Origin: an uncultured Candidatus Saccharibacteria bacterium
GTDB lineage: Bacteria; Patescibacteriota; Saccharimonadia; Saccharimonadales; Saccharimonadaceae
Length of the DNA stretch: 64,000 bases
NCBI GenBank assembly: GCA_963539815.1
Contig: CAUTMO010000003.1
Location: 131-64,130 of the forward strand
Direction: 5' to 3'
Shown: in pieces, positions 1-64,000 of the stretch
Layout: the number at the start of each line of letters is the position of its first letter
Position numbering within the stretch: the first letter of the stretch is position 1
The notes under the pieces: generated by a model
The model's database searches: none
Told to the model about the DNA's origin: nothing
What the model saw: the letters and a program-made list of their open reading frames with translations, nothing else
Position numbers and translations under genes: made by a program

Positions 1-838
1 ACGCGTACATTTCCAACTTATTAAATTGGTGAACTCGGAACAGGCCACGTGTGTGCTTTCCGTATGTTCCCGCCTCTTTTCGATAGCAAGGACTATATCC
101 AGCGTACAGCAATGGCAAATCTTTTTCGTCCAAAATTTCATCCGCGTGATAGCCGGTTAATGGCATTTCCGCCGTACCAATTAGCGTCAAATCTTCACCG
201 TCAACTACATATTCATTACTACCTTCACCCTTCGGAGTAAAACCTGCGCCTTCAGCTGTTCGCAAATTGACCATGTGCGGCACGGTCATAAATGTGAAGC
301 CCTGCTTTGTTACGTAATCCAAGGCAAATTGAGTGACGGCATTTTCCAGCAAAGCCAAATCACCCTTCAAATAATAAAACTTCGCACCAGCCACCTTAGC
401 GCCACGCTCAAAGTCTACCCAGCCGCGGCTTACGGCGTAATCCAAATGGTCTTTTGCGCCAGTTTTGCAATCGCCATAAACTTTTACTTCAACAGAATCT
501 TCTTCACCGCCCAGAGGCACGTCGTCAAAAGTGATATTCGGGACGTTTTTAAGAATTGCCGCAACTTTTTCCTCGGTCGATTTCAAATAGCTCTCACGCT
601 CTGCCAGCTCAACTTTCAATTGCTTGCCCTGATCAATTAACTCTTGGTCTGGTCGGCCGCCCTTCATCTTCGCTGAAATAACATTGCGTTGTTCGCGCAA
701 AGCTTCGACTTGCTTTTGCAAATCGCGGCGCTCATCGTCTAATTGCAACAATGCCGCAATATCAACTTTATAACCTTTATCGTTTGCCGACTTTTGCACC
801 AAATCGACATTTTCCCTGATGAACTTAATGTCTAACAT
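1..838 (-). CDS. serS: Seryl-tRNA synthetase, 5' part (3' end lies beyond the left window edge)
   Basis: Not in the ORF track because it runs off the edge. My minus-strand translation from the ATG at 838..836 reads MLDIKFIRENVDLVQKSANDKGYKV...LEALREQRN...YSPCYRKEAGTYGKHTRGLFRVHQFNKLEMYA. That covers the SerRS N-terminal coiled-coil arm plus the class II motif 2 region. Confidence 0.9.
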   Translation of the reverse strand, partial: MLDIKFIRENVDLVQKSANDKGYKVDIAALLQLDDERRDLQKQVEALREQRNVISAKMKGGRPDQELIDQGKQLKVELAERESYLKSTEEKVAAILKNVPNITFDDVPLGGEEDSVEVKVYGDCKTGAKDHLDYAVSRGWVDFERGAKVAGAKFYYLKGDLALLENAVTQFALDYVTKQGFTFMTVPHMVNLRTAEGAGFTPKGEGSNEYVVDGEDLTLIGTAEMPLTGYHADEILDEKDLPLLYAGYSPCYRKEAGTYGKHTRGLFRVHQFNKLEMYA

Positions 839-874
839 GTCTCAATTATATAACAACATAGACTATATATAAAT

Positions 875-905
875 AAACCCCGCCGGATTTAACAGACGGG
901 GTTTT
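875..905 (-). terminator. Rho-independent terminator after the collagen-like gene
   Basis: The minus strand reads AAAACCCCG-tctgttaaatcc-CGGGGTTT followed by ATTTAT. It lies between the stop at 927 and the serS promoter. Confidence 0.7.
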
Positions 906-926
906 AGATAAGTGTAAATGATTTAC

Positions 927-2153
927 TTACATAGCTGTGCCAGGTAACGTCGTTGGCCATGGAACGTTGTCGTCTGGAATATAAGATACACTAACGATCG
1001 GAGGGAGTGTTGGTGTTGGATTCTGAGCGCTAGCTGCTTCAGCTTGAATCTGTCCAGTAGTTTGAACTATCCAAGTCAAGTACGAATTACCGTATCGACC
1101 AGCGGAAGGACCTTGCATTTGATCGCCAGGGTGTAATCCAGACGGCAATGGAGCTCCGCCGCCGTTCCAGCTATACCCCCAGCCCGTAAGAGCTGCGTAC
1201 AGATAAACAGTATTATTAATTCGTCGAACCTTGACTACGCTGGCTTTCATGGATGTTGAGAGAATCTGAGGAACGCTCCTCCAGCCAGTGTCGCCGTACA
1301 CAACCTTCCAGCCTGTTTTATCACTACCACTAGCTTTAATCCAGCGAATGGCACCGTTTGTAGCAGCTGTATCGGTATAATACGTGCCAACACTAGCCTT
1401 AACATTACCCTCAGGCATACCAGTTCCGCGAATTTCGTACGTATCTTTCCACTCTACGTCACAGTCATTATCAGTTTTCTTACCGAGTACTTGATTTGTT
1501 TTGCCACCCGCAGGAAGATTCTTGCCTGTAAATTGTAAACCTAGGTTACTTGTACCATTTCCGGTAATAGTCAATCCGGTTGAGCAAGGCTGAGTGCTAT
1601 TAGTTACAGAAATTGTAGCATTTTGGCCAGCTGCCCCTGTAGCACCAGTCGCACCAGTAGCTCCCGTGGCTCCTCTAGCTCCTGTAGCACCATTAACTCC
1701 ATTGCGACCGTCTTTACCATCCTTGCCGTTTTGACCGTTTTGGCCATTAATGCCGTTTCGACCGTCCTTACCGTCCTTGCCATCTTTGCCATCTTGACCA
1801 TTCTGACCCTTAAGCAGATCAGAATATGCTATGACATTCTTCCATTCTGAGTCGCCAGTGTATCGCCACTGAATATACAAAGAGCCTTTCTGGACTTCAA
1901 TACTACGACCGTCTTTGCCGCGAAGCTCATCAAGAGATATGATTTTCTTCCAATCGCCGCCTGAATATTGATACTGAATCTCGCCTGAGTCCTGACGAAC
2001 AGATATAGAATCTATGTCAAAACCGCCACGTGGCATCATCTTACAAAAGATAAAGAACAGCAACAGTATTAATATTATAGTTATAGTGAACAGACTCAAG
2101 ACAAATGTCTTTGACGCCGGCTTCCTATTGTTTGTTTCTTCCATCAAAAACAA
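927..2153 (-). CDS. Membrane-anchored collagen-like (G-X-Y)21 repeat protein with a globular C-terminal domain
   Basis: N-terminal TM segment FVLSLFTITIILILLLFFIF. A duplicated module IQYQYSGGDWKKIISLDELRGKDG / IQWRYTGDSEWKNVIAYSDLLKGQNG. An uninterrupted run of 21 Gly-X-Y triplets (GQNGQDGKDGKDG...GATGATGATGATGAAGQN, DNA 1620..1808). A C-terminal domain of about 230 aa. Confidence 0.85.
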   Translation of the reverse strand: MFLMEETNNRKPASKTFVLSLFTITIILILLLFFIFCKMMPRGGFDIDSISVRQDSGEIQYQYSGGDWKKIISLDELRGKDGRSIEVQKGSLYIQWRYTGDSEWKNVIAYSDLLKGQNGQDGKDGKDGKDGRNGINGQNGQNGKDGKDGRNGVNGATGARGATGATGATGATGAAGQNATISVTNSTQPCSTGLTITGNGTSNLGLQFTGKNLPAGGKTNQVLGKKTDNDCDVEWKDTYEIRGTGMPEGNVKASVGTYYTDTAATNGAIRWIKASGSDKTGWKVVYGDTGWRSVPQILSTSMKASVVKVRRINNTVYLYAALTGWGYSWNGGGAPLPSGLHPGDQMQGPSAGRYGNSYLTWIVQTTGQIQAEAASAQNPTPTLPPIVSVSYIPDDNVPWPTTLPGTAM

Positions 2154-2249
2154 CCCCCAAATCGTTTTTTAACTACTTATGCTTTATCATTCTACACGCA
2201 TTTAATTTAAAAATCAAGCTATTTTTTACTCTTTATTCACAATTTTTTA

Positions 2250-3089
2250 TTAAACGTGAGAAATCACTCCCGCGCCAAGCATGACCAATAAAAGCAAACC
2301 CAGGACAAATCGATAAATTATAAACGGTCGGAAATTATTGCTCTGAATAAATTTTAATAACCACGACACAGCCAAATAACCGACACCAAATGAAATTACC
2401 GTGGCGATTATGGTTGGAGTCCAGCCAACGCCGCCAGAAATGTGCTTATATTTGGTGACAACTTCCAATAGTCCTGCTGCGACCAGCGCTGGAATGCCCA
2501 AGAAGAAACTCAATTTCGTAACCGACACGCGGTCAAATCCACGAAATAGACCGACTGAAATCGTTGCGCCAGAGCGACTAATGCCCGGAATGAGCGATAA
2601 GCACTGCCCCGCGCCAATCGCCAGCGTGTCTTTCCAGCTCGTCTCAGTTTCACCACGCTTGTTATTTACCGCACGATTGTCAGCCAGCCACATAACAACG
2701 CTCCAACCAATCAACCCGAACGCCACAAACCACAAACTGCGCAGAACCGTTTCAACTTCATGCTTAAATAACAGTCCGACAATCGCAATAGGAATTGAGC
2801 CGATAATAATTGCCCAACCATATTTATAATCAAACTTTCGACGCGCCCGTTTCCACCATAAACCGCGCCACCAAGCCTGTAAAATTCGCCAAATGTCGCT
2901 CCAGAAATAAATCACTGCCGCCAAAATTGCTCCGATCTGGATTATCGCCGTAAAAGCAACGACACTCGGATCGTCAATTCGCATACCCAACAACTTCTCA
3001 GCAATCGTCAAATGTCCAGTCGAAGAAATCGGTAAGAATTCCGTAATTCCCTCAATTACGCCGAGAATAATCGCTTGCCACCAAGTCAC
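2250..3089 (-). CDS. uppP: Undecaprenyl-diphosphate phosphatase (GTG start)
   Basis: N-terminus MTWWQAIILGVIEGITEFLPISSTGHL and GISRSGATI are the BacA/UppP signature motifs. The protein is polytopic. Confidence 0.93.
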   Translation of the reverse strand: MTWWQAIILGVIEGITEFLPISSTGHLTIAEKLLGMRIDDPSVVAFTAIIQIGAILAAVIYFWSDIWRILQAWWRGLWWKRARRKFDYKYGWAIIIGSIPIAIVGLLFKHEVETVLRSLWFVAFGLIGWSVVMWLADNRAVNNKRGETETSWKDTLAIGAGQCLSLIPGISRSGATISVGLFRGFDRVSVTKLSFFLGIPALVAAGLLEVVTKYKHISGGVGWTPTIIATVISFGVGYLAVSWLLKFIQSNNFRPFIIYRFVLGLLLLVMLGAGVISHV

Positions 3090-3154
3090 GCTTAAAAATT
3101 ACCTTTCATCCTTCAAGTGTAGCATTAGCGGTAAAATCATTCAAATGTGTGAGC

Positions 3155-4432
3155 CTAAGATTCGGTATTTTCTGCTTCAATCGAGTTTTGATAGAACAAA
3201 CCACTAACATTCACGCCCGCAGGAGCATAAATTTTCAAGCCAGTTATCGGCTTATAAAACTTCAGACAACCGTCAAAGAATATCGCGTTGCACTTCTCGG
3301 AAACAGACAGCACAATTTTATCGCCATCGCGGCGCACGTTAATTTCTGGTTTATTCGCCCTTGGCAAATCCACAAACTCCGCTTCCACCTTAAATTTGTC
3401 AGAATTTATTCGCGAAACATTCCCCACTGGCATATCAATAAAAATTGAATTAGCGTTTGTCGTATCTGGAATATCGATATTTACTTTCTTCGTGAGCTGC
3501 TGCGATTCACGTGCATATTCCAAACCAGCGTGCGCGCTAAATATTGCGGCGCTTGCCAAACTCATAAAAACAACGGATGCCGCTACGATCATTGTGATTA
3601 CAGACATTCGGTTGACCTTCCAGGCGAATATGCCACGCGTTACGATTGCGCCAAATATTACCGTCGCGATTCCGCCAATTGCCAAGGAAGTCCACACTCC
3701 CCACGCCCACATTTGCATACCCAAACCGCCGAGCATATCAATCATGGAAACGCCGAGCGCCCCGCCAACAATCAGTCCAAACAGTATCGCTAGCGTCGTA
3801 AGTAGCACCACAGCGCCGACAAAATATTGGAAAAATTTCGCAATTGGAGTTTTTCTGGCAGACACAGTTGAACTTCCATCAGCAGAAGTCTCCTTGAGCG
3901 CAGCCAAAGTTACTGGCTTTCCGCGCATTCGCAATTTGTCCGACGCGGTTTTTGCTGGCGGCATTGACACCCACATCGCGAGATAAACCAGCACCATCGC
4001 ACCAAATGTCACGAACGGCGAGATAATTGCAATCAGTCGCACCCACAACGGATTGATATTAAAGTACGCCGCTATTCCCGCACACACGCCGCCAATGACA
4101 GCCCCGTCCGTGTCGCGCATCAATTGCTTTTCTGGCTTCTCATTATCATCTGTCAATTCATCAGTTGAGTCCTCGCTATCATCCGAAAAATCGCGCGGTT
4201 CGCCCATTTGATTTTTAATCGCCAAAACGTCATCATCGCCAATAACGCCCTCTTTCATCACGCCACGCTCGGCCAAAATCTCAACCATTCGCGCCTCAAT
4301 TTCCTTCATCGCTTCCGCGTCGGCGTGCATATTTTTCTGAATCGAATTAAGGTATTTTTCTAGCGATTTCTTAGCGTCAATTTCCACACTAAATGCCGTT
4401 TTTGCCAGATGAATCCTGGTTATTTCCTTCAT
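3155..4432 (-). CDS. PspC-domain membrane protein with an N-terminal HAAS/DUF1700-like sensor-helper region
   Basis: The PspC motif is RDTDGAVIGGVCAGIAAYFNINPLWVRLIAIISPFVTFGAMVLVYLAMWVSMP. The N-terminus (KSLEKYLNSIQKNM...EIEARMVEILAERG...IKNQMGEPRDF) resembles the DUF1700/HAAS region found next to PadR genes. The start overlaps the PadR stop. Confidence 0.75.
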   Translation of the reverse strand: MKEITRIHLAKTAFSVEIDAKKSLEKYLNSIQKNMHADAEAMKEIEARMVEILAERGVMKEGVIGDDDVLAIKNQMGEPRDFSDDSEDSTDELTDDNEKPEKQLMRDTDGAVIGGVCAGIAAYFNINPLWVRLIAIISPFVTFGAMVLVYLAMWVSMPPAKTASDKLRMRGKPVTLAALKETSADGSSTVSARKTPIAKFFQYFVGAVVLLTTLAILFGLIVGGALGVSMIDMLGGLGMQMWAWGVWTSLAIGGIATVIFGAIVTRGIFAWKVNRMSVITMIVAASVVFMSLASAAIFSAHAGLEYARESQQLTKKVNIDIPDTTNANSIFIDMPVGNVSRINSDKFKVEAEFVDLPRANKPEINVRRDGDKIVLSVSEKCNAIFFDGCLKFYKPITGLKIYAPAGVNVSGLFYQNSIEAENTES

Positions 4433-4776
4433 TATTTTATTCCTTTCTCTAAGTTATCAAGCGAATTATTTAACATATTTATGCGATCTTTAAGTTCATG
4501 AATCAATTGATCGCCGTGATCTGTCAATGAATAATATTTTCGCGGCGGACCTTGCTCGCTTTCCTGCCATTCGTGTTGCAAATATCCGTCTTTCTGCAGC
4601 CTATTCAGCAGCGGATAAATCGTACCTTCGACCACTGTTAAATCCGAATCGTTCAATTGCTTAACGATGTCGCCGGCGTACTGCGCTTTATTAGAACAAA
4701 CCAGTAAAACGCAATAAACCAAAAATCCTTTTCGCAATTGGACCGCCAAGCTTTCCGCATAGCTATCAACGTCCAC
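4432..4776 (-). CDS. PadR-family transcriptional regulator
   Basis: GTIYPLLNRLQKDGYLQHEWQESEQGPPRKYYSLTDHG is the PadR winged-helix signature. The protein is 114 aa. Confidence 0.9.
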   Translation of the reverse strand: MDVDSYAESLAVQLRKGFLVYCVLLVCSNKAQYAGDIVKQLNDSDLTVVEGTIYPLLNRLQKDGYLQHEWQESEQGPPRKYYSLTDHGDQLIHELKDRINMLNNSLDNLEKGIK

Positions 4777-5464
4777 TTTTACCTTCTTTCGGTATGTTAG
4801 AACCCTTAATTTTGCCGTCTTTGATCAGGATTTGATAATCGCATTTCTTGGCCAAGTCAACGTCGTGCGTCACGATAATCAGCGTTGCGCCTTCTTGCTT
4901 GTTGTAATTGAACAGCAATTCTTCCACCTTCGCGCCAGTTTCGCTGTCCAAATTTCCCGTAGGTTCGTCCGCAAAAATGATCTGAGGACTACCGACAATT
5001 GCCCGCGCAATCGCCAAACGCTGCTTCTGACCACCCGACAAATCCTTCGCACGATTCTTACGTTTCTCATACAAGTCCACTGCCTTCAGCGCCTCATTGA
5101 TCTTACTTTCCCTCAAGCCCCTTGGCATTTTCACAATTTCCAGTGGCAAACTTACATTATCCGCCACGCTTTCATTGCCCTGAACAAAGAAACTCTGGAA
5201 AATAAAACCTATTTTTCTCGCACGGAACTCGTCAACTTGTTTTTGCTTCAATTTCAGAATGTCCTGACCGTCAATAATCACCTCACCTTGCTGTGGTCGA
5301 TCCAGGCCAGAAATTGCGTGCATTAACGTCGATTTTCCTGAACCAGATTTTCCCAAAATCGCCACGCTCACGCCCGTCGGAATTCGCAAACTCACATCAT
5401 TTAGCGCCACAAATTGGTTCTTCTTTTTGCCGTAAATTTTCGTCACATTTTTAAGCTCAATCAT
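4766..5464 (-). CDS. ABC transporter ATP-binding protein (MacB/LolD/FtsE-like)
   Basis: Walker A GKSGSGKST, signature LSGGQKQR, Walker B IIFADEPTGNLD, H-loop VTHD. Confidence 0.93.
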   Translation of the reverse strand: MIELKNVTKIYGKKKNQFVALNDVSLRIPTGVSVAILGKSGSGKSTLMHAISGLDRPQQGEVIIDGQDILKLKQKQVDEFRARKIGFIFQSFFVQGNESVADNVSLPLEIVKMPRGLRESKINEALKAVDLYEKRKNRAKDLSGGQKQRLAIARAIVGSPQIIFADEPTGNLDSETGAKVEELLFNYNKQEGATLIIVTHDVDLAKKCDYQILIKDGKIKGSNIPKEGKSGR

Positions 5465-5474
5465 AACAACTCTC

Positions 5475-6764
5475 CTATTCCGTCCTTAACGCTTCAATTG
5501 GATCTAATTTTGTTGCCTTGCGGCTCGGCAGCCAGCCAGAAAGCACCGCCATAATCATCAGCCCGATTATCAAAAGTCCCATTTGCAGAGGATTAACGAC
5601 TAATAGATTCGTACCTTGCTCCAACTTCAGTAAACTAGCAATCATAGGATTAAGTAGTGACATCAAACTTGCTAATCCAACACCAATTAAGCCACCAAGA
5701 AGTCCAACCCACGCCGCTTCATACCTGAACATTTTACCGATATCGCGACCTCGCATACCCAAAGCTTTCATCAGCCCAATCTGACTAGTTCGCTCCAAAA
5801 CCGAAATGTACATTGTGTTAATAATCCCAAAAACACTCGCCAAAAGCGCCAAGCCGCCAAACCCAATCAGCGCCATTTGAGCCACATTCACAAAAGTTAA
5901 AATAACTTTTTGCGTGTCCTGAATCGAATACGACTCATAATCCTTGCCAAGCTCATTCTTCACTGCCTCAACATTTTTCTCATCATCAACTGACGCAATT
6001 ACGTAAGAATATTCATTAGGCAAATTTTTAGGGTGACTAAAGTCGTAAATATCCTTAGCGTCGTCCACAGAAACGCGCACAGTCGGCTGGTAAAACAGGA
6101 TCGTATCCGAAGGTTTATCGACTGCTGCGACTTTCAGAGATATTTCCTTGTCAGCACCCTTGCTTGATGAAGTTCCTTTTTGCAATCCTAGTGTAATCGT
6201 TTGCCCAATTGCTGATTTTGCATCACTGAATCCCATTTTTTTCACGTAAGATTCTGAAATAACAACTTCACCCTTTTTCGGCATAAAATCATCCAAACTA
6301 CCAGCCGCAAGTTCCATTCGGGTTTTATCAAACTTCACAGTTACGCTAGGCACGAATTTCTTGTCGCTTGCCGAACTTTTGACATATAAAACTCCTGACA
6401 TGGAATAAGCTGGCGTCACTTTTTCCACGTGCGGGATTTTCTGTATTTTTTTCACGTCGTTATCAGTCATCGAATATTTCTCTATCGCCTTAGATTGACT
6501 ATTTTCCGTATCTTCCGAGTCGCTATATTCCGGAAGATTACTATCAGATCCTGACGAGGTCACTTTTTTATAGACCGAAACGGATTTTTTATCACCAGCC
6601 GCGTCAACCAGACTGTTTGTATACATACGGCCACCTTCTCCAGCCATCAGCGCCAATCCAATCGTAAATGCTCCGACTGAAATCGCCAGCGCGGTTAAGA
6701 TCGTACGACCTTTTGATCGCCCCAAATTTCGACCGGCGCGTTTAATAATGTCAATTCTTTTCAC
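5475..6764 (-). CDS. ABC transporter permease, FtsX/MacB type
   Basis: N-terminal TM, a large extracytoplasmic domain, and a C-terminal FtsX-like 3-TM bundle (MKALGMRGRDIGKMF...). It is adjacent to the ATPase gene. Confidence 0.85.
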   Translation of the reverse strand: MKRIDIIKRAGRNLGRSKGRTILTALAISVGAFTIGLALMAGEGGRMYTNSLVDAAGDKKSVSVYKKVTSSGSDSNLPEYSDSEDTENSQSKAIEKYSMTDNDVKKIQKIPHVEKVTPAYSMSGVLYVKSSASDKKFVPSVTVKFDKTRMELAAGSLDDFMPKKGEVVISESYVKKMGFSDAKSAIGQTITLGLQKGTSSSKGADKEISLKVAAVDKPSDTILFYQPTVRVSVDDAKDIYDFSHPKNLPNEYSYVIASVDDEKNVEAVKNELGKDYESYSIQDTQKVILTFVNVAQMALIGFGGLALLASVFGIINTMYISVLERTSQIGLMKALGMRGRDIGKMFRYEAAWVGLLGGLIGVGLASLMSLLNPMIASLLKLEQGTNLLVVNPLQMGLLIIGLMIMAVLSGWLPSRKATKLDPIEALRTE

Positions 6765-6784
6765 ATTAAACTCCTTGTTGATTT

Positions 6785-6828
6785 ATTATACATAGTACTA
6801 TGTTATACAAGGTACCTTAAATTGTCAA
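6785..6828 (-). promoter_or_regulatory. Promoter of the ABC-PadR-PspC operon with a 14-bp perfect palindrome (candidate PadR operator)
   Basis: Minus strand: TTGACA (6828..6823), a 17-nt spacer, then TAACAT (6805..6800). A second TATAAT lies at 6790..6785. The palindrome ACATAGT/ACTATGT at 6790..6803 overlaps the -10 and start region. Confidence 0.5.
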
Positions 6829-7065
6829 GGTATTTTTGAAAAAATATCTTTTTCATCATAGGACTTGGCGTGTTACACTACAATTGACGGGGATGAACTA
6901 GCTTCTATATTTGATCATATTTCACACTCTGAGGAACTTTTTCTCTCTAGAGATCTGGAAGAAATATATAAAAAATATCATCTTTAATACAGAGCGCAAA
7001 TTCTTATTCGGAATTGGACATTTAAAATCACGCAATCGTCAACAGCTACAATACTATTATTTTCT

Positions 7066-8019
7066 CTATTCCTCATCATACTCATCTTCAATCTCTTGGT
7101 CCAGAATCTCTTCAATCACGTCTTCCAGCGTAATAATTCCCAGCTCCGCCTCATCGTCCATCACCACAAACAAATGATTGCGCGTTTGAATAAATCGACT
7201 TAAGACCGTATCCAGGCGCGACCTCTTGTCAATATCGTAAATTTTATCGCGGTACAATTGGCTAATTGGCAACGGCAAATCCTTCCCGACGACATCCTTC
7301 ACGTATAAAACTCCGACCAATTCCCCGTCAGATTGAACCGGAATTCGCGAATGTCCAGCGTGCTTTATTTGCGCCAAAAGTGTAGCATCCAGCTCGTCAT
7401 CCAAATCCACAACAAAAACCTCGCTCATCGGCGTAACCAAATCGCCAGCCGTCTTTTTACTAAACTGCAGCGCTCCTGCCGCAATTCGGCTTTCGTCATA
7501 ATCAACCGGACTATCCGACCTGACGGCGTGCTCGTGAATAATCTCCTCCAGCTCCTGATGAGAATATAATTGCGGCGTTTCCTTACCCAGCCAGCGATTC
7601 AACAATTTCGACATCGGCTGAGCAAGCGGCCAAAATAGCACGTAAATCACATCAAGCAACCAAAAGAAATATCGCACAAATCGATATCCACGCTGCGAGA
7701 AAATCGCCTGTGGCAAAATCTCGCCAAACATCGTGATAAGAAGCGTCGCAATCAAACCGCCGACTACGCCATTCGTCATGTTGCCAAGTAAAATCGACAT
7801 CGCGGTATTCACGCCGACGTTACCAAGCAAAATACAGAAAATCAAATAATAGCCGTCTTTTCGATATCGATACACTCGCGCCGCAATTTTGTCGCCCTGC
7901 CTGGCTTTTCGCTTCAAGTCATCAGGCCGCGCCATCATTAAACCAATATTCAGACCGGAAAATAGCCCAGAAAGCGCCAATAAAACAGCCGCCGCCAACC
8001 ATAATAAAATATTAGACAT
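7066..8019 (-). CDS. CNNM/HlyC-CorC family transporter (DUF21 membrane domain plus a CBS pair)
   Basis: Four N-terminal TM helices with GEILPQAIFSQ, followed by a CBS-pair region (HSRIPV...VGVLYVKD...VVMDDEAELGIITLEDVIEEI). Confidence 0.85.
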   Translation of the reverse strand: MSNILLWLAAAVLLALSGLFSGLNIGLMMARPDDLKRKARQGDKIAARVYRYRKDGYYLIFCILLGNVGVNTAMSILLGNMTNGVVGGLIATLLITMFGEILPQAIFSQRGYRFVRYFFWLLDVIYVLFWPLAQPMSKLLNRWLGKETPQLYSHQELEEIIHEHAVRSDSPVDYDESRIAAGALQFSKKTAGDLVTPMSEVFVVDLDDELDATLLAQIKHAGHSRIPVQSDGELVGVLYVKDVVGKDLPLPISQLYRDKIYDIDKRSRLDTVLSRFIQTRNHLFVVMDDEAELGIITLEDVIEEILDQEIEDEYDEE

Positions 8020-8109
8020 AATTACAACCTCTACTCTGAATCGCAGCTAAAAACATCCTGCCAGAAAATAACTCCAATAAAAAATCCATATCTTTAATTA
8101 TACCAAACT

Positions 8110-9864
8110 CTACCAGCCTCCGCCGCCGCCTCCGCCGCCACCAGCGAATCCACCGCCAGACGAACCGCCGGAAGTTGAAGAATAATCACTAGCATGACCA
8201 GCCGCCGTCGACAAACTGCTTAGCCCAGACGAAAACGCCACAGCATTGAATGCGCCCCGCCCAACGTACCAATCTGGCGCCTCGCCAACTTGCTCGTAAT
8301 ATTTGCCCATCTGCTTGCTCCAATTTTTCTCTTGCCCAAACAACACGGCGTAAGGCAAAACTCTTTCATATAATTTAACAAGTTGCTTTTCGTCATTCAC
8401 ATCAACAACTACTTTTTCCGTGCCTTCAGGACTTTGTAGAATATTCAATCGCTCAGCTTCAGCCACGCCGATATACATTTTCAATCCTTCCAAATATCGC
8501 CTCAAGCTCAAACCATCATCAGTCAGCGACCAACCTCTGGACGCTAAGACGAGCATAATTGACATAACAAGGAGCATCGGCGACAAAAACAAAACAGCCA
8601 ACACAAGAACTCGCTTAAACCATCCTCTCATTATTCGTCTCACTTCTGGATTTTGCTCGCATAAACCATATTTCCCTCTGGCTAGCGTCTCCAGATTTTT
8701 ATCATCGTCACGTGTTCGCGTCATGTATTTTATATTATTTTGAAGATTTTTCAGATTTAGGCGTTGACCTGGTTTTGGAATAGATGAACTGTCAAACATA
8801 TCCTGGATAATTTCAATTTCCTCGGCTTTAAGTTCCTGCAAATCTTTAATAATTTCAATCTCATATTGCGCACCGCTAAACAGCGAAGATTTTTTCACTT
8901 CATAAATTTTAATATAATGCCGAACCGCCAGGTCTAATAATTGCGCGACCTTTGGCAAGCCTTTAACCTTGAATGGGTCGTATTTTTTCAAAACATATGT
9001 CGACATCAAAACGCTAATATCCTCTGGCGGTAAATATTCCGGTGGAATCGGTTTTAATTCCTTATCTCTGCCAACCAACCGCCTATATCGAATTATTAGA
9101 AAAATCACCAAAGGTGTCGCGATTGTATAAGCTAAAATCTGCATCAAATGCCAAATTCCAATCAACTTTTCCATCAGCGTTTCTTGATATCCAGAAAAAG
9201 TCCCGCTCTTAAATCCAACCGCCACAGTTACGCCTTGTTGACGACTCAACTTATCTATTTTCGCAGCAATCCGGCTCTCATCTTCGCTCAAGTCGCATTG
9301 CGTCGTCGAGCCTCGACTGCCGACATAACAAAAAGCTTTCCCTTGCCTTGCCGCAGCCACAGACTTATCAAGTTTCACAGAAATTTGCACATTTTCCATC
9401 GGGACACGCCACTCATCGCCGATCACATCCCAATAGAACTCATCACGCCCCGTATCGCCGTAATTCTTAGTTACATCACGCTGTGTAAACTTAATAATGT
9501 AAGTTTTCTCGCCCTCCACGTAAGTGTTTTTATTACCAATTCTCAACTCATCGTCATTCCAGGAATATTCAAGCGGCGTACCATTTTCATCAGTTACAGA
9601 TTGCAATGAAAAATTCGTCGAGTGATCATCGTACTTCTTAACAAAAACTGGCGCGATTCCCCGATTTTGGTTCGGCGGAAAATTAGCAGTAATTCGCCAA
9701 GTAGCTTCCAATTTTGATCGATTATCAGAGTCGCGACTCAGTGAATATTCCGCATCAAATTTTGTGATAGTAAAATTATCCGTCGAGCGTGCCGCAAACG
9801 CCGTTTTGCCAGACCCAGCCAGCAATAGCCCGACAGTTAGTAGCCCAAAAAGAAAACGTTTCAT
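8110..9864 (-). CDS. DUF2207-like membrane protein with a poly-Gly C-terminal tail
   Basis: Signal peptide, a beta-rich N-terminal ectodomain, central TM helices, and the characteristic tail SGGSSGGGFAGGGGGGGGGW. Confidence 0.75.
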   Translation of the reverse strand: MKRFLFGLLTVGLLLAGSGKTAFAARSTDNFTITKFDAEYSLSRDSDNRSKLEATWRITANFPPNQNRGIAPVFVKKYDDHSTNFSLQSVTDENGTPLEYSWNDDELRIGNKNTYVEGEKTYIIKFTQRDVTKNYGDTGRDEFYWDVIGDEWRVPMENVQISVKLDKSVAAARQGKAFCYVGSRGSTTQCDLSEDESRIAAKIDKLSRQQGVTVAVGFKSGTFSGYQETLMEKLIGIWHLMQILAYTIATPLVIFLIIRYRRLVGRDKELKPIPPEYLPPEDISVLMSTYVLKKYDPFKVKGLPKVAQLLDLAVRHYIKIYEVKKSSLFSGAQYEIEIIKDLQELKAEEIEIIQDMFDSSSIPKPGQRLNLKNLQNNIKYMTRTRDDDKNLETLARGKYGLCEQNPEVRRIMRGWFKRVLVLAVLFLSPMLLVMSIMLVLASRGWSLTDDGLSLRRYLEGLKMYIGVAEAERLNILQSPEGTEKVVVDVNDEKQLVKLYERVLPYAVLFGQEKNWSKQMGKYYEQVGEAPDWYVGRGAFNAVAFSSGLSSLSTAAGHASDYSSTSGGSSGGGFAGGGGGGGGGW

Positions 9865-9882
9865 GCTTTAATTATAGCAAAA

Positions 9883-11385
9883 TTACAAGTTGACTTGCGG
9901 ATAAATTGCCCGAGTTGTTTCGTCAATTTCGCTCTTAAGCTGCGGGAACGGCACACCTTCACGCGCTGTAACGCCCTCGAAAATCCAGAATACCCTTTCA
10001 GAATATCCCCAACCACAAGCCGGCGGCATTCCATATTCCAACATCTCAACGTAATCAATATCAAGCATCATCGCCTCCTCATCACCAGCGTCACGCATTT
10101 GCTGCTGCTCAAGGAAACGATTTAGCTGGTCAATCGGATCGTTCAATTCAGAGAATCCATTGCCCAATTCCGAACCAGCGATCACCGGCTGAAAACGCTC
10201 CACCGTCTCTGGATTTTCCGGATTAGTCTTTGACAACGGACTAATAAACTTCGGCGTGTTCACCAACCAAACCGGACCAGCAACATCTTTGCGAATATTC
10301 TTCCATAATTTATCAATACTGCGTGGAATAGAGTCAGTTTTTTCAACTTCCAAATTATACTCTTTCAGTTTAGCGGCAACTTCTTCAATTGTCGTGTTAT
10401 AAACATCGATTCCGTAATGCTTGCGAATAACCTCAGCATAATCCCAAACTTCCCACTCGCCACTCATATCGACGTTGAACTTGCCCAATTGAAATTGCAG
10501 AGTACCAAAAGTCTTCTGAAGCACATCTTTATACATCGACTCCATGAAACGCATTCCCTGCTTCCAATCCCAGTAAGCCGCATACCACTCCATGGCGATA
10601 TGCTCTGGCAGATGCTCGTCCGAGTAATTTTCATTACGAAAACGCGGACCGAGGTCATAAACTTTCTCAAATCCAGCGCCAATCAATCGCTTCAATGGCA
10701 ATTCGTGGCTAATTCGCAAATAAAACTGCTGATCGCCCAGCGCGTCCATATGCGTCACAAATGGGTTCGCGTCAGCACCGCCAGTAGTGTGCTCCAAAAC
10801 AGGAACATTAATCTCAATAAATCCATGACTATTCAAATAATCTCGCGTTGCTTGCCAAAACTTACTTCGGCGAATGAATCGCTCGCGAACTTCAGGATTG
10901 ACATTCATATCAACATAACGTCGACGCAAGCGCTCTTCCTTGTTCTCTAATTTTTCTGGCATTGGTCTTAACGATTTAGTCAACAATCTAAGTTCGCGTA
11001 CACCAACGGATTTTTCACCTGTTTGCGTGGTGGTCATTACGCCCTTCGCCTCGATAAAATCGCCCGTGTCCAGCAATTTAAGTTGTTTCATTCCAAGCAC
11101 ACCGCGTGCAGCGTCTAATTCCGCCACGTCATCGCGCTGCAGATAAAGCTGCACGTCGCCAGATTGATCGCGTAATTTAATAAACGCCAATTTACCAAAA
11201 CTGCGAATAGACGCCACACGACCCGCAACAACAACTTCCTTACCAGCTAGCTCGTCATACTTAGACAAAACCTCAGCACAAGTATGAGTTCGTTCTGATT
11301 TTGCTGGATATGGTTCAACGCCTAATTGACGTAATGTTTCCAGTTTTCGTAGTCGTTCGTTTCGATAATCTTGTAATGTGGCCAT
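9883..11385 (-). CDS. lysS: Lysyl-tRNA synthetase, class II
   Basis: An OB-fold N-domain (VVVAGRVASIRSFGKLAFIKLRDQSGDVQLY) and class II motifs (FRNE..., GSELGNGFSELNDP, GMPPACGWGYSERV). Confidence 0.93.
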   Translation of the reverse strand: MATLQDYRNERLRKLETLRQLGVEPYPAKSERTHTCAEVLSKYDELAGKEVVVAGRVASIRSFGKLAFIKLRDQSGDVQLYLQRDDVAELDAARGVLGMKQLKLLDTGDFIEAKGVMTTTQTGEKSVGVRELRLLTKSLRPMPEKLENKEERLRRRYVDMNVNPEVRERFIRRSKFWQATRDYLNSHGFIEINVPVLEHTTGGADANPFVTHMDALGDQQFYLRISHELPLKRLIGAGFEKVYDLGPRFRNENYSDEHLPEHIAMEWYAAYWDWKQGMRFMESMYKDVLQKTFGTLQFQLGKFNVDMSGEWEVWDYAEVIRKHYGIDVYNTTIEEVAAKLKEYNLEVEKTDSIPRSIDKLWKNIRKDVAGPVWLVNTPKFISPLSKTNPENPETVERFQPVIAGSELGNGFSELNDPIDQLNRFLEQQQMRDAGDEEAMMLDIDYVEMLEYGMPPACGWGYSERVFWIFEGVTAREGVPFPQLKSEIDETTRAIYPQVNL

Positions 11386-11431
11386 AACAGAGATAATTAT
11401 AGCACATTATACGCGGTAAATCCCGCCAGAC

Positions 11432-11887
11432 TTAAGATATCGACTTAATAATGTAGGTAATTTCGGCTTTTGGCGTTTTAATCGTCACTTCGTCACCAAT
11501 TTTCTTACCAATCAATTCTTTACCAATTGGCGACTGATCTGAGATTCGTCCAGCCAACGGATCGGCTTCAACTGGACCAACCACCGTGTAGGATACGGTT
11601 CTTTCTGGACACTGCAATTCAACTGTACTGCCCAAACCAACGCTTGAGCTGCCGCTGGATTTAATAATTTCGGCGTTCTGCAGAATATCTTCAATTTCCA
11701 AAATTCGCGTTTCCACCAAGCCTTGCTCTTCGCGCGCAGCATCATATTCCGCGTTTTCGCTCAAGTCGCCAAAGTCTCGCGCTGCCGCAATTTTTTCAGC
11801 AATTTCGCCACGTCGCCCTTTCAACTCTGCCAACTCTTTTTCTAAATCAGCCTTTCCAGCTTCTGTAATTTGATAAGTTTTTTTCAT
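11432..11887 (-). CDS. greA: Transcription elongation factor GreA
   Basis: ARDFGDLSENAEYDAAREEQ is the acidic coiled-coil tip. The protein is 151 aa. An SD GGAGGA lies upstream. Confidence 0.93.
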   Translation of the reverse strand: MKKTYQITEAGKADLEKELAELKGRRGEIAEKIAAARDFGDLSENAEYDAAREEQGLVETRILEIEDILQNAEIIKSSGSSSVGLGSTVELQCPERTVSYTVVGPVEADPLAGRISDQSPIGKELIGKKIGDEVTIKTPKAEITYIIKSIS

Positions 11888-11968
11888 AAAAATTTCCTCC
11901 TCTACTGTATGTAGTGGTATTAGTCTTACGATCTACACTAAATATAGTGTTTTTAATTAGTCTTGATT

Positions 11969-11997
11969 AAGTCTATCTGAGTATATCAATCGCTATT
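11969..11997 (-). promoter_or_regulatory. greA promoter (TTGACA-17-TATACT), predicting a 5' UTR of about 75-80 nt
   Basis: The minus strand reads TTGACA-TAATAAATAGCGATTGA-TATACT just after the proS stop. The coordinates are approximate to a few nt. Confidence 0.5.
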
Positions 11998-12019
11998 TAT
12001 TATGTCAATATAATCAGCT

Positions 12020-13267
12020 TTACCGGCTCAAGCAAAAATCCATCAATTGCTGATAATCCATTTTTCGCGTTTCGCCAGTTGCTCGTTCCGTCAATTCAAA
12101 CAAGCCATCGCCGTCAATCGCTCGATCGCCAATCGTTATCCGCCACGGCAAACCCATGAGTTCAGCATCAGCAAATTTCACGCCTGGACGCTCGTCGCGA
12201 TCATCAAGTAGCGCATCGACGCCGCTACTAGCTAGCTCGTCATAAAACTTGCCCGCCAACTCTTGTCCTTTTTCACCAATTGCAACAATATGAACTTTAA
12301 ACGGCGCAATATTCTCCGGCCAAACCAAACCTTTATCGTCGGCGAACTTCTCAACAATCACACCCATAACTCGCGTAATTCCAATGCCATAGCTTCCCAT
12401 ATAAGCGTATCGCTCTTTACCTTCGGCGTCGGTAAACACCAACTTCATTTCTTCGGATTTCTGCGTGCCAAAATTAAAGATATTGCCAACTTCAGCAGTT
12501 TTCACTTTCTCTAACTCACTACGATCGACGCCGAGCTCCTTAATCGCCTCGTCCAAAACTTCCTCATTAACAGCGATATTTTTACCGCGATGAAGATAAA
12601 TATAATCCTCACCAGCATCGCAAATCGTCTGAAACTCATGGCTAAACTTCGTAAAAGCGCCGCCAGAAGCAAACGTCACATACGTTTCATCGCCAATTCC
12701 AAATCGGTCATAACAACGCTTATACGCCTCGATGACTGAATTGTAATAATCGTCCAAACTCTCCTTGCTGTCGTGAATCGAATACATATCCTTCATCACA
12801 AATTCACGACCACGCATAATTCCACTCTTAGCGCGAAGTTCGTTTCGCAATTTATTCTGGAATTGATAAACGCTAATTGGCAAATCTTTGTAGCTCTTTA
12901 AGTAATTGCGAAGAAGATCGACAATCGGCTCCTCGTGCGTCCAGCCAAAACCAATGTCCGTGCCGTCTTGCAATTTAGACTTAAACCAAACGTCGACCAA
13001 TTCATCACTCCAGCGACCAGTTTCTTGCCACAATTCCTTTCGCTGCAAAGTACTCATCACCAATTCCTGGCTATCGACCTTGTCCATTTCCTCGCGAACA
13101 ATTTTCTTAATATTCTCAAGAACTCTCAAACCCAACGGCAAAAACGAATACACGCCCGCCATCGTTTTATGCACGTAGCCAGCACGAATCAAAAGCTGGG
13201 CGTTTCGCGCAACCTCGCCAGCTGGCGCCTGCTTCAAAGTCCTAGTAAAAAGTTGTGTCATTCGCAT
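12020..13267 (-). CDS. proS: Prolyl-tRNA synthetase, compact bacterial type lacking the INS editing domain
   Basis: The N-terminus MRMTQLFTRTLKQAPAGEVARNAQLLIRAGYVHKTMAGVYSFLPLGLRVLENI is ProRS-typical. At only 415 aa it has no room for the ~180-aa insertion domain. Confidence 0.88.
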   Translation of the reverse strand: MRMTQLFTRTLKQAPAGEVARNAQLLIRAGYVHKTMAGVYSFLPLGLRVLENIKKIVREEMDKVDSQELVMSTLQRKELWQETGRWSDELVDVWFKSKLQDGTDIGFGWTHEEPIVDLLRNYLKSYKDLPISVYQFQNKLRNELRAKSGIMRGREFVMKDMYSIHDSKESLDDYYNSVIEAYKRCYDRFGIGDETYVTFASGGAFTKFSHEFQTICDAGEDYIYLHRGKNIAVNEEVLDEAIKELGVDRSELEKVKTAEVGNIFNFGTQKSEEMKLVFTDAEGKERYAYMGSYGIGITRVMGVIVEKFADDKGLVWPENIAPFKVHIVAIGEKGQELAGKFYDELASSGVDALLDDRDERPGVKFADAELMGLPWRITIGDRAIDGDGLFELTERATGETRKMDYQQLMDFCLSR

Positions 13268-13278
13268 ATTTTTCTCCT

Positions 13279-14088
13279 TTACATAAATATAAATGGCAAT
13301 AACGATTCTGTCTGATTAATCGCACCCGTATTGATAAACAAGAAATAAAAAGCTATTCCGTTTTTCATCATATGCATCATAATAGGCACCCAAATTGCGC
13401 CAGTATATTCCCTAGTTGCGCACATAACCAGGCTTAAAGTAAATGTATCAACTGCCACCGCCCATTGCAATGGCGAATCTGGACCAACCCAAAGATGTGC
13501 CGCGCCAAACGCTATGCTTGTTATGATAATTGATAGCCAAATTGAGAAAGAATTGCGCAACTTACCGTAAAGATATCCGCGATACAAAAGTTCCTCAACA
13601 ATCGGCGCCAGCACCACCAACACAACAAACGCCATGATAAATTGCCAATGGGTCGCCAGCATACTCTGGCTGAACGGTATAGCTTGCTTTTGTTGCATAT
13701 CCACCGAGAAAACGCCACTGGCGATGCTCATTGTGACCATCGTTAGTAAAAAGTACGCCACGAAAGCAAACGGAGAAATGAATATTTCTAAAAACGTTGG
13801 CCAGTCATTCACGCCCAAATTGCTCAAAGTTGTTCGGCGCTTCTTAACCAAAAACGGAACACCAATCACGACAATTAGCGACAAAATATATACAACAACC
13901 GAAAGCACTGTGTTAAAAATAACTGGATTCACAGAATTGAGCGGCACGCCGATTTTTATCAAAGCACCGACCGCCAATGAAACAATAACTTCCACCGCCA
14001 AAAATACGCCATAAACCCAAGCTGGAAGCGCCAAGATCAGCCACCATTTGCGGTTTTTTAATTTCTTAGAAGAGCTTTCCAACATCAC
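13279..14088 (-). CDS. CPBP-family intramembrane glutamic endopeptidase (CAAX protease-like)
   Basis: EELLYRGYLYGKL and FGAAHL motifs in a polytopic protein. Confidence 0.85.
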   Translation of the reverse strand: MMLESSSKKLKNRKWWLILALPAWVYGVFLAVEVIVSLAVGALIKIGVPLNSVNPVIFNTVLSVVVYILSLIVVIGVPFLVKKRRTTLSNLGVNDWPTFLEIFISPFAFVAYFLLTMVTMSIASGVFSVDMQQKQAIPFSQSMLATHWQFIMAFVVLVVLAPIVEELLYRGYLYGKLRNSFSIWLSIIITSIAFGAAHLWVGPDSPLQWAVAVDTFTLSLVMCATREYTGAIWVPIMMHMMKNGIAFYFLFINTGAINQTESLLPFIFM

Positions 14089-15226
14089 TGATCGTCACCA
14101 AAATTGTTAAGGTTAATAGAATTAACATACCGGTTGCCTGAATATTTTCCTCGCGCTCTTTCGTCAGATCTTTCTTAAATAGACGGAAAATTGTCATCGT
14201 GAACCAGCGACCGCCGTCAAGCGCTGGGATTGGTAAAATGTTCATCACCGCCAGCGTCAGAGAGATTAACGCCGCCACGAAAATGATGTACTCAATTCCA
14301 GAACTGACAACTGACGGGAATAATACGCCCAGTATGCCAATTGGTCCTGCTACACTCCCGCTGACAGAGGCCAAATCAGCTCTTGCAGATTCTTTTGATT
14401 CTGCGGAACCGAATATTTGCCCAATTGATCCGTGCACGGTTTTTACCAATAACACACCAACACCTTTAATCGTTTCGTATGACAATTGCCCAGTAGTCGC
14501 CACACCCACAATAGGCGCCGACCACGTGCTATACATTTTCTCCGTCTGCCCCGGAATAACACCCAGATATCCGCTTCCCTTCACGGACTTTTCATCATTC
14601 AGCTGGACGTCAACAGCCGACTCTTTGCCGTCACGCTTGTATTTGACGTTGATTTTTTTGCCAGCATTCTCCTTCGTTACAATTGGCAACTTTCCCGCCT
14701 CTGTAAGTGGCTGATCATTTATTTGCACCAATTGATCATTGATCTTAAGTCCAGCTTTATCGGCAGGCGAACCTGGCGTAACTTTCGCTATCGCCACTGG
14801 CGAACGTCTAACCTCTGTATCAAACGGCAATTGAACTTGGTTCGACAGGATTTTCGGCATGCCAATTATCGCAAGAATCGTGAACAAAACAATTGCAGTT
14901 ATCCAGTTCATCATAACGCCAGCCAGCAAGATTTTCGTCTTCACCCAAAACGTCGAACCGCCGTACGTGCCCTCGCCTTTTGCAGAATCATATTCACCCT
15001 TCAGTCTGACAAATCCACCAAGCGGCAGCCAATTCAGACTAAACGTTACGTCCTCACCCAAGAAACTTCGTTTTACCTTCCATTTTTTTGCGGCAGGCGG
15101 AAATCCGACTCCGAATTCCTCAACCTTAACGCCGTTTCTCTTGGCGACAATAGCATGACCTAATTCATGCAAAACCACCAATAAAATGAGAACAAATAGC
15201 CCTAAAAGTACTCCCCAAATAATCAT
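14066..15226 (-). CDS. rseP: RIP zinc metalloprotease RseP (site-2 protease, M50)
   Basis: HELGHAIVAK (HExxH), a PDZ segment VTPGSPADKAGLKINDQLVQIND, and NILPIPALDGG. Confidence 0.92.
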   Translation of the reverse strand: MIIWGVLLGLFVLILLVVLHELGHAIVAKRNGVKVEEFGVGFPPAAKKWKVKRSFLGEDVTFSLNWLPLGGFVRLKGEYDSAKGEGTYGGSTFWVKTKILLAGVMMNWITAIVLFTILAIIGMPKILSNQVQLPFDTEVRRSPVAIAKVTPGSPADKAGLKINDQLVQINDQPLTEAGKLPIVTKENAGKKINVKYKRDGKESAVDVQLNDEKSVKGSGYLGVIPGQTEKMYSTWSAPIVGVATTGQLSYETIKGVGVLLVKTVHGSIGQIFGSAESKESARADLASVSGSVAGPIGILGVLFPSVVSSGIEYIIFVAALISLTLAVMNILPIPALDGGRWFTMTIFRLFKKDLTKEREENIQATGMLILLTLTILVTISDVGKLF

Positions 15227-15918
15227 TTCCCAAACCGCCTATTCCGATTAGCATATTCCTCTAAAATCAGCGACACGTCATCAACTGTCATGTCTGGCCA
15301 ATTCTTATCAATAAACATCAACTCACTGTACGCCGAGCGCCACAACATAAAGTTGCTGAGTCGCTGTTCACTAGAAGTTCTAACAATCAAATCGCACGGC
15401 GGCACCTCTGGCGCGTATATATTTTGAGCAATCAACTCAGGTGTGATTTCCTCAGCAGAAACTCCGGATTGAACAATTTTTTTAACCGCATCAGCAATCT
15501 CCAAATGTCCGCCATAATTTAAGCATAAAACCAATTCTCCATTTTTCAGATCGGCAGTTTTCTCCTCAGCCTCGTCAATCGCTTTGATCAATTGATCCGA
15601 CAGACCTTCCCTGGACCCAACAACCCTCAAGCGAACCTCGTTTTCAATAAATATCGGAAGATCAGCCTTCAGTATGTTCAATAACAATTTCATCAAATGT
15701 CTGACTTCTTCCTCTGACCGTTTCCAGTTTTCCGTACTAAAAACGTAAGCACTCGCGTATTTCACGCCCCGATGAAGAACCTCTAGCGCCACGTCTTTTA
15801 GTGCGTTATATCCCGCCAGATGTCCTTCGTATGCCGGCAGACCGTGCTGCTTTGCCCACCGCCGATTTCCATCAACAATAAACCCGATATGCCGCGGCAA
15901 ACTCGCATTTTCACTCAT
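15223..15918 (-). CDS. uppS: Isoprenyl transferase (undecaprenyl-diphosphate synthase)
   Basis: HIGFIVDGNRRWAK, ENWKR and RTSSEQRLSNFMLWRSAYSEL motifs. I prefer the ATG at 15918 (MSENASLP), which overlaps the upstream stop by 8 nt. The longest ORF begins at 15939. Confidence 0.9.
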   Translation of the reverse strand: MSENASLPRHIGFIVDGNRRWAKQHGLPAYEGHLAGYNALKDVALEVLHRGVKYASAYVFSTENWKRSEEEVRHLMKLLLNILKADLPIFIENEVRLRVVGSREGLSDQLIKAIDEAEEKTADLKNGELVLCLNYGGHLEIADAVKKIVQSGVSAEEITPELIAQNIYAPEVPPCDLIVRTSSEQRLSNFMLWRSAYSELMFIDKNWPDMTVDDVSLILEEYANRNRRFGK

Positions 15919-16330
15919 TATCCGCCCTCCATTCATCAATTAATTTCACATCTTGAACATCTTTTTCGCGACTGCGCCATTTTTTCCATCGAGATAAAAA
16001 CTCTAAATTGACGAACCTCACGCCATCATATTCCACCGCATAATCAAGCAAATCATCATAGCCAACAGCCTGCCCATCAAAAACCCAGCCGTCCCAAACT
16101 TCAGCCGAACCATCATCTTTTACAAAATAAAAACGCTGATTGTCGTCAAACTTTTTAATCCAATCGCCACTTTCCTCAGAGAGCTTTTTCATCAAATCAG
16201 AACTCGCCGCAAGATCAATATCACTAGCTGGACGAATCCCCAATTGATCCAAAATTCCGCTACCAATAACAATAATTTGATCCAACGGCAAATCCAATGC
16301 CTTCACTTTATTGGCAAAAGTTTCGCTCAT
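15911..16330 (-). CDS. Small nucleotidyltransferase-fold protein of unknown function
   Basis: IVIGSGILDQLGIRPASDIDLAAS fits the minimal NTase motif hG[GS]x9-13 DhDh. The gene is translationally coupled at both ends (TAATG with frr, an 8-nt overlap with uppS). Confidence 0.5.
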   Translation of the reverse strand: MSETFANKVKALDLPLDQIIVIGSGILDQLGIRPASDIDLAASSDLMKKLSEESGDWIKKFDDNQRFYFVKDDGSAEVWDGWVFDGQAVGYDDLLDYAVEYDGVRFVNLEFLSRWKKWRSREKDVQDVKLIDEWRADNE

Positions 16331-16884
16331 TAAACTGTTAAGACGTCCTTTTCTTTCGCCTTAAATGCCTCGTCAATTTGCGTCTGCATCTTACCCATTA
16401 AGCCGTCAATTTCTTTCTCTACGCGCTTCAAATCGTCTTCGCTCAGCTCTTTATTATCCTTCATTCGCTTAGCGTCCTTTAATGCATCCTGACGAATATT
16501 ACGCATCGCAATTCGAGCCTCCTCAACCTTTTCGCTAACCTGTTTTACCAATTGATGGCGACGCTCTTCAGTCAAAGCTGGAACTGGAACGCGAACCACT
16601 CGTCCGTCGTCAGACGGATTAAAACCTAGACTTTGATTGTCGCGAATCGCAGAAGAAATTGCTGTAATATTACTCGGGTCAAATGGCGTAACTAACAACA
16701 TTTGTGCCTCTGGAGCGGTTACGTTTGCAACCTGATTAAGCGGCATTTTTGAGCCGTAAGCCTCAACCATAATGCCGTCGAGTATTCCAGCGTGCGCCCT
16801 GCCTGTTCGCACCTTCTTCAATTCATCTTGAAAAAAGCTAAACGCTGCATTCATTTTTTCTTCATAAGGGTTTGTGTCGAACAT
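16330..16884 (-). CDS. frr: Ribosome recycling factor
   Basis: The protein is 184 aa. FQDELKKVRTGRAHAGILDGIMVEAYGSKMPLNQVANV...PALTEERR is typical Frr. Confidence 0.95.
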   Translation of the reverse strand: MFDTNPYEEKMNAAFSFFQDELKKVRTGRAHAGILDGIMVEAYGSKMPLNQVANVTAPEAQMLLVTPFDPSNITAISSAIRDNQSLGFNPSDDGRVVRVPVPALTEERRHQLVKQVSEKVEEARIAMRNIRQDALKDAKRMKDNKELSEDDLKRVEKEIDGLMGKMQTQIDEAFKAKEKDVLTV

Positions 16885-16974
16885 ATTTCCTCCAATTTAT
16901 CTATCCGTTATTATATCAAACTTCAAGCGTCTTGTCTGCTAATTTCGCCTTACGCCCCGTGCTATAATAACAGA

Positions 16975-18027
16975 GTGATTTCTAAGATTAAGCTATACAA
17001 TTTCCGGTCTTATCATCTGCACGAAGCGACTTTTAGCAATTCTGGTACGGTAATTGTTGGACCAAATGGCACCGGCAAGACGAATCTGCTCGAGGCGGTT
17101 TATGTGGCGCTGCGCGGCAGTAGTTTTCGTGGCAGCCTTAGCGATTGTATGACGCTGAACGCTCCGCAAACAATTGTTCACCTAGAGGGAGATTTCGGCG
17201 AGCGGCGTATTAAGCTTGATTCAATTTCCGGAAAAATCAACAAAGAATTCATCATCAATGACAATAAATCAAAGGTCTTAACCAGAAAAAACCGCTTGCC
17301 TGTCGTTTTGTTTGAGCCAAGCGAACTAAGATTAATTTCCTCTTCGCCGTCCCGACGACGCGACTTTCTGGATGGCTTAATTGCCCGACTTGACCCCAAA
17401 TACGACACGGATTTAAGAGCTTTCAATCGCACTCTTTTACAACGCAACGAACTCTTAAAATCCCACCAAGAAGACTCATCAATTTGGCGCGACAACCTGT
17501 TTGCTTGGGATATAAAATTTGTCCAATACGCAACCAACATTGCCCAAAAACGAGCCAAATTTCTCCAGATAAACGAGCCTCGCATAAAAAATTTATACGA
17601 ATCTTTGGCGGGAAAAGACACGCAATTATCAATCGAATATGGTGCTATTGTACCTCTGGAAAATTACGACCAAGCTCTACTCAATCGCTTAGGAAAATCC
17701 CGCGAATATGAAATGGCTACAGGCTTCACTTCTGCCGGTCCGCACCGTGAAGATTTCACAATTTTTCTCCATAATCAGCCCGCCATTAAAGTTGCTTCAC
17801 GCGGTGAAATGCGAACCATTATGCTGGCGTTCAAATTATTAGAGCTAGAACTTCAAACAGAAGTTAGCCAATCTCGACCGCTAATTCTACTGGACGACGT
17901 TTTCTCGGAACTAGACGCCACTCGCGAAAAACTTCTTCAGGAAACGATCCAAAATCATCAATTCATCGTCACCACGACAGATGCGCGCCACCAAAAAGAC
18001 GGCTGCTCAATAATTTCCACACAATAA
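16975..18027 (+). CDS. recF: DNA replication/repair protein RecF (GTG start)
   Basis: ISKIKLYNFRSYHLHEATF...IVGPNGTGKTNLLEAVYV (Walker A), plus a C-terminal LLLDDVFSELD. A TATAAT at 16963..16968 lies 6 nt upstream of the GTG. The 61 upstream codons of the tracked ORF overlap frr antisense. Confidence 0.88.
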   Translation: MISKIKLYNFRSYHLHEATFSNSGTVIVGPNGTGKTNLLEAVYVALRGSSFRGSLSDCMTLNAPQTIVHLEGDFGERRIKLDSISGKINKEFIINDNKSKVLTRKNRLPVVLFEPSELRLISSSPSRRRDFLDGLIARLDPKYDTDLRAFNRTLLQRNELLKSHQEDSSIWRDNLFAWDIKFVQYATNIAQKRAKFLQINEPRIKNLYESLAGKDTQLSIEYGAIVPLENYDQALLNRLGKSREYEMATGFTSAGPHREDFTIFLHNQPAIKVASRGEMRTIMLAFKLLELELQTEVSQSRPLILLDDVFSELDATREKLLQETIQNHQFIVTTTDARHQKDGCSIISTQ

Positions 18028-18058
18028 AAAATCGGCCACATTATTACAGCCGATTTCT
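18026..18058. terminator. Bidirectional terminator between convergent recF and tsf
   Basis: AAAAATCGGC-cacattattaca-GCCGATTTCTTT, with A/T runs on both sides. Confidence 0.7.
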
Positions 18059-18086
18059 TTCCTGGGGCAATTTTCTAAACTAGGAA

Positions 18087-18683
18087 TTATTCGCTGACGC
18101 CCAGCTCGATTCGCTTAAACTGACGAACCACGATGTTCTCACCTAATTTCGCAATTGCTTCCTTAATGTGCTGCTCAACAGTCTTAGAGTCGTCCAAAAT
18201 GTACGCCTGGCTCATAAGAACCTGTTCAGCAAAATGTTTCTTCAATTGACCTTCAACGATCTTTTCGCGCATTTCTTCAGGCTTGCTTGCCAAAGATTCG
18301 CTCGCCATAAGCTCAGCTTTAACGCGCTCCATTTCCTCTGCTGGAATGTCAGCTTCAGAAACATACTTTGGGCTCATCGCTGCAATTTGCATAGCAACTT
18401 CGTGCGCCAACGTCTTAAAGTCATCAAGTCGAGCCACAAAATCAGTTTCGCAGTTTACCTCAACGATAACGCCGATTCGACCAGAGTGAACATAACCTTC
18501 GATCAAACCTTCACGAGCTTCACGATCACCCTTCTTTTCAGCTTTCGTCAAGCCTTTTTTGCGCATAGCTTCCAAAGCTTTATCGAAATCGCCCTCAGCT
18601 TCAACCAAAGCTTTCTTAGCGTCAGTCAAGCCTACGCCGGTCAATTCGCGCAATTTTTTAATATCATCAACAGAAACGCCCAT
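18087..18683 (-). CDS. tsf: Elongation factor Ts (short form)
   Basis: IKKLRELTGVGLTDAKKALVEAEGDFDKALEAMRKKG is the UBA-like N-domain. The gene sits downstream of rpsB. Confidence 0.93.
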   Translation of the reverse strand: MGVSVDDIKKLRELTGVGLTDAKKALVEAEGDFDKALEAMRKKGLTKAEKKGDREAREGLIEGYVHSGRIGVIVEVNCETDFVARLDDFKTLAHEVAMQIAAMSPKYVSEADIPAEEMERVKAELMASESLASKPEEMREKIVEGQLKKHFAEQVLMSQAYILDDSKTVEQHIKEAIAKLGENIVVRQFKRIELGVSE

Positions 18684-18684
18684 C

Positions 18685-19413
18685 CTATTTCTCCTCTTTT
18701 TTAGCTGGTTTTTCTTCAGCCTTTACACTACCCGCACCTTCAGCAACAGCTGCGGTGAAGTAGTCTAATAGCAATTGAATGCCCTTAACAGCGTCGTCAT
18801 TACCTGGAATTACATAATCAATTCCTGTTGGGTTAACGTTGGTGTCAACAATTGCAAATACTGGCACGCCCAAAGTTTGAGCCTCGCGAACTGCATTTGC
18901 GTCGGTCAATGCGTCAACTACAACAACAGCGCCTGGCTTGCCCATCAAATCCTTGATACCGCCATATTTCATATTCAAGCTGTCGATTTCCTCTTGGAAA
19001 CGCTGCACCTCAAGCTTGTTATAACGCTTTTCCAAGTCGCCTGAAGCCATTCGCTTTTCAAGATTCTTCAGCTTCTTAATTTGCTGAGCAATAGTTGAAC
19101 CGTTAGTCAACATACCACCAATCCAGCGCTCAACTACGTATGGCTGGTTGATTTTTTCAGCTGCTTCACGAACAACGTCTTTGGCTTGTTTTTTGGTGCC
19201 AACAAACAGAACCTTACGGCCTGATGCGGCGATTTTTGTCAATTCCGGCAAAGCCTTATCCAAAGCTTCAACGGTCTTAGTCAAGTCAATAATGTGACTA
19301 TCCTGACGCTTACTGTGAATATATGGCGCCATCTTTGGGTGCCAGCGGCTGGTTTTGTGTCCAAAATGAACACCCGACTCCAGCAAAGCCTTAATGTCTA
19401 CCTTTACAGACAT
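18685..19413 (-). CDS. rpsB: 30S ribosomal protein S2
   Basis: LLESGVHFGHKTSRWHPKMAPYI... I chose the ATG at 19413 because AAGGAGAAAAGG precedes it. The tracked ORF starts 7 codons earlier. Confidence 0.93.
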   Translation of the reverse strand: MSVKVDIKALLESGVHFGHKTSRWHPKMAPYIHSKRQDSHIIDLTKTVEALDKALPELTKIAASGRKVLFVGTKKQAKDVVREAAEKINQPYVVERWIGGMLTNGSTIAQQIKKLKNLEKRMASGDLEKRYNKLEVQRFQEEIDSLNMKYGGIKDLMGKPGAVVVVDALTDANAVREAQTLGVPVFAIVDTNVNPTGIDYVIPGNDDAVKGIQLLLDYFTAAVAEGAGSVKAEEKPAKKEEK

Positions 19414-19499
19414 CCTTTTCTCCTTTTGCCTCATCCGCCCACGATTTGGAGTGTGAAGCGGATTGTGTCATTAAAATTAGTTACCTGGCAATTATACCA

Positions 19500-20243
19500 C
19501 TATTCTTCATCAGGAGCAACTACCTCTTGACGAGACGCGATGAACTTTTCCATCTCTTGATCAAGCTCAATTGCTTCCTTGCTCGAAGAAGAAATCTTCT
19601 GAATCTCATACCACTCTCCTCTTGGCTCTACAACTTGCATTTCAACAGATTGACCACTCTCTTCTGTCGAATCCTTGCGGCGCACCTCTGCGCGAACTAC
19701 ATCGCCACCTGCCCGAGCGAACTCAAAATAAGTAATCGAGCTATCATCCACAAAAGCACCATACGAACAATTCTCTCCCCACGCCAAATCCTTTGCAGTC
19801 ATATCCGGCGCCGGTTCATCAATTAGATTTGCCGACAACTTAAACAATAAGACTGATCCAGCCCTTACTCCGTCTTTCCTGAAGCTAGCATCCTTATAGA
19901 CATCAAATGCCACGGCTGAAGTGCTCACTTCCACTGGTATAATATTAGAAGAATCAACAATACTCTCATGAGGTTTAAATAGCTTCGCGCTAATAGGGCC
20001 TCTACCTAGCAATCTAGGATATAGTTCCAGATCAAGACTTACACTAAGCATACTACCAAGCCGTGATAACGAATCCTGATTAACCAGAGTATTTATATTA
20101 CTTTCTTCATAGCCATCAGGCTGATCCAGTATCTCGCTGATAGCCTGTATCTTTCTTTTTTCTTCACCGCGCCGAAACGCCTCATTCGCCAAGATGTCTA
20201 AATTATGATTATTCCAAAGTGTAGGTTGCCTTCCCTTGTCCAT
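19500..20243 (-). CDS. Hypothetical acidic cytoplasmic protein (orphan A)
   Basis: A 247-aa ORF with SD AAGGAG 9 nt upstream and its own promoter. I recognised no motif. Confidence 0.6.
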   Translation of the reverse strand: MDKGRQPTLWNNHNLDILANEAFRRGEEKRKIQAISEILDQPDGYEESNINTLVNQDSLSRLGSMLSVSLDLELYPRLLGRGPISAKLFKPHESIVDSSNIIPVEVSTSAVAFDVYKDASFRKDGVRAGSVLLFKLSANLIDEPAPDMTAKDLAWGENCSYGAFVDDSSITYFEFARAGGDVVRAEVRRKDSTEESGQSVEMQVVEPRGEWYEIQKISSSSKEAIELDQEMEKFIASRQEVVAPDEE

Positions 20244-20281
20244 ATTATATAACTCCTTAATTTTCCTAATTATCAGAACCA

Positions 20282-20310
20282 GTTATACTCTCTCTCTCTT
20301 GATTTGTCAA
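20282..20310 (-). promoter_or_regulatory. Promoter of orphan A: TTGACA-17 nt-TATAAC with (AG)6 inside the spacer
   Basis: The minus strand reads TTGACA AATCA(AG)6 TATAAC. The + strand (CT)6 is at 20288..20299. Confidence 0.6.
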
Positions 20311-20418
20311 GTATTTCATCATATTTTTGACAATTTGCAAACGACATGATTGCAATGTAGATTCGTGCTGCTGGTGATATTTGCATTACTCCGTTTTTTC
20401 TGTTAAAATACCAAGGTT

Positions 20419-20763
20419 ATGAAAAGCAGTATTCACCCACAGAACTATCGCCCTGTCGTATTTAGCGACGAACAAGCGGGCTTCGCGTTCTTGACTCAGT
20501 CAACAGCGCAAACAACCGAAACTATCAAATGGGAAGACGGCAACGAATATCCATTAGTTAAGGTTCATATTTCATCAGCTTCACACCCATTCTTTACTGG
20601 TGAAGAAAAGATTATCGACACCGAAGGTCGTGTTGATCGCTTTAAGGCTCGTCAAGCAGCTGCTGAAGCTCGCCGAGCAGCTTTGGCAAACAAAGCAAAG
20701 AAAGCCAACGCCAAAAAAGCAACTAAAACTGATTCTCCAAAATCAGACAAAAAGACTAAATAA
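20419..20763 (+). CDS. rpmE2: 50S ribosomal protein L31, type B (no CxxC) with a Lys/Ala-rich C-terminal tail
   Basis: [15 protein letters not shown]...[29 protein letters not shown] with no zinc-ribbon cysteines. A promoter-like TTGCAT-17-TAAAAT ends 9 nt before the ATG. Confidence 0.9.
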
Positions 20764-20788
20764 TCTAACAAATTAGTCCGACAATTCA

Positions 20789-20818
20789 AAAACCGCTCAA
20801 TCACTGGGCGGTTTTATT
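20789..20818 (+). terminator. rpmE2 terminator
   Basis: AAAACCGC-tcaatcactgg-GCGGTTTTATTTT. Confidence 0.75.
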
Positions 20819-20823
20819 TTACG

Positions 20824-21423
20824 CTAGTTCAATCTGACAACACTTATCTCGCGACATAATATTTCACGGTCTCCCCGCATCTTTGCAGCACATAAGCGGT
20901 GAGCGCCGTCACCTTGTAGAGCCAAAAATACTCCGCCATCAGAATCCACGACAATATCTACTTTGCGTATTGAAGGGCTAGTCTTCGGATCCATTTCTGT
21001 GTATTGTCTAATAATATCGCGGCTACTTTTTCCACCTTTCGATTCCGACACTCGCCCTTCTTGCCAATCTTTAATCATCGGTGCTGCCACAAATAATTCA
21101 ACTGGCAACGGAATATCAGATCCCGGAATCGCGCTCACTTCAGGCCACTTACCCTTATATATAGATATTTTTGTTTCACTGGCAATATTACCTTTAATTG
21201 ATTCATTCAAATCACGTAGTGGAACTGGCTTCGCTATTGGATGAGCGTCAATCTTAAATAAACTCTTCACAATCAAATCAACTCTCTGATCGTTTGCTGG
21301 GATATCCTCTGGAAGGTCTTTAATACATTGCGCCAGCTCAGATGACTTTCCAACGCCAGGAAGCGCCAACTTATCAGTATTTTCGTAAGCCAAATCACGC
21401 GAATCAATCTTGCATTCTCTCAT
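20824..21423 (-). CDS. Hypothetical protein with a possible ParB/Srx-like C-terminal domain
   Basis: FLALQGDGAHRLCAAKMRGDREI resembles the DGhHR..AA...G core of ParB N-terminal/sulfiredoxin-fold proteins. I take the start as the ATG at 21423 (MRECKID), 9 nt after a TATTAT -10. The tracked ORF begins at a TTG at 21441, inside the promoter. Confidence 0.45.
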   Translation of the reverse strand: MRECKIDSRDLAYENTDKLALPGVGKSSELAQCIKDLPEDIPANDQRVDLIVKSLFKIDAHPIAKPVPLRDLNESIKGNIASETKISIYKGKWPEVSAIPGSDIPLPVELFVAAPMIKDWQEGRVSESKGGKSSRDIIRQYTEMDPKTSPSIRKVDIVVDSDGGVFLALQGDGAHRLCAAKMRGDREILCREISVVRLN

Positions 21424-21432
21424 TATCACCAT

Positions 21433-21474
21433 ATAATACAATACTAGAAAGCATTTGTCAATGTATGATATAAT
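21433..21474. promoter_or_regulatory. Back-to-back divergent promoters (ParB-like gene and prfA)
   Basis: Minus strand: TTGACA (21461..21456), 17 nt, TATTAT (21438..21433). Plus strand: extended -10 TGaTATAAT (21466..21474), 9 nt before the prfA ATG. Confidence 0.6.
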
Positions 21475-21483
21475 TTTATAGAT

Positions 21484-22554
21484 ATGGCGAAGATTTCTTT
21501 AGATATGGATTCTCTGAAAAATGAACGAGCTGATTTAAGCAATTTTTTAGCGCAACCTGACGCTTACAGCTCACCAGATTTTACGGTAAAAAACAAACGA
21601 TTTTCAGAATTAGAGACGCTTATCTCCAAAGGCGAAGAGCGAGAAAACCTGGAAAAAAACTTGGTAGAGGCCAAAAAATTAGCTAACGAAGGCGGTGAAT
21701 TGGCCGCTCTGGCGAAACTTGAAATTACTGAAACCGAAGCTCGATTGACCGAATTAGAAGAAGAATTATTCATCCTTCTCACCCCAAAAGACTCCAACGA
21801 TGAGAAGAATATCATCATGGAAATCCGAGCTGGCGCTGGTGGCGACGAAGCATCCCTGTTTGCGGCGGAACTGTACCGCATGTATCTACGTTGGTGTGAA
21901 TCTAACGGCTATAAAGTGGAATTAATTAGCGAATCAGCCAATGATTCTGGCGGCTATAAAGAAGTTATTTTTATGATCAAGGGCGATGCGCCATACTCTA
22001 AATTGAAATTCGAAGGTGGCGTACACCGAGTTCAGCGAGTTCCAGTCACTGAAAGCCAAGGTCGCGTCCATACTTCAACTGTAACGGTGGCAGTTTTGCC
22101 AGAAGCAGAAGAGGCTGACATTGAGATAAACCCGAACGATTTGCGAGTTGACATTTACCGTTCCAGCGGACACGGTGGACAGAGTGTGAACACCACAGAC
22201 TCGGCGGTGCGAATCACCCACTTGCCGACTGGAATGATAGTTACAAACCAGGATGAAAAGTCGCAAATTAAAAACCGCGAAAAAGCCATGAGCGTGCTTC
22301 GTTCACGATTGTTACAGATGAAAATTGACGAGGAAAACGCCAAATTAAGCGCCGAGCGACGCTCGTTGGTTGGAACTGGCGACCGCTCGGAAAAAATCCG
22401 AACATATAACTTCCCGCAAGACCGAATCACCGACCACCGCATTCACTACAGCCGCAGCAATATCCCCGCTGCAATGAACGGGGATATCGACGATTTGATT
22501 GAAAATCTACAGAGATATGAGCGCGAGTTGAAAGCTCAGAATGCTAGTAACTAG
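21484..22554 (+). CDS. prfA: Peptide chain release factor 1
   Basis: [17 protein letters not shown] is the RF1-type tripeptide region, and [23 protein letters not shown] is the GGQ motif. Confidence 0.95.
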
Positions 22555-23135
22555 TACGGCTTACGCGGCTCAGCAGACTCCAATAGTTTTGCTAGCTTAT
22601 GTATCTCTTCCACGCCAACAGGCTGACGATTCAGCCCCATTTGTTGCTCTAATTTATCATTCTCTATTTCATCGTTACACCTATCAACCATATGCATTAT
22701 GATGATAACTTCGGAGCGCAGTACTCTCTTTAACTCTCTCGACCGCTTAGCAATATTGTCATCGTACCTCAAAACCTGATCATCTTCTATATAATAATCA
22801 TGCGTCTCTTTACTTCCCTCATCCAACTCCGTAATTGATATGGATCGTTCTTTATCTCCATTATCAAGCAGAGCGGATTCCACACTGACCAATATATAAG
22901 ATCCGTCTTTTTGAGGAATTTCTAATAAAACTTGCGATTCTACCCGATCCATCGATTCAGTATGATCGTAAGTTTTCGCATCTCCCGCGAATCTAAGCAA
23001 TGTCAGCTGAACCAGATCATCAAATTCCTTTGCCGCCCGCAACTTTTCTTCGGTCGTCAGTTCAAGATTAAATCCTTCTGCAAACTCCATTTGTTTTGCG
23101 GCTTCACTACTATGCGTATTATTTGGCAATTCCAT
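22551..23135 (-). CDS. Hypothetical acidic cytoplasmic protein (orphan B)
   Basis: A 194-aa ORF, convergent with and overlapping the prfA stop by 4 nt. Its 5' region is paralogous to that of orphan A. I recognised no motif. Confidence 0.55.
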
Positions 23136-23171
23136 TATATATTCATCTCTTTCGCTAATGATATGAAGCCT

Positions 23172-23202
23172 ATAATACTCTCTCTCTCTCTTGATTTATC
23201 AA
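23172..23202 (-). promoter_or_regulatory. Promoter of orphan B: TTGATA-19 nt-TATTAT with (AG)7 inside the spacer
   Basis: The minus strand reads TTGATA AATCA(AG)7 TATTAT. The + strand (CT)7 is at 23178..23191. Confidence 0.55.
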
Positions 23203-23279
23203 TACTTTTTACCATTTTTCTCAGTTTTTGCAAGCGTTTTACTTTTTACATTCCATAGATATATGTTATAATTAGCCAC

Positions 23280-24104
23280 ATGATTATCTCTGAATGGCTA
23301 AAAATTGCCACAAAATCCTTAAAAATAGCAAACATCCCGTCCGCCAGATTAGACGCCGAATTGATATTAGCCAACACTTTACGAAAAAACCGCACTTACC
23401 TACACGCCCATCTGGACGAAGAAATTGACCCCAGAAGATTTGACATCGCAAATGCCAGATTAGATCTGAGATTAGACCGCGTACCAATAGCCTACATTCT
23501 GGGCTATAAAGAATTTTACGGCCGCAAATTCACCGTATCTCCTTCCGTTTTAATTCCCCGCCCTGAATCCGAAGATCTAATTTCATTGTTCTTAGAACTG
23601 ACCGCCAGTGAAATTGTCGAAAAAGTTTTAATTGACGTTGGTACAGGGTCTGGCTGTCTGGGAATTACTGCCAAATTAGAGAGAAACAACTTGTCGGTGA
23701 TCTTATCCGATATTAGCAAGCCAGCCTTAAACATTGCAGAAAAAAATGCGAATGCCTTAAATGTGGACGTCCATATTCAACAGCAATCATTGCTTAATGG
23801 TCAACTCAAACCAGTCGACTACATTTTTGCCAATTTGCCTTACGTTGACAAAAATTGGGACGTATCTCCAGAACTTCAATACGAACCAGAAATTGCGCTT
23901 TTCGCCGAAGACGAAGGGCTGAAATTGATATTGCAATTGATCTCACAAGCACCACGATGCCTCACCTCAGAAGGTTTATTGTTTATCGAGGCGGATCCTC
24001 AGCAGCACAATAGAATAATTGACGAAGCCGTGAAAAATGGTTTTGTAAAAGAGAGAGTTCTCAATTACATCCTAGTCCTGCGTTTCACTGGCGCCCAAGA
24101 TTAA
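23280..24104 (+). CDS. prmC: Release-factor glutamine N5-methyltransferase (HemK/PrmC)
   Basis: An SAM motif IDVGTGSGCLGI and a catalytic NPPY variant FANLPYV. The genomic neighbourhood includes prfA. Confidence 0.85.
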   Translation: MIISEWLKIATKSLKIANIPSARLDAELILANTLRKNRTYLHAHLDEEIDPRRFDIANARLDLRLDRVPIAYILGYKEFYGRKFTVSPSVLIPRPESEDLISLFLELTASEIVEKVLIDVGTGSGCLGITAKLERNNLSVILSDISKPALNIAEKNANALNVDVHIQQQSLLNGQLKPVDYIFANLPYVDKNWDVSPELQYEPEIALFAEDEGLKLILQLISQAPRCLTSEGLLFIEADPQQHNRIIDEAVKNGFVKERVLNYILVLRFTGAQD

Positions 24105-24865
24105 ATTACTACCGAATTCAAGAACACTAACATCACTAAGATAATTACGATCGTAAGAATCACCGGAGCTGATATGTCTGAAAATCGAATGGCTTTGTGC
24201 TTGTTGTAAGATTGGTAAGCTTTACTGGCTACAAGCGAGAATAGCAATAAGATTATTGTAACCTGTGAAACGCCGCCAAATAATGACTTTCCGTAACTGT
24301 AAGTCCAGTAATATGACAACCAACCCAGCTCAGCAAAGACGAGTCCCCAGATTGCCGAAAGTAAAACCGTTTGTTCTTCGTCATAACTGTGTAGGAAATG
24401 ACGCGCAGAACTATAGCCAATCAAGAACATCAGAATAACAACTACAGAAACTGGCCACTCGTACGACACCACCATCAGAGCAGTTACACCGACGAAAATA
24501 GCAATCAGCGACTGCATAGCAACCTGCCAGCGCTTAGACATCGGCTTAATCACAACTAACCAAATTGCATATAATATCGCCAATGCTACGCGGAAATAAA
24601 ACACTGACGTAGGTAGATACATCAGACCAACAACACCAATTCCGACCGTTAAGTCAACCAAGTTAGCCTGAATATTTGCCCACCAAAAACGCGGACGAAC
24701 AGCAATTATGCGCCATTTACTCAGCACGACAAGTGCTAATGCTGGAAACGGGGTCTGAAATGCTTGAGCAATAACAAGCAATGCAACCGCCAAGCCAATA
24801 TTTAAGACATAATAAACTAACTCGCTCCAAAACGTTCTTCGTTTAACAGTTTTCAGTAACTCCAT
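24101..24865 (-). CDS. Polytopic membrane protein of unknown function
   Basis: A 254-aa ORF with about 7 hydrophobic helices. I recognised no motif. Confidence 0.6.
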   Translation of the reverse strand: MELLKTVKRRTFWSELVYYVLNIGLAVALLVIAQAFQTPFPALALVVLSKWRIIAVRPRFWWANIQANLVDLTVGIGVVGLMYLPTSVFYFRVALAILYAIWLVVIKPMSKRWQVAMQSLIAIFVGVTALMVVSYEWPVSVVVILMFLIGYSSARHFLHSYDEEQTVLLSAIWGLVFAELGWLSYYWTYSYGKSLFGGVSQVTIILLLFSLVASKAYQSYNKHKAIRFSDISAPVILTIVIILVMLVFLNSVVI

Positions 24866-24886
24866 AACTTACTCTATTATACCAAA

Positions 24887-26530
24887 TTATGAGCCAGTTC
24901 CCACAACAACGATGAATTGTGCGTCAACATTCAAATTATACTTCGAGGAATCTGATAAAACCGAGCCGTACAACTCCTTAAATTTATCTTTCGTGGCGGT
25001 TTTTTCTTTACCAGCTGACAATTGATAAACTTGAGTCTTCCCTATTTTCTCACCACCTGGAGCATTGCCGACATGAACAACTTTCATTCCTAATTCTGTC
25101 AATTTGTCCGCCTCTTTCTGCGCTGCGCCAGCCACGCCGGAACCGTTCAAGACAGCAACTGTGGCTTTTTCCTTAGATAACGGCGTTGCGTAAATCTCAG
25201 ACTTTATGTAAGCACGAATGTCGTCATAATCATATAATCCCGCAGCCGGCTGGACTATACTTGCGCCACCCGCCGTGCCAGTAGTCATAAGTACATTGTT
25301 TTCCTCTACAAAACTCAATCTGTGAATATCAGATTCTTTTATCTCTGAGCCAAGGTTCATAATTGTGCGAATTTCTTTCGTGTCAATGTTTGTGCGCAAG
25401 TTTTTGCCCATAGCATCCATCAGAGACGTCACCTTGCCAAAGTCAGTCAACGTTCCCGTGGAAGTAGCTTTGTTTTTCAGAGCCATAAGTACCAATTGCT
25501 GGTTTTTCTCTCGGTCAAAGTTGGATTGTTCCAATCCGTAAGTTGGCGCCACCAAACCACGCGCCCGAGAGAACCACATCGCCTTTTCGCCGTCCATTTC
25601 GTGCTTGCCGTTAGTTAATTGCATATAGTGACCTGTTGGGCATCGTTCACGACGTTGCTGATAGTTCAATTCCTTCGCTCGACACATCCAATCCATACTT
25701 GGGTCAAGGATTCCCCGCGGATCACGACTCTGTACGTCAACAGTAACTCCGCCGACCGCATTGACAGCATCACGAATCACCGCAGTATTAATATGCGCCA
25801 CGTATTGAATATCCATACCGAATATATCGCCGATGAATTTCTTAGTTTTATCCATTCGTTCGGCTTCTGCCTGCGCACTATCGCCATTATTCACGCAGCC
25901 AAAATATTCATTGATTTTACCAGCGTAGCCAGAATTACACGCCATACCAAATTTTACATACAAGTCACGCGGAATGCTAAACATATACGCATCCTTCTTT
26001 GTCTGATTGACGCTAAGAATCATCATCGAGTCGGTCAATGTCGCACCTGGATGGTCCGGATCGTCATCTGTTGTACCTAAAATCAGCACATTACTTCGAC
26101 CATAAGCATCCTCTTTCAGTTTCTGCTGCGAAAATAGTCCTAAGATTCCGCCATTATGGAACACCGAGTTCATCGTCTGCCATAATTTTAATAGCAGCCA
26201 GCCCGCCACAATTGCAATAATAATTCCGATAATCGCAAGAATAATCCTGGTAATTAACTTTTTCTTACGCTTCTGTTTGCGCTCCTGCCGATGAGAAGGC
26301 TTGGTGTTTTCATCAATTGCCGCCAACGATTCGCTAATATTCTGCTTTAATTTATTAGCAGAAGTTGGTTGCTGAATATTCCTTGTCGCATTATTCGACA
26401 CTTGTGGACTATCTTCGTTACTACGAGGATGCCCGAGCGTAGTCGTTTTTTTGCTAGTAATTTCCCCCAACGAAGTTCGCTGTGGTCGCTTGGCGACAAA
26501 TCCGTCCATCGACTGTTTGCGTGGTTTCAT
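24887..26530 (-). CDS. LytR-CpsA-Psr (LCP) family cell-wall glycopolymer ligase with a LytR_C domain
   Basis: TM anchor, LILGTTDDD...TLTDSMMILSVN...SIPRDLYV (LCP core), and a C-terminal VAVLNGSGVAGAAQKEADKL (LytR_C). Confidence 0.88.
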   Translation of the reverse strand: MKPRKQSMDGFVAKRPQRTSLGEITSKKTTTLGHPRSNEDSPQVSNNATRNIQQPTSANKLKQNISESLAAIDENTKPSHRQERKQKRKKKLITRIILAIIGIIIAIVAGWLLLKLWQTMNSVFHNGGILGLFSQQKLKEDAYGRSNVLILGTTDDDPDHPGATLTDSMMILSVNQTKKDAYMFSIPRDLYVKFGMACNSGYAGKINEYFGCVNNGDSAQAEAERMDKTKKFIGDIFGMDIQYVAHINTAVIRDAVNAVGGVTVDVQSRDPRGILDPSMDWMCRAKELNYQQRRERCPTGHYMQLTNGKHEMDGEKAMWFSRARGLVAPTYGLEQSNFDREKNQQLVLMALKNKATSTGTLTDFGKVTSLMDAMGKNLRTNIDTKEIRTIMNLGSEIKESDIHRLSFVEENNVLMTTGTAGGASIVQPAAGLYDYDDIRAYIKSEIYATPLSKEKATVAVLNGSGVAGAAQKEADKLTELGMKVVHVGNAPGGEKIGKTQVYQLSAGKEKTATKDKFKELYGSVLSDSSKYNLNVDAQFIVVVGTGS

Positions 26531-26571
26531 ATCTATTGATTATAACACACAAAACGCTTATAATTGAAACA

Positions 26572-27177
26572 ATGGACGCTACTTTTATGGATCGTCATCC
26601 AAAATTACAAGATGGCCTGGGAATGGTCATTTTCGTTGTTGGCGTGGTGATCGGTACACTTTTATTGAACACTTTTGTATTTCAAACTTTCAATGTTGAA
26701 GGCGCCAGTATGGAAACGACGATGTACACCGGCGATCGTCTGATCGTCAATCGATTGCCTGTCACTGGTTCAAAATTGCAGAATAAAAATTACATCCCAA
26801 AGCGCGGACAAGTAATTGTGTTTAAGAATCCGAATTTTAACGCCTCGACAGGCAAAGACGAGTACATTGTTAAGCGCGTAATTGCCTTTGCTGGTGAGCG
26901 AGTTACTGTGAAAAACGGCACCGTAACTGTTTACAACACAGAAAATCCCGACGGGTTTAACCCTGACACCTCAGTCAATAAAAATGAACCAGGACAGCCT
27001 ACTTCTGGAGATGTCGATACGACCGTACCGGAAGGTACGATATTCGTTATGGGTGATCACCGCCAAGGAAGCTATTCTTGCGACTCCCGAAACTGCATGG
27101 GGCCAATCCCCCTTTATGACATCGTCGGACCAGTCAGTCTACGAATATTCCCGTTCAATAAAATTCGCTCGTTCTAA
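26572..27177 (+). CDS. lepB: Signal peptidase I
   Basis: GASMETTM (Ser box), VKRVIAFAGERV (Lys box) and GDHRQGSYSCDSR. The start is the ATG at 26572, 7 nt after the TATAAT at 26559..26564. The upstream part of the tracked ORF overlaps the LCP gene. Confidence 0.9.
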   Translation: MDATFMDRHPKLQDGLGMVIFVVGVVIGTLLLNTFVFQTFNVEGASMETTMYTGDRLIVNRLPVTGSKLQNKNYIPKRGQVIVFKNPNFNASTGKDEYIVKRVIAFAGERVTVKNGTVTVYNTENPDGFNPDTSVNKNEPGQPTSGDVDTTVPEGTIFVMGDHRQGSYSCDSRNCMGPIPLYDIVGPVSLRIFPFNKIRSF

Positions 27178-27183
27178 TAAAAA

Positions 27184-28062
27184 TTATTTTTCGAGTAATT
27201 CTCTTATTCGTTCAAATTCAAGATTATCCTTAAACTTGATACTAATCTGACCGGCTCCACGACCGTTTGTACGGATCTTTACCCCTGTTCCAAATCGCTT
27301 TGAAAGACTTTCAATAGCATCTGCGTGAGGCATATCTGCTGGGCGGCGTTTGTTCTCGATTGGACTAGCCTTCGCCTGCTTCCATAACGTCACCACTTGT
27401 TCAATTCGTCGCGCTGACCACTCCTCGCGAATAGCTCGCTCCATAATATCTTCCGCGGCGTCATCAGGCAAACCGATTAGAGGCCTTGCTTGCCCTTCAT
27501 TTAATCGCCCCTCAAACAACGCCTGCTGCACAGACTTCGGCAATTTCAGTAGCCTCAACGTATTACTGACCGCACTTATAGATTTGCCGCCCAAACGCTT
27601 GCCAATTTCCTCCAGCGTCATATTGAATTGATCGCGCAATTTTTGATAAGCAGTCGCAGTTTCAAGCGCATTCAAATCATGTCGTTGCAAGTTTTCAATC
27701 AAAGAGACCTCCAGGCGATTTTGATCGCTCATACTCCTGACGATACACGGCACCTCTGTTAAATTCGCCCTATTCGCCGCACGCCAGCGTCGCTCGCCCG
27801 CCACTATCAGATATTTATCGCCTTTTGGCGTCACAACAATCGGCTGAACCACGCCGTGCTCGCGCACCGATTCCGTCAACTCATTCAAAGCATTCTCATC
27901 AAAAAAACGACGCGGCTGATCTGGATCTGGGACAACTTGATCAATAGCAATATCTCTCAAATGAGAAACTTTCACGTCCTGTTGCGCTGTCGGATCGAAC
28001 GTTTCATCGATCAAATTGGTTGGAATCAATGACCCAAAACCTCTACCTAAACCTTTTTTCAT
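27184..28062 (-). CDS. parB: Chromosome partitioning protein ParB/Spo0J
   Basis: YLIVAGERRWRAA and an HTH LTLEEIGKRLGKSISAVSNTLRLLKLP. Confidence 0.93.
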   Translation of the reverse strand: MKKGLGRGFGSLIPTNLIDETFDPTAQQDVKVSHLRDIAIDQVVPDPDQPRRFFDENALNELTESVREHGVVQPIVVTPKGDKYLIVAGERRWRAANRANLTEVPCIVRSMSDQNRLEVSLIENLQRHDLNALETATAYQKLRDQFNMTLEEIGKRLGGKSISAVSNTLRLLKLPKSVQQALFEGRLNEGQARPLIGLPDDAAEDIMERAIREEWSARRIEQVVTLWKQAKASPIENKRRPADMPHADAIESLSKRFGTGVKIRTNGRGAGQISIKFKDNLEFERIRELLEK

Positions 28063-28823
28063 CGTTCCACCCTCTCTATAATTTCTTTCGTTAGCGCCTT
28101 ATAAGCCCGAGAACCTTTTGAAAAACGATCATACGCACCAACTGGCGCGCCATGACTAGGGGCTTCAGCCAAGCGAATGTTTCTCGGAATGCTATTCTTG
28201 AAAATCTTATCTGGAAAATACTTTTTAACCTCAGCATGAACCTGCCCAGATAATGTAGTCCTGGAGTCCATCATCGTCAATAAAACGCCCAATAATTCCA
28301 GAGGCGGGTTAAGCCCCTTCTTTATCAATTTCATACTTTCCAAAAGCTGCCCCAATCCTTCCAATGCGTAAAATTCTGCCTGAACTGGAAGCAATACGTA
28401 ATTAGCGGCAATCATACCGTTGACCGTCAACAAACTCAAGCTCGGTGGACTGTCAATAATAATATAGTCGTAATCCGTCGCCTTCTGTAAAGCCTCTCGT
28501 AAGCGGACAAACCTTCCCTGCGCCTGCGCCAATTCCACTTCCGTATTCGCCAAATGAGGTGTAGCTGGAGCGATTGATAAGTTTTTATATTCCGTTGGCA
28601 ATATGATATTCGATAGGTCAATTTGTCGCATAATCACCTCTGATATTGTTGCGCCCAAATTTTGCTTATCTATTCCAAGTCCACTGGTGGCATTGCCTTG
28701 TGGGTCAAAATCCACCAACAATGTTTTCTTGCCAGCTTTTGCCAAAAAATATGCCACATTAATTGACGTCGTTGTTTTGCCGACGCCACCTTTTTGATTT
28801 GTCACCGCAATGATTTTTGTCAT
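28059..28823 (-). CDS. parA: Chromosome partitioning ATPase ParA/Soj
   Basis: Deviant Walker A NQKGGVGKTTT, with a 4-nt overlap with parB. Confidence 0.93.
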   Translation of the reverse strand: MTKIIAVTNQKGGVGKTTTSINVAYFLAKAGKKTLLVDFDPQGNATSGLGIDKQNLGATISEVIMRQIDLSNIILPTEYKNLSIAPATPHLANTEVELAQAQGRFVRLREALQKATDYDYIIIDSPPSLSLLTVNGMIAANYVLLPVQAEFYALEGLGQLLESMKLIKKGLNPPLELLGVLLTMMDSRTTLSGQVHAEVKKYFPDKIFKNSIPRNIRLAEAPSHGAPVGAYDRFSKGSRAYKALTKEIIERVER

Positions 28824-28882
28824 TCGTTCCCCTTTTTACCTGCCTTAATTATAGCATGAGCAGAACATAAATAACAGACATC

Positions 28883-28912
28883 AAAAAAACCGCTTCCTTT
28901 GCGAAAGCGGCT
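28883..28912 (-). terminator. rplU terminator
   Basis: The minus strand reads GAGCCGCTTTCGCAAAGGAAGCGG followed by TTTTTTT. Confidence 0.8.
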
Positions 28913-28919
28913 CTTCAGG

Positions 28920-29225
28920 TTATTTGATTGACGTAATTTCAATCTTCGTGTACTTCTGGCGATGACCAGTTTCTTTGTGTACACGCTTCTTGCTCTTGTA
29001 GCGGATAACGCGAAGCTTGTCGCCCTTAACTTCCGCTTCTACGACCTTAGCTTTAACGCTAGAGCCTTTTACAGTTGGCGTACCAACCTTGATTTTATCA
29101 CCATCAATCACTAAAAGTGCGTCGAGAGTGAGTTCTTTTGTGCCTTCAGGGAGGAGATCCACCAAGAGGGACTCTTTTTCGCTGACAAGATATTGTTTGC
29201 CAGAGATTTTTACGACTGCTTTCAT
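28920..29225 (-). CDS. rplU: 50S ribosomal protein L21
   Basis: MKAVVKISGKQYLVSE...VIRYKSKKRVHKETGHRQKYTKIEI. Confidence 0.93.
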   Translation of the reverse strand: MKAVVKISGKQYLVSEKESLLVDLLPEGTKELTLDALLVIDGDKIKVGTPTVKGSSVKAKVVEAEVKGDKLRVIRYKSKKRVHKETGHRQKYTKIEITSIK

Positions 29226-29305
29226 TTCTTTCCTTAATTATTATGAATTAACTCTAATAATTCTATCAAAAACTAGCAATAAAATCAAGTACACGTCAGT
29301 AGCAA

Positions 29306-29980
29306 TTACTTATAAAGTGATGCCTGACCAAAAGGTCCAGTATACAACCTACTATCTTCATGTTCAGACGACAGCAGGCTTTCTAAATACGCAATGACAT
29401 CTTCTGGATTTGACTGGGATTTACCTTCGGGCAGATATGGAATATAGCCATTAATCATAAAGCCGCCGCGCGCTCTTGCGACATCTCGAGATTCAGAAAC
29501 GATACCGTAATTATTCTCCCAGCCATCATCGTATTCCTCGTGAAATATGGAGCCTACAATTCGAGCCGTCCTGCCATTTCCATCCTGAAATGGATGAAGC
29601 AGCACAATACCAAGTGCAGCCACATCACCAAGCCGCTCCGGATTAACATTATCAGGAGATTCTTTTATCAATCTCATCAATTCGCTCATCACCTCGTAGC
29701 GATACTCAACAGGTATAGTTTCCTTGTCGCCTATTTTCATAACGCCATCTTCTAAAATCAATGAATCAGCAGACCCCTGAACTCCCCTATTAATATTATC
29801 GATAAGCCCAGCAAAATCATCAAGGCTAACATTCTTAAATTGATCCGCCCTCTCCTTTGGCGTAGAGCCATCAATACCAGCCTCAGCTACAAGGTTCTTA
29901 AGACCCTCCGCAGACAACACTTCGCCAAGATTCTTAATTTCGGCTCCGTTCATAGTTGTTTGTTTTGGATGTTTTTCCAT
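29306..29980 (-). CDS. Fic-family protein (AMPylase-type active site)
   Basis: HPFQDGNGRTARIV matches HxFx(D/E)GNGRxxR. I prefer the ATG at 29980 (MEKHPKQ), downstream of TTGACT-17-TATCGT. The tracked ORF starts at a GTG at 30001. Confidence 0.85.
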   Translation of the reverse strand: MEKHPKQTTMNGAEIKNLGEVLSAEGLKNLVAEAGIDGSTPKERADQFKNVSLDDFAGLIDNINRGVQGSADSLILEDGVMKIGDKETIPVEYRYEVMSELMRLIKESPDNVNPERLGDVAALGIVLLHPFQDGNGRTARIVGSIFHEEYDDGWENNYGIVSESRDVARARGGFMINGYIPYLPEGKSQSNPEDVIAYLESLLSSEHEDSRLYTGPFGQASLYK

Positions 29981-30021
29981 GTACGAACCATACGATAGCA
30001 CAAAAAATCGATATAGTCAAG

Positions 30022-30849
30022 TTAGCACGTAGCGTTTTTCGCCATAGCGTTATTCGCCTTCAGCCAACCGCTTGGTGAGCCGCATTCCATATATTCACCC
30101 TTAGCTTCACCAACAACAATCACGCCACCGCCATCGATGTACGCATTAATCGCGTCCGTTAGCTCAAACTCGCCCCTCTTAGGGTTCGCCGGCAAAGTTC
30201 GCGCCAACTCGAAAATCTCTTTGTTCAAGACGTAAAAACTTGAATTGCTGAGGTTACTTGGAGCTTCTTCCAATTTTGGCTTTTCAATTATTCGCACAAA
30301 ATTGCCCTGATCGTCAGTTTCAATAATCCCTGTTTGCGGAATAAATTCCTCTTCGACAGGATTTCCCAATAGCCCAGCCGACAATCCACGTGATTCCACC
30401 AACTCCGCCAAATCAGCTGCATTTGAGCCGCCGTCGCCGCGGCAAAAGAATTGATCACCCATAATCACAAAGGCCGACTCGCCCTGTTCAATAAATTCAC
30501 TCGCCAAACCAACTGGGATGCTTGTGCCGTAACCACCAGTTCCCGGCTGAGTTAAAAAATGTATTCGGACGTCGCGAAGTGGCGCCACCAGAGGAAGCTT
30601 ATCCTGTTTGCCCGCTCGACGTAAATAATCGTTCAATTGAATATTCGAACGATAATAGCTCTGCACCTGTGTGCTCTGTTCACCCACCACAAAGTAAATA
30701 TCCTTTACGCCCGCTCGTACAACATCTTGTACAATATAATCAATCACTGGACGAGTACCGACCGGCAACATACACTTTTCGATAGATTTGGTAATAGGTA
30801 GCATTCGCGTACCCCAACCAGCGACCGGAATAATGGCTTTAGTAATCAT
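30022..30849 (-). CDS. galU: UTP-glucose-1-phosphate uridylyltransferase-like sugar nucleotidyltransferase
   Basis: KAIIPVAGWGTRMLPITKSIEKCMLPV is the G-x-G-T-R NTP-transferase motif. Confidence 0.8.
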   Translation of the reverse strand: MITKAIIPVAGWGTRMLPITKSIEKCMLPVGTRPVIDYIVQDVVRAGVKDIYFVVGEQSTQVQSYYRSNIQLNDYLRRAGKQDKLPLVAPLRDVRIHFLTQPGTGGYGTSIPVGLASEFIEQGESAFVIMGDQFFCRGDGGSNAADLAELVESRGLSAGLLGNPVEEEFIPQTGIIETDDQGNFVRIIEKPKLEEAPSNLSNSSFYVLNKEIFELARTLPANPKRGEFELTDAINAYIDGGGVIVVGEAKGEYMECGSPSGWLKANNAMAKNATC

Positions 30850-30895
30850 AGCACCTCCTACATTTTCAGCTCTTTGTGAGAGTAATTATACATCA

Positions 30896-31084
30896 TTAAT
30901 CATCAAAGTTGCCATCCGCACGAGACCAAAATTTACGAATGTCTTCTATTTCGTCAACGTCTAGCCGAATTGCCTGCGGCTCCCGTTGTTCTTTAATAAT
31001 TTCTTCAGCAAGCCCATCCGCCAGCGGATCAATTGGCAAAAATCCTACTTTACTACCGAATAATTTGTTGAATAAATTTTGCAT
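30896..31084 (-). CDS. Small acidic hypothetical protein
   Basis: An ORF with a TTGACT-17-TAATAT promoter at about 31115..31143. I take the start as the internal ATG (MQNLFNKLFG), but there is no clear SD, so the call is weak. Confidence 0.35.
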   Translation of the reverse strand: MQNLFNKLFGSKVGFLPIDPLADGLAEEIIKEQREPQAIRLDVDEIEDIRKFWSRADGNFDD

Positions 31085-31145
31085 AACTTTTTTATTTTTA
31101 TCAATTAATAATGATATATTAGCATAAGTACGATTAAAAGTCAAT

Positions 31146-31178
31146 AGAATATCCTCCCCGCTAAGAGGAGGATATTCT
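31146..31178 (-). terminator. Strong 11-bp hairpin after ileS (probable terminator)
   Basis: GAATATCCTCC-9 nt-GGAGGATATTC. The T-run on the minus strand is imperfect (TATTGACTTTT). Confidence 0.55.
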
Positions 31179-31196
31179 CATTTCATTTACCGCCAT

Positions 31197-34106
31197 TTAC
31201 GCTTTTTTCAGGGAAATTTCTACCAATTTACCCTCGATTTTGACGTCATATTTTTCCGATTCATCGACTGCAGAATTTAATTCCACAGCAAGGGTTTCAG
31301 CTTTAATGACGTCAGCAAAAGCATCAATAGCTTGAGATATTTCAGAATCGTCACTGGAGATACTCAGTACAATTCGATCATCTATCTGCAGACCAGCCTG
31401 CTTGCGTGCGCTTTGGACGTGGCGAACGATTTCGCGCATCAAACCTTCACGCTTTAATTCAGGAGTGATTGTTAAGTCATAAACAACACTCGGTTGCGCC
31501 GACTCAGACTCTGACTCTGTAACAATTTCAACCGATTTCACGTTCAATTCATCTTTAGCGATATCAATCAAGAACTGCGCAACTTCCGCTGGCGTATCCT
31601 GAGAAATAGTGTTGACAAGTTTCACAGACGCCAACGGCTGACGCACTTTAATTCCCTCTGATGCGCGCTTCGACAAGCCGTCATTCACCGCAGTACGCAG
31701 TGCATTCATGTCGCGTAGCATTGAATTATCTATTTCACCAGCCGGCAACCAATCTTTAAGATGAATCGACTCGTTATCGCCCGTCAAATTATGGTACAAT
31801 TCTTCCGCTAAGAATGGCGTAAACGGCGCTAGCATATAGCTGAGTCGCACCAAAACGTAATGGAGCGTGCGGTAAGCGTCATTTTTATCACCGTCATCTT
31901 CAGATTTCCAGAAGCGGCGACGACTGCGTCGAACATACCAGTTACTTGCGTCGTCTAAGAACGGCAAGATCGGCTTGGTTGCGTCCTGTAGATTATAGTT
32001 GTTAAGACCTCGCTCGACCTCTGTTATCAATTGATGCAACCTCGACACAATCCAAATATCCAACGGATTTGTTAAATCGTGAAGCGGATCTGACAAATCG
32101 CCGTTAAACTCCCAGCCGTCAACTTCAGCATACATCGTGAAGAAGTCGTACATGTTCCAGATCATACCAAGCTTACGCGCTACATCCATCACATCCTTAT
32201 CCGCCAAGGCAAAGTTTTCGCCATTTGTTAGTGGACTTGAAAGCATCAAGAATCGGAAGCTGTCGGCCGAAGTCTTATTCATCAATTCCATCGGATCGGT
32301 ATAATTCTTTAGCTTCTTGCTCATTTTTTTACCGTCGGCGGCATTGATAAATCCAGTACAAATCAAATTCTTCCATGGAGATTTACCAAACAAAGCCACG
32401 TTTACCGCCGTTAAACTATAAAACCAGCCACGAGTTTGATCAATCGCTTCAATGATAAAGTCAGCCGGAAAACTTGCTTCAAATTTTTCCTTGTTCTCAA
32501 ATGGATAATGGAACTGAGCAAACGGCATCGAACCAGATTCAAACCAGCAGTCCAAAACCTTACCAATATGATGCATTTCTGCGCCGTCGCATTCAAACGT
32601 AACGTCCATAACTTGTGGTAAATGATAATCGTCCAGCTTGCGACCTGTAACTTCTTCAAATTCCGCAAAGCTACCAATCACCTTCACCACTTCCGTGCCA
32701 TCATTTTTCACACCCTTCCATACTGGAATTGGTGTTGCCCAATAACGATCGCGGCTCAAATTCCAATCTGGCGCCTGCTCGATGATGTTATGGAATCGTC
32801 CAGTCCTCAGATTATCTGGCGTCCAACTTGTCTGCTCGTTCGCTTCCAACATTTCCTTTTTCTGGCTCTGAATATCCATAAACCAACTCGGATGAGCGCG
32901 GTACATCAATTTCGTGCCACATCGATGACAATGCGGATATTCGTGGCGAATATATTCAATTTTCAGCGCCCGACCTTCTTCCAGTAAAGTCTTCGCTATT
33001 TCCTTATTCACCTCCCAGATGTTGCGATCCAGCCATCTACCTTCTGTGTAATTTCCATCACCGTCAACCAACGACAATACTGGAACGTCATTTTTTCGGC
33101 ACAATTCATAGTCGTCCTCACCGTAAGCTGGCGCGATATGAACAATTCCCGTACCGTCCTCAGTTGTCACAAAATCGGCGTGAAGAATCTTATGCGCAGC
33201 CGGCCCACGATTTTCAAATAGCGGCTCGAATCTTTTGCCCACCAATTCAGAACCTTTAATCGTCTTAACAATTGAATATTCCAACGGCTGATGTTTTTCA
33301 TCCGTCATAACTTTCTCAACACGATCACTTGCAACGTAAAACTTTTTACCGCCATACGCCACCAAAGAATAATCGACATCCTGATTTACCGCCAAGACCA
33401 TATTTGCTGGTAAAGTCCACGGTGTTGTCGTCCACGCAAGCAAATATTCATCCTCATCCTCCAGCTTAAAGTAGACGAATAAGCTCGGGTCAGTGTCCAT
33501 TTGATAGCTATTTTCCATAGCCACTTCACTCTTAGAAATTGGCGTCGCATCCTTTGTGCAATAGACCAAAATCTTTTCGCCTTCGTAGATTTTGCCTTCT
33601 TCGTAAAGCCTCTTGAACGCCCACCAAACAGATTCCATGTAATTGTTATCCATGGTTTTATAAGCGCCCTTAAATTCAACCCAACGACCAATTCGCTCAA
33701 TCGTATCTTCCCACTCGGTACCAGTTCGAACCATAGCCGCTCGACATTCCTTGACATAATCCGAAACGCTAATTTTCGTGCCAATCTCTTTTTTATTAGA
33801 AATGCCTAGCGTTTTTTCGACGTAAACCTCTGCTGGCAGTCCGTGGCAGTCCCAACCCCAACGGCGCTCAACTCGCTGACCTTTCATCGTGTGGAAGCGC
33901 CCCATCGTATCCTTCACCGTACTGACCAATAAATGTCCGTGGTGCGGCGTTCCCGTCAAAAACGGAGGACCGTCATAAAAAACCCAATAATTATCAGCAG
34001 GACGCTGCGCGATCGACTTATTAAATGTGTCATCCTCTTTCCATCGCTGCACCCAATCTTTCTCATATTCCGCAGCTCGACGACGTGTTCCATGTTTGAA
34101 TTTCAT
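31197..34106 (-). CDS. ileS: Isoleucyl-tRNA synthetase, eukaryote-like type 2
   Basis: PFLTGTPHHGHLLVSTVKD (HIGH region of the type 2 kind), KMSKKLKNYTDP (KMSKS), DWNLSRDRYWATPIPVW. The protein is 969 aa. Confidence 0.93.
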   Translation of the reverse strand: MKFKHGTRRRAAEYEKDWVQRWKEDDTFNKSIAQRPADNYWVFYDGPPFLTGTPHHGHLLVSTVKDTMGRFHTMKGQRVERRWGWDCHGLPAEVYVEKTLGISNKKEIGTKISVSDYVKECRAAMVRTGTEWEDTIERIGRWVEFKGAYKTMDNNYMESVWWAFKRLYEEGKIYEGEKILVYCTKDATPISKSEVAMENSYQMDTDPSLFVYFKLEDEDEYLLAWTTTPWTLPANMVLAVNQDVDYSLVAYGGKKFYVASDRVEKVMTDEKHQPLEYSIVKTIKGSELVGKRFEPLFENRGPAAHKILHADFVTTEDGTGIVHIAPAYGEDDYELCRKNDVPVLSLVDGDGNYTEGRWLDRNIWEVNKEIAKTLLEEGRALKIEYIRHEYPHCHRCGTKLMYRAHPSWFMDIQSQKKEMLEANEQTSWTPDNLRTGRFHNIIEQAPDWNLSRDRYWATPIPVWKGVKNDGTEVVKVIGSFAEFEEVTGRKLDDYHLPQVMDVTFECDGAEMHHIGKVLDCWFESGSMPFAQFHYPFENKEKFEASFPADFIIEAIDQTRGWFYSLTAVNVALFGKSPWKNLICTGFINAADGKKMSKKLKNYTDPMELMNKTSADSFRFLMLSSPLTNGENFALADKDVMDVARKLGMIWNMYDFFTMYAEVDGWEFNGDLSDPLHDLTNPLDIWIVSRLHQLITEVERGLNNYNLQDATKPILPFLDDASNWYVRRSRRRFWKSEDDGDKNDAYRTLHYVLVRLSYMLAPFTPFLAEELYHNLTGDNESIHLKDWLPAGEIDNSMLRDMNALRTAVNDGLSKRASEGIKVRQPLASVKLVNTISQDTPAEVAQFLIDIAKDELNVKSVEIVTESESESAQPSVVYDLTITPELKREGLMREIVRHVQSARKQAGLQIDDRIVLSISSDDSEISQAIDAFADVIKAETLAVELNSAVDESEKYDVKIEGKLVEISLKKA

Positions 34107-34132
34107 TACTTATCCCTTCCGCTTTGTATAAT

Positions 34133-34732
34133 TTACTTGTCTTCTAAGTCTTTTAATTTTTTACCATTAAATAACCAATAAGCTGCACCCTGGTACGCAC
34201 CACTGGCATTGCGCTTACCTTTTTTCTGGAAAATTTCACGGGTTAACGGCGACAATTTATAGACCTCGCCGTCATATTCAACCTCCCTCTCGCCAGCAAC
34301 AGTTGCACTAATGGATTTATCTTGCGCAAAGACAATCACGTCACCGTTTTTCAGCCCTTTTTGATAAAAACTAAATAGCGACCCCTGCTTTCGCAATCGC
34401 ACTACATCGTCAAATGCATGCTCCTTATTGATATTTTTTGGATAAACTACTTGACCGTCAAATGCCAGCAATAGCTGTTTAACGAGTTCACAATCTAGAG
34501 CAAACAGCTCACTATCATCGACTCGATGCTTACTAAAAATTTCATGTAGCAACGCCTCTTTATCATCATAATCGTTGAGTTCAATAGCAAAAAATTGCTT
34601 CAGCCCAGAAACATTATAATACCCATTCCGCTCAAGATGTCGCATTCTCTCGTTGTAGTTTTGTAATCCAGTTTTACCGATTTTAATCAGCCCAGAGACT
34701 GCGGTATTCATAATATAGACAATACCTTTCAT
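34133..34732 (-). CDS. GIY-YIG-like T5orf172/MUG113-domain protein (nuclease-like) with a DUF4357-like C-terminus
   Basis: KGIVYIMNTAVSGLIKIGKTGLQNYNERMRHLERNG...ALLHEIFSKHRVDDSELFALD fits the T5orf172/MUG113 pattern. SD AAAGGAG lies 5 nt upstream. Confidence 0.65.
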   Translation of the reverse strand: MKGIVYIMNTAVSGLIKIGKTGLQNYNERMRHLERNGYYNVSGLKQFFAIELNDYDDKEALLHEIFSKHRVDDSELFALDCELVKQLLLAFDGQVVYPKNINKEHAFDDVVRLRKQGSLFSFYQKGLKNGDVIVFAQDKSISATVAGEREVEYDGEVYKLSPLTREIFQKKGKRNASGAYQGAAYWLFNGKKLKDLEDK

Positions 34733-34749
34733 CGCACTCCTTTCATAAA

Positions 34750-34950
34750 TTAAAAATCACCTCTTTTGACTTCGAGAATCCGCTCAGGTGTTTTATGCGG
34801 ACGGTACCATCTCGATTCCAAAAGAAGTGATTCTTTCAGCTCTTTATTTGCTATTTACGCAAGCTCACGGCAGGTTCTAATCTCGACTTTATGCCGATTT
34901 CTTCCCGCAGACTTCACGGCTGATAACCGCTCATTTCACGCCAATTCAAC
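34750..34950 (-). promoter_or_regulatory. T-box riboswitch leader, probable Ile specificity
   Basis: Minus strand 34814..34773 reads CGAGA-[UGGUACC]-GUCCGC-13 nt loop-GCGGAU-UCUCG. That is the canonical two-helix antiterminator with a 7-nt bulge carrying the T-box core. A hairpin GCGG-[UUAUCAG]-CCGU at 34930..34916 displays AUC followed by A. ileS lies downstream. Confidence 0.72.
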
Positions 34951-35007
34951 ATACGCGAAAACGCCCTACTGTTATTGTAGCGCGTTTTCATCAAAATCCC
35001 AAGAACT

Positions 35008-35694
35008 TTATTTAATTTCCAGACCGCCTAAAATACACTCGCCCTTCAGATGTAGAGTCTTTTTGGCAGAATCTTTAGGTAGAGTTTTATCGTCAGTTCC
35101 GCCCAAAAATCCGCGCACTTCGTTCTCGATAATCACATCGTCTGGCAAAGTAATATTAACGCCACCGCAAAATGTAAAAATTTCAATTACAGAACCGTCT
35201 TTAATCTTTGCTTGACGCAAATCCAAATCAACACCACCAAATATCGCAACCAACGAACCGCCAGTATAATCACCTTTTACGGCGTCTTCTTCGCCCCAAA
35301 AACAAGCAATTTTCTCATTACCTGCGTTGTCTTTGTCCAGCTTTTTGGAGCGCTTAATACCCTTAGGGCTAGTATTAAACATCATGGACAAACCAGCAAC
35401 AATCAAAACCACAGGCCAGAACACCTTCCAGATACTAACGTCAACTATTCCGTAAGAATTGAGGCCAATCAGAACGCCAATCGCAACCAGCAATAATCCC
35501 CAAATCCACGACGTTTTATTTCGATAATTGAATATATTCACCAGCCCAGATAATACAAATCCCGCAGCCCAAACCGTACCCCAGAAAATGTCCCAGCTAA
35601 TGTTAATAACCTCGAGGTTCTTCAATAGTAAAACCCCGCCGAGCGCCACGACTACAATGCTCAAAAACGCTCTAATCAGAGAACTTTTCTTCAT
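35008..35694 (-). CDS. LiaF-like cell-envelope stress protein (TM region plus a DUF2154-like C-domain)
   Basis: Four or five N-terminal TM helices and a C-terminal beta-rich segment GGVDLDLRQAKIKDGSVIEIFTFCGGVNITLPDDV, typical of the LiaF/YvqF C-terminus. Confidence 0.5.
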   Translation of the reverse strand: MKKSSLIRAFLSIVVVALGGVLLLKNLEVINISWDIFWGTVWAAGFVLSGLVNIFNYRNKTSWIWGLLLVAIGVLIGLNSYGIVDVSIWKVFWPVVLIVAGLSMMFNTSPKGIKRSKKLDKDNAGNEKIACFWGEEDAVKGDYTGGSLVAIFGGVDLDLRQAKIKDGSVIEIFTFCGGVNITLPDDVIIENEVRGFLGGTDDKTLPKDSAKKTLHLKGECILGGLEIK

Positions 35695-35723
35695 ACATCT
35701 ATTCTATCACTTTTTTTATAAAC

Positions 35724-36713
35724 TCAACGCTTTTTAAATTGAACAGTTTTTTTGTTCCGTTTTGATTTTATGACAATTATCACTATCAAAATAATGAACA
35801 AAAGTATTCCACCGCCAATCATCATTAACGCTGTAGTTGATGGCCAGAAGAACAATTCTTTTGGTTCGGCGGTTTTGGTGATTAGCTCATTTTTGTCCTG
35901 GCTGATTCCCCACTCGCCAGCCTTCTTTTTATAGGAAATCGACAACTCTACCTTATATTTTCCGCCCCAAAACGGCGCCAAATTGCTATCAAAATTAAAC
36001 TGCCGCGTTTCATTCGCAATCGTTGCATTCACGCCACCGTTTTTATAGACAACATTTCCCATCGGGTCTCTCACGACCAGCTTTACGTCAACATCAGCCG
36101 ACATATTACCAGAATTTTTTAAGGCAATTTCATACAATTGACTACTGTTAGAGTTCTTAACATTAAACTTCTCAATCGTCACATCACGGTGAATATCGCC
36201 AGGAACAGTTATCGCCATACGGATAGCCTGACGAGTCTGGACTTGAATGCCGCCAGCGTTATTTGACGCCTGCTTAACCTTCCGCTGAACAACCATACAT
36301 GCATTATGCTCGCCGACATCTGCTTTACTTGGAACATTTACCGTAAAATCAACAAGCGTGTTCTCGTTCGCGCCAAGAGTCACCTCTTTTTTAGAGACAG
36401 AAACCCACTTGCCCGCGCCAACTTTGTCCTCTGACTTCTCTTTACAAGTCATATCACCAGTCGTCGTAACCGTACCGTCAACCGAATAAACTTCAATCGT
36501 TTCTTCTTTATCAGACCCGTTTTGAACATACAATTGGTCAGATTTCGAGGCGCCACCAGAAAGATTATATATGAAAATTGAGCTTGTCCTGGGATTATTA
36601 GGATCAGGATTTGCTGGTCGACCACCAATACCATTAGCAGACACCGACACAGGCAAAATCAGCCCTACAATCATCGCCACTCCAATAACCTTACTCCACA
36701 ACAAATTCTTCAT
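35724..36713 (-). CDS. CscA-like cell-surface protein (DUF916/DUF3324-like) with a C-terminal TM anchor
   Basis: Signal peptide, then IFIYNLSGGASKSDQLYVQNGSDKEETIEVYSVDG (the pattern seen at the start of DUF916 proteins), two beta-rich domains, and a C-terminal TM plus KSKRNKK tail. Confidence 0.5.
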   Translation of the reverse strand: MKNLLWSKVIGVAMIVGLILPVSVSANGIGGRPANPDPNNPRTSSIFIYNLSGGASKSDQLYVQNGSDKEETIEVYSVDGTVTTTGDMTCKEKSEDKVGAGKWVSVSKKEVTLGANENTLVDFTVNVPSKADVGEHNACMVVQRKVKQASNNAGGIQVQTRQAIRMAITVPGDIHRDVTIEKFNVKNSNSSQLYEIALKNSGNMSADVDVKLVVRDPMGNVVYKNGGVNATIANETRQFNFDSNLAPFWGGKYKVELSISYKKKAGEWGISQDKNELITKTAEPKELFFWPSTTALMMIGGGILLFIILIVIIVIKSKRNKKTVQFKKR

Positions 36714-36817
36714 ACCCCTCCTTAAAAACCTATTATGCTTATTATATCAATGTCACACATAAAAGAATAGACACTCATCAGAATGTCTATTCTCGCTCAA
36801 TAATCTAAGCCTTTTTA

Positions 36818-37462
36818 TTAAATAGCCGTGACAGTCTGAACCATTGGAAGAGTATATGTACCAGCTGACTGAGAAGCTGGAATAGCCTGAGTCAATCCAA
36901 TGCCCGTAATATAGCCAGCCCAAACTTTATCTGCACTAGCTGAGGCTGTCATCAATCTAACTGGATTACTTCCACTAAATGCAGTCGCAGTGTTTTTTAA
37001 TACACCAGTACCTGAACCAATTACTGGAGTAATTGTTCCCGCCGAAGGATTGACTGTTAATTGTCCAGTAGTAGCATTAGCATTATATTTATAAGTGTCA
37101 GATCCAGCAGAACGCCATTCACCAGACCCTGGCTGAAGAGCATTTAGAGTCAGAGTCCAGCCATTATTTGCGGCACCCGGATTTTCAACATAAATACGAT
37201 TCTGATTATCTCCAAATGTTCCAGTTGAAGTCTGTTGCGAAAAAGATACAGTTTTAGCTGCCATAGAAAATGTTGGATTATTAACCGCAACATTACTTGA
37301 ATTACGAATGTCAGTACTCAAGACTCCAGGATTAATTGTCTGAGAGAGTTTAGAGCTGGCGGTAGTTGCAGCATTAGCAACAGAGGAATTCGTCATATTA
37401 TACAATCCCAATAGACCAACCACGCCTACGCTCGCAATGATTAATAATGCTAATTTTTTCAT
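36818..37462 (-). CDS. Secreted WxL-like domain protein (CscB-like)
   Basis: Signal peptide ending ANA. NNGWTLTLNA (a WxL motif) and a C-terminal SAGTYTLPMVQTVTAI. The C-terminal ~150 aa are clearly homologous to the C-terminus of the 828-aa neighbour. Confidence 0.55.
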   Translation of the reverse strand: MKKLALLIIASVGVVGLLGLYNMTNSSVANAATTASSKLSQTINPGVLSTDIRNSSNVAVNNPTFSMAAKTVSFSQQTSTGTFGDNQNRIYVENPGAANNGWTLTLNALQPGSGEWRSAGSDTYKYNANATTGQLTVNPSAGTITPVIGSGTGVLKNTATAFSGSNPVRLMTASASADKVWAGYITGIGLTQAIPASQSAGTYTLPMVQTVTAI

Positions 37463-37521
37463 TTTTTCTCCTTACTTAATTGATTTAATTTATTATGCTA
37501 ATAATTACTGTGGTTATTTTT

Positions 37522-38235
37522 TCATTCATCCCTCTTTTTCTGTTTTTTAACAATAAATAACATAATGAACGCCGCAACAATTACACCAATGCCAGCAGCC
37601 ATAATCGTCCATAAATTAATTCCCGTATTAGCCAAAGCCTTGCTTATCTCTTTAATAACCTTCGGAATAACAATAACATCTTCAATAGTCTTTTCCACGG
37701 TCTTTTTCGGAGTCGTAAATGAAAAATCAGCAAACCTCACTACTTCCGGAGATGTTGCATTAGCCTTCAGTTTAGTTGTAACGCGACCGTTATAAGTGTG
37801 TTCTGGAGCTAGCGTCATAAAATTATCACCTGGATGATTATTCTGCCAATTTGAAAAATCCAACACCCATATATTTCCGTTAACTTTAAGCTCGCTATCC
37901 CGCCCTAAAACAAAAGTCCTACCACCAAACTCAACCTTCAAATCGTGCTGGCCCGTCGCGGGATTAGCTACCGTATGTACCGCGTCATAAACGCCATGCA
38001 CCAGCAGATCTTTCCCATTTACCAAATCAAACTTAGAGAATTTTGGCGGAAAAATCGGACAAATTGACTCATTCATCTGACCACCCGTTTCCAGGGAATC
38101 ATGAGCACAATCAGTAATCACTTGCGACAAATTAGAATTAGCCGACGAGTTCGCAAAAGCCGAATAAGGACTACTCAAAGTAGCTAGTAATGTTATGACG
38201 ATGAATAATTTTTTTACTCTATTTTTCATACTCAA
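37522..38235 (-). CDS. Cell-wall-anchored surface protein with a LAxTG sorting signal (CscD-like position)
   Basis: Signal peptide, then a C-terminal LANTG (DNA 37621..37635) followed by a hydrophobic stretch and KKQKKRDE. Confidence 0.7.
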   Translation of the reverse strand: MSMKNRVKKLFIVITLLATLSSPYSAFANSSANSNLSQVITDCAHDSLETGGQMNESICPIFPPKFSKFDLVNGKDLLVHGVYDAVHTVANPATGQHDLKVEFGGRTFVLGRDSELKVNGNIWVLDFSNWQNNHPGDNFMTLAPEHTYNGRVTTKLKANATSPEVVRFADFSFTTPKKTVEKTIEDVIVIPKVIKEISKALANTGINLWTIMAAGIGVIVAAFIMLFIVKKQKKRDE

Positions 38236-38237
38236 CC

Positions 38238-40658
38238 CTATTGCGCTGTTACCGTTAATGTCATTGGCAATTCATAAGTTCCTGGTTTTTGATATGCTGG
38301 AATAGTCTGGTTTAATCGAACGTTCTGTAGCAAAAATGCGCACCCCAATTGACCAGTTGATCCACTGCTGCTCATCAATGTAACGCCGTTAGCCGTAGCA
38401 GTCCCCACCTTAAATTGAGAATCAACGCCCTTTGATATTCCTGATATCTGGCAAGTTGACCCGCTCAATGAATTACCCGAAGCTAAGACAGATGATGTGC
38501 CAAAATTGACAGACAGAAATCCCTGATCGCCATTAGTGCCGTTGAACATATACGATTCTGTACCAGCAGTTCGCTTCCATTTGGCGGTCGCGCCGTCAGA
38601 TGCCGACAACACAACGCTCCACCCAGAGATGGTCTGTGTATTCGTCACTTCAATTTGCTTCGAGCTTGAGTTGGACAAGAAAGCGCTGGTGGCTACGCTG
38701 CTATTGCTCATAATTGAGTTGTCAAACTTCGTACCAGTATCTGTAATTGTGGCGCCAGCATTATCCCTAAAACGAATGTCTAACGACCCAGGGGCGGTCT
38801 TAAATTCTGGATACATTGTGTAGCTATCAATACTAGATCCAGGAGCGACAGTCGTGTCGGTTGCTACGCGGACGCAATAACTTTCATTCCTATCAAGCCC
38901 TTTATCAACAAGCGCCAGATCCCACACACCCACTTCGCCAGCAGATATTTTTTGCGCATTTGTGAACGTTCCAGCCACTCCGCTTTTTCTCACCAGACTT
39001 TGAGGTCGAGAAGCGATAGCTCCTGACGGCAATTCTGGATCAGACGAGTTGCTATTGATATTAGTGCCATCAGCAGGACCACTCGCAGAATAAGCAAGTT
39101 TTGACGTTCCGGTCACGACTTGCCAATCTGAACTACTTACAGCCGAACAAGTTGCCGCGCTGCCCTTTTTTGCATATTCGACGCGCAGCTTCATTGACGA
39201 GGATTCAACGGCTCCTCCTGGAGGCACAATTAACGTAGGGCGCGTAACAGGACTGTTGCTCGACTGGCCATTCCCTACCTGACCCTTGTTATTATTACCC
39301 CAACAATACATCTCGCCCGTACGTAAAGCGCATAAAAAGTCTTTGCCTACATACATAGAAGTTTCACCAGAACTCGTAAATGGAACATTCACTTTTACGG
39401 GAGCGGGCAAAAATCCTGTAGCAGCCCCACTACCCATTTGACCATTAGAATTATCACCCCAGCAATAAATTTCGCCAGTACTCAGTACTACACACGTGAA
39501 TTCACCGCCAGCGTAAACATTTTTAATAGTCTTCCCTCCAGAAAGGACACTACTGCCAAAAGGAACTCTTGAAGCAATATTTCTATAACCCATCGCTGTA
39601 ACACCCAACTGACCCTTGTCATTTTTTCCCCAACAATATACTTCCTGACCACCAGAAATAACAGCACAAGCATGTGAATCACCAGCAGATATTGACTCAA
39701 CTTTTTTTCCATTAAAACCTTTGACTGCAGTAGGATATTGAGTTCTACCACCAGCAAGTCCTACTCCAGTCCTCCCCTTATCATTAGACCCCCAGCAGAA
39801 TGCTGTGCCTTCAACCGTCGAAGCGCACGTAAATTTATCTCCTGCAACAACCTGCTTAACCGATTCTGTCCCAAAGTTACTCATATTAACCGCTGTTGGC
39901 GTGGTTGAGGCTAAGAAAACATCACGACCCAATTCTCCATTTATACCTCTGCCCCAACAGTATAATTTTCTCTCCGAGTTAAGCGAACAAGTATGCTCAT
40001 TACCCGCCGCAATCTGAGAGACAACCGTGGTCGCGAATTCTCTAACTGGATATGGAGCATTTTTCTGAACTATACCACTATTCCCTAATCTTCCAGCTTT
40101 GCCATAGCCCCAACAATAATCTTTATCGTCAGAAGCGATTGCACAAGTGTGATAATAACCAGTGGTAATCTGTTTGATAGTTTTCCCATTGAGAACGTCT
40201 TGTATATATACAGGCACTGGGGTTGTTGATGAATTAGTTGAATTAGTACCAAGAACTCCATACTGACCATTGCCCCAACAATAAACACTATCATCCGACA
40301 TAATGGCGCAGTTATGCTCATACCCGCTTCCGTATTCAGCTAATTTTTTAAAATATGCACTCTTATTTTGAAGGCCAACCCTCAACCGAAAATCAGCGCC
40401 TACTTTTGGTAACGTGGCAGCGGTGTTGGTATTTGCAAGCGGACTACCTGGATTAATACCATTGGACGATTCGTATAATCGATAAGAAACTTGCCCCACT
40501 TCAATCTGCTTGCCACCACTAGGAATAGTTGCACGACTTTGCTGAGGGCTCAAAAACATAAATCCTAAAGCTACGCTAACGACAATAAAACCGCCAAGGA
40601 TAAAAAATCTCTTGGCTTTACGGTCTTTTATTATTGATAACGTTCTATTATGTTCCAT
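38238..40658 (-). CDS. Secreted 7-bladed RCC1-like beta-propeller protein with a C-terminal WxL-like domain (CscC-like)
   Basis: Seven repeats ending YCWGNGQYGVLG, YCWGYGKAGRLG, YCWGRGINGELG, FCWGSNDKGRTG, YCWGKNDKGQLG, YCWGDNSNGQMG and YCWGNNNKGQVG. The C-terminus has ISGWSVVLSA...PGTYELPMTLTVTAQ. I prefer the start at MEHNRTL (40658). The tracked ORF begins at 40724. Confidence 0.8.
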   Translation of the reverse strand: MEHNRTLSIIKDRKAKRFFILGGFIVVSVALGFMFLSPQQSRATIPSGGKQIEVGQVSYRLYESSNGINPGSPLANTNTAATLPKVGADFRLRVGLQNKSAYFKKLAEYGSGYEHNCAIMSDDSVYCWGNGQYGVLGTNSTNSSTTPVPVYIQDVLNGKTIKQITTGYYHTCAIASDDKDYCWGYGKAGRLGNSGIVQKNAPYPVREFATTVVSQIAAGNEHTCSLNSERKLYCWGRGINGELGRDVFLASTTPTAVNMSNFGTESVKQVVAGDKFTCASTVEGTAFCWGSNDKGRTGVGLAGGRTQYPTAVKGFNGKKVESISAGDSHACAVISGGQEVYCWGKNDKGQLGVTAMGYRNIASRVPFGSSVLSGGKTIKNVYAGGEFTCVVLSTGEIYCWGDNSNGQMGSGAATGFLPAPVKVNVPFTSSGETSMYVGKDFLCALRTGEMYCWGNNNKGQVGNGQSSNSPVTRPTLIVPPGGAVESSSMKLRVEYAKKGSAATCSAVSSSDWQVVTGTSKLAYSASGPADGTNINSNSSDPELPSGAIASRPQSLVRKSGVAGTFTNAQKISAGEVGVWDLALVDKGLDRNESYCVRVATDTTVAPGSSIDSYTMYPEFKTAPGSLDIRFRDNAGATITDTGTKFDNSIMSNSSVATSAFLSNSSSKQIEVTNTQTISGWSVVLSASDGATAKWKRTAGTESYMFNGTNGDQGFLSVNFGTSSVLASGNSLSGSTCQISGISKGVDSQFKVGTATANGVTLMSSSGSTGQLGCAFLLQNVRLNQTIPAYQKPGTYELPMTLTVTAQ

Positions 40659-40730
40659 AGTGGTGGTATAGATTGAGCATAAATATACATCATAAATATA
40701 CCATAAGCATTTTACATAAAGCAAGCAAAA

Positions 40731-41339
40731 CTAGAACAATTGACTGCCGAATTTGGCGATTATCGCGATAATTACCGCGACGACCAGCGAAACCACGACA
40801 AGCGCATCATATCCGCCACCAACAACCTTCTGCGCACAACGACAAGAAATATTTTTCTGCAGAACATTATAGCGCGTCAAACCGAGCATAATCATCAACA
40901 TTCCAAGATCCAAAGTCAAGCACCACGGACAAAGCACGCCAATTTCGACGTAGCTCATATAAAACATCCAAATAGCAAATATCATTCCGATGATAGCACC
41001 AGCCTGCGCCGCCTGCATAAACCACTTCGGGAATTTTGCTCCCGCCAATAATGCCACTGCAATTGTTACCATAACAGGCAAAGTCATCACGCCGATAAAA
41101 CTATTTGGAAATCCTAAAACAGCCGCCGACCAATGATTCGCCACCGCCGAACAGCTCAGAGCCGAGCTAAAATCGCAGCTTAATACAGCGTGAGAGTTTT
41201 TTGCTAATTCTAGAGATTCAATAGACAACACAAATGATGCCAATAACCCTAATCCACTACCGACAAGCATTATAAACGCCGCCAAATTTTGCTTTTTCAA
41301 ATCTTCGTGAAATAGCCAGTTTTTGATTTTATTAAACAT
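40731..41339 (-). CDS. Vitamin K epoxide reductase (VKOR) family disulfide-bond-forming membrane protein
   Basis: A loop Cys pair (LSCDFSSALSC) and an active-site CPWC within a 4-5 TM protein. Confidence 0.85.
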   Translation of the reverse strand: MFNKIKNWLFHEDLKKQNLAAFIMLVGSGLGLLASFVLSIESLELAKNSHAVLSCDFSSALSCSAVANHWSAAVLGFPNSFIGVMTLPVMVTIAVALLAGAKFPKWFMQAAQAGAIIGMIFAIWMFYMSYVEIGVLCPWCLTLDLGMLMIMLGLTRYNVLQKNISCRCAQKVVGGGYDALVVVSLVVAVIIAIIAKFGSQLF

Positions 41340-41589
41340 AAAAACTCACTTCGCTAATTGTTGGTAGTGGCAGGCCGCGCCAAAGATTTTGCAATTGACC
41401 ACTGTCACTCAGCGCGATAATTGTTGGATATTCCACAATGTCATACACTTCGCAAAAATTATTGCCTTCCACAGAATCAGGACTCATCTCCTCTAAAACC
41501 TGACCAGTTTGTCGGCTAAAATCACGCAAAAAGTCTGAAACTTGGCGCGCATAATCGCTTTCTGAACGATAAATCACAATTACTCGCAT
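41332..41589 (-). CDS. Small hypothetical protein, possibly thioredoxin-fold without CxxC
   Basis: An 85-aa ORF overlapping VKOR by 8 nt and abutting nrdR. The beta-alpha-beta start MRVIVIYRSESDYARQV is the only hint of a fold. Confidence 0.4.
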   Translation of the reverse strand: MRVIVIYRSESDYARQVSDFLRDFSRQTGQVLEEMSPDSVEGNNFCEVYDIVEYPTIIALSDSGQLQNLWRGLPLPTISEVSFYV

Positions 41590-42044
41590 TACAATTCCCG
41601 CTCACCCTTACTGCGTCGCTTTGCTAAAATCTCCACAAAGTCATCCAGCGTCTTAAACTCATAAAAAACACTGGCGAAACGAACATACGCCACTTCATTG
41701 CGCTTTTCTAACTCGTCCAAAACTTGATCACCAATCTGTTTTGACGTAACTTCCGATTCGCCCAGTGCGTATAAAGAGTCTTCAACCGCTGTAATGATAT
41801 TATCGACTTCCTCGTCAGACTTAAAGAATTTTCCGACCGAACGGCGCGTCGAATTCGCCAATTTCACTCGGTCAAACAGCTCACGATCACCATTTTTCTT
41901 TATCACCGCTAGATTCGGTTTTTCAACTCGCTCATACGTAGTAAATCGCTTGCCATCTGGAGTTTCTCTGCGACGTCGAATTGCGGCACCATCAGAAACT
42001 TCGCGTGATTCAATAACGCGACTATTGCCGATATTAAACACCAT
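41589..42044 (-). CDS. nrdR: NrdR-like transcriptional repressor (ATP-cone) with a degenerate zinc ribbon
   Basis: RVIESREVSDGAAIRRRRETPDGKRFTTYERVE aligns to the NrdR N-terminus, and VAYVRFASVFYEF is the ATP-cone hallmark. The four Zn-ribbon Cys positions are V/F, I/G, T and G. Confidence 0.8.
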   Translation of the reverse strand: MVFNIGNSRVIESREVSDGAAIRRRRETPDGKRFTTYERVEKPNLAVIKKNGDRELFDRVKLANSTRRSVGKFFKSDEEVDNIITAVEDSLYALGESEVTSKQIGDQVLDELEKRNEVAYVRFASVFYEFKTLDDFVEILAKRRSKGEREL

Positions 42045-42049
42045 TTTAT

Positions 42050-43243
42050 CTACTCCTTGTTCTTCTTTCGTCGCCTCAGAAATGCCGGCGTATCATCCTC
42101 ATCATCGTCAGCTTCAACGGTTGGATTTTCCCAAATATTAGTTTCTGGCTCAGTCGCAAAACTTTCGGCAGATTCTTCCTTATCCAACTCTAGGTCAATA
42201 TTTTTAACCATTTCGTCATCAACTTCTGTTTCGGCAGGTTTCGTGTCGTCACCTACAGTCAAGCTAACTTCCTGCTGACGGAATGTATCGCTATCAAATC
42301 CTGTCGCAATCACCGTAATAACCAGCTCGTCTTCCATTTCCGGCTTCAAAGTCGCACCAAAAATAATGTTGGCGTTCGGACTAACGGCGCTAGTAATAAT
42401 TTCTGCAGCCTCCTGAATTTCTGCCATACTCATGTCGTAGCCGCCAGTTACATTGAATAGCACACCCTTGGCACCATCAATCGACACCTCAATTAGCGGA
42501 CTTTCAATAGCTTGTTGCGCCGCCTGAACCGCTCGGTCATCACCGCTCGCTCGCCCGATTCCCATCAATGCTGAACCAGCATTGCTCATAATTGCCTTAA
42601 CGTCAGCAAAGTCAAGGTTAATCAAACCATGCTCAGTAATCAGTTCAGAAATACCCTGAACACCCTGCCTCAAAACATCGTCAGCAATTTTGAAAGTTTC
42701 CAACAGAGGAGTTCGACGATCAATAGTTTGCAATAATCTGTCATTTGGAATTGTAATCAAGGTATCAACCTCGCGTCCCAAGTGAGAAATCGCCCAATCC
42801 GCGTTAACTCGGCGCTTTTCACCCTCAAAGCTAAACGGTCGAGTTGCCACGCCAACCACCAAAATACCAAGCTCGCGTGCCACTTCTGCCACAACATAAC
42901 CAGCACCAGAACCAGTTCCGCCACCAGCACCAATTGTCACAAATACCATGTCCGCGCCTTCTAGCGCTTCCCTAATTTCGTCACGAGATTCATTAGCTGC
43001 GGCCTCGCCAACAGTAGGGTCGGCACCAGCGCCCAAACCATTAGTTGCGTCACGACCAAGATGAATCTTTATGTCAGCCTTCGAATTATGCAACGCCTGG
43101 GCGTCCGTATTCATAGCAATGAACTGAACGCCAGTTAGACCAGCGTCTTTCATTCGGTTAATAGCTGAGCCACCAGCACCGCCGACACCGACGACTTTTA
43201 TGCTGGCAAATGTTTGAACTTCACTTGGTTGTATTTGCGGCAT
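42050..43243 (-). CDS. ftsZ: Cell division GTPase FtsZ
   Basis: GVGGAGGSAINRM, GGGTGSGAGYVVAE (tubulin signature) and an acidic C-terminal tail. Confidence 0.96.
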   Translation of the reverse strand: MPQIQPSEVQTFASIKVVGVGGAGGSAINRMKDAGLTGVQFIAMNTDAQALHNSKADIKIHLGRDATNGLGAGADPTVGEAAANESRDEIREALEGADMVFVTIGAGGGTGSGAGYVVAEVARELGILVVGVATRPFSFEGEKRRVNADWAISHLGREVDTLITIPNDRLLQTIDRRTPLLETFKIADDVLRQGVQGISELITEHGLINLDFADVKAIMSNAGSALMGIGRASGDDRAVQAAQQAIESPLIEVSIDGAKGVLFNVTGGYDMSMAEIQEAAEIITSAVSPNANIIFGATLKPEMEDELVITVIATGFDSDTFRQQEVSLTVGDDTKPAETEVDDEMVKNIDLELDKEESAESFATEPETNIWENPTVEADDDEDDTPAFLRRRKKNKE

Positions 43244-43280
43244 ATATTCCCTCTCTTAATCCTTACATAAAGTATATCAT

Positions 43281-44507
43281 TTATTTAAATCTAGCGAAAA
43301 TATTTTTAAGTAAACCGCCAGCTTTTTTAGTGACATCATTTGCGCCAACTATAGGTTTTACCTGCTGCGAAATACCCATAGAGTCGATCAACATCAGACC
43401 AACCGCAGCTGAAAACTCCGCACCTTTCACTTCATCGCTAACTCCGTTATAGCCAGCCGGAACGCCCAAGCGTGCCGCCACGCTCAATTGATCTTTCGTA
43501 AACTCTACCATACCCTTGACTTTCGCCGCACCACCAACCAACACAACACCACTCGGTAGCTTTCCTAATCGTCCAGCTCGCTTCAGTTCTTTAGCAATCG
43601 CTTCAAAGATCTCTTCATATCGCGCTTGGACAATCTCGTCAATTTCTTCTTGATTGAACTTATATGTCTGCTTTTCAACCTTCGTTTCAACTTCGCCCAA
43701 AACGTCGCCGCCAAATCTCGCGTGCGCCAATTTCACAACTTCCGCGATTTCCGGATCTGTCCTAAGACCAATAGCCAAATCGTTCGTTACATTCTGACCG
43801 CCCATTGGAATGACCGCCAGATGTTGCAAATCGCCCTCTTCGTAAATGGCAATTCCTGTAGTTGCCGCACCAAAATCAATCACCGCAACGCCATTTTCAC
43901 GCTGACTTTCCGTAAGAACGGATTGAGCTGCCGCCAAAACCGACGGAACAACAGACACAGCCTCAACCTTAGCCATTTCCGCCGACTTCTGTAAATTAGT
44001 AATGTGCGGGACCAAACCAGACACGACATTCGCCCTAATTTCCAGACGAGCGCCAGTCATGCCAATTGGATCTTTAATATTATCCTGACCATCCAGCCTA
44101 TACGCGTGCGCAATAATATCTAAAATCTCTCTATTCTGTGGCACTTTTCCAGTTGTAGCAACTTCCTCCAGCCTTAATACATCATCATGAGTGACTTCAT
44201 TATTAACAGTTCCAACGGTAATCATTCCGTCGGCTTTTGTACTCAATAAATGAGATCCATTAATACTCAACGTAGCTGCGTTAATCTGATGACCACTCAT
44301 TCGCTCAGCTGGCTCCAGAGCCTTATCAATGGCTTCAGCTGGACCACTCAAATTCGTTACGGTTCCCTTTCGCATTCCGCTATTCGGCGCTTCACCGACG
44401 CCAACAATTTTTGGCGCACCATTTTCTGCGTCAATATAACCAACGACACAGCGCACGTTTTTCGTGCCAATATCAATTCCTACCACATATCGAGATTGCT
44501 CCTGCAT
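43281..44507 (-). CDS. ftsA: Cell division protein FtsA
   Basis: Actin-fold motifs VGIDIGTKNVRCVV and IDFGAATTGIAIY. The gene is immediately upstream of ftsZ. Confidence 0.93.
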   Translation of the reverse strand: MQEQSRYVVGIDIGTKNVRCVVGYIDAENGAPKIVGVGEAPNSGMRKGTVTNLSGPAEAIDKALEPAERMSGHQINAATLSINGSHLLSTKADGMITVGTVNNEVTHDDVLRLEEVATTGKVPQNREILDIIAHAYRLDGQDNIKDPIGMTGARLEIRANVVSGLVPHITNLQKSAEMAKVEAVSVVPSVLAAAQSVLTESQRENGVAVIDFGAATTGIAIYEEGDLQHLAVIPMGGQNVTNDLAIGLRTDPEIAEVVKLAHARFGGDVLGEVETKVEKQTYKFNQEEIDEIVQARYEEIFEAIAKELKRAGRLGKLPSGVVLVGGAAKVKGMVEFTKDQLSVAARLGVPAGYNGVSDEVKGAEFSAAVGLMLIDSMGISQQVKPIVGANDVTKKAGGLLKNIFARFK

Positions 44508-44595
44508 AAGCTCTATTATACAGGTTATGCCTATAATTTGGCAAGCGAATTACCTTGTTGCTGCCAAAAAATATTTCTGCTACAATATCCTCACA

Positions 44596-45222
44596 ATGAA
44601 AAACATAAACGGTTTTACTCTTGTCGAGCTTATTATAGGCATTTGCGTTATCGGTATTCTTACGGGAATTTCCACCATATCATATTCTAAGTTCAGAGAG
44701 AACGCGTATGACGCGGCAGCAAAAGAGACATTGCATCAAGTTGAAACTGCTTTTAAATCATACGTAGCCGGTGGAAATAAAGTTCCTTTAAGAAATTATA
44801 AACCGCTTGGATTCTATGATAGTCCTGGTGGAGGATATACTGATTTAGGCGTAAGAGTGTTTGACGGTGGCGGTATTGGTCGCGCTATGCATCAGGCTAA
44901 TTACCTTCCAGACAACTTATTAAATATCCTAAAAAACGGTCCAACAAAGGACACTTCGCTAAAAAATAATATTGGATACAGAGAGTGTGGCAAAAATAAA
45001 GTATTTTTCTACATTGAAGTATATAATAACGGAATCGAGCAAAAACAGATGCGCAAAAAGATGGACGATCTAAAATGCAGTGAAAAAACAGATCTAGATT
45101 GGCAAGCTGAACACGGCGTAACTCGTTATGCCGGCGGATGGGGTGGCGGCGATCTTGCCACCCGTCCCCGATATATAGTCGCCGAGATAGATTTCGATAA
45201 CGAATCGCTAGATTCAGATTAA
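44596..45222 (+). CDS. Type IV pilin / pseudopilin with a prepilin N-terminal cleavage-methylation signal
   Basis: MKNING|FTLVELIIGICVIGILTGISTISY has the class III signal peptide G/FTLVE. A TACAAT at 44581..44586 lies 9 nt before the ATG. Confidence 0.85.
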   Translation: MKNINGFTLVELIIGICVIGILTGISTISYSKFRENAYDAAAKETLHQVETAFKSYVAGGNKVPLRNYKPLGFYDSPGGGYTDLGVRVFDGGGIGRAMHQANYLPDNLLNILKNGPTKDTSLKNNIGYRECGKNKVFFYIEVYNNGIEQKQMRKKMDDLKCSEKTDLDWQAEHGVTRYAGGWGGGDLATRPRYIVAEIDFDNESLDSD

Positions 45223-45225
45223 TAA

Positions 45226-45993
45226 TTAAAGTTTCGTCAGAATTTCAGCACCAGTTTCGGTAATCAATACCGTATGTTCAAAATGCGCACCCAGACTGCC
45301 GTCTTTCATACTAATTGTCCAACCGTCGCTGTCGGTAATAATTTTCTCGCCGCCCAAGCTCGCCATCGGCTCAATTGCAATTGTGTCGCCAGCGTGCAGC
45401 ATCGGACCAGTTCCTCGCCTGCCGTAATTCGGAATTTCTGGCTCCATATGCATACTCAGCCCCACGCCATGACCAACTAGTTCACGGATTATGCCAAGTT
45501 TGGCCTTCTTTAACACAGCTTCCACTCCCGCTGAAATATCGCCAACTCGCGTTCCATCGCCAGTTATCGCATCAATTCCCGCATATAAACTCTGTTCTGT
45601 TGCGTGCAATAAATGTTTCTTCGCGCCCTTAGGCTCTTCATCGACAACCATAGTAAAAGCACTATCCGTTTTCATTCCACGATAGCCAATCACCAAGTCA
45701 AAGCTAACCACATCGCCCTTTTCAAAAACATATTCGGTCGGGAAAGAGTGTACCAATTGCTCGTTCGTCGATATACAAATCACTCCCGGAAACTTCACTT
45801 CATCCGTAAGATAAGTCGCTTCTGCGCCAAAATCTTTAATTCGCTTGGCTACAAAATCATTAGCGTCCAACTCACTCATTCCAGCCGTTACGGATTTTTT
45901 CAATTCATCATAAATTGTCGCAAGCATTTTGCCGCACTCGCGCATATCTTTCATCTGTTGCGGCGTTTTTTCTCCGGTGATCAATTGACTCAT
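45226..45993 (-). CDS. map: Methionine aminopeptidase, type I
   Basis: Pita-bread metal ligands in context (DVVSFDLVIGYRGMKTDSAFT, GHGVGLSMHMEP, EHTVLIT). Confidence 0.92.
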   Translation of the reverse strand: MSQLITGEKTPQQMKDMRECGKMLATIYDELKKSVTAGMSELDANDFVAKRIKDFGAEATYLTDEVKFPGVICISTNEQLVHSFPTEYVFEKGDVVSFDLVIGYRGMKTDSAFTMVVDEEPKGAKKHLLHATEQSLYAGIDAITGDGTRVGDISAGVEAVLKKAKLGIIRELVGHGVGLSMHMEPEIPNYGRRGTGPMLHAGDTIAIEPMASLGGEKIITDSDGWTISMKDGSLGAHFEHTVLITETGAEILTKL

Positions 45994-46547
45994 TTTACAC
46001 CCTCAACAATGCCGCGACTAACCAATTCTTTCTCAATTTCATCATGAACTTGCCCGACGGTTCCGACACCACTCATATGTACAATTGGAACTCCATTGTC
46101 ATTCAAATAATTCAACATCGGGTAAATTTCACCTCGATAAATACTGAGTCGTTTGTCGATTGCTTCAGGCGTGTCGTCAACTCGACCGCGAACCCTCAAA
46201 CGCTCCAGAATTTCATCACGCGGAACTTCCAGCACAATCACCAACTTAACATCTTTTCCGTGATGTGAACGCGACTCAATCAGCCATTTAGCCTGTTCTA
46301 ATTGCCTTGGATAGCCGTCCAAAATTACGCCATTAATGTCCTTAGCTTTATTAAGAGCCTCGCCCATCAAACCGTTGATAGTTTCCATCGGCACCAGTTC
46401 GCCAGATTGCATACGATGAATCAATTCGCCATCGTGAGTATCGCGCAACAGCTGTCCGGCACTAAGCCAACGCCAACCATGACGCGCTGCTAAAATCTGC
46501 CCCTGCACGCTCTTACCAGCACCAGCTGGTCCAAAAAATACAATCAT
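45990..46547 (-). CDS. adk: Adenylate kinase (short, lid without a zinc finger)
   Basis: P-loop FFGPAGAGKSVQG and DGYPR. Confidence 0.88.
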   Translation of the reverse strand: MIVFFGPAGAGKSVQGQILAARHGWRWLSAGQLLRDTHDGELIHRMQSGELVPMETINGLMGEALNKAKDINGVILDGYPRQLEQAKWLIESRSHHGKDVKLVIVLEVPRDEILERLRVRGRVDDTPEAIDKRLSIYRGEIYPMLNYLNDNGVPIVHMSGVGTVGQVHDEIEKELVSRGIVEGVK

Positions 46548-46555
46548 TTTTCCTC

Positions 46556-47014
46556 CTATTTTATGAGTTTTTCTTTAACAATTTTTGCCACCAACGCGCC
46601 ATCCGCAGCATTGCCAACCTTACTTTTTACCGCGCCAATAACTTGTCCCATTTTCTGAATTGAAACATCGTCCATACCCGCAATAACTTCTTCTACAATC
46701 TTTGAGATTTCCGCCTCGCCAAGTTGCTCTGGCAAAAATTCTCGTAAAATTTCCGCTTCTTTTTCTTCAGGTTCCGCCAATTCCGCACGGTCATTCTTTC
46801 GATATAAATCCGCACTTTCGACGCGCTTTTTCACTTCTCGAGCAACGACTTTCTCAATTTCAGAATCATCCAAGCCATCTTCTCGCTTGCCCAAAGAAAC
46901 TTCTTCGTTTAAGATTGCTGCCTTTAGATTACGCAAAACATCACCACGAAAACGATCGCCGCTCAATAGAGCGGCTTTCATTTCACTAGTAATGCGCTCT
47001 TTTAGCGCAGACAT
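46556..47014 (-). CDS. GatB/YqeY domain protein
   Basis: LKERITSEMKAALLSGDRFRGDVLRNLKAAI...GNAADGALVAKIVKEKL is typical YqeY. Confidence 0.85.
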   Translation of the reverse strand: MSALKERITSEMKAALLSGDRFRGDVLRNLKAAILNEEVSLGKREDGLDDSEIEKVVAREVKKRVESADLYRKNDRAELAEPEEKEAEILREFLPEQLGEAEISKIVEEVIAGMDDVSIQKMGQVIGAVKSKVGNAADGALVAKIVKEKLIK

Positions 47015-47229
47015 TAACGCACCCCTAGGCGCATTTTTGCCGTTTTTTCAGCTCGTCGCTCGCGGCGAATAATAGCTTTTTTACGACGCTCGGTCTTTGA
47101 AATTGGTTTTTCAAAACGCATAACGCTCTTAGCGCGAGCCAAAACACCGCTTTGCAAAACCCTGCGGTTGAAACGACGAATGATATTTTCGTTCGCTTCC
47201 TTCTGATCTTTACGTGTTACTTGTACCAT
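47014..47229 (-). CDS. rpsU: 30S ribosomal protein S21
   Basis: ENIIRRFNRRVLQSGVLARAKSVMRFEKPISKTERRKKA. Confidence 0.9.
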   Translation of the reverse strand: MVQVTRKDQKEANENIIRRFNRRVLQSGVLARAKSVMRFEKPISKTERRKKAIIRRERRAEKTAKMRLGVR

Positions 47230-47302
47230 ACTGCAAACATTATAACAGATAAGAAAGTATTTGCCAACTAGATTGTTATTTTATCGCCACTCCGATTAAA
47301 GC

Positions 47303-48409
47303 TTAGACATTCAGACTATAGATTAACGCCAAAACAGCTGGAACATTCATGACATTATGCGTATGACGATCCAAAATACCAAATAGTCTAGCCTCGGCAG
47401 CTGTAGACCTCGGCTCGCCGTTGACTATGCCAACAATATGCGCAATATTACGCATATTAGTTAAGTGGCTTCCTTCAGGTGTAAAAATGCTAATCTCTCG
47501 CTGAACATTCGGTGCAGCTATTAGTAAATCTTCCGCAAAACCATCTTTACTTAATGCAAATGTATCAGTTAGAAATTGCTGACGCCACCCCTGTTTCGGT
47601 ATGACAAACTTGCTATTCGATCTTTCCGAAAAACCTTCGATTACTTCAACGTACCTAGGATCTTCCCTAGATAAAAATTGCAGACCAAGTTCTTTTGCGC
47701 TCGGAGCTAGCGATTCCTTATCGTAGCGCATTAATTCCAAACCTTCTTTTCCTATGAAATTTGCCGCCAAGGCAACAAGTCCCATATTGCGCGACCCCAC
47801 TGGGTCAAATAGACGCAACTCGTCAACCTTAGAATCCATATGACTAACAGACGACGTAGCCACACGCGCACCCAGAGAATGTCCACCGACCATAATAGAA
47901 TCATAATCTTCACTAACATAATCAAGCACCGGACCGATATATTCGCCCAGACTATCATAACTCCCTGTTTTTCTTATCTCTTTGCGGACTGATTTAGGCA
48001 ACATTCCAGAATTGCCCACACCCGGCATATTCATAACCATGTAAGCTGCACTCGGATCATTATATGTCATAGTAATAGCTTCTCTTAGCGCGTTTGGATG
48101 GCGAAAATTACCTCCCCACCCATACGCACCAACTTTCAGCTTATCTGAACCTACATTGCCTATTAGCGCCACCTCAATTCCGACTCCGCCTAATCCTCGA
48201 ATGTAGCGTGGGTTTTTTACTTGCTCGACAATCTTATTCATGTGCTCCGGGCCGTAAGGATCTTCAGATAAACGCCGCATATCTTCAGATGTGGCGATTT
48301 GTATAGTATTTCCCTGTCTTAAGTCAGGATAAACCTCAGCAATTCGCAACCCGTTCTCAAAAGAATAATCCGTAGACTCAGACGGCGTCCAAAGTTTTTC
48401 TGAACCCAT
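47303..48409 (-). CDS. Alpha/beta-hydrolase-fold protein (GxSxG lipase/esterase motif), no signal peptide
   Basis: The nucleophile elbow is IMVGGHSLGARVA. The protein is 368 aa. The substrate is unknown. Confidence 0.55.
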   Translation of the reverse strand: MGSEKLWTPSESTDYSFENGLRIAEVYPDLRQGNTIQIATSEDMRRLSEDPYGPEHMNKIVEQVKNPRYIRGLGGVGIEVALIGNVGSDKLKVGAYGWGGNFRHPNALREAITMTYNDPSAAYMVMNMPGVGNSGMLPKSVRKEIRKTGSYDSLGEYIGPVLDYVSEDYDSIMVGGHSLGARVATSSVSHMDSKVDELRLFDPVGSRNMGLVALAANFIGKEGLELMRYDKESLAPSAKELGLQFLSREDPRYVEVIEGFSERSNSKFVIPKQGWRQQFLTDTFALSKDGFAEDLLIAAPNVQREISIFTPEGSHLTNMRNIAHIVGIVNGEPRSTAAEARLFGILDRHTHNVMNVPAVLALIYSLNV

Positions 48410-48478
48410 AAAAATATCACTCCAAATAAATTAATAAAGTGTCAATATTATATAACATAAAAGAAAATGACGCAATAT

Positions 48479-50113
48479 CTACACCCCAGAAATATGCAGC
48501 AATCGCCCTTCAACTGACTTCATCCCTTGCCATTCATTTACGGTCGGCTGAAACCAAGCAGATACTTCGTCGCCCACTTCACGGAAAAACTCTTCTGGCG
48601 CGTTAAACGCCAGCATCTGCAGCGCAACGTCATTTTTATCACGCAAGGTCAATTTCACATGTTGCCCATCCGCACCCATTCTCCTCACGCTCAAAACCGT
48701 CGCTTTGGTTATCTTCAATATAGGCTCCGCGTTACCATTGCCAAACGGCTCCATTTTTGCCAAATTATCAATCAACTCCTCATTAATTTCCGAAAAATCG
48801 TCGATCTCAACATCAGCCCTCGGCAACAAATATAATTCCTGATTTTTTAATTGCAGCGAGTCATAAAACTCATTCACTCGTCGCCTAAAATCATCAATTC
48901 TCTCGGTCGCCAACGTCACGCCAGCCGCCGCTCCGTGACCACCGCCTTTAATAATGATGTCGTCAGCTGCACGAACCGCGTCAGCCGCGGAAAAATCACC
49001 AAAACTTCGCGCCGAACCCGTAGCCTCGTCGCCACGCTCGCCAATTATGAAAACTGGCTTCTTATATTTCTCAACCAACTTTGACGCCACAATTCCGATA
49101 ACTCCGTGATTCCAATTGCCGCTATTCACCACCAAAACTCGATCATCAGTCATATTGTCCGCCTGCTGGCAAGCTTCGTCAAAAATCTCATCCTGAATAC
49201 TGCGACGCTTAATATTCAATTCTTCCAGCTTTTCGCTAGCCTCCAACGCCTCCAGTCCGTCACTCGCCGTCAGCATATCCAGAGCATATTGTGCCGTCTC
49301 CAGTCTACCCGCCGCATTCATTCGCGGGCCCAGACCAAATCCCAGATGCCTAGCATCAACTTTCTCTGGATCAATTCCCGCCACCGACATCAATGCCTTC
49401 AAACCAGGACGCTTCTGCTTTTTCAAAACCTCCAAGCCCCAATAGACATTCGCCCTATTTTCATCCGCCAACGTAACTATATCGCAAACCGTCCCTAGCG
49501 CCACCAGATCCAATAGCCACTTCTCGTAACCATCTGGCAACCCGTCCAGTTCGGTTTGTAGAGCCTGAACCAATTTAAACGCCACACCCGCACCGCACAA
49601 ATCGCGGAACGGATATTTATGACCAGGAAACTTCGGGTTAACCGCGGCAACACTCGGCGGTGGAGTTTCGGCAACATTATGATGATCAGTCACAACCGTA
49701 TCAATCCCCAAACTCGACGCATATTCAATTTCCGCATGACACAAACTTCCCGTATCAACCGTGACAATTAAATCCGCACCCATATTTCGCACCTTATCAA
49801 CGGCGCCCATCGTCATTCCGTAGCCCTCAACAAACCGATTCGGAATAAATGCGCCAACTTCCTTAAAGCCAAACTTGCCAAACGCATCCAGTAAAATTGC
49901 CGTTGCACTCAACCCGTCAATATCGTAATCGCCGTAAATAACAATTTTCTCACCCTCAGCGTGCGCCTTTTTCAAGCGGTCCACCGCTTTTCTCATATCT
50001 GGCAATAAAAACGGATCATGTTTTACTGACGCGTAATTCGGATGCAAAAATTCCTCACGCGCCGCACGCGTAGTTAAGCCTCGAGTCGCTAAAATTTTCT
50101 CAAATAATGTCAT
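48479..50113 (-). CDS. recJ: Single-stranded-DNA-specific exonuclease RecJ
   Basis: DHH motifs (IYGDYDIDGLS, VTVDTG, VVTDHH) and DHHA1 (GGGHGAAAG). Confidence 0.92.
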   Translation of the reverse strand: MTLFEKILATRGLTTRAAREEFLHPNYASVKHDPFLLPDMRKAVDRLKKAHAEGEKIVIYGDYDIDGLSATAILLDAFGKFGFKEVGAFIPNRFVEGYGMTMGAVDKVRNMGADLIVTVDTGSLCHAEIEYASSLGIDTVVTDHHNVAETPPPSVAAVNPKFPGHKYPFRDLCGAGVAFKLVQALQTELDGLPDGYEKWLLDLVALGTVCDIVTLADENRANVYWGLEVLKKQKRPGLKALMSVAGIDPEKVDARHLGFGLGPRMNAAGRLETAQYALDMLTASDGLEALEASEKLEELNIKRRSIQDEIFDEACQQADNMTDDRVLVVNSGNWNHGVIGIVASKLVEKYKKPVFIIGERGDEATGSARSFGDFSAADAVRAADDIIIKGGGHGAAAGVTLATERIDDFRRRVNEFYDSLQLKNQELYLLPRADVEIDDFSEINEELIDNLAKMEPFGNGNAEPILKITKATVLSVRRMGADGQHVKLTLRDKNDVALQMLAFNAPEEFFREVGDEVSAWFQPTVNEWQGMKSVEGRLLHISGV

Positions 50114-50415
50114 TAGTCTTTATCAGCCATGCCACGCTTTGATCGCGCTGAATATTGCTGAGATTTAATCACCATACTTTGCAATTCCTTAAAAATTGGG
50201 AATTGTTTATTAGTGAAATACGTACGTGAGTTGCCCTGCTTTTCACTCTGCAAAAATCCAACCTTTTCTAGTCGCTTCAATTCTCGTTGAATATTTCCAG
50301 GATCTTCCTTAATTAGCTTTGCTAATCCGCGAACATGTGTGTGAAAATCAGGATACTTAGCGTATACTACTACAATTTTTCGCCGCACCCTAGATGTAAT
50401 AAAAACGTCTAACAT
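50113..50415 (-). CDS. Small winged-helix transcriptional regulator
   Basis: HVRGLAKLIKEDPGNIQRELKRLEKVGFLQSEKQGNSRTYF is an HTH plus wing. The stop overlaps the recJ start. Confidence 0.6.
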   Translation of the reverse strand: MLDVFITSRVRRKIVVVYAKYPDFHTHVRGLAKLIKEDPGNIQRELKRLEKVGFLQSEKQGNSRTYFTNKQFPIFKELQSMVIKSQQYSARSKRGMADKD

Positions 50416-50479
50416 AACCTCCCTAACGCATCTTTCTTAATTAAAGTTTATCACAATTTTACAACACCCGACAAGTTTT

Positions 50480-51139
50480 TTACTTCCAATTCAAAATAAC
50501 CTGATTAATTTTCGCTATCGTTTCCTCTTTGGACGGCAATGTATTATCCTCATAATAATGATTTAATCCCATAAAATTCTCCTTCACATCCAAAATATGC
50601 ATTTCATCAACTGTCATATGCAATTTATCCACCGCCGCCACACCACAAAACGGCACCGCAATCACCAACTTCTCAATCCGAACTGACTTCAGAAAACTCA
50701 AAGCCACGTCCAAAACCGACAAATCATCACCAAAACCATCACTCGCCAAAATCACCACCCGATCCTTTAGCATATCCTTATCGATGATTCCACCATCACC
50801 CAAAAGTCTATTCATTTTCTGATGAGCTTCGCGCTTTTTCTCTTCCAGATAACCGTGAAATTCACTAGTATATTCATTAATTTCACCGTCAGAAAATTGG
50901 CTATTATACGTAAATTGCCCAGACTGCGACATCGCCCCGATGCTTAAACTTTCCCCAGGAATATCAATCCCTTCACTCAGCAGCATCATGAGAACACAGT
51001 GAAGCTTCACTGCAATTTGCTCACCAATCAACACGCCACCTTCTCCAATTGCAACTACTGCGCAGTTTTCATAGCGATACTTTTCCAGTACTTGATCAGC
51101 CAGAATTGCCCCAGCCTGCGAACGACTCTCAAAATACAT
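50480..51139 (-). CDS. Phosphoribosyltransferase-family protein
   Basis: The PRPP-binding-like acidic loop is VVILASDGFGDD. The overall layout resembles COG1926-type predicted PRTases. Confidence 0.6.
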   Translation of the reverse strand: MYFESRSQAGAILADQVLEKYRYENCAVVAIGEGGVLIGEQIAVKLHCVLMMLLSEGIDIPGESLSIGAMSQSGQFTYNSQFSDGEINEYTSEFHGYLEEKKREAHQKMNRLLGDGGIIDKDMLKDRVVILASDGFGDDLSVLDVALSFLKSVRIEKLVIAVPFCGVAAVDKLHMTVDEMHILDVKENFMGLNHYYEDNTLPSKEETIAKINQVILNWK

Positions 51140-51178
51140 ATGCTTATTTTAGCATTTTTTTCGCGATATAATATAAAC

Positions 51179-53119
51179 ATGCATTACTATTTGGTTTCGC
51201 CAACAAGAATCGTCCGCGCCGACGCAAGTTCGTTTACGTATTCTTCAGAAGAAAGACTGCCGACCGGAATGATTGTTGCTATAGAAATCGGCAAAATCAA
51301 TGCTATTGGTGTAGTTCTACAAGAAGTTCGGCAGCCCGATTTTGAAGTCAAGCCAATTAGTAAAATCATTGAAGAATATCCCTTGCCAATCGAACTCGTT
51401 CAGACTGCTATATGGATGAGCGAATATTATGCCACACACCAAGCGACCGTCTGGCAAGCAATTTTACCCAGCGGATTATCCAAAAAACGTCGCTCAATTA
51501 ACCAGTCGACCCCAGTTAATCCAACAGAAAATCGAACAAAAAATGTATTCACAGATGAGCAAAAATCAGCCCTCCAGACCATCGAAAATCTCCATTCCGG
51601 AACGGCACTTTTACACGGCGTAACTGGCTCAGGAAAAACCCTAGTGTATATAGAAGCCGCAAAACAAACCTTAAAAGAAGAGCGATCGGCGGTAATTTTA
51701 GTCCCCGAAATTGCCCTAACCTCACAACTGGTTGCTGAGTTTTCCGCTCATCTGCCAAATGTTATAGTCACCCATTCCAAACAAACCGAAGCTCAACGAT
51801 ATGCAATCTGGAAAAGAGTCATCAGCTCAAACGATCCGGTAGTAATCATCGGTCCGCGATCTGCTCTTTTCATGCCCGTGCAACAGCTCGGACTTGTGGT
51901 GATTGATGAGTGTCACGAACCAAGTTTCAAACAGGAGCAGTCCCCTCGATATTCAGCCCTCCGCGTCGCCTCAGTTCTTACAAATCAACATCGCGGCAAG
52001 CTAATTTTAGGTAGTGCTACTCCAGCGGTTGCCGACTATTACATTGCCAAAAAATCAAACACGCCAATCATTACAATGACAAAACCAGCAAGACCAGACA
52101 CCATTCGCCCCAACGTGACGCTGGTCGACATGACAAAGCGCAACAATTTTACCCAACATCAATTCCTCTCCGACCCACTCTTGAAATCTATAAACACAGC
52201 TCTATCAAAAAACGAGCAAGTTCTTATTTTTCACAATCGGCGCGGCACGGCATCAATCACATTATGCGATAACTGCGGCTGGCAGGCTGGCTGCCCACGT
52301 TGTTTTATTCCACTCACTCTGCACGCGGATAGCCATAAATTGTCATGCCATATTTGCGGTTTTTCGACCAAAGTTCCTACTAGTTGTCCTGAATGTAAAA
52401 ACGCCGACATCATCCACAAAGGCATCGGAACTAAGAGAATTGAAGATGAATTACAGAAGTTATTCCCGAACAAAAAAATTGCTCGATTTGATAAAGACAC
52501 CGATTTAAAGGCTACCGTAGACGAGCGTTATGATGAACTGAAAAATGGCGAAATAGATATAATTATCGGCACGCAAGTTATTGCCAAAGGACTAGATTTA
52601 CCACATTTAACAGTCGTCGGAGTCATTCAGGCTGACACCGGACTTTCCCTCCCTGACTATTCATCGCCCGAACGAACATTTCAATTGCTCGCCCAAGTCG
52701 TTGGTCGCGTCGGCAGGTCAAGCACGCCAACAGAAGTTGTCGTCCAATCATATCAACCAAACCACCCGTCCATCACAAACGGGCTCTCTCAAAACTATAC
52801 AGAATTCTACCAAAGAACCATATCTCAGCGGCAAAAAACCAACTTTCCGCCCTTCACTTACCTATTAAAATTAACTTGCGTTTATAAAACCGAAGCTGCT
52901 GCCATAAGGAACGCTAAGAAATTGTCCGAACTATTAAAATCCAATTTTGATAACATTGAAGTTTTTGGACCAACGCCCGCTTTTTACGAGCGCGTCCGTG
53001 ATACGTATCGATGGCAAATCGTAGTAAAAAGCCCCAAACGACAAGAGCTTCTTGACGTCTTAAATTTCCTACCGCCATCACACTGGCGGTATGAGCTTGA
53101 CCCTGTAAGTCTACTGTAA
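51179..53119 (+). CDS. priA: Primosomal protein N' (replication restart helicase PriA)
   Basis: Walker A GVTGSGKT, a DEAH-like VIDECHE, and a Cys-rich zinc module CDNCGWQAGCPRC...CHICG...CPECK. The ATG at 51179 is 6 nt after the TATAAT at 51167..51172. The upstream part of the tracked ORF is antisense to the PRTase gene. Confidence 0.92.
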   Translation: MHYYLVSPTRIVRADASSFTYSSEERLPTGMIVAIEIGKINAIGVVLQEVRQPDFEVKPISKIIEEYPLPIELVQTAIWMSEYYATHQATVWQAILPSGLSKKRRSINQSTPVNPTENRTKNVFTDEQKSALQTIENLHSGTALLHGVTGSGKTLVYIEAAKQTLKEERSAVILVPEIALTSQLVAEFSAHLPNVIVTHSKQTEAQRYAIWKRVISSNDPVVIIGPRSALFMPVQQLGLVVIDECHEPSFKQEQSPRYSALRVASVLTNQHRGKLILGSATPAVADYYIAKKSNTPIITMTKPARPDTIRPNVTLVDMTKRNNFTQHQFLSDPLLKSINTALSKNEQVLIFHNRRGTASITLCDNCGWQAGCPRCFIPLTLHADSHKLSCHICGFSTKVPTSCPECKNADIIHKGIGTKRIEDELQKLFPNKKIARFDKDTDLKATVDERYDELKNGEIDIIIGTQVIAKGLDLPHLTVVGVIQADTGLSLPDYSSPERTFQLLAQVVGRVGRSSTPTEVVVQSYQPNHPSITNGLSQNYTEFYQRTISQRQKTNFPPFTYLLKLTCVYKTEAAAIRNAKKLSELLKSNFDNIEVFGPTPAFYERVRDTYRWQIVVKSPKRQELLDVLNFLPPSHWRYELDPVSLL

Positions 53120-53139
53120 TTTCTGGTATAATTGTAGCA

Positions 53140-53715
53140 ATGACAAAAGACGATATTATCACATTACCAAATCCACATCTTCGCCAAAAATCATCGAAAA
53201 TCCACGTTGTTACTAATGATGTTATAAAACTAGCAGACGAAATGACCGCAGCCGCACTGGATTGGGAAGACTCCAGACCTCACGAAATTAGCGCCGCCCT
53301 GGCTGCTGTACAAGTCGATAAATTAGAGCGTGTTGTGATTGTTCGAGCCGACTTTGAAAGAAAATCAACTCGCGAATTCATCACTCTTATAAATCCAGAA
53401 ATCGTGAAATATGAAGGCGAAATTGTTGAAGACTTCGAGGGATGCTTAAGTGTTAAAAGTATTTACGGAAAAGTTCCCCGCTACAGTAAAATTCGCGTAA
53501 AAGCCATGAATTTAGACGGCGAAGAAGTGCGAATTAAAGCCGAAGGATTTTTGGCGCGCGTATTACAGCATGAGATAGACCACTGTAATGGATTAGTTTT
53601 TATAGACCATATTAAGGATAAAAAAGATGCTTTTTACACGCTCGACGAGAAAGGCGAGCTGCAACCGCTAGATTATGACAAAGACATCGCCGAAAATAGT
53701 ATTCTTTGGAACTGA
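53140..53715 (+). CDS. def: Peptide deformylase
   Basis: EGCLSV and HEIDHCNG motifs. Confidence 0.93.
   Translation: MTKDDIITLPNPHLRQKSSKIHVVTNDVIKLADEMTAAALDWEDSRPHEISAALAAVQVDKLERVVIVRADFERKSTREFITLINPEIVKYEGEIVEDFEGCLSVKSIYGKVPRYSKIRVKAMNLDGEEVRIKAEGFLARVLQHEIDHCNGLVFIDHIKDKKDAFYTLDEKGELQPLDYDKDIAENSILWN

Positions 53716-64000: not shown

What the first reader, a model, noticed from the sequence alone, without database searches (positions are those of the whole stretch)
23136..23245. Paralogous promoter cassettes with a dinucleotide tract in the spacer: (AG)6 gives 17 nt, (AG)7 gives 19 nt
About 100 nt upstream of orphan B (23136..23245) are roughly 70% identical by eye to the region upstream of orphan A (20244..20345). 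The similarity runs from the start codon through the promoter.

On the coding (minus) strand, copy A reads TTGACA-AATCA(AG)6-TATAAC, with a 17-nt spacer that is near-optimal. Copy B reads TTGATA-AATCA(AG)7-TATTAT, with a 19-nt spacer that is expected to be weak.

The only length difference between the two promoters is one AG unit inside the spacer. That is the mechanism by which slipped-strand mispairing switches promoters on and off in contingency loci, for example the TA tract between the hifA/hifB -10 and -35 boxes of Haemophilus influenzae. Six or seven units is short for high-frequency slippage, but a tract sitting in a spacer twice is unlikely to be accidental.
Basis: partly seen in the sequence, partly recalled or inferred. 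Interest (0 to 1): 0.65.

Follow-up and report, generated by a model that had tools for sequence, protein, structure and literature searches.

The report
Repeat-switched promoters in oral Saccharibacteria
Two genes of an oral TM7 (Saccharibacteria) bacterium sit behind copies of one promoter whose spacer is a hypervariable AG repeat, which is probably a stochastic on/off switch and, as far as I could find, has not been reported in this bacterial group.

Summary
On the minus strand, A reads TTGACA-AATCA(AG)6-TATAAC (17-nt spacer) and B reads TTGATA-AATCA(AG)7-TATTAT (19 nt).

The window comes from an oral Nanosynbacter-like Saccharibacterium. Across 85 B loci and 62 A loci from other genomes and metagenomes, the flanks are fixed. 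The tract varies only in whole AG units: n=4-9 at B and n=4-11 at A.
- Two contigs that differ by 1 SNP in 6.9 kb differ at both tracts.
- All 13 interrupted B tracts are exactly 12 nt, which gives a 17-nt spacer.
- A neighbouring promoter with the same hexamers but a non-repeat spacer is always 17 nt (63 of 63).

The same core, TTGACAAATCA(AG)nTAnnnT, precedes many unrelated small genes of unknown function. They lie in fixed slots among rpsB, rpmE, prfA and prmC, in lineages down to 60% prfA identity. Saccharibacteria are reported to lack MutS and MutL, which explains why such short tracts are unstable.

The best reading is slipped-strand switching of promoter strength, as at hif, vlp and porA. 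Transcription starts and the effect on expression were not tested. The kind of mechanism is known; I found no report of it in this phylum.

The parts
23197..23202 (-). B promoter -35 hexamer TTGATA (TTGACA in 62 of 78 related loci)
23192..23196 (-). B spacer pad AATCA, invariant in all related loci
23178..23191 (-). B (AG)7 tract, (CT)7 on the + strand. This is the hypervariable part of the spacer: n=4-9 in 72 pure tracts elsewhere.
23172..23177 (-). B -10 hexamer TATTAT, invariant in 78 of 78 related loci
23203..23212 (-). A-rich stretch GTAAAAAGTA directly upstream of the -35. It resembles an UP-element proximal subsite; this is inference.
   Evidence: resemblance judged from general knowledge of UP elements
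23228..23233 (-). Semi-conserved upstream TTGCAA(AA) element. Its role is unknown: a second -35 or a factor-binding site.
23136..23171 (-). Predicted B leader with SD-like AAAGAG at 23147..23152. The inferred TSS is near 23165. No significant RNA structure.
22551..23135 (-). Gene B, 194 aa. No Pfam or NCBIfam hit and no PDB match. It is fast-evolving in its central part. Its 3' end overlaps the 3' end of prfA by 4 nt.
20305..20310 (-). A promoter -35 hexamer TTGACA
20300..20304 (-). A spacer pad AATCA
20288..20299 (-). A (AG)6 tract; n=4-11 in 61 pure tracts elsewhere
20282..20287 (-). A -10 hexamer TATAAC, imperfect because the final T is missing. It is TATAAT in one strain and TATAGT in A-family loci of other lineages.
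20335..20340 (-). Upstream TTGCAA element of the A cassette
20244..20281 (-). Predicted A leader with SD AAGGAG at 20253..20258. The inferred TSS is near 20275. Stop codons lie in all three frames between the tract and the ATG.
   Evidence: the three-frame stops read directly from the sequence
19500..20243 (-). Gene A, 247 aa, unknown function. Alternative alleles of 219 aa and 328 aa occupy the same slot in other strains.
21433..21461 (-). Internal control: the promoter of the third variable gene C. It reads TTGACA-17 nt-TATTAT with a non-repeat spacer, and the spacer is always 17 nt in 63 related loci.
20824..21423 (-). Gene C, 199 aa, unknown function, in the slot between prfA and rpmE. In other lineages this slot carries the AG module.

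Best explanation
The finding is one of two in-window copies of a conserved Saccharibacteria promoter module of the sigma-70 type. The module reads A-rich stretch, TTGACA, AATCA, (AG)n, TAnnnT. The AG repeat makes up most of the spacer between the -35 and -10 hexamers.

Replication slippage adds or removes whole AG units, and it goes unrepaired because the phylum is reported to lack MutS and MutL. The spacer is therefore 5+2n bp: 13, 15, 17, 19, 21 or 23 for n=4 to 9. With n=6 the spacer has the optimal 17 bp. Other lengths misalign the hexamers and lower or abolish transcription. The downstream gene is thus switched stochastically and heritably, as at a contingency locus.

In this window A (n=6, 17 bp) is in the length expected to be active, although its -10 is imperfect. 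B (n=7, 19 bp, with a weakened TTGATA -35) is expected to be weak or off.

**Shown:**
- the architecture of the module
- the hypervariability of the tract against fixed flanks
- the locking of interrupted tracts at 12 nt
- conservation of the module across unrelated cargo genes and deep lineages

**Inferred:**
- that the hexamers are the working promoter
- that expression depends on n
- that switching happens within clonal populations and is adaptive
For: 1. **Hypervariability.** In 85 B loci the pure tracts have n=4:8, 5:20, 6:16, 7:24, 8:3, 9:1. In 62 A loci n runs from 4 to 11. The pad AATCA and the -10 are invariant, and the -35 shows only TTGACA or TTGATA.
   - Among contigs that encode the identical B protein, n differs at both tracts.
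   - L034 and L035 differ by 1 SNP in 6.9 kb, yet B is 5 versus 8 and A is 4 versus 7.
   - The tracts are the only indel sites with more than two length alleles in 7 kb across 20 strains.
   - 68% of tract comparisons already differ at 50 or fewer SNPs.
   - Among contigs that encode the identical A protein, A has n=5-11. In the same contigs the interrupted B tract stays at 12 nt in 5 of 5.
2. **Spacing matters in this lineage.**
   - All 13 interrupted B tracts, of three sequence kinds, are 12 nt. A fourth kind, AGAGAAAGAGAG, is also 12 nt.
   - The neighbouring slot-C promoter has the same hexamers and a non-repeat spacer. It shows 8 spacer sequences but always 17 nt, in 63 of 63 loci. The prmC spacer is 16 nt in 27 of 27 and the rpmE spacer 17 nt in 51 of 52.
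3. **Promoter identity.** In 23 of 29 sequence contexts the tract is followed by TA, and position 6 of that hexamer is T (1.7 bits; this position was not imposed by the search). An SD-like motif was found before the chosen start codon in 20 of 23 contexts, 28-103 nt after the hexamer.
4. **Not translational.** 19 of 23 contexts have an in-frame stop between the tract and the start codon.
5. **Selective retention.** In 989 kb of related DNA, 143 dinucleotide repeats of 5 or more units lie in the module and 10 lie outside it. Six of those 10 are variants of the module. The window has no homopolymer longer than 7 nt. The exact core persists in lineages whose prfA is only 60-66% identical.
6. **Repair.** No MutS or MutL was found in Saccharibacteria (PMC8406219).
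Against: - There are no transcription-start or expression data, so the promoter is only predicted.
- A's -10, TATAAC, lacks the highly conserved final T and is not called by the consensus scan.
- Only 22% (B) and 30% (A) of pure tracts have n=6. The ten contigs with the 218-aa A allele have n=5-11 and none has n=6. Under a strict 17-bp rule most sampled strains would therefore be off. That fits a contingency locus, but it also fits a tract whose length matters little.
- A and B are acidic proteins. I saw no signal peptide on reading the sequences (no predictor was run), and they have no recognisable domain or fold. They are not the surface or restriction-modification proteins usually under phase variation.
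- An upstream TTGCAA-N16-TAAAAA arrangement could be an alternative promoter. That would place the tract in the leader.
- The sets defined by an identical B protein exclude n=6 and n=9 by construction, because gene callers then extend the ORF.
- L034 and L035 could be two assemblies of related samples.
Confidence: 0.7

Rival explanations
1. A mutational hot spot without a switching role. In a lineage without mismatch repair any repeat is unstable. The AG tract would simply be a tolerated, drifting part of a promoter or leader, and its length would have little effect on expression, either because the -35 is dispensable or because the genes themselves are dispensable.
For: - The length distribution is broad, and n=6 is in the minority.
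- The 218-aa A allele set has no n=6 at all.
- Saccharibacteria are reported to lack MutS and MutL.
- The cargo genes are accessory and are replaced between lineages. In one cultured strain the B promoter is simply deleted.
Against: - Pure tracts persist at the same position across lineages with only 60-66% prfA identity and in front of unrelated genes.
- Repeats are otherwise essentially absent from about 1 Mb of related DNA.
- Every interrupted tract is frozen at exactly the 17-bp-spacer length.
- Non-repeat promoters keep a strict 16-17 bp spacer, so spacing is constrained in this organism.
Confidence: 0.15
2. An operator or sequence-specific element. TTGACAAATCA(AG)n would be the binding site of a conserved regulator, or a DNA-structure element such as a polypurine/polypyrimidine tract. 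That role would explain its conservation, and length changes would act mainly by altering that binding. This could coexist with the spacing effect.
For: - The pad AATCA is invariant within the A and B loci.
- A further semi-conserved TTGCAAAA...TAAAAAGTA element lies upstream.
- TTGACAAATCAA contains a short inverted repeat, TTGA..TCAA, as read from the sequence.
Against: - Conservation of AATCA across contexts was partly imposed by the search pattern. Pad variants exist: AATCC, AATTA, AATCACG.
- No regulator is identified.
- A binding site would not be expected to tolerate 8 to 22 nt of repeat.
Confidence: 0.09
3. A translational frameshift switch. The true start would be the upstream ATG (MVKSIDKS...), the tract would be coding (RERE...), and only n=6 or 9 would keep B in frame.
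For: - In the Nanosynbacter B locus the frame from an upstream ATG through (AG)6 or (AG)9 into B is open. Gene callers produced 220-aa and 222-aa products this way.
- Interrupted tracts are also in frame.
Against: - A has stop codons in all three frames between the tract and its ATG (read from the sequence).
- 19 of 23 contexts, including distant B-family loci, have an in-frame stop.
- No SD precedes the upstream ATG, whereas SD-like AAAGAG or AAAGGA precedes the conserved MELPNN start.
- In some species the upstream ATG is GTG, or it is shifted by a 1-nt deletion.
Confidence: 0.03
4. A sequencing or assembly artefact at a low-complexity site.
For: Dinucleotide repeats can be mis-assembled, and some contigs end at or near the tract (for example L031, L125, L131).
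Against: - Differences are always whole AG units.
- They are seen across many assemblers and sources (NCBI, ENA, JGI, Logan).
- Interrupted tracts, homopolymers and other promoters in the same contigs never vary.
Confidence: 0.01

Closest known systems
Haemophilus influenzae hifA/hifB fimbrial promoter with a (TA)n tract between -35 and -10 (recalled from general knowledge; no paper was read for it here)
   Same: A dinucleotide repeat forms the promoter spacer. It changes in 2-bp steps, so one length gives optimal spacing and neighbouring lengths are weak or off. It lies in a divergent intergenic region.
   Different: - The repeat is AG, not TA.
- The tracts are shorter (4-11 units).
- The tract is not shared by two overlapping divergent promoters.
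- There are many loci rather than one.
- The cargo is not fimbriae but unknown proteins that look cytoplasmic.
- The host lineage lacks mismatch repair.
Mycoplasma hyorhinis vlp genes with a poly(A) tract in the promoter spacer, ON at 17 bp (recalled from general knowledge; no paper was read for it here)
   Same: - Several genes each carry a copy of one highly conserved promoter region.
- A repeat in the -35/-10 spacer is the variable part.
- The organism has a minimal genome without mismatch repair.
- 17 bp is the active length.
   Different: - That tract is a homopolymer, not a dinucleotide.
- The vlp genes are paralogous surface lipoproteins in one cluster.
- Here the cargo genes are mutually unrelated, mostly without signal peptides on inspection, and lodged singly between essential translation genes.
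- Here the module is conserved across deeply diverged lineages.
Neisseria meningitidis porA, opc and fetA, and Bordetella pertussis fim2/fim3, with poly-G or poly-C tracts in or next to promoter spacers (recalled from general knowledge)
   Same: Slippage changes hexamer spacing and gives graded or on/off transcription.
   Different: - Those tracts are homopolymers in 1-bp steps, which allow intermediate levels.
- They control outer-membrane proteins.
- Each promoter is individual rather than a copy of a reused module.
The slot-C promoter in this same window (21433..21461, minus strand)
   Same: It has the same -35 with the same extension (TTGACAAAT) and the same -10 (TATTAT). Its orientation is also the same: it drives a small gene of unknown function, set antisense among housekeeping genes.
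   Different: Its spacer is not a repeat and is fixed at 17 nt in 63 of 63 loci. It acts as a natural constitutive counterpart of the module.

Membership tests
Promoter-spacer SSR phase variation (transcriptional contingency locus) | A simple sequence repeat lies between the -35 and -10 hexamers of a sigma-70-type promoter | tested here: met
   The layout TTGAYA-AATCA(AG)n-TAnnnT is seen in the window. In 23 independent contexts a TAnnnT hexamer abuts the tract, and a start codon (SD-like motif in 20 of 23) lies 28-103 nt downstream. This is a sequence-level and comparative test only; no TSS has been mapped.
Promoter-spacer SSR phase variation (transcriptional contingency locus) | Repeat number is polymorphic among closely related strains, in whole units, with fixed flanks | tested here: met
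   B has n=4-9 and A has n=4-11. Tracts differ between contigs that encode identical proteins, and between two contigs 1 SNP apart. 68% of comparisons differ at 50 or fewer SNPs per 6.9 kb.
Promoter-spacer SSR phase variation (transcriptional contingency locus) | Hypermutability is specific to the uninterrupted repeat | tested here: met
   All 13 interrupted B tracts are 12 nt, including 5 in contigs whose pure A tract varies from 7 to 9. No other indel site with more than two length alleles occurs in 7 kb across 20 strains. Non-repeat promoter spacers are invariant in length.
Promoter-spacer SSR phase variation (transcriptional contingency locus) | Transcription level depends on repeat number | not testable with these tools
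   This needs reporter fusions, in vitro transcription, or RNA-seq matched to genotypes. The only indirect support is that locked alleles and the non-repeat sister promoter sit at 17 bp.
Promoter-spacer SSR phase variation (transcriptional contingency locus) | High-frequency, reversible switching within a clonal population | not testable with these tools
   No read-level data are available. Contigs that end at the tract (L031, L125, L131) hint at within-sample heterogeneity, but no more than that.
Promoter-spacer SSR phase variation (transcriptional contingency locus) | Controlled genes act at an interface with a host, phage or immune system | tested here: inconclusive
   A and B have no domain, fold or PDB match. 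B's centre is a divergence hot spot. Other cargo includes two lipoproteins and one LPxTG-like surface protein, the latter on a contig not linked to Saccharibacteria. Most cargo has no annotation.
Intragenic (translational frameshift) SSR phase variation | The repeat lies inside the reading frame, downstream of the true start codon | tested here: not met
   19 of 23 contexts have an in-frame stop between the tract and the start codon. A has stops in all three frames. The 220-aa and 222-aa B products are gene-caller extensions.
Known cis-regulatory RNA (riboswitch or leader) of Rfam | A match to a curated covariance model, or a leader structure more stable than shuffled sequence | tested here: not met
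   There is no relevant Rfam match in 18000..25000, even at E<=1. Leader folds have z-scores between -1.1 and +0.5.

The most novel reading that the evidence does not exclude
Saccharibacteria would carry an ancient, portable 'AG-switch' promoter module that selection keeps as a pure repeat because it is mutable. The module sits in fixed slots between essential translation genes (rpsB, rpmE, prfA, prmC). There it drives a rotating set of fast-evolving cargo genes that are unrelated to one another.

This would give these ultra-small epibionts, which lack mismatch repair, a bet-hedging 'phasome' for dealing with their bacterial hosts or phages. As far as I could find, it would be the first phase-variation system described in the Candidate Phyla Radiation.

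One possible extra twist: the B transcript runs antisense into the 3' end of prfA, so the switch might also modulate release factor 1.
Probability: 0.45. Interest if true: 0.85.

Novelty: new member of a known kind. Interest (0 to 1): 0.72.

Why it matters
Saccharibacteria are abundant human oral epibionts with tiny genomes, few regulators and poorly understood host interactions. A conserved stochastic switch in front of fast-evolving genes of unknown function would have three consequences.

- **Candidate genes.** It would mark those genes as candidates for host-range, phage or immune interplay.
- **Regulation.** It would show how a cell with almost no regulatory repertoire diversifies its population.
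- **An available test.** The idea can be tested in strains that are already cultured and in a phylum that can now be manipulated genetically. TM7-076 carries B with n=5, TM7-053 with n=6, and TM7-008 has the B promoter deleted.

It also has a practical consequence for annotation. Gene callers produce 194-aa to 228-aa versions of the same protein depending on the repeat number.

Tried and rejected
**Function of A and B.**
- Pfam and NCBIfam gave nothing.
- AlphaFold2 models were of modest quality (A pLDDT 72, B pLDDT 56).
- Foldseek against the PDB gave no match with E<=0.001.
- Profile searches of PDB sequences gave nothing below E=0.1.
- A and B are not similar to each other.

**'The promoter is more conserved than its gene.'** I first thought the upstream region was unusually conserved. 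The identity profile shows it merely matches the 93-99% backbone. It is the centre of gene B that is unusually divergent.

**Translational frameshift through an N-terminal extension.** Rejected.

**Structured RNA or riboswitch in the leader.** No Rfam hit and no stable fold.

**Phage-borne module.** No match in IMG/VR.

**Literature.** No paper in the library links Saccharibacteria or CPR with simple-sequence-repeat phase variation. The mentions of phase variation in PMC11032452 are general comparisons in its Discussion, not a description of phase variation in TM7x itself.

**Not every hit of the 19-mer scan is the module.**
- TTGATA hits with n=4 in environmental contigs, and six TTGACA contexts not followed by TA, look like chance matches.
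- L120 (28% GC) and L130 (30% GC) belong to other organisms.

**Census per genome.** This could not be done, because only 10-kb pieces of complete genomes can be fetched.

Full report
**1. What is in the window**

The region 18-25 kb carries housekeeping genes: tsf and rpsB on the minus strand, and rpmE, prfA and prmC on the plus strand. Between them lie three minus-strand genes without any Pfam or NCBIfam match:
- A, 19500..20243
- C, 20824..21423
- B, 22551..23135

Read on the minus strand, the region upstream of A is TTGACA-AATCA(AG)6-TATAAC. The region upstream of B is TTGATA-AATCA(AG)7-TATTAT.

The two regions share a 23-nt core with one mismatch. They are 66% identical over about 105 nt (z=6.7). 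Similarity is weaker but above chance both upstream of the -35 and in the leader down to the start codon.

The repeats are not a chance feature:
- Dinucleotide repeats of 6 or more units are expected 0.035 times per window, and 2 are seen.
- They are the only dinucleotide repeats of 5 or more units in 64 kb.
- The window has no homopolymer longer than 7 nt.

**2. Organism, and the 'orphans'**

B has 320 and A has 211 homologous 90%-identity clusters, almost all from human oral metagenomes. One named hit is 'TM7 phylum sp. oral taxon 352'. A scan of GTDB species representatives returned 32 loci, all labelled Saccharibacteria or Nanosynbacter. The genes are therefore lineage-restricted conserved hypotheticals, not orphans.

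**3. The tract is hypervariable; everything around it is not**

*First clue.* Many B homologues had been gene-called with N-terminal extensions that read through the tract:
- MVKSIDKS-RERE-YY corresponds to (AG)6
- RERERE corresponds to (AG)9
- MTNQEREYY corresponds to (AG)5
- M[IT]NQEREREYY corresponds to (AG)8
- RDRE, KKRE and KRRE correspond to interrupted tracts

*DNA confirms it.* Tallies over all fetched loci:

| Locus | Loci | Pure tracts | Interrupted tracts |
|---|---|---|---|
| B | 85 | n=4:8, 5:20, 6:16, 7:24, 8:3, 9:1 | 13, all exactly 12 nt |
| A | 62 | n=4:9, 5:9, 6:18, 7:15, 8:7, 9:2, 11:1 | 1 (9 nt) |

The pad AATCA and the -10 are invariant in every locus, and the -35 shows only TTGACA or TTGATA.

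*Variation at very short evolutionary distance.*
- Twenty contigs that encode the identical B protein (P0045 or P0042) carry B tracts of 4, 5, 7 or 8 units and A tracts of 4-7 units.
- Ten contigs that encode the identical A-family protein P0174 carry A tracts of 5, 7, 7, 8, 8, 8, 8, 9, 9 and 11 units.
- L034 and L035 differ by a single SNP in 6.9 kb but by three units at each tract.
- In the 7-kb alignment of 20 strains, the two tracts are the only indel sites with more than two length alleles.
- Tract states already differ in 68% of comparisons at 50 or fewer SNPs per 6.9 kb, about the same as at far greater divergence.
- The window's closest relatives also differ from it. L001 has an interrupted B tract and A n=5. 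L022 has B n=5 and A n=6.

*Caveat.* The sets defined by an identical B protein exclude n=6 and n=9 by construction, because gene callers then extend the ORF.

**4. Natural controls that tie the variation to slippage and to spacing**

- Interrupted tracts do not vary. AGAGATAGAGAG is 12 nt in 11 loci. Five of those are contigs whose pure A tract ranges from 7 to 9 units.
- The independently arisen interruptions are all 12 nt: AGAGATAGAGAG, AGAGAAAGAGAG, AAAAAGAGAGAG and AGAAAGAGAGAG. That is the 17-bp-spacer length.
- The promoter of gene C (21433..21461) has the same -35, TTGACA(AAT), and the same -10, TATTAT, but a non-repeat spacer. That spacer occurs in 8 sequence versions and is 17 nt in 63 of 63 loci.
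- The predicted prmC spacer is 16 nt in 27 of 27 loci, and the rpmE spacer is 17 nt in 51 of 52.

Spacing is therefore constrained in this lineage, except where the spacer is a pure AG repeat.

**5. It is a promoter module, and a widespread one**

An exact-match scan of JGI/ENA metagenome contigs for TTGAYAAATCA(AG)4 returned 113 stretches. After removing probable chance hits, the core TTGACAAATCA(AG)n is found in 29 sequence contexts.

- In 23 of them the tract is followed by TA. The sixth base of that hexamer is T (1.7 bits), and this position was not imposed by the search.
- A start codon follows 28-103 nt after the hexamer, with an SD-like motif before it in 20 of 23 contexts.
- In 19 of 23 contexts an in-frame stop lies between the tract and the start codon. 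That excludes a general translational frameshift switch.
- Tract length varies within every context that was sampled more than once.

The downstream genes are diverse: the A and B families plus at least a dozen small proteins unrelated to one another. None has a Pfam domain. Two are lipoproteins. One is an LPxTG-like surface protein, on a contig (L108) that I could not link to Saccharibacteria.

**6. Genomic setting**

Synteny mapping shows a conserved backbone: tsf, rpsB, [slot A], rpmE, [slot C], prfA, [slot B], prmC. Cargo genes are inserted antisense or upstream.

- Slot B holds the B family in Nanosynbacter. Other lineages carry unrelated genes of 131-191 aa behind the same module.
- Slot A holds 247-aa, 219-aa or, without the module, 328-aa alleles.
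- Slot C carries the AG module in other lineages, for example in front of a 321-aa gene.
- The exact core survives in lineages whose prfA is only 60-66% identical to the window's.

Within Nanosynbacter the backbone is 93-99% identical at the nucleotide level. The centre of gene B drops to 63-80%. B is therefore a fast-evolving gene behind a promoter of ordinary, backbone-level conservation.

In 989 kb of related DNA, 143 dinucleotide repeats of 5 or more units lie in the module and 10 lie outside. Six of those 10 are pad variants of the module. The module was not found in IMG/VR viral contigs.

**7. Why such short tracts slip**

Jaffe et al. 2021 (PMC8406219) found no MutS or MutL in Saccharibacteria. 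From established knowledge, loss of mismatch repair raises repeat instability by orders of magnitude, as in mycoplasmas.

**8. Mechanism proposed**

Slippage changes the -35/-10 spacer in 2-bp steps: 13, 15, 17, 19, 21, 23 bp. From established sigma-70 promoter mechanics, only about 16-18 bp is efficient. So n=6 should be the active state and the other lengths weak or off.

In this window A is at n=6. B is at n=7 and also has a weakened -35.

The polymorphism, the locking of interrupted alleles at 17 bp and the promoter-like anatomy are shown. The dependence of expression on n, switching within a clone and any adaptive value are inferred.

Weak points:
- A's TATAAC lacks the conserved final T.
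- n=6 is a minority state.
- The P0174 set has no n=6 at all.
- The cargo proteins do not look like classical phase-variable surface molecules.
- A semi-conserved upstream TTGCAA-N16-TAAAAA could be a second promoter.

**9. Rivals**

- A neutral hot spot, confidence 0.15.
- An operator or DNA-structure role for the tract, 0.09; this is not exclusive of the main reading.
- A translational switch, 0.03.
- An artefact, 0.01.

No Rfam family and no stable leader structure were found.

**10. Comparison with what is known, and novelty**

The mechanism matches classical promoter-spacer contingency loci. These are H. influenzae hifA/B with (TA)n, M. hyorhinis vlp with poly(A), and N. meningitidis porA, opc and fetA. 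I recall these systems from general knowledge and did not read papers on them here.

The nearest analogue in organisation is vlp. There, several genes each carry a copy of one conserved promoter with a repeat in the spacer, in an organism that lacks mismatch repair.

The differences here are:
- an AG dinucleotide rather than a homopolymer
- cargo genes that are unrelated to one another and mostly look non-secreted
- fixed slots among essential translation genes
- deep phylogenetic conservation

Five full-text searches found no paper that links Saccharibacteria or CPR with repeat-mediated phase variation.

I file it as a new member of a known kind, of above-average interest. It would, as far as I could find, be the first such system in the Candidate Phyla Radiation, and it can be tested directly in cultured strains.

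Noticed in passing
window 18087..24865; loci L033-L052, L053-L175: The conserved backbone is tsf-rpsB-[A]-rpmE-[C]-prfA-[B]-prmC, and the three bracketed slots hold cargo that varies by lineage. Slot A has 247-aa, 219-aa or 328-aa alleles. The 328-aa allele has a weak PRTase-CE hit and no AG module. Slot B holds unrelated genes in other lineages.
   Followed up: partly
window 22551..22554: Gene B (minus strand) and prfA (plus strand) overlap tail to tail by 4 nt, with no room for a terminator. B transcripts must therefore run antisense into prfA. Gene A lies co-directionally 65 nt upstream of rpsB-tsf.
   Followed up: no
proteins P0002-P0119 (homologues of window 22551..23135): There is an annotation artefact. 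When n=6 or 9, or n=5 or 8 with an ATGACA or ATGATA -35, gene callers extend B through the promoter. The result is products of 215-228 aa, alongside 194-195 aa for the same gene.
   Followed up: yes
L009 4990..5010 (Nanosynbacter sp. TM7-008, NZ_CP157587): In this cultured strain a deletion of about 115 nt joins TTGCAAAAAC to AAAACAAATGG, probably between short GCAAAA(A)C repeats. It removes the -35, the tract, the -10, the SD and the first 15 codons of B.
   Followed up: partly
window 23228..23233 and 20335..20340; contexts: A semi-conserved upstream element, yTTGCAAAA-N(about 9)-AAAANTGNTAAAAAGTA, directly precedes the -35 in many, but not all, module contexts. It could be an UP element plus a factor site, or a tandem promoter TTGCAA-N16-TAAAAA.
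   Followed up: partly
L120 1..3618 (JGI contig Ga0256837_1011032, 28% GC): In what looks like an unrelated low-GC organism, there are three tandem paralogous gene pairs, each a small Tyr-rich secreted protein plus a 213-330 aa protein. At least two of the small genes are preceded by a consensus promoter with an AG-repeat spacer: TTGACAAATCA(AG)5TATAAT and TTGACAAATTA(AG)7TATAAT. This seems to be an independent example of the same trick.
   Followed up: partly
L130 1493..1601 and L161: A 28-nt minisatellite (3.9 copies) contains TTGATAAATCA(AG)n in a 30% GC contig. It is probably unrelated to the promoter module.
   Followed up: partly
window 24093..24104; L033-L052 around position 3023: A 12-nt unit, TTAATCTTGGGC, at the convergent ends of prmC and the 254-aa ORF is tandemly duplicated in 10 of 20 closely related strains. 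This toggles the two gene ends between overlapping and separated.
   Followed up: no
window 23136..23149: A three-codon upstream ORF (ATG AAT ATA TAA) overlaps the B start codon, reading ATGAATATATAATG. It is conserved in related loci, but so is the whole leader.
   Followed up: no
window 23245..23282: The predicted prmC promoter, TTTACA-16-TGTTATAAT, ends 9 nt before the prmC ATG. This suggests a leaderless or nearly leaderless mRNA. The slot-C gene shows a similar layout.
   Followed up: no
window 1636..1802: There is a run of 9-, 27- and 54-nt periodic repeats (TRF scores up to 142) on the plus strand. It may encode a repetitive protein segment.
   Followed up: no

Follow-up and report, generated by a model that had tools for sequence, protein, structure and literature searches.

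On the minus strand of the window, i.e. the whole 64,000-nt stretch of DNA that was analysed here, a gene for a LiaF-like membrane protein, a putative T-box leader, a T5orf172/MUG113 open reading frame (ORF) and the essential ileS gene follow one another in this order. The host is a Candidatus Saccharibacteria organism of the Nanosynbacter type, with a genome (G000) of ~0.67 Mb. The LiaF-like gene (35008..35694, minus strand; Pfam LiaI-LiaF-like_TM1, 2.4e-14, together with LiaF-TM) stands upstream of the leader in genomes that carry the ORF as well as in those that lack it and bounds the locus upstream as a conserved flank. The conserved downstream flank is ileS itself (31197..34106, minus strand; 969 aa; Pfam tRNA-synt_1, 1.6e-122), which has one match in G000, i.e. 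is a single-copy gene, and is, presumably, the native target of the T-box. An intein in the long IleRS of relatives was considered and ruled out, the insertion there consisting of LMWPc and NUDIX. Between the leader and ileS lies the 199-aa ORF (34732..34133, minus strand), whose TAA is separated by 26 nt from the ileS start at 34106; all coordinates given for this arrangement in the first-pass annotation were verified.

When considering such an arrangement, a preliminary question is whether the leader is a T-box at all, as had been claimed. Searched at the gathering score, Rfam returns no match anywhere in the window, and a permissive search finds RF00230 at 34774..34897 (minus strand), a partial match to the 3' half of the leader that lies far below the gathering score (23.2 bits vs. 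93; E 0.0088; model positions 106-216 only). Two other families of the order have full-length, again sub-threshold, RF00230 matches in front of ileS (36.2 and 32.6 bits). A specifier hairpin, GCGG-UUAUCAG-CCGU (34916..34930, minus strand), presents the Ile codon AUC (34924..34922) followed by A, and AUC+A within a 7-nt hairpin loop is found upstream of ileS in every leader compared; across the genus and in other families, the hairpin reads GCGG-CUAUCAA-CCGC, with compensatory changes in the stem. Within the RF00230 match, a bulged T-box hairpin, GAGA[UGGUACC]GUCCG...CGGAUUCUC (bulge 34809..34803), has a core that is invariant in an alignment of 9 diverged leaders. This hairpin is enclosed in a long terminator-like helix with the U-tract UUUUUAAUUU (34747..34836, minus strand; 5' arm ~34836..34818, 3' arm 34768..34752), which is recovered in both the MFE and the centroid fold (z = -4.1), shows covariation in the RNAalifold consensus and is kept in G044, a genome from another family, where its SD-like sequence has been lost. 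Compensatory changes affect 16 of the 44 consensus pairs of the leader, and a Stem III pairing worked out by hand is predicted to compete with the 5' arm of the helix. Since the specifier, the UGGUACC bulge, the helix with its U-tract, the covariation and the matches in other families all point the same way, the leader is probably a divergent but real Ile T-box, and the original designation stands in this sense, with an Rfam score far short of the gathering value. Like the ileS T-box of M. tuberculosis and M. smegmatis, with its very short Stem I (PMC11297988, PMC7583486), the leader is located upstream of ileS and has an AUC specifier in a short hairpin in place of a long Stem I, a Stem II-like element and a UGGN bulge that matches an A discriminator. 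Unlike these actinobacterial leaders, it has a long helix with a U-tract that resembles a transcription terminator instead of an SD sequestrator, scores well below the Rfam threshold and can be separated from ileS by up to 3.4 kb of foreign genes.

A promoter-like site, TTGGGA-17-TACAAT, recognized by a consensus match only, precedes the leader (34974..35002, minus strand), and the same hexamers with the same spacing recur in the diverged G009 clade (L050 2889-2917), where the flanks are ~69% identical. In a crude consensus scan, promoter-like matches occur at chance frequency: there are 3 in the interval 33800..35300 vs. a shuffle expectation of 3.0, two 9/12 matches inside the T5orf172 ORF are likewise at the chance level, and the full G009 island contains 12 vs. 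9.2±3.4 in shuffles. One 9/12 match, TTGCGA-16-CATAAT, is located inside the HNH gene of G009, 20 nt before ileS, and is deleted in the window's allele. The 26-nt gap between T5orf172 and ileS contains no promoter-like or terminator-like site, in line with the initial impression that nothing of the kind separates the two genes, and no other evident promoter was found for ileS. Given that every cargo gene found at this position lies on the ileS strand, with gaps of 0-26 nt, and that no terminator or above-chance promoter intervenes, this co-oriented and tightly packed layout suggests that T5orf172 is most likely transcribed together with ileS, and only on transcripts that read through the T-box.

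The 199-aa protein (34133..34732, minus strand) was characterized using Pfam, PADLOC, AF2 and Foldseek. It matches PF10544 (T5orf172; 9.7e-8, 32.9 bits with a cut-off of 20, residues 3-88) and PF13455 (MUG113; 2.5e-7, 31.6 bits with a cut-off of 22.3). In the AF2 model, which is of moderate confidence (pLDDT 74, pTM 0.46), a nuclease-like N-terminal domain (residues ~1-95) would be connected by a linker helix (104-119) to a C-terminal domain (~125-199), and the N-terminal domain is predicted to adopt a beta-beta-alpha-beta-alpha-alpha arrangement (E3-10, E16-22, H26-38, E44-52, H55-69, H81-89), i.e. a fold of the GIY-YIG type. Foldseek matches in the PDB (the CcrM C-terminal domain, Slx1, UPF0213 and HIGLE) are weak, with E of 0.02 or worse; in BFVD, many T5orf172 proteins, ICP1 ORF88 among them, match at probability 1.0 over ~90-125 residues, confined to the N-terminal domain. 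A PDB sequence search with the family profile gave no match. Judging from the model, the C-terminal domain may resemble the C-terminal DNA-binding domain of CcrM; it is highly conserved in the family (mean column identity 83%). Across 36 homologs from many phyla, residues Y6, G19, R29, R31 and E75 do not vary, and Y6, an Arg and E75 may correspond to the GIY-YIG catalytic residues, namely the Tyr of the GIY motif, the Arg and the catalytic Glu. The protein matches the PADLOC family PDC-S57 over residues 2-198 (PDLC05040, 4e-55; PDLC05041, 4.3e-37), a defence candidate defined by association; our literature search found no paper naming PDC-S57 and no experimental validation. We infer that the protein is a nuclease and that its gene has a role in defence. 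Strong purifying selection acts on the gene (dN/dS 0.02-0.10; between clades, synonymous sites are saturated), and no homolog of its product was found among the 50,697 phage genomes searched. Because of this low dN/dS, the PDC-S57 match and the absence from phage genomes, the attribute "selfish" given to the gene at first appears doubtful.

At the leader/ORF junction, the octamer ATGAAAGG occurs twice, at 34746..34739 and at 34732..34725, 14 nt apart start to start, and its first copy opens a mini-ORF (MKGVR; ATG AAA GGA GTG CGA TGA, 34746..34729) whose TGA overlaps the T5orf172 ATG. These positions, too, are correct; the proposal that the repeat is a scar of the insertion, or a target-site duplication, has to be abandoned. 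In the whole window, ATGAAAGG is found 4 times vs. 3.35 expected, which is the chance level. The second copy is the native M-K-G start of the family, conserved across phyla, and the first is the T5orf172 Shine-Dalgarno sequence (AAAGGAG) behind a chance ATG and is missing from sister alleles, which have GAGAAAGGAATAAT-ATG (G009 type) or GTAAAAGGAGTGC...ATG (G044). A pair spaced by 14 nt would be unusual by chance and is accounted for by function, as a start codon with its Shine-Dalgarno sequence. The 5' edge of the cargo (34733..34747, minus strand) comprises this AAAGGAG ribosome-binding region, the first ATGAAAGG copy and most of the mini-ORF, a stretch that is not conserved in alleles of the G009 type. 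A conserved, coupled mini-ORF was likewise rejected, as MKGVR is not conserved in L071, G044 and G023. Both the window and the G044 5' UTR carry AAAGGAGTGC, which might faintly hint at a common origin, as opposed to a separate acquisition by G044 that would speak for site-specific targeting.

The insertion itself, in contrast to the scar, is borne out by the relatives. Empty sites are found in six genomes of the same clade (G011, G026, G018, G005, G021 and G007), where the order is LiaF-like gene, leader, a spacer of 41-42 nt and ileS, without the ORF. The flanks are 92-96% (about 94%) identical between genomes with empty and filled sites, and the boundaries are sharp: homology is lost right after the terminator U-tract (34748/34747) and picks up again at the ileS ATG. 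At its left junction, the slot begins exactly where the terminator-like helix ends, and the insertion replaced the native spacer together with the native ileS ribosome-binding site. No target-site duplication is seen at the boundaries, and the slot contains no integrase or other mobility gene. In this interval, the ORF is polymorphic for presence and absence among relatives.

Within the genus, the slot is found in at least six states. It is empty; or occupied by T5orf172 alone; by an EcoRI-like methylase (EcoRI_methylase, 1e-129), a membrane protein and a GmrSD/HNH nuclease (GmrSD_N+HNH; scored by PADLOC as REase_II, 1e-85); by T5orf172 followed by these three genes; by T5orf172 with a PDC-S11-like (PDC-S11/NucS-like) gene; or by T5orf172 with a NADAR gene. 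Hence, related genomes hold alternative defence-type cargo between conserved flanks, as in a defence-island hotspot. Wherever T5orf172 occupies the slot in the genus, no other gene stands between it and the T-box terminator, which holds for G044 as well; decayed copies are seen in G002 (frameshifted) and L115 (truncated). Copies adjacent to ileS are confined to the genus clade, G044 and L115, and the gene is absent from many close relatives and from 23 of the 24 other families of the order. Two genomes of the same genus, G020 and G004, have T5orf172 copies elsewhere, between DUF218 and MazG-like genes; the T-box motif upstream of these copies was dismissed as a chance GTGGTACCGG within coding sequence.

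What was inserted can be judged from the other end of the cassette. The 26-nt spacer before ileS (34107..34132, minus strand) ends with 17 nt (34123..34107, agcggaagggataagta) that encode RAKGNK-stop, the final codons of the GmrSD_N/HNH nuclease gene. The 18 nt found at this position in G001 and G002, agcgaaaggaaataagta, are identical to the 3' terminus of the G012 and G003 nuclease genes (codons aga gcg aaa gga aat aag taA), and RAKGN[KR]-stop is the native C-terminus of the GmrSD_N/HNH family in other phyla, where no ileS follows. By sequence, this 17-nt relic apparently now supplies the ribosome-binding region of ileS. Since these 17 nt are the last codons of the HNH gene, the state in the window is a deletion derivative of the four-gene island, and the lone nuclease cassette envisaged in the first-pass annotation gives way to that island as the inserted unit. 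In the T5orf172 tree, the slot copies of the genus form one clade (support 100/99), with the T5-only group nested inside the cargo-bearing copies and G044 in a polytomy; slot T5orf172 has a single origin in the genus.

Alleles of the slot have also moved between species. A tract at 33989..34889 (minus strand), which runs from the 3' part of the leader through the entire cassette to nt 118 of ileS, is shared with another species, G022, with 1 difference in 901 nt vs. a background of 5.7% (P(<=1) = 5.6e-22). It is centred on the cassette, with co-converted flanks of 157 nt in the leader and 118 nt in ileS, and shows a recent recombinational transfer between G000 and G022. Between species, the R-M cargo reaches 90-91% identity, compared with 61-69% in the flanks; the identity falls off within ~200 nt of the ileS start, and the slot state does not cluster on the ileS tree. 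Saccharibacteria are naturally competent (PMC10633639). Presence/absence polymorphism with marker co-conversion is found here, although it is not specific to homing.

Our preferred reading, which we consider reasonably probable, is that the locus is a hotspot for defence islands within a 5' UTR under riboswitch control and that the window's gene is a remnant of a four-gene R-M island. The stretch from the terminator to the ileS ribosome-binding site would be a hotspot of recombination in which members of the genus carry different defence-type genes. T5orf172, envisaged as joining a GIY-YIG-like nuclease domain to a small DNA-binding-like one and assigned to the PDC-S57 candidate family, would have entered the slot once, at the head of an island that also comprised an EcoRI-like adenine methylase, a small membrane protein and the GmrSD_N/HNH nuclease. 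In the window's lineage, ~2.8 kb with the other three genes would then have been deleted, leaving T5orf172 and 17 nt of the HNH gene, and strains and species would exchange slot alleles through homologous recombination via the conserved leader and the 5' end of ileS. As in the defence islands and hotspots of E. coli (PMC10121019), strains differ in the defence-type cargo that occupies one position between conserved flanks, species resemble each other more in the cargo than in the flanks, and occupancy does not follow the flank phylogeny. Unlike the E. coli hotspots, the slot is not a gap between two operons; it is part of an essential aaRS gene's 5' UTR, beyond a T-box terminator, with no tRNA or integrase site and no mobility gene, in a genome of only ~0.7 Mb; its cargo must be co-oriented and terminator-free and is, presumably, transcribed through the riboswitch. 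The direct profile match and a neighbourhood rich in R-M and defence genes in other phyla agree with PADLOC PDC-S57; unlike PDC-S57 in a multi-system island, the gene here stands alone behind a riboswitch.

The main rival, a free-standing homing endonuclease, seems to us unlikely. Such an enzyme would cut the empty allele near the terminator-ileS junction, whereupon repair would copy the gene along with linked cargo, making T5orf172 the selfish driver of the polymorphism. Phage T5orf172 genes are considered to form a subfamily of GIY-YIG free-standing homing endonucleases that are variable, often frameshifted, adjacent to essential genes and located at recombination boundaries (PMC10448857). 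These signatures all recur here, with ileS as the essential neighbour, empty and filled alleles, and the lesions in G002 and L115; as in ICP1, T5-like phages and T4 seg (PMC10448857), a small promoter-less gene of the same catalytic-domain family is centred on a recombination tract. The tract to G022, with 120-160 nt of co-converted flank per side, the best PHROGs match ("homing endonuclease", 2.5e-9), the predicted succession of catalytic domain, linker and DNA-binding domain, which would be similar to that of I-TevI, and the first position of T5orf172 in the slot, from which it is retained when the R-M genes are deleted, would all suit this model, as would a copy in other phyla that is wedged between methylase and nuclease genes which abut directly in the C9 locus of G000. 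However, a dN/dS of 0.02-0.10 implies long-term functional maintenance and not recurrent invasion followed by decay, both alleles, empty and filled, persist in a clade of ~5% divergence with neither sweeping, and homologs are absent from the phage genomes searched. Moreover, family members that are 65-72% identical across many phyla, more than 50 of them, reside in unrelated contexts, namely after methylase genes, after HTH genes and near type I R-M genes, which argues against a constant homing site or a defined target. For the tracts, ordinary homologous recombination upon natural transformation is an equally good explanation. Unlike the phage homing genes, the gene is cellular, is usually found in R-M operons, has no common insertion site and, according to the model, would possess a CcrM-C-like C-terminal domain instead of CapR/DUF723 zinc-finger repeats.

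The association with R-M genes could also be read to mean that T5orf172 encodes a classical GIY-YIG type II restriction endonuclease, with its cognate methylase elsewhere in the genome (a split R-M pair). GIY-YIG restriction enzymes, such as Eco29kI and Hpy188I, do exist. In other phyla, an EcoRI-like methylase gene is found upstream of T5orf172 in 11 of 44 cases and GmrSD_N+HNH downstream in 10 of 45, further neighbours including type I R-M, EcoRI, BrxA and DpnI genes; matches to the family in a plasmid collection come from Neisseria and Phocaeicola. There, T5orf172 may start 1 nt after the stop codon of the EcoRI-like methylase, or immediately behind a small HTH gene whose product terminates in ...ALGVSLDDLMK and resembles an R-M controller, with N6_N4/D12 methylases downstream, and G000 itself retains an EcoRI-like methylase on contig C9. 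The survey of PF13651 and PF01555 shows, however, that a cognate methyltransferase is not always co-resident: intact T5orf172 occurs without the EcoRI-like methylase (PF13651) in G031, G022, G027, G044 and G004, which are 99, 96, 92, 98 and 99% complete, respectively, and G004 and G044 have neither this enzyme nor an N6_N4 methylase (PF01555). Dependence on the EcoRI-like methylase is ruled out by this co-occurrence pattern, and dependence on N6_N4 enzymes is likewise unsupported. Furthermore, the three-gene module already has a separate HNH nuclease (PADLOC REase_II), and methylase partners of different classes would need to share one specificity, so we regard a split R-M pair as very improbable. 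It seems even less credible, indeed hardly tenable, that the gene was domesticated at a selected T-box position for a host role tied to isoleucine/tRNA-Ile status, as a starvation nuclease or a DNA-binding regulator: its constant first place after the terminator, in G044 as well, the purifying selection, its survival of R-M gene loss and the repressor activity of some T5orf172/GIY-YIG proteins (I-TevI and CapR-related proteins; PMC10448857) would fit, but many healthy close relatives and 23 of the 24 other families lack it, the same family in other phyla has no ileS or T-box nearby, and the copies in G020 and G004 lie between DUF218 and MazG-like genes.

What, then, would be the meaning of a hotspot in such a place? 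One conceivable answer, to which we assign a rather low probability, is that the segment between the T-box terminator and the aaRS gene is a selected "expression socket", where defence cargo is transcribed only when uncharged tRNA-Ile accumulates; alternatively, the cargo may simply profit from a promoter that happens to be at hand. The accepted view is that T-box leaders are limited to amino-acid-related genes, which they normally abut. If the socket reading is true, nuclease and R-M expression in such ultrasmall epibionts would be wired to translation stress, such as phage takeover or a shortage of host-derived amino acids, amounting to a new coupling between a tRNA riboswitch and anti-phage functions and to a new class of T-box genes, other than aaRS, biosynthesis and transport genes. 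To our knowledge, there is no earlier case of defence genes under tRNA-charging control, and this one would be the first if the dependence on read-through is true. PDC-S57, an uncharacterised defence candidate, gains a genomic context and a tentative architecture, in which a GIY-YIG-like domain would be combined with a CcrM-C-like domain. In a genome of 0.7 Mb, R-M and nuclease genes of up to 3.4 kb are placed between a riboswitch and an essential synthetase gene, and this arrangement is both inherited and exchanged throughout the genus. If read-through from the T-box is true, the locus would illustrate how a minimal genome, short of promoters and intergenic space, can house a variable defence repertoire, and the slot would offer a natural, flank-defined neutral insertion site for the naturally competent Saccharibacteria.

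On the minus strand of the window, Pfam identifies a LiaF-like membrane protein gene (35694..35008), a 199-aa ORF with T5orf172 (9.7e-8) and MUG113 (2.5e-7) matches (34732..34133) and, after a spacer of 26 nt (34132..34107), the 969-aa ileS (34106..31197); a non-coding leader of about 275 nt separates the first two. Coordinates and domain matches agree with the order of leader, nuclease-like ORF, 26 nt and ileS given in the first-pass annotation, and, as claimed there, nothing promoter-like or terminator-like is found in the 26-nt gap; promoter-like matches around the locus occur at shuffle frequency. The genome (G000; 0.67 Mb in 19 contigs, a Candidatus Saccharibacteria of the Nanosynbacter type) contains a single copy of the ORF.

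Is the leader a T-box, as had been proposed? At the Rfam gathering score there is no match anywhere in the window, and a permissive search matches only the 3' half of the RF00230 model, with 23.2 bits where the threshold is 93. Comparison of ileS-upstream leaders from diverged genus members and other families of the order shows a short hairpin GCGG-CUAUCAA-CCGC, whose 7-nt loop presents AUC and then A, a Stem II-like element common to all, an invariant bulged hairpin, GAGA[UGGUACC]GUCCG...CGGAUUCUC, and, ahead of a U-tract, a long outer helix (AAGAAUCACUUCUUUUGG / CAAAAGAGGUGAUUUUU). The RNAalifold consensus comprises 44 pairs, with compensatory changes in 16, and the fold of the window leader has a z of -4.1; in two other families, full-length Rfam T-box matches of 36.2 and 32.6 bits, below threshold, lie 5' of ileS. 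On the conserved features and covariation we accept the leader as a divergent Ile T-box, though it scores below the Rfam threshold. Since covariation preserves the outer helix in one compared genome (G044) in which the Shine-Dalgarno-like sequence is gone, and since a U-tract stands directly 3' of this helix in every leader, the expression platform is read as a putative transcription terminator. In the window, that near-perfect Shine-Dalgarno sequence, GAGGUGAU, lies in the 3' arm of this helix (34768..34752).

The ORF is present in 15/37 genus genomes and in 1/24 from other families of the order. Within the set of close relatives (N-terminal half of IleRS 98-99% identical at the protein level, flanks 92-96% identical at the nucleotide level), six have the LiaF-like gene, the leader and ileS without the ORF, and others have it. 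When empty and filled sites are aligned, homology is unbroken through the entire leader to ...GAGGTGATTTTTAATT (window 34748) and resumes at the ileS ATG. Between these points, empty sites have a 41-42-nt spacer carrying a strong AAAGGAGG ribosome-binding site and filled sites have 641 nt, with the native ileS ribosome-binding site lost; the alignment reveals no target-site duplication. Empty relatives and exactly aligned boundaries thus bear out an insertion between leader and ileS. At the empty sites of G011, G026, G021 and G007 (locus L020, about 1440-1500), a TTG 6 nt downstream of the Shine-Dalgarno-like sequence extends ileS in frame by 15 codons; G018 and G005 share this TTG, which there begins a uORF of 15 codons with a TGA that overlaps the ileS ATG. 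Such an arrangement could be a translational control layer or chance.

The wider comparison within the genus distinguishes at least six occupancy states of the slot between the T-box terminator and ileS. Specifically, it is empty in G011, G026, G018, G005, G021 and G007; holds T5orf172 alone in the window, G022, G013, G031, G001 and, with a frameshift, G002; an EcoRI-like methylase, a 151-aa membrane protein and a GmrSD_N/HNH nuclease in G012 and G003; T5orf172 and then the same three genes in G009, G019, G035 and G032 (the G032 contig ends inside the membrane-protein gene); T5orf172 with a PDC-S11/NucS-like gene in G027; and T5orf172 with a NADAR gene in G025. All cargo genes share the strand of ileS and lie 0-26 nt apart or overlap slightly, the final one stopping at or on the ileS ATG; T5orf172, where present, always comes first, about 78 nt past the T-box core. 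In G029 (IleRS N-terminal half 94% identical), the genes ahead of ileS (L031, 1.5 kb upstream) are different, namely ORFs of 199 aa and 273 aa that share its strand, and a motif search there found no T-box core motif, which suggests that the locus has a further state or that the leader was lost. Two genus members have a 64%-identical T5orf172 copy elsewhere in the genome (G020, L056 3638-4246; G004, L057 3520-4128), with a DUF218 gene on one side and a MazG/dUTPase-like gene on the other; no ileS or T-box lies nearby, and neither of the two surveyed methylase families is present.

The inserted unit, taken by the first-pass annotation to be a lone nuclease cassette, was apparently the four-gene island. 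The 26-nt spacer before ileS terminates in agcggaagggataagta. The corresponding sequence in G001 and G002, agcgaaaggaaataagta, is the same as the closing codons of the HNH nuclease gene in G012 and G003 (aga gcg aaa gga aat aag taA, RAKGNK-stop; G009 is one base off, in the stop codon). Because the RAKGN[KR]-stop C-terminus is also found in the nuclease family of other phyla, with no ileS nearby, these bases belong to the nuclease gene rather than to the ileS UTR. In the T5orf172 tree, all slot copies of the genus form one clade (support 100/99), the T5orf172-only group being nested within cargo-bearing copies. The relic codons and this nesting argue that about 2.8 kb, namely the methylase, the membrane protein and most of the nuclease gene, was deleted from a four-gene island to give the window state. 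The true scar is therefore on the ileS side. The two ATGAAAGG copies, offset by 14 nt, and the mini-ORF of 5 codons whose TGA overlaps the ATG of the ORF, are all present as described, but they are no junction scar: ATGAAAGG(A/T) is the native M-K-G start of the family, and the upstream copy is merely AAAGGAG, the Shine-Dalgarno sequence of the ORF, with ATG in front, and is missing from G009-type and G044 alleles.

Slot alleles are exchanged by homologous recombination, which runs through the leader on one side and the 5' end of ileS on the other. The cassettes of G022 and the window are 99.8% identical, with flanks at 94-95%; the tract from 34889 to 33989, in which the cassette is joined by 157 nt of the leader and 118 nt of ileS, has 1 difference in 901 nt versus a background of 5.7% (P = 5.6e-22). 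Between two species clades, the R-M (restriction-modification) cargo is 90-91% identical and the methylase 79% and mosaic, the liaF-like gene 69% and ileS 61%, with identity falling off within the first 200 nt of ileS. When mapped on an ileS tree for the close clade, the states of occupancy cluster no more than shuffled labels, and in one well-supported pair of sisters one site is empty and the other filled. Natural competence of Saccharibacteria has been published (PMC10633639). As for IleRS itself, several same-genus relatives have proteins of 1150-1400 aa (G027, L053 4989-8900; by open-frame length G025, G010, G015, G016, G004, G030 and G006), with an insertion of about 300 aa that follows residue 218 or so and immediately precedes the editing-domain motif WTTTPWTLPAN; the window IleRS has none. 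The insertion is not an intein, as Pfam finds LMWPc (low-molecular-weight phosphatase; 5e-13) and NUDIX (5e-9) domains instead.

The T5orf172 gene has a dN/dS of 0.02-0.10 within and between clades (dS being saturated between clades), and family members are 65-72% identical to the window protein, with a mean column identity of 83% over 36 sequences. Many CPR phyla have members of the family, as do MAGs labelled Planctomycetota, Ignavibacteriota, Bacteroidota, Pseudomonadota and Actinomycetota. Such strong conservation across phyla implies that the family probably spread horizontally; mis-binning of a shared mobile element may be an alternative source of this range. The first 24 nt of the gene, ATGAAAGGAATTATTTACATAATG, are nucleotide-identical across contigs (L095, L096, L099-L101, L103, L106, L107, L112, L114, L123, L125, L128, L133, L135) binned to Microgenomates, Planctomycetota, Ignavibacteriota, Gammaproteobacteria, Bacteroidota and several CPR phyla, which reflects either very recent horizontal transfer or a shared mobile element mis-binned into many MAGs.

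Outside the genus, the gene is not beside ileS. There, the neighbour found most often on its upstream side is an EcoRI-like methylase (11/44) and on its downstream side a GmrSD_N+HNH nuclease (10/45); type I R-M genes, EcoRI, BrxA, DpnI, RadC and Bro-N are found as well. The junctions fall into three classes, in which the gene begins 1 nt past a methylase stop codon, immediately 3' of a small HTH gene or with its own TATAAT box. Contig C9 of G000 itself carries (L141 3961-6143, minus strand) a paralogous EcoRI-like methylase (363 aa) and GmrSD_N/HNH nuclease (364 aa) with a 4-nt overlap; the same two genes flank T5orf172 in other phyla, and on C9 nothing lies between. Thus, T5orf172 is an optional passenger of R-M operons. 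Dependence on EcoRI-like or N6_N4 methylases was discarded: intact copies occur in near-complete genomes without the EcoRI-like enzyme, and two genomes with intact copies carry neither.

In the AF2 model (pLDDT 74), a linker helix connects an N-domain of beta-beta-alpha-beta-alpha-alpha topology to a compact C-domain. Matches in BFVD cover the N-domain only and come from T5orf172 proteins, ICP1 ORF88 among them; in the PDB, CcrM ranks first, with its C-terminal DNA-binding domain, and the GIY-YIG enzymes Slx1, UPF0213 and HIGLE follow at weak scores. PADLOC assigns the protein to defence candidate PDC-S57 (4e-55); it is a new member of an already known candidate family. The top PHROGs match is a 'homing endonuclease' family (2.5e-9), and a search of 50,697 phage genomes gave no match; a plasmid collection gave five, all weak. 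A 49%-identical match to residues 12-116, in two pieces within an unannotated stretch of Neisseria gonorrhoeae NZ_CP119140.1 (L142 4001-4313; 2.17 Mb, chromosome-sized, yet listed as a plasmid in PLSDB), may be a pseudogene remnant.

A free-standing homing endonuclease is a serious rival, which we consider unlikely; the literature on phage T5orf172 genes reports the same population signatures as are seen at this slot (PMC10448857). The best explanation, in our judgement a fairly probable one, is a defence-island hotspot within a T-box-controlled 5' UTR, the window retaining a survivor of a decayed R-M-type island. The earlier insertion reading stands in outline; its scar and its inserted unit do not, and the label 'selfish' is probably wrong.

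What would such a location mean for the cell? A promoter-like site of the leader, TTGGGA-17-TACAAT, is conserved between clades, the terminator-like helix stops at the left edge of the slot, and the cargo is co-oriented and tightly packed, with terminators and promoters not above chance; ileS is single-copy, with no other promoter evident. The simplest reading is a single transcript of leader, cargo and ileS, which would be produced only on T-box read-through. In that case, uncharged tRNA-Ile would induce the nuclease-like gene, and in the window allele ileS translation would rely on a ribosome-binding site derived from the remains of a nuclease gene. Here foreign defence genes stand between a riboswitch and its essential target, an arrangement that our literature search did not find described; the location is new, as a variation on the known hotspot theme.

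Follow-up and report, generated by a model that had tools for sequence, protein, structure and literature searches.

T-box riboswitches have been described mainly from Firmicutes and Actinobacteria, with a few other phyla besides. The described systems closest to the element reported here are the actinobacterial ileS T-boxes of short or ultrashort Stem I (Sherwood, Grundy & Henkin 2015; class II in TBDB, with structures from Mycobacterium), and the ultrashort class among them is said to present its specifier, too, in a terminal loop. The class II model of TBDB was searched only in Actinobacteria. T-boxes of class II, with a short Stem I, are mostly translational, the anti-SD sequence lying in the 3′ strand of the antisequestrator (PMC7583486). 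Transcriptional T-boxes generally depend on a long Stem I platform to capture tRNA quickly, and in canonical T-boxes the 5′ strand of the terminator is provided by the 3′ strands of A1 and A2 (PMC7583486). RAGxG and AA motifs are features of the T-box discriminator, and the aminoacyl group is sterically sensed chiefly by a G•U pair that closes A2 (PMC7583486). A literature search found no report of a T-box in Saccharibacteria or other CPR bacteria, in agreement with an earlier reading of the present DNA from its letters alone (the sequence-only reading), which had remarked that T-boxes were not characterised in these organisms.

The DNA analysed (the window) is a 64,000-nt stretch of the Candidatus Saccharibacteria contig CAUTMO010000003.1 (assembly GCA_963539815.1), and all coordinates given are positions in that stretch. 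The sequence-only reading had proposed an Ile-type T-box leader with a compact, anticodon-loop-like specifier hairpin, and a check of the minus-strand sequence showed all of its coordinates and pairings to be correct. Every core T-box module is present on this strand between approximately 34965 and 34752, namely a K-turn-like base, a 4-bp stem capped by a 7-nt AUC loop, Stem II with an S-turn, a IIA/B pseudoknot, a RAGxG–Stem III–AA purine string and the A1/UGGUACC/A2 hairpin (Table 1). The T5orf172 gene and then ileS follow on the 3′ side. The proposal gains support from the IleRS gene downstream, from an AUC specifier shared by all leaders compared and from covariation in all of its helices; the 246-nt leader folds with z = -2.87 relative to shuffled sequences. 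Our reading is that the leader is probably a tRNA-Ile-specific T-box which attenuates transcriptional read-through into the T5orf172–ileS operon. Judged by sequence comparison, it would be a genuine T-box, reduced and unusual in its wiring, of a kind that seems undescribed in Saccharibacteria (TM7), and as predicted it combines an ultrashort Stem I with transcription attenuation and a nested terminator.

Table 1. Features of the ileS-operon leader and adjoining genes in the window (coordinates of minus-strand features run downwards in the 5′ to 3′ direction).
Feature	Span	Strand	Details	Basis
Promoter-like site	34974..35002	-	TTGGGA (35002-34997), 17-nt spacer, TACAAT (34979-34974)	consensus scan
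Stem I	34910..34965	-		sequence; relatives' alignment
Stem I basal helix		-	GGC (34965-63) / GUC (34912-10)	sequence
Lineage-specific hairpin	34959-34935	-	inserted in 5′ strand of Stem I	sequence
K-turn-like GA motif		-	UGA (34933-31) opposite GAA (34915-13)	sequence
Specifier hairpin		-	GCGG (34930-27) / UUAUCAG (34926-20) / CCGU (34919-16)	sequence and covariation
Specifier codon	34922..34924	-	AUC (Ile), then conserved A 34921	leader comparison
Stem II	34870..34908	-		sequence and covariation
Stem II lower helix		-	GCGGG (34908-04) / CCUGC (34874-70)	covariation
S-turn strands		-	AAGAA (34903-34899) and GAUUAGAA (34882-75)	conservation
Stem II apical hairpin	34897-34883	-	variable	sequence
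Stem IIA hairpin	34850..34869 (element)	-	CGU GAGCUU GCG, 34869-34858	
IIB pseudoknot		-	loop GCU (34864-62) / linker AGC (34852-50)	covariation
Discriminator, 5′ part	34816..34844	-		conservation and covariation
Purine string and linker		-	AAGAG (34844-40); AA (34817-16)	conservation
Stem III		-	CUGAAAG (34839-33) / loop AAUCACUU (34832-25) / CUUUUGG (34824-18)	
Antiterminator element	34772..34815	-		covariation; Rfam T-box model aligns here
A1		-	UCGAGA (34815-10) / UCUCGA (34777-72)	covariation
T-box bulge	34809-34803	-	UGGUACC	sequence
A2		-	GUCCGC (34802-34797) / GCGGAU (34783-78), 13-nt loop 34796-34784	covariation
Terminator, 5′ strand		-	AUCACUUCUUUUGG (34831-18), loop and 3′ strand of Stem III	
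Terminator, 3′ strand and U-tract	34752..34769 (element)	-	UCAAAAGAGGUGAU (34769-56); UUUUU (34756-52)	
SD and start of first gene in operon	34730..34743	-	AAAGGAG (34743-37); ATG (34732-30)	sequence
T5orf172 / GIY-YIG-like protein (cargo gene)	34133..34732	-	199 aa	Pfam, PADLOC, PHROG
ileS (predicted regulated target)	31197..34106	-	isoleucine--tRNA ligase, 969 aa	TIGR00392, Pfam

For comparison, 80 Saccharimonadia ileS loci were assembled (IleRS 57–99% identical), which provided 61 non-redundant leaders; a search for homologues of the IleRS protein had returned only matches approximately 99% identical. By covariance model, the same leader was found 5′ of ileS in 72 of the 80 loci, with one match per locus and always at that position, and no match was obtained in 716 kb of control Saccharibacteria-like DNA. 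The window leader scores 89.4 bits against this model (R1), of whose seed it is a part. Compensatory changes were seen in every helix of the leader in the relatives' alignments. Since this RNA-type covariation sits on the minus strand, a plus-strand ORF at 34766-35215 is considered spurious. The promoter-like site is, taken by itself, not above chance in the consensus scan; it would place the leader start at about 34968-34965, and similar TATAGT/TACAAT boxes lie 10–20 nt 5′ of the leader in relatives. The significant cmsearch match suggested as a check by the sequence-only reading was not obtained at the Rfam threshold: RF00230 at gathering (93 bits) matched neither the window leader nor 16 diverse relatives, and a permissive scan of 451 nt gave a partial match of 23.2 bits (E 0.0033) at 34897..34774, spanning model positions 106–216 of 219, from Stem II through the antiterminator. 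Because the Rfam model misses the whole family, the latter is probably unannotated in hundreds of genomes, which a dedicated covariance model, such as R1, would remedy.

Stem I terminates in a 7-nt loop set directly on a 4-bp stem, and contains no internal specifier loop, AG bulge or distal loop; it thus differs from the long Stem I of canonical T-boxes (RF00230; the B. subtilis tyrS and glyQS type), which has all three. A short Stem I of this kind, free of the tRNA-elbow platform, is a mark of class II T-boxes, and bears out the likeness that had been drawn to the truncated Stem I of actinobacterial ileS T-boxes rather than the long one of Firmicutes. The specifier hairpin GCGG-[UUAUCAG]-CCGU at 34930..34916, with AUC at 34924-34922 and UGA/GAA flanks, was confirmed as proposed. 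Its stem is paired in 100% of alignment cells and shows two-sided changes at all four pairs. When the relatives' sequences were read by eye, the specifier stem was seen to retain its UGA and GA(A) flanks, and the basal helix of 3–5 bp to change complementarily (UCC/GGA, GAC/GUC, UGC/GCA, AGC/GCU and GGC/GUC). Over the 61 non-redundant leaders the loop consensus is Y-U-A-U-C-A-N: AUC, conservation of which had been named as a point on which the proposal could fail, is invariant (61/61), as is the pyrimidine at position 1 (61/61), whereas position 2 is U in 55/61 and position 6 is A in 58/61. The specifier therefore codes for the amino acid handled by the ileS product, and a purine comes after it (A in 58/61), as in T-boxes generally. 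By its sequence, the pattern is that of an anticodon loop, Y32-U33-NNN-R37-N38, and such a specifier would be a minimal module, a codon-bearing loop that reads a tRNA anticodon, of interest for engineering and for the origins of T-boxes.

The ligand tRNA was sought with ARAGORN, which found no tRNA gene in either the window or the 80 ileS loci; tRNA-Ile genes were therefore recovered indirectly, by scanning metagenomes with a TM7 16S probe. Going by the specificity of the probe for TM7, we take the loci so obtained to be saccharibacterial. All 53 tRNA-Ile(GAU) genes adjoining probe-matched 16S genes carry discriminator A (A73), and their GAU anticodon is complementary to the AUC specifier. The bulge reads UGGU in 55/61 leaders, with UGGA in L018, L042, L067 and L072 and UGGC in L063 and L071. 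UGGU and A73 match in sets of leaders and tRNAs that were pooled rather than paired by genome; the complementarity of UGGU to the ACCA end of a discriminator-A tRNA, as earlier proposed, holds for the tRNA genes of these probe-linked loci.

The remaining tRNA-binding modules were examined in the same alignments. The lower helix of Stem II is 94% paired with compensatory changes at 5/5 pairs, and both S-turn strands, GAAGAA ... AGUAGA/UUAGA, are conserved among relatives. Stem IIA is 93% paired in the MAFFT alignment and IIB 66% with double changes at 3/3 pairs (e.g. UCGG/CCGA, CUGG/CCAG and ACAG/CUGU). MAFFT aligns the 5′ flank of Stem I wrongly, and in some lineages the strands of IIB and of the terminator too, so that the percentages given for these helices are too low. 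Stem II, S-turn and IIA/B pseudoknot are thus all present, as in non-glycine T-boxes. In the discriminator, the RRRxG–Stem III–AA arrangement takes the form AAGAG–Stem III–AA, with the A-A-G-x-G and G-A-A positions invariant in 47 sequences. Stem III, which was independently predicted by RNAalifold, is 97.5% paired with double changes at 6/7 pairs; a recognisable Stem III hairpin is missing in a few lineages (L024, L060, L036 and L042). Base by base, the antiterminator fold proposed for 34814..34773 (CGAGA/UGGUACC/GUCCGC/13-nt loop/GCGGAU/UCUCG) was reproduced, and covariation in its two helices, which had been called for as a check, is strong: A1 is 98.9% and A2 96.2% paired, with many compensatory changes and with 0/500 shuffles reaching the observed values. 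Between A1 and A2 lies the 7-nt UGGN-ACC bulge typical of T-boxes; UGGNACC occurs in every leader, and ACC is invariant. The pair at the A2 base is GU in the window, and among 47 sequences it is GU in 25, UA in 12, AU in 5 and GC in 4.

Many of these modules are shared with both groups of described T-boxes. The putative K-turn-like base, the specifier with its purine, Stem II with IIA/B (non-glycine) and the 7-nt UGGNACC bulge are also canonical, as would be the predicted tRNA-dependent attenuation at a U-tract terminator. With the actinobacterial ileS T-boxes the leader has in common the gene, the AUC specifier, the lack of a distal tRNA-elbow platform, the reliance on a Stem II S-turn and IIA/B, and the same discriminator core (purine string, Stem III, AA, A1, UGGNACC and A2), the likeness to the ultrashort class being drawn in part from reviews. 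From these it differs in the host phylum, here Saccharibacteria of the CPR, and in its output, here a predicted intrinsic terminator, for which Stem III rather than A1/A2 supplies the competing 3′ strand.

The expression platform is, on the folding and alignment results, predicted to be a terminator, consisting of a nested helix and U-tract, and not a device for SD sequestration. As its 5′ strand it uses the Stem III loop together with the adjoining 3′ strand, and the pairing AUCACUUCUUUUGG/UCAAAAGAGGUGAU therefore encloses the A1/bulge/A2 hairpin intact (MFE of the window leader). An 11-bp core, UCACUUCUUUU (34830-34820) with AAAAGAGGUGA (34767-34757), extends here to 14 bp; helices of 10–14 bp, with the U-tract after the helix, are found across the set. 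The nested fold, in which bases before the U-tract pair with bases 5′ of A1, is the MFE in 60/61 leaders, and its helix is 85–96% paired with many double changes, also in an alignment fitted to Stem III. For the leaders folded, the terminator fold is favoured over Stem III plus antiterminator by a mean ΔΔG of -9.2 kcal/mol, and a run of at least 4 U (4–7 U) directly follows the helix in 61/61. A simple terminator scan, whose loop limit leaves no room for a hairpin within a hairpin, did not report the nested site; its calls were not enriched over shuffles in the genome region around the leader. Whereas in canonical T-boxes the 3′ strand of A1/A2 becomes the 5′ strand of the terminator, the Stem III strand is used here (60/61) and the antiterminator hairpin survives within the terminator. 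Stem III thus appears, from these predicted folds, to be the switching helix, with the antiterminator hairpin nested within the terminator.

A canonical competition, the first option of the sequence-only reading, in which CACCU in the A2 loop and AGGUG form a terminator with the U-tract that would displace the antiterminator or compete with it, we consider unlikely. The pairing does exist in the window (34790-34786 with 34762-34758), Nanosynbacter leaders show more loop–tail complementarity than shuffles, with a change in step in L010 (CACCUCC/GGGGUG), and L018 uses a terminator of this type (CGCCCC/GGGGCG). Most relatives, though, have A2 loops of 3–6 nt, unable to form it, and as a general terminator it was rejected on the loop–tail complementarity test among relatives: the mean z was -0.84 among the 20 leaders with loops of at least 9 nt, and most of the significant cases come from leaders closely related to each other. 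When the Stem III region was blocked, the tail found a partner in 7/68 leaders, with a negligible mean gain of 0.4 kcal/mol, and in the window 5 bp stand against the 14 bp of the nested helix. Of the two pairings between which the sequence-only reading had left the platform ambiguous, the 11-bp one is conserved, as a terminator stem; CACCU/AGGUG occurs only within the close Nanosynbacter clade. The platform does vary, since by folding L018 and L024 are able to form a canonical-type terminator instead, and since a few lineages lack Stem III.

The thermodynamically preferred fold of the leader is one long terminator hairpin with A1/bulge/A2 intact at its apex, and suggests the following course of events. 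When tRNA-Ile is charged, the tail would gain a toehold in the Stem III loop and invade that stem; the nested terminator would form, and RNA polymerase would stop at 34756-34752. Should uncharged tRNA-Ile build up, AUC would be bound by its GAU anticodon and UGGU by its A73-CCA end; the purine strings beside Stem III may then, by analogy with solved T-box discriminators, latch onto the tRNA–bulge helix, clamp Stem III shut and deny the terminator its 5′ strand, permitting transcription into T5orf172 and ileS. The transfer of the signal from tRNA binding to Stem III is modelled on the structures of other T-boxes, the bulge here being intact in the nested fold. This very compatibility of the tRNA-binding hairpin with the long helix, which imposes no obligatory exclusion at the bulge, would also suit a constitutive structural, processing or stability element (e.g. 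a leaky terminator or a site of RNase III cleavage) in which regulation by tRNA is weak, lost or achieved by another route. So would the lack of conservation of the G•U sensor in A2 and the lineages that are without Stem III. We nevertheless judge such an element very unlikely. Down to 57% IleRS identity, AUC, UGGNACC, purine strings, S-turn and pseudoknot either stay invariant or covary, which indicates selection on tRNA recognition. Stem III and the nested helix have one strand in common, and covariation in both is the mark of a switch.

SD sequestration, the other option left by the sequence-only reading, is unsupported, because the SD of the next gene (AAAGGAG) sits 3′ of the U-tract and outside the conserved helix, where a class II T-box would have it sequestered by the 3′ strand of the antisequestrator. 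In 39/42 uninterrupted loci the ileS start has an SD-like motif no more than 20 nt away, at a median of 27 nt 3′ of the start of the U-tract. A translational T-box of the actinobacterial type, with AAAAGAGGUGA as an SD sequestered by UCACUUCUUUU unless tRNA is bound, is accordingly extremely improbable: the 3′ strand in the window does contain an SD-like GAGGUGA with an AUG 10 nt later, and known short-Stem-I T-boxes are mostly translational (PMC7583486), but that AUG opens a frame of only 5 codons, the real starts have their own SD past the U-tract (AAAGGAG at 34743-37 here and AAGGAG-type in 39/42 uninterrupted relatives), the 3′ strand is not SD-like in many relatives, e.g. CUAAAUAGGGAU or CCUUUGAGG, and a run of 4–7 U always comes directly after the helix.

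Attenuation through a nested terminator, as favoured above, invites a broader reading that we put forward tentatively, with somewhat more doubt than conviction: that Saccharibacteria possess an unrecognised T-box lineage, the first in the CPR, in which a 7-nt anticodon-loop mimic replaces the Stem I apparatus, the element acts co-transcriptionally, the antiterminator hairpin is kept in both states and Stem III, held by the tRNA-dependent purine latch, is the true switch, the operon of oral Nanosynbacter strains being in addition an insertion hotspot for defence genes. A conserved Saccharimonadia T-box extends the range of these riboswitches to ultra-small, host-dependent CPR bacteria, and predicts that even their reduced genomes still sense tRNA charging to control an essential synthetase. 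If the predictions from sequence hold, saccharibacterial T-boxes would contradict the generalisation that transcriptional T-boxes need a long Stem I platform, and would offer a natural system where Stem III, not the antiterminator, competes with the terminator, making the role of the purine latch directly testable.

The genes of the operon were assigned by profile searches. The ileS product scores 816 bits against TIGR00392 (cut-off 621) and contains the Pfam domains tRNA-synt_1, Anticodon_1 and DUF5915. The T5orf172 gene matches Pfam PF10544 (E 1e-7), PADLOC PDC-S57, a candidate defence family (185 bits), and the PHROG 'homing endonuclease' (E 2.5e-9); it is absent from the same slot in the near-identical strains L003, L012 and L014. 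A 5-codon upstream ORF (AGAGGUGA followed by AUG) coupled to T5orf172 was considered and rejected, as the relatives show this segment to be a terminator strand. Between the T-box and ileS lies a slot that varies from strain to strain and is a hotspot of anti-phage defence genes; in oral Nanosynbacter it holds PDC-S57/T5orf172, type II R-M, PD-T7-4 or PDC-S11. Such placement suggests a link between phage defence and the sensing of translational stress, or the slot may be no more than a landing site that is safe and highly expressed. The defence cargo genes begin 15–35 nt 3′ of the terminator, and we therefore propose that their expression would need read-through of the T-box.

The antiterminator hairpin, the specifier hairpin and its AUC codon, all proposed in the sequence-only reading, were present on the minus strand of the window, in the intergenic region between a LiaF-like gene and a T5orf172 ORF, and both of its candidate downstream pairings (CACCU with AGGUG, and a longer helix) were found on that strand exactly where it had placed them. 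The hairpin directly after the ileS stop codon is probably the terminator of the ileS operon, though its U-tract is weak.

Features of the window and of the ileS loci of relatives (L-numbers)
Feature	Locus	Position	Strand	Remark
LiaF-like gene	window	35008-35694	minus	bounds leader region
Promoter-like site TTGGGA-17-TACAAT	window	35002-34974	minus	
Specifier hairpin GCGG-[UUAUCAG]-CCGU	window	34930-34916	minus	AUC 34924-34922
RF00230 partial match	window	34897-34774		
Dedicated model match	window	34750-34848		
Terminator AUCACUUCUUUUGG / UCAAAAGAGGUGAU	window	34831-34818 / 34769-34756	minus	then UUUUU
Antiterminator hairpin CGAGA / UGGUACC / GUCCGC / 13-nt loop / GCGGAU / UCUCG	window	34814-34773	minus	
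A2 closing pair	window	34802/34778		alignment columns 50/80
A2 loop / terminator 3' strand	window	34796-34784 / 34762-34756		
T5orf172 ORF, 199 aa	window	34133-34732	minus	bounds leader region on other side; cargo, PADLOC PDC-S57, 185 bits
ileS, 969 aa	window			starts 26 nt after T5orf172 ORF; TIGR00392, 816 bits (cut-off 621)
Perfect 14-bp hairpin AGAAUAUCCUCCUC...GGGGAGGAUAUUCU	window	31146-31178	minus	directly after ileS stop codon
No clear Stem III, nested helix kept	L024; L060; L036; L042	2897-2966; 2845-2912; 2904-2981; 2904-2985		
Canonical-type terminator possible	L018	2901-2985		also L024
Cargo: type II methyltransferase + restriction enzyme	L002	495-3001		
Cargo: PDC-S11 with T5orf172	L009	1300-3001		
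Cargo: PD-T7-4	L010; L011	2339-3001; 2306-3004		
Cargo: GDSL-like lipase/acylhydrolase	L017; L032; L055; L080; L044	2387-3004; 2384-3004; 2399-3004; 2423-3004; 1903-2496		

Rfam at its curated threshold gave no match in the window. In a permissive scan (451 nt), the T-box model RF00230 matched partially, from Stem II through the antiterminator (model positions 106–216 of 219), with 23.2 bits (E = 0.0033) against a threshold of 93. By Rfam's own standard the window leader is not a member of RF00230; the shortfall in score corresponds to the missing long Stem I, and none of 16 diverse relatives reached the threshold. A search of species-representative genomes with the IleRS protein recovered 80 loci (protein identity 57–99%), nearly all labelled Saccharibacteria or Saccharimonadales and the closest from Candidatus Nanosynbacter (oral TM7) strains; with few exceptions, a UGGNACC bulge with complementary flanking arms precedes ileS in these loci. 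A dedicated covariance model, built on 47 non-redundant discriminator regions, gave exactly one match per locus in 72 of the 80 loci, always upstream of ileS and on the same strand, with a single match in the window. Among the eight others, L013, L027, L035 and L038 begin inside ileS, L005 and L064 have too little upstream sequence, and L026 and L034 gave no match despite 3 kb upstream of ileS, where either the leader was lost or more than 3 kb was inserted. As a specificity control, 716 kb of other Saccharibacteria-like DNA was scanned with this model and gave no match, a hint that the T-box acts solely or chiefly on ileS.

Leader counts were based on 61 non-redundant sequences with pairwise identities below 90%. 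In 61/61 the specifier loop, of consensus Y-U-A-U-C-A-N, contains the proposed AUC specifier; its first base is a pyrimidine in 61/61, its second is U in 55/61 and its sixth is A in 58/61. The anticodon loop of a tRNA carries Y32, U33, three decoding bases and R37; the specifier loop follows this pattern, so that its initial description as anticodon-loop-like is apt. The 4-bp specifier stem is always paired and covaries (e.g. C-G in 20 sequences versus U-A in 19). UGA and GA(A) motifs are conserved on either side of it, and the basal helix shows, by eye, complementary changes among lineages (UCC/GGA, GAC/GUC, UGC/GCA and AGC/GCU; GGC/GUC in the window); together these are consistent with the K-turn of other T-boxes. 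The Stem II S-turn strands GAAGAA and AGUAGA are conserved, compensatory changes occur in 5/5 pairs of the lower Stem II helix, and covariation is also seen in Stem IIA and in the three-base IIB pseudoknot with the linker. The paired fraction over the whole decoding module is 90.3% of cells; the observed values were attained by 0/500 shuffles.

The T-box discriminator motif is 5'-RRRxG–Stem III–AA-3' (PMC7583486); the window reads AAGAG–Stem III–AA, with no variation in the key purines among relatives (47 sequences). Stem III (8 bp) and the antiterminator helices A1 and A2, which flank the bulge, were predicted independently by RNAalifold. In these helices 97.6% of cells are paired and both sides have changed in 15/18 pairs, with no measure attained by any of 500 shuffles; the covariation to be looked for in A1 and A2 is thus borne out. 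The G•U wobble closing A2 is described as the principal element that senses the aminoacyl group sterically (PMC7583486). This pair is G•U in 25/47 sequences, U-A in 12, A-U in 5 and G-C in 4, so that about half of the family has another pair in place of the sensor. Of the 61 leaders, 55 have the bulge UGGUACC, four UGGAACC (L018, L042, L067 and L072) and two UGGCACC (L063 and L071); the six variants predict either a tRNA-Ile whose discriminator is U or G or a mismatch that is tolerated.

ARAGORN found no tRNA gene in the window, nor in any ileS locus. Metagenomes scanned with a TM7 16S probe gave 120 loci (L081–L200), which we take to be of Saccharibacteria origin, presuming the probe to be specific. 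ARAGORN identified 53 tRNA-Ile(GAU) genes in them, with discriminator A in 53/53 and encoded CCA in 47/53; these genes and the leaders form separate locus sets, not paired genome by genome. GAU is predicted to pair with AUC, and A73-C-C-A with UGGU; the UGGU complementarity to a discriminator A, noted from the window alone, agrees with A73 in all the genes recovered from the probe-derived loci. In the rRNA spacers of these loci, tRNA-Ile(GAU) may stand before or after tRNA-Ala(UGC), and some spacers also hold tRNA-Val(UAC) or tRNA-Cys(GCA); the probe-matched lineages therefore differ in gene order around the rRNA genes.

The sequence-only reading had left open whether the leader ends in a terminator or sequesters a Shine–Dalgarno (SD) sequence. 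In 60/61 non-redundant leaders, the bases just before the U-run pair with bases directly upstream of A1, namely the Stem III loop and 3' strand. This pairing lies outside A1, and therefore the A1/bulge/A2 hairpin is undisrupted and forms the top of a nested terminator. With A1, A2 and 10 nested pairs, 92.7% of cells are paired, and with 14 nested pairs 92.4%, the latter in a model-based alignment fitted to Stem III rather than to the nested helix; 0/500 shuffles attained the observed values in either case. The mean energy over 68 distinct leaders is −21.1 kcal/mol for Stem III plus antiterminator with the tail free, and −30.3 kcal/mol for the nested terminator. When the Stem III region was blocked, the tail gained a partner in only 7/68 leaders (mean gain, 0.4 kcal/mol); a canonical terminator using the A1/A2 3' strands is therefore absent in most leaders. 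A U-run of at least 4 directly follows the nested helix in 61/61 leaders, and an SD-like motif no more than 20 nt from the start, in 39/42 uninterrupted loci, lies beyond the U-tract (median U-tract to start distance, 27 nt). SD sequestration was rejected on these grounds, and the terminator alternative stands, which argues for transcription attenuation as the output.

The CACCU/AGGUG pairing was supported, but only within the Nanosynbacter clade. In lineages where the A2 loop is enlarged, it is complementary to the terminator 3' strand, and the two change together (CACCU/AGGUG, CACCUCC/GGGGUG, CUUCUC/GAGAGG and CACUU/AAGUG; window, L010, L051 and L062), significantly mainly within one clade; the pairing may serve as a decoy or as another alternative fold. 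Four loci retain the nested helix with no clear Stem III, and two can form a canonical-type terminator from the antiterminator sequence; to judge from these sequences, the expression platform was evidently rewired at least twice as the family evolved.

One strand is common to Stem III and the terminator, and covariation is seen in both helices, which is the mark of a switch. T-boxes cannot bind tRNA without Stem III, and in solved complexes its flanking purines dock on the helix of tRNA 3' end and bulge (PMC7583486), from which we infer that uncharged tRNA-Ile would hold Stem III closed and so deny the terminator its 5' strand. Without uncharged tRNA-Ile, the tail would begin to pair at the Stem III loop and then displace the AU-rich stem, which is weaker.

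The closest known relatives of these leaders are the ileS T-boxes of Actinobacteria in which Stem I is short or ultrashort, and which are described as mainly translational (PMC7583486); in TBDB this class was searched only in Actinobacteria. Transcriptional T-boxes generally require a long Stem I platform and their canonical terminator recruits the 3' strands of A1/A2 (PMC7583486), whereas the Saccharibacteria leaders, transcriptional by prediction, have no such platform and use a Stem III strand. A full-text literature search gave no T-box report for Saccharibacteria, Patescibacteria or the candidate phyla radiation, as had been supposed. A literature search on unusual terminator arrangements turned up nothing similar; Sherwood et al. 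2015 may already mention a nested terminator or an ultrashort T-box of the transcriptional kind.

Between the T-box terminator and ileS lies a slot, as a rule 60–110 nt long, that holds co-oriented cargo genes in about a third of loci. Among near-identical oral Nanosynbacter strains the cargo is strain-variable and consists of anti-phage defence genes or candidates, and the slot is empty in L003, L012 and L014. Every cargo gene has an SD of its own and begins 15–35 nt past the U-tract, and in many cases its end overlaps the start of ileS; since so short a gap leaves no room for a promoter, transcription would be by read-through of the T-box terminator, and the defence genes appear to be expressed through a terminator controlled by tRNA charging. 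In environmental lineages a GDSL hydrolase or GNAT gene often fills the slot instead, and NUDIX, CAP and cupin genes are also found there. The GDSL-like gene, whose stop codon often overlaps the ileS start in several environmental Saccharimonadia, is a recurrent operon partner under predicted T-box control.

Follow-up and report, generated by a model that had tools for sequence, protein, structure and literature searches.

A Saccharibacteria locus resembling the WxL/Csc cell-surface complex clusters, with a seven-bladed RCC1 propeller as cargo of its large subunit

The closest described counterparts of the locus analysed here are the WxL/Csc cell-surface complex clusters of the Lactobacillales, Listeria and Bacillus, which have been defined, together with their proposed mechanism, by Siezen (2006) and by Hassan & Williamson (2022/2023) (PMC1534035, PMC9772566, PMC10599100). 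Carbohydrate acquisition or utilisation was the role originally proposed for the csc clusters (Siezen et al., PMC1534035). In the published AF2 models of the canonical system, the missing part of the WxL sandwich is supplied by a strand of the DUF916 protein, and two Ig domains stand perpendicular to each other. Among the Saccharibacteria, Southlakia epibionticum possesses a cluster of similar composition, SEML1_0623-0628 (Wang et al. 2023, PMC10633639, Tables S1/S2), which goes undiscussed in the main text of that paper. The small protein of this cluster has as its top Foldseek match a "WxL domain-containing protein" (TM 0.85), a target that may itself be of Saccharibacteria origin, and is assigned in ECOD to CsuE 6fjy_B (PMC10633639).

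The window, i.e., the whole stretch of 64,000 nucleotides that was analysed, belongs to an uncultured Saccharibacteria bacterium. The initial annotation had placed four co-directional genes at positions 35724-40724, and four open reading frames coding for the RCC1, LANTG, small and DUF916 proteins do occur there, all on the minus strand. With a probability of about 0.7, we consider this locus as the Saccharibacteria (Nanosynbacter-type) version of the WxL/Csc cell-surface complex locus. It looks like a strongly diverged, WxL/Csc-like version of the lactic-acid bacterial complexes, and the range of the WxL/Csc system would now include a new bacterial group with an ultrasmall genome, the Saccharibacteria (TM7). 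The features of the locus and of its immediate surroundings are the following:

35008-35694, minus strand: gene of a LiaF-like membrane protein, immediately downstream, 29 nt past the DUF916 gene (PF18917, PF22570)
35724-36713, minus strand: DUF916/WxLIP-like protein, 329 aa (PF06030)
36763-36794, minus strand: hairpin (14-bp stem) followed by a T-run, between the small and DUF916 genes
36818-37462, minus strand: small subunit, 214 aa, made of a signal peptide and one WxL-like domain
37522-38235, minus strand: secreted protein of 237 aa with a C-terminal LANTG sorting signal (TIGR01167)
37525-37635, minus strand: sorting signal, aa 201-237, LANTG plus a 24-residue hydrophobic segment and a KKQKKRDE tail (sequence, regex and tail check)
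38238-40724, minus strand: large subunit gene (open reading frame), 828 aa from a TTG start, or 806 aa from an alternative ATG at 40658
38241-38792, minus strand: WxL-like domain at the C-terminus of the large subunit, about aa 645-828 (matches the small protein in BLASTP)
38793-39212, minus strand: conserved middle domain, about aa 505-644, lying between the propeller and the WxL-like domain
39225-40337, minus strand: seven-bladed RCC1 beta-propeller, about aa 130-500 (seven Pfam RCC1 stretches)
40731-41339, minus strand: gene of a VKOR-family protein, immediately upstream, 6 nt from the large gene (PF07884, E 5.9e-31)

The composition announced by the initial annotation is readily recognised, in the form of a large and a small protein whose C-terminal domain is common to both, together with one LPXTG-type and one membrane-anchored DUF916 protein; judged by eye, all four products start with N-terminal hydrophobic leaders. 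The block recurs far above chance, since the same gene order and strand are kept in 64 of the 80 Saccharibacteria species-representative loci, so that the synteny proposed as a check on relatives is borne out. In most loci the wider neighbourhood is kept as well, in the order ...vkor>LARGE>lpx>small>DUF916>liaf..., including the adjacency of the VKOR and LiaF-like genes (PF18917 and PF22570, E about 1e-13 to 1e-14). The block occupies a fixed position beside ftsZ/nrdR, with a single cluster per genome region.

The membrane anchor of 329 aa exceeds the PF06030 (DUF916/WxLIP_PGBD) cut-off with 34.9 versus 27.3 bits, as do all nine of its orthologues (9/9), and consists of a signal peptide, an Ig-like PGBD domain (aa 36-136), another domain of uncharacterised type and, at the C-terminus, a transmembrane segment, this hydrophobic end being followed by a basic tail, in accordance with the DUF916-like, C-terminally anchored protein initially described. 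Its N-terminal domain aligns with the canonical PGBD at an hhalign probability of 95.7% (E 8e-9) and, as judged by these profiles, is a genuine DUF916/WxLIP Ig domain of the peptidoglycan-binding type. The DUF3324/HBD domain, also suggested for searching, is undetected in the window protein and gives a weak match in one of nine orthologues. TM7x_00820, listed as an orphan DUF916 in Table S5 of Hassan 2023, resembles this protein in its length, also 329 aa, and its DUF916 label. The 237-aa protein, annotated from the outset as sortase-anchored, displays a LANTG signal that scores 19.3 bits with TIGR01167, above the curated threshold of 15.9. Its gene starts 2 nt past the stop of the large gene, and across the loci the motif reads LANTG (n=68) or LASTG (n=7) by regex and tail check; no sortase gene occurs within the window.

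The large protein comprises an N-terminal signal/anchor, a seven-blade RCC1 propeller, the conserved middle domain and the C-terminal WxL-like domain, and its gene keeps the same position in relatives. Matches to Pfam RCC1, RCC1_2 and WD40_RLD (E 1e-56 to 3e-70), including seven stretches of PF00415 (E 1.4e-58), and seven "CWG" repeats between aa 149 and 474 agree with the seven blades counted initially. The cysteines are distributed two per blade, 14 in total over aa 100-505, and the VKOR protein is a possible candidate for their oxidative-folding partner. The middle domain has no match in Pfam; in the large proteins encoded at the loci, jackhmmer matches to it occur together with the WxL-like domain, and consensus columns just before the C-terminal domain are conserved among 53 large family members. 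The hairpin is a probable intrinsic terminator or attenuator, as predicted from its stem and T-run: its position is conserved across clades in spite of differing stem sequences, and its spacer has a median MFE of -19.0 kcal/mol, compared to -6.2 in the neighbouring spacer. A terminator conserved at this point, past the small gene, suggests higher expression of the three leading genes than of the DUF916 anchor.

By analogy with the canonical clusters, the two WxL-like domains would bind both the DUF916 protein and the wall, while the LAxTG protein would be covalently fixed to the wall, probably via a class E sortase such as that encoded in the Southlakia genome (PMC10633639). The complex would display the N-terminal cargo of the large protein on the episymbiont surface, with the propeller, probably disulfide-stapled, acting as the ligand-binding module. 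Binding to surface glycans or proteins of the actinobacterial host is plausible, and would probably be dispensable for growth on a permissive host. In this respect, the genes SEML1_0623-0628 of the like-composed Southlakia cluster are non-essential in co-culture Tn-seq (PMC10633639), and this speaks against adhesion as an indispensable role; the "obvious" host-recognition or adhesion machine of the initial annotation is not supported. The same result would suit a complex devoted to nutrient or polysaccharide capture or to envelope homeostasis instead of host recognition, with a propeller that binds free glycans or wall fragments; the carbohydrate-acquisition proposal of Siezen et al. (PMC1534035), the lectin-type cargo of some family members and the conserved VKOR, LiaF-like envelope and division genes flanking the cluster point in this direction too. 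However, the conserved neighbourhood contains no glycoside hydrolase or transporter genes, and an RCC1 propeller also occurs on PilX2, the type IV minor pilin of TM7x, an analogy that would fit a role in contact between cells, and we regard this explanation as unlikely.

As to the domain that unites the large and small proteins, the sharing noticed by the initial annotation is confirmed by BLASTP (32% identity, 127 aa, E 7e-13), but not the size of about 150 aa: profile alignment extends it to about 180 aa, i.e., from aa 645 to 828 in the large protein and from aa 36 to 214 in the small protein. The large copy falls within the family profile alignment (A2), and in the alignment of 53 members (A6) its residues W702, W716, Q806 and P809 are invariant and Y817 nearly so, W102-T-L, W116, P195 and Y203 being invariant in the small protein. 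On sequence grounds, an unannotated family comprising at least 766 clusters is defined by this domain, which is strictly C-terminal in its carriers (proteins of 200-1744 aa) and genomically linked to DUF916. The N-terminal cargo of the large members is an RCC1 module in 8/53, a ConA-like lectin in 4/53, a beta-helix in 1/53, plus others, a modularity similar to that of CscC and the large WxL proteins.

The shared domain cannot be called a recognised WxL domain from its sequence: Pfam PF13731 (WxL) matches 0/89 family members even at E<=1, the NCBIfam search returned nothing, and HMMER profile searches with the family did not reach WxL proteins. The profile searches proposed at the outset thus assigned the 329-aa protein to DUF916, and failed to assign the shared domain to WxL. 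In addition, the second Trp-x-Leu and the Asp-x-Arg-Gly motifs are absent, Gln or Leu replacing the second Trp and [DE]NPGG replacing DxRG, and hhalign probabilities against WxL amount to only 3-17%. These results would fit a Patescibacteria-specific C-terminal module of wall or membrane association, lying beside DUF916 by chance, whose likeness to csc is convergent, and so would the score of 22.1 reached by one control, an LPXTG family, over only 14 columns. This seems improbable to us, since the alignment with canonical plus Paenibacillus WxL runs in register over the full length (156 columns, score 27.6, P 0.0015) and none of 150 profiles with shuffled columns attains the observed score in any of three comparisons (shuffled scores of 11.0 +/- 1.8 for the combined profile), the reversed controls scoring 10-12 and the real families 11.8-22.1. 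The first WxL motif aligns, and the [LI]x[IV]P...GTYxxx[LM]Tx[TS][LV] block of the family is colinear with the canonical C-terminal LxVP...YxxxLTWTL block, with canonical spacing. The association with DUF916 spans Firmicutes, Actinobacteria and Saccharibacteria with graded intermediates, such as Paenibacillus, whose Pfam-validated WxL has Tyr/Phe in place of the second Trp, and Arthrobacter, where the neighbour of DUF916 scores 21.3 bits; the gene order is also that of a Listeria-type cluster. Owing to the full-length alignment, the colinear motifs, the same architecture and the DUF916 linkage, the domain is probably a remote, one-Trp variant or relative of WxL.

The AF2 model of the small protein is confident (pLDDT 87.4) and all-beta, whereas that of a canonical WxL domain (pLDDT 47) is too poor for a fold comparison. 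For the small protein, the best PDB neighbours in Foldseek are chaperone-usher pilins and archaeal cannulae subunits, among which the Csu pilus 7zl4 (prob 1.0, TMt 0.50). Although these neighbours, the CsuE assignment in Southlakia, a conserved N-terminal strand (Q41-I52) on a long linker, the strand complementation and perpendicular Ig domains modelled for DUF916, and a conserved terminator past the small-subunit gene, as with major-pilin genes, might evoke a fibre built on an incomplete, pilin-like Ig fold of the WxL-like domain, with the small protein as a major subunit polymerising by N-terminal strand exchange, the RCC1 protein as a two-domain tip adhesin, the two-Ig DUF916 protein as a membrane-tethered PapD-like chaperone and the LAxTG protein as the wall-anchored base, this is very doubtful, as every Foldseek E-value exceeds 1e-3 with TM-scores of 0.2-0.5 and high rmsd, no usher-like component is present, and the WxL literature consulted describes wall-binding platforms without mention of fibres. 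The likeness to Csu, CFA/I, type 1 and Caf1 pilins, i.e., a weakly similar Ig-like sandwich and an N-terminal strand on a linker, is an analogy only, given the lack of a significant structural score and of an usher, and the Gram-positive-type envelope.

Within the Saccharibacteria, the Southlakia cluster similarly brings together RCC1, LPXTG-like, DUF916 (two Ig domains) and small proteins in adjacent genes, but differs by another gene order, extra FnIII proteins and an RCC1 protein of only 406 aa. With the Csc/WxL clusters the locus shares one membrane-anchored DUF916 protein and one LPXTG-type protein, a small protein essentially made of a signal peptide and the domain, a large protein whose N-terminal cargo varies and whose very C-terminus is formed by that same domain, N-terminal leaders on all four products, and an in-register alignment of the first WxL motif and of the P...Y...T-x-T block at the C-terminus. 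The likeness to csc/WxL clusters asserted initially extends to the gene order, which is that of the Listeria-type cluster L008 (large WxL / LPKTG protein / small WxL / WxLIP). The Saccharibacteria version, in contrast, has a domain that fails PF13731 and lacks the second Trp and DxRG, small and large copies of one family instead of distinct WxL1 and WxL2 types, an undetectable DUF3324, a LAxTG protein in a CscD-like position that is about twice the size of CscD (237 versus 90-140 aa), one cluster only per genome region, its site by ftsZ/nrdR being fixed, and a different host phylum, the Patescibacteria. An RCC1 large subunit, initially thought to be without known precedent, occurs on the Paenibacillus urinalis plasmid NZ_CP118110, which encodes a DUF916 protein (WP_205054980), a small WxL-type protein (WP_211750217) and a large protein (WP_205054978) in which RCC1-type repeats are combined with a WxL-type domain at the C-terminus. 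The second Trp is lost there too (FTYTATSGI / FTFTLTSGI), and the AGTY motif recurs unchanged, whereas the small protein passes PF13731 (30.1 bits), DxRG is kept (DDRGNGAGW), the RCC1 signal is far weaker (E 2e-10), and the plasmid-borne cluster, ordered DUF916 / small / large, has no annotated LPXTG gene. Precedents exist, accordingly, for both the layout of the cluster and its propeller cargo.

The four co-directional genes which the initial annotation had proposed to encode a cell-surface complex correspond exactly to four open reading frames of the minus strand:

38238..40724, minus strand, large gene, ORF of 828 aa from a TTG start (806 aa from the ATG at 40658)
37522..38235, minus strand, gene of the LANTG protein, ORF of 237 aa
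36818..37462, minus strand, small gene, ORF of 214 aa
35724..36713, minus strand, DUF916 gene, ORF of 329 aa

Profile searches agreed with the character assigned to three of the products. The large protein contains seven RCC1 stretches organized as one propeller (PF00415, E 1.4e-58; PF13540, E 2.6e-56, seven stretches each; PF25390, 237.6 bits), the 237-aa protein carries a sortase-type signal (TIGR01167, 19.3 bits, cut-off 15.9) and the 329-aa protein is DUF916-like (PF06030, 34.9 bits, cut-off 27.3). The domain reported to be common to the C-terminus of the large protein and to the small protein is truly paralogous (32% identity over 127 aa, E 7e-13) but, according to profile alignments, comprises about 180 aa instead of about 150 aa.

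This shared domain falls within the 160-190 aa typical of WxL domains and occupies the extreme C-terminus, the small protein consisting of a signal peptide followed by the domain and the large protein of a cargo followed by the domain. When 1.84 billion representatives were searched exhaustively with its profile, the family proved to comprise, at 50% identity and E<=1e-3, no fewer than 766 clusters, including 395 with E<=1e-30. In nearly all of 150 representatives, ranging from about 200 to 1744 aa, the match reaches the end of the protein. Homologues of the small protein are abundant, contain no Pfam domain and, where the source is named, all come from Saccharibacteria; one named member of the family is a "Patescibacteria group bacterium". 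The cargo of the large members is modular and comprises, among 53 scanned proteins, RCC1 propellers (8), Ig_Rha78A_N (5), DUF7483 (4), DUF2341 (4), ConA-like Laminin_G_3 (4), a beta-helix (1) and others. The shared domain defines a new, large and unannotated C-terminal domain family of the Patescibacteria, putatively serving the surface display of modular cargoes, with named members in the Saccharibacteria and other Patescibacteria.

With respect to the nature of this domain, the most consistent reading, to which a probability of about four in five is given, is that of a remote member of the WxL superfamily. A direct assignment by Pfam or NCBIfam failed: the NCBIfam scan of the domain gave no WxL assignment, and PF13731 matched neither of the window proteins and, at a limit as loose as E<=1, not one of the 89 diverse members of the family that were scanned, so that this part of the proposed csc/WxL likeness did not pass the profile test put forward in the initial annotation. 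Motif 1 of WxL domains is present and invariant in the family (W102-T103-L104 of the small protein). The second Trp-x-Leu is missing from the window proteins, which show Q-T-V and L-T-V there, with Gln or Leu at the Trp position, and keep P195 and Y203. Similarly, the Asp-x-Arg-Gly preceding motif 1 is missing, the family displaying V-[DE]-N-P-G-[GA]-A-N-N-G-W versus the canonical D-x-R-G-x-x-x-G-W. The two patterns are nevertheless colinear around motif 1 (V-[DE]-N-P-G-G-A-N-N-G-W-T-L in the family, V-x-D-x-R-G-x-x-x-G-W-x-L in canonical WxL) as well as towards the C-terminus (L-x-Q-x-I-P-(7)-G-T-Y-T-L-x-M-T-Q-T-V-T-A and L-x-V-P-(7-10)-Y-x-x-x-L-T-W-T-L, respectively), where the invariant P195 and Y203 coincide with the conserved Pro and Tyr of canonical WxL.

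Profile-profile comparisons (hhalign) point in the same direction. The canonical WxL set started from a fragment of lmo0551, reconstructed by OCR from additional file 7 of Siezen 2006, which retrieved only 7 matches, and was then enlarged through two canonical loci. As a positive control, Paenibacillus and canonical WxL aligned with 95% probability (E 2e-8). The Saccharibacteria family scored 22.2 against canonical WxL (P 0.012), 23.7 against Paenibacillus WxL (P 0.007) and 27.6 against both combined (P 0.0015, 156 in-register columns), with an hhalign probability of at most 17%. Reversed sequences scored 10-12, and none of the column-shuffled profiles (150 per comparison) attained the observed score, the combined null amounting to 11.0 +/- 1.8 with a maximum of 16.1. 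Compositionally similar real families from the same loci gave 11.8-14.1, except that one of them reached 22.1 in a short local alignment of 14 columns. Comparisons with one Paenibacillus WxL sequence alone (E 0.21) and with a shallow Paenibacillus profile (E 2.5e-4, covering motif 1 only) were replaced by these trimmed-domain profiles. With HMMER, the family profile gave no significant match to the DUF916-adjacent proteins of Paenibacillus, Arthrobacter and Clavibacter.

With one WxL motif in place of two, and devoid of DxRG and of a Pfam match, the shared domain stands outside the formal definition of WxL domains. According to Hassan et al. 2023, a WxL cluster contains at least one WxLIP/DUF916 protein and at least two Pfam-detectable WxL proteins within four genes; the window cluster possesses the former (PF06030) and lacks the latter. 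Although it thus lies outside the published membership criteria, the locus probably descended from a WxL/Csc cluster.

Bridging cases occur outside the Saccharibacteria. A tblastn search of plasmids with the window DUF916 protein retrieved annotated DUF916 proteins from Paenibacillus and Actinobacteria. NZ_CP118110, a plasmid of Paenibacillus urinalis, carries after its DUF916 gene a gene for a "WxL domain-containing protein" of 189 aa (PF13731, 30.1 bits, cut-off 25) and then one for a 1048-aa "RCC1 domain-containing protein" whose C-terminus matches WxL at 20.8 bits. Because of this plasmid, an RCC1 large subunit, of which the initial annotation knew no other case, cannot be considered unique. 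Like the Saccharibacteria family, these Pfam-validated Paenibacillus WxL proteins also miss the second Trp (FTYTA / FTFTL). A further tblastn search of plasmids with the Paenibacillus WxLIP, seeking canonical clusters, returned Paenibacillaceae only. A neighbour of an Arthrobacter DUF916 gene scores 21.3 bits with Pfam WxL. Outside the Firmicutes, DUF916 proteins may generally have cryptic WxL-like partners, and the "orphan" ones of Actinobacteria probably also have partners too diverged for Pfam. On Clavibacter and Arthrobacter plasmids, such 'orphan' genes are flanked by genes for small secreted proteins (L005:6095-6721, L006:6232-6741 and L006:7953-8537 of the compared loci) in which the motif pattern recurs as TD...GW together with DY..T[IL]T.S[VL] at the C-terminus; the protein scoring 21.3 bits is one of these.

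The AF2 model of the small protein is confident and all-beta (pLDDT 87.4), that of a canonical WxL protein being too poor for fold comparison (pLDDT 47). In the PDB, Foldseek retrieved neither a match to the small-protein model at E<=1e-3 nor the solved structure of any WxL domain, and phmmer against PDB sequences gave nothing meaningful. Donor-strand pilins (Csu, CFA/I, type 1, Caf1) head the weak Foldseek matches (E >= 3e-3, TM 0.2-0.5), together with archaeal cannulae subunits. They raise the unlikely alternative that the WxL-type domains of this locus, and by extension those of Firmicutes, behave like pilins and assemble through donor-strand complementation or exchange. In such a fibre, the small protein would polymerize with the membrane-tethered, two-Ig DUF916 protein as its chaperone, the two-domain RCC1 protein would serve as tip adhesin and the LAxTG protein as a base fixed by sortase. 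If true, it would amount to a previously unrecognized chaperone-usher-like fibre system in monoderm and CPR bacteria. Another pilus-related assignment, of the RCC1 protein to the TM7x type IV minor pilin PilX2, was discarded: the gene lies among WxL-type surface-protein genes instead of a pilus set, and the protein has a C-terminal WxL-like domain and matched no pilin family.

The 329-aa protein, in turn, belongs to a recognized family. All 9 diverse Saccharibacteria orthologues of the DUF916 protein exceed the threshold of the N-terminal Ig-like domain PGBD (29-50 bits), and its N-terminal half aligns with canonical PGBD at 95.7% probability (hhalign). DUF3324 (HBD), the second domain of WxLIP proteins, gave no profile match in the window protein; one of the 9 orthologues matches it weakly at the correct position (17.8 bits), and hhalign of the C-terminal half against HBD gave 17.4 (E 0.048). 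Judged by inspection, the protein ends in a putative TM helix, a hydrophobic segment followed by a basic tail (...TTALMMIGGGILLFIILIVIIVIKSKRNKK...). The closest locus (L009, from an uncultured Saccharibacteria MAG) is 99% identical. More distant Saccharibacteria relatives have a LysM domain appended after the hydrophobic segment (L001:8735-10036, L003:8660-9841, L086:3184-4377), and their genes are arranged as small / DUF916-LysM / large. Should the segment be a true TM helix, this LysM would lie on the wrong side of the membrane. Table S5 of Hassan et al. 2023 lists TM7x_00820, a DUF916 protein of the same 329 aa, without any WxL partner in that genome, and the published census therefore probably missed partners. 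The recognition of putative cryptic WxL-like partners for the "orphan" Saccharibacteria DUF916 proteins is new; in Nanosynbacter-type Saccharibacteria, these partners would exist and be too diverged for Pfam. Literature searches combining WxL with Saccharibacteria, or TM7x with DUF916, returned no papers.

The 237-aa protein ends with LANTG, 24 hydrophobic residues and KKQKKRDE, and the sorting motif reads LANTG in 68 loci and LASTG in 7, together 75. LAxTG is the motif of class E sortases. A weak match to NF053819, the EF2685/EF0750 family, was obtained (E 0.019). The sortase motif TLxTC occurs nowhere in the 64-kb window. A second sortase-type substrate of 156 aa, with LPKTG, a hydrophobic segment and a basic tail, is encoded at 60066-60536 (PF00746, 20.6 bits). 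Several Nanosynbacter-type genomes encode proteins of about 245 aa with a LAETG sorting signal, located 5-8 kb downstream of the cluster (L014, L015, L030, L032, L035, L037, L038, L039); no equivalent was seen in window positions 25001-52000.

The conservation expected for the block was confirmed by scanning GTDB species representatives, which returned 80 loci, all from Saccharibacteria. In 64 of them, the complete set of four genes shares a strand and is arranged as large / LAxTG / small / DUF916; the other 16 are devoid of one or more genes, several being only 0.9-3.7 kb long, and three loci have a second small paralogue. The wider order, ftsZ > nrdR > 85 aa > VKOR > large > LAxTG > small > DUF916 > LiaF-like > ileS, is also conserved, and this fixed genomic setting is new. 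In the window, this region contains the following features:

36763-36794, minus strand, hairpin with a 14-bp stem and a T-run, between the small gene and the DUF916 gene
35008-35694, same strand as the DUF916 gene and 29 nt downstream, gene of a LiaF-like membrane protein with LiaI-LiaF TM and LiaF C-terminal domains
34133-34732, T5orf172 / MUG113-domain gene, between the LiaF-like gene and ileS

The hairpin, whose stem exists in three different sequences, stays at the same place in the various clades; its median MFE is -19.0 kcal/mol, versus -6.2 kcal/mol for the adjacent spacer. It is a probable terminator or attenuator, predicted to set the subunit stoichiometry. A promoter scan performed no better than shuffles. 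Since it is conserved downstream of the DUF916 gene in nearly all loci, the LiaF-like protein may be a fifth functional member, involved in envelope-stress sensing, rather than a bystander. The T5orf172 / MUG113 gene occupies this position in only 5 of the tallied arrangements and thus looks like a recent insertion.

The propeller (39225-40337) contains seven CWG repeats and 14 Cys, exactly two per blade. A VKOR-family gene (40731-41339) lies 6 nt upstream of the RCC1 gene, an adjacency kept in most Saccharibacteria loci; taken together with the paired cysteines, it suggests a disulfide-stapled, extracytoplasmic propeller oxidized by the DsbB-like VKOR. Several MAG-derived loci (L051, L055, L078, L009) have two or three ORFs in place of a continuous RCC1 gene, which could reflect assembly frameshifts, or genuine pseudogenization or phase variation of the large subunit.

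By analogy, the locus would work like a WxL/Csc cluster. As modelled for canonical clusters, in which a hairpin strand of DUF916 is predicted to complete the WxL sandwich (PMC10599100), the WxL-like domains would dock on the wall and the DUF916 protein, and a sortase would attach the LAxTG protein. The RCC1 propeller, its disulfides probably supported by the adjacent VKOR, would form the exposed ligand-binding module. In Southlakia epibionticum (PMC10633639, Table S2), adjacent genes encode RCC1, LPXTG-like and DUF916 proteins, the last with two Ig-like ECOD domains, as well as a small protein for which Foldseek gave a "WxL domain-containing protein" as best match (TM 0.85; ECOD template CsuE). 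This cluster is a candidate counterpart of the window genes, and the protein matched by Foldseek may itself come from Saccharibacteria. The same genome encodes a sortase and a class E sortase, and Tn-seq classified SEML1_0623-0628 as non-essential, with an NE/GA/GA pattern common to the LPXTG-like gene and the gene of the class E sortase (PMC10633639). These data suggest that the complex is not essential. An adhesion role is plausible, though unproven, and likely accessory if real. Encoded at a conserved, genetically tractable and fixed locus next to ftsZ, and predicted to display a disulfide-rich RCC1 propeller, the complex represents a candidate accessory host-interaction or host-range factor for Saccharibacteria.

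Compared to the csc clusters, the likeness claimed by the initial annotation holds for the DUF916 protein and the LPXTG-type sorting signal. CscD consists of a signal peptide and an LPxTG-type signal and is very short, 90-140 aa (Siezen 2006, PMC1534035); the LAxTG protein has a similar sorting signal but differs by its size, its 237 aa including about 165 aa of mature domain. The Listeria-type canonical cluster, large WxL / LPKTG protein of 95 aa / small WxL / WxLIP, displays the same order as the Saccharibacteria block.
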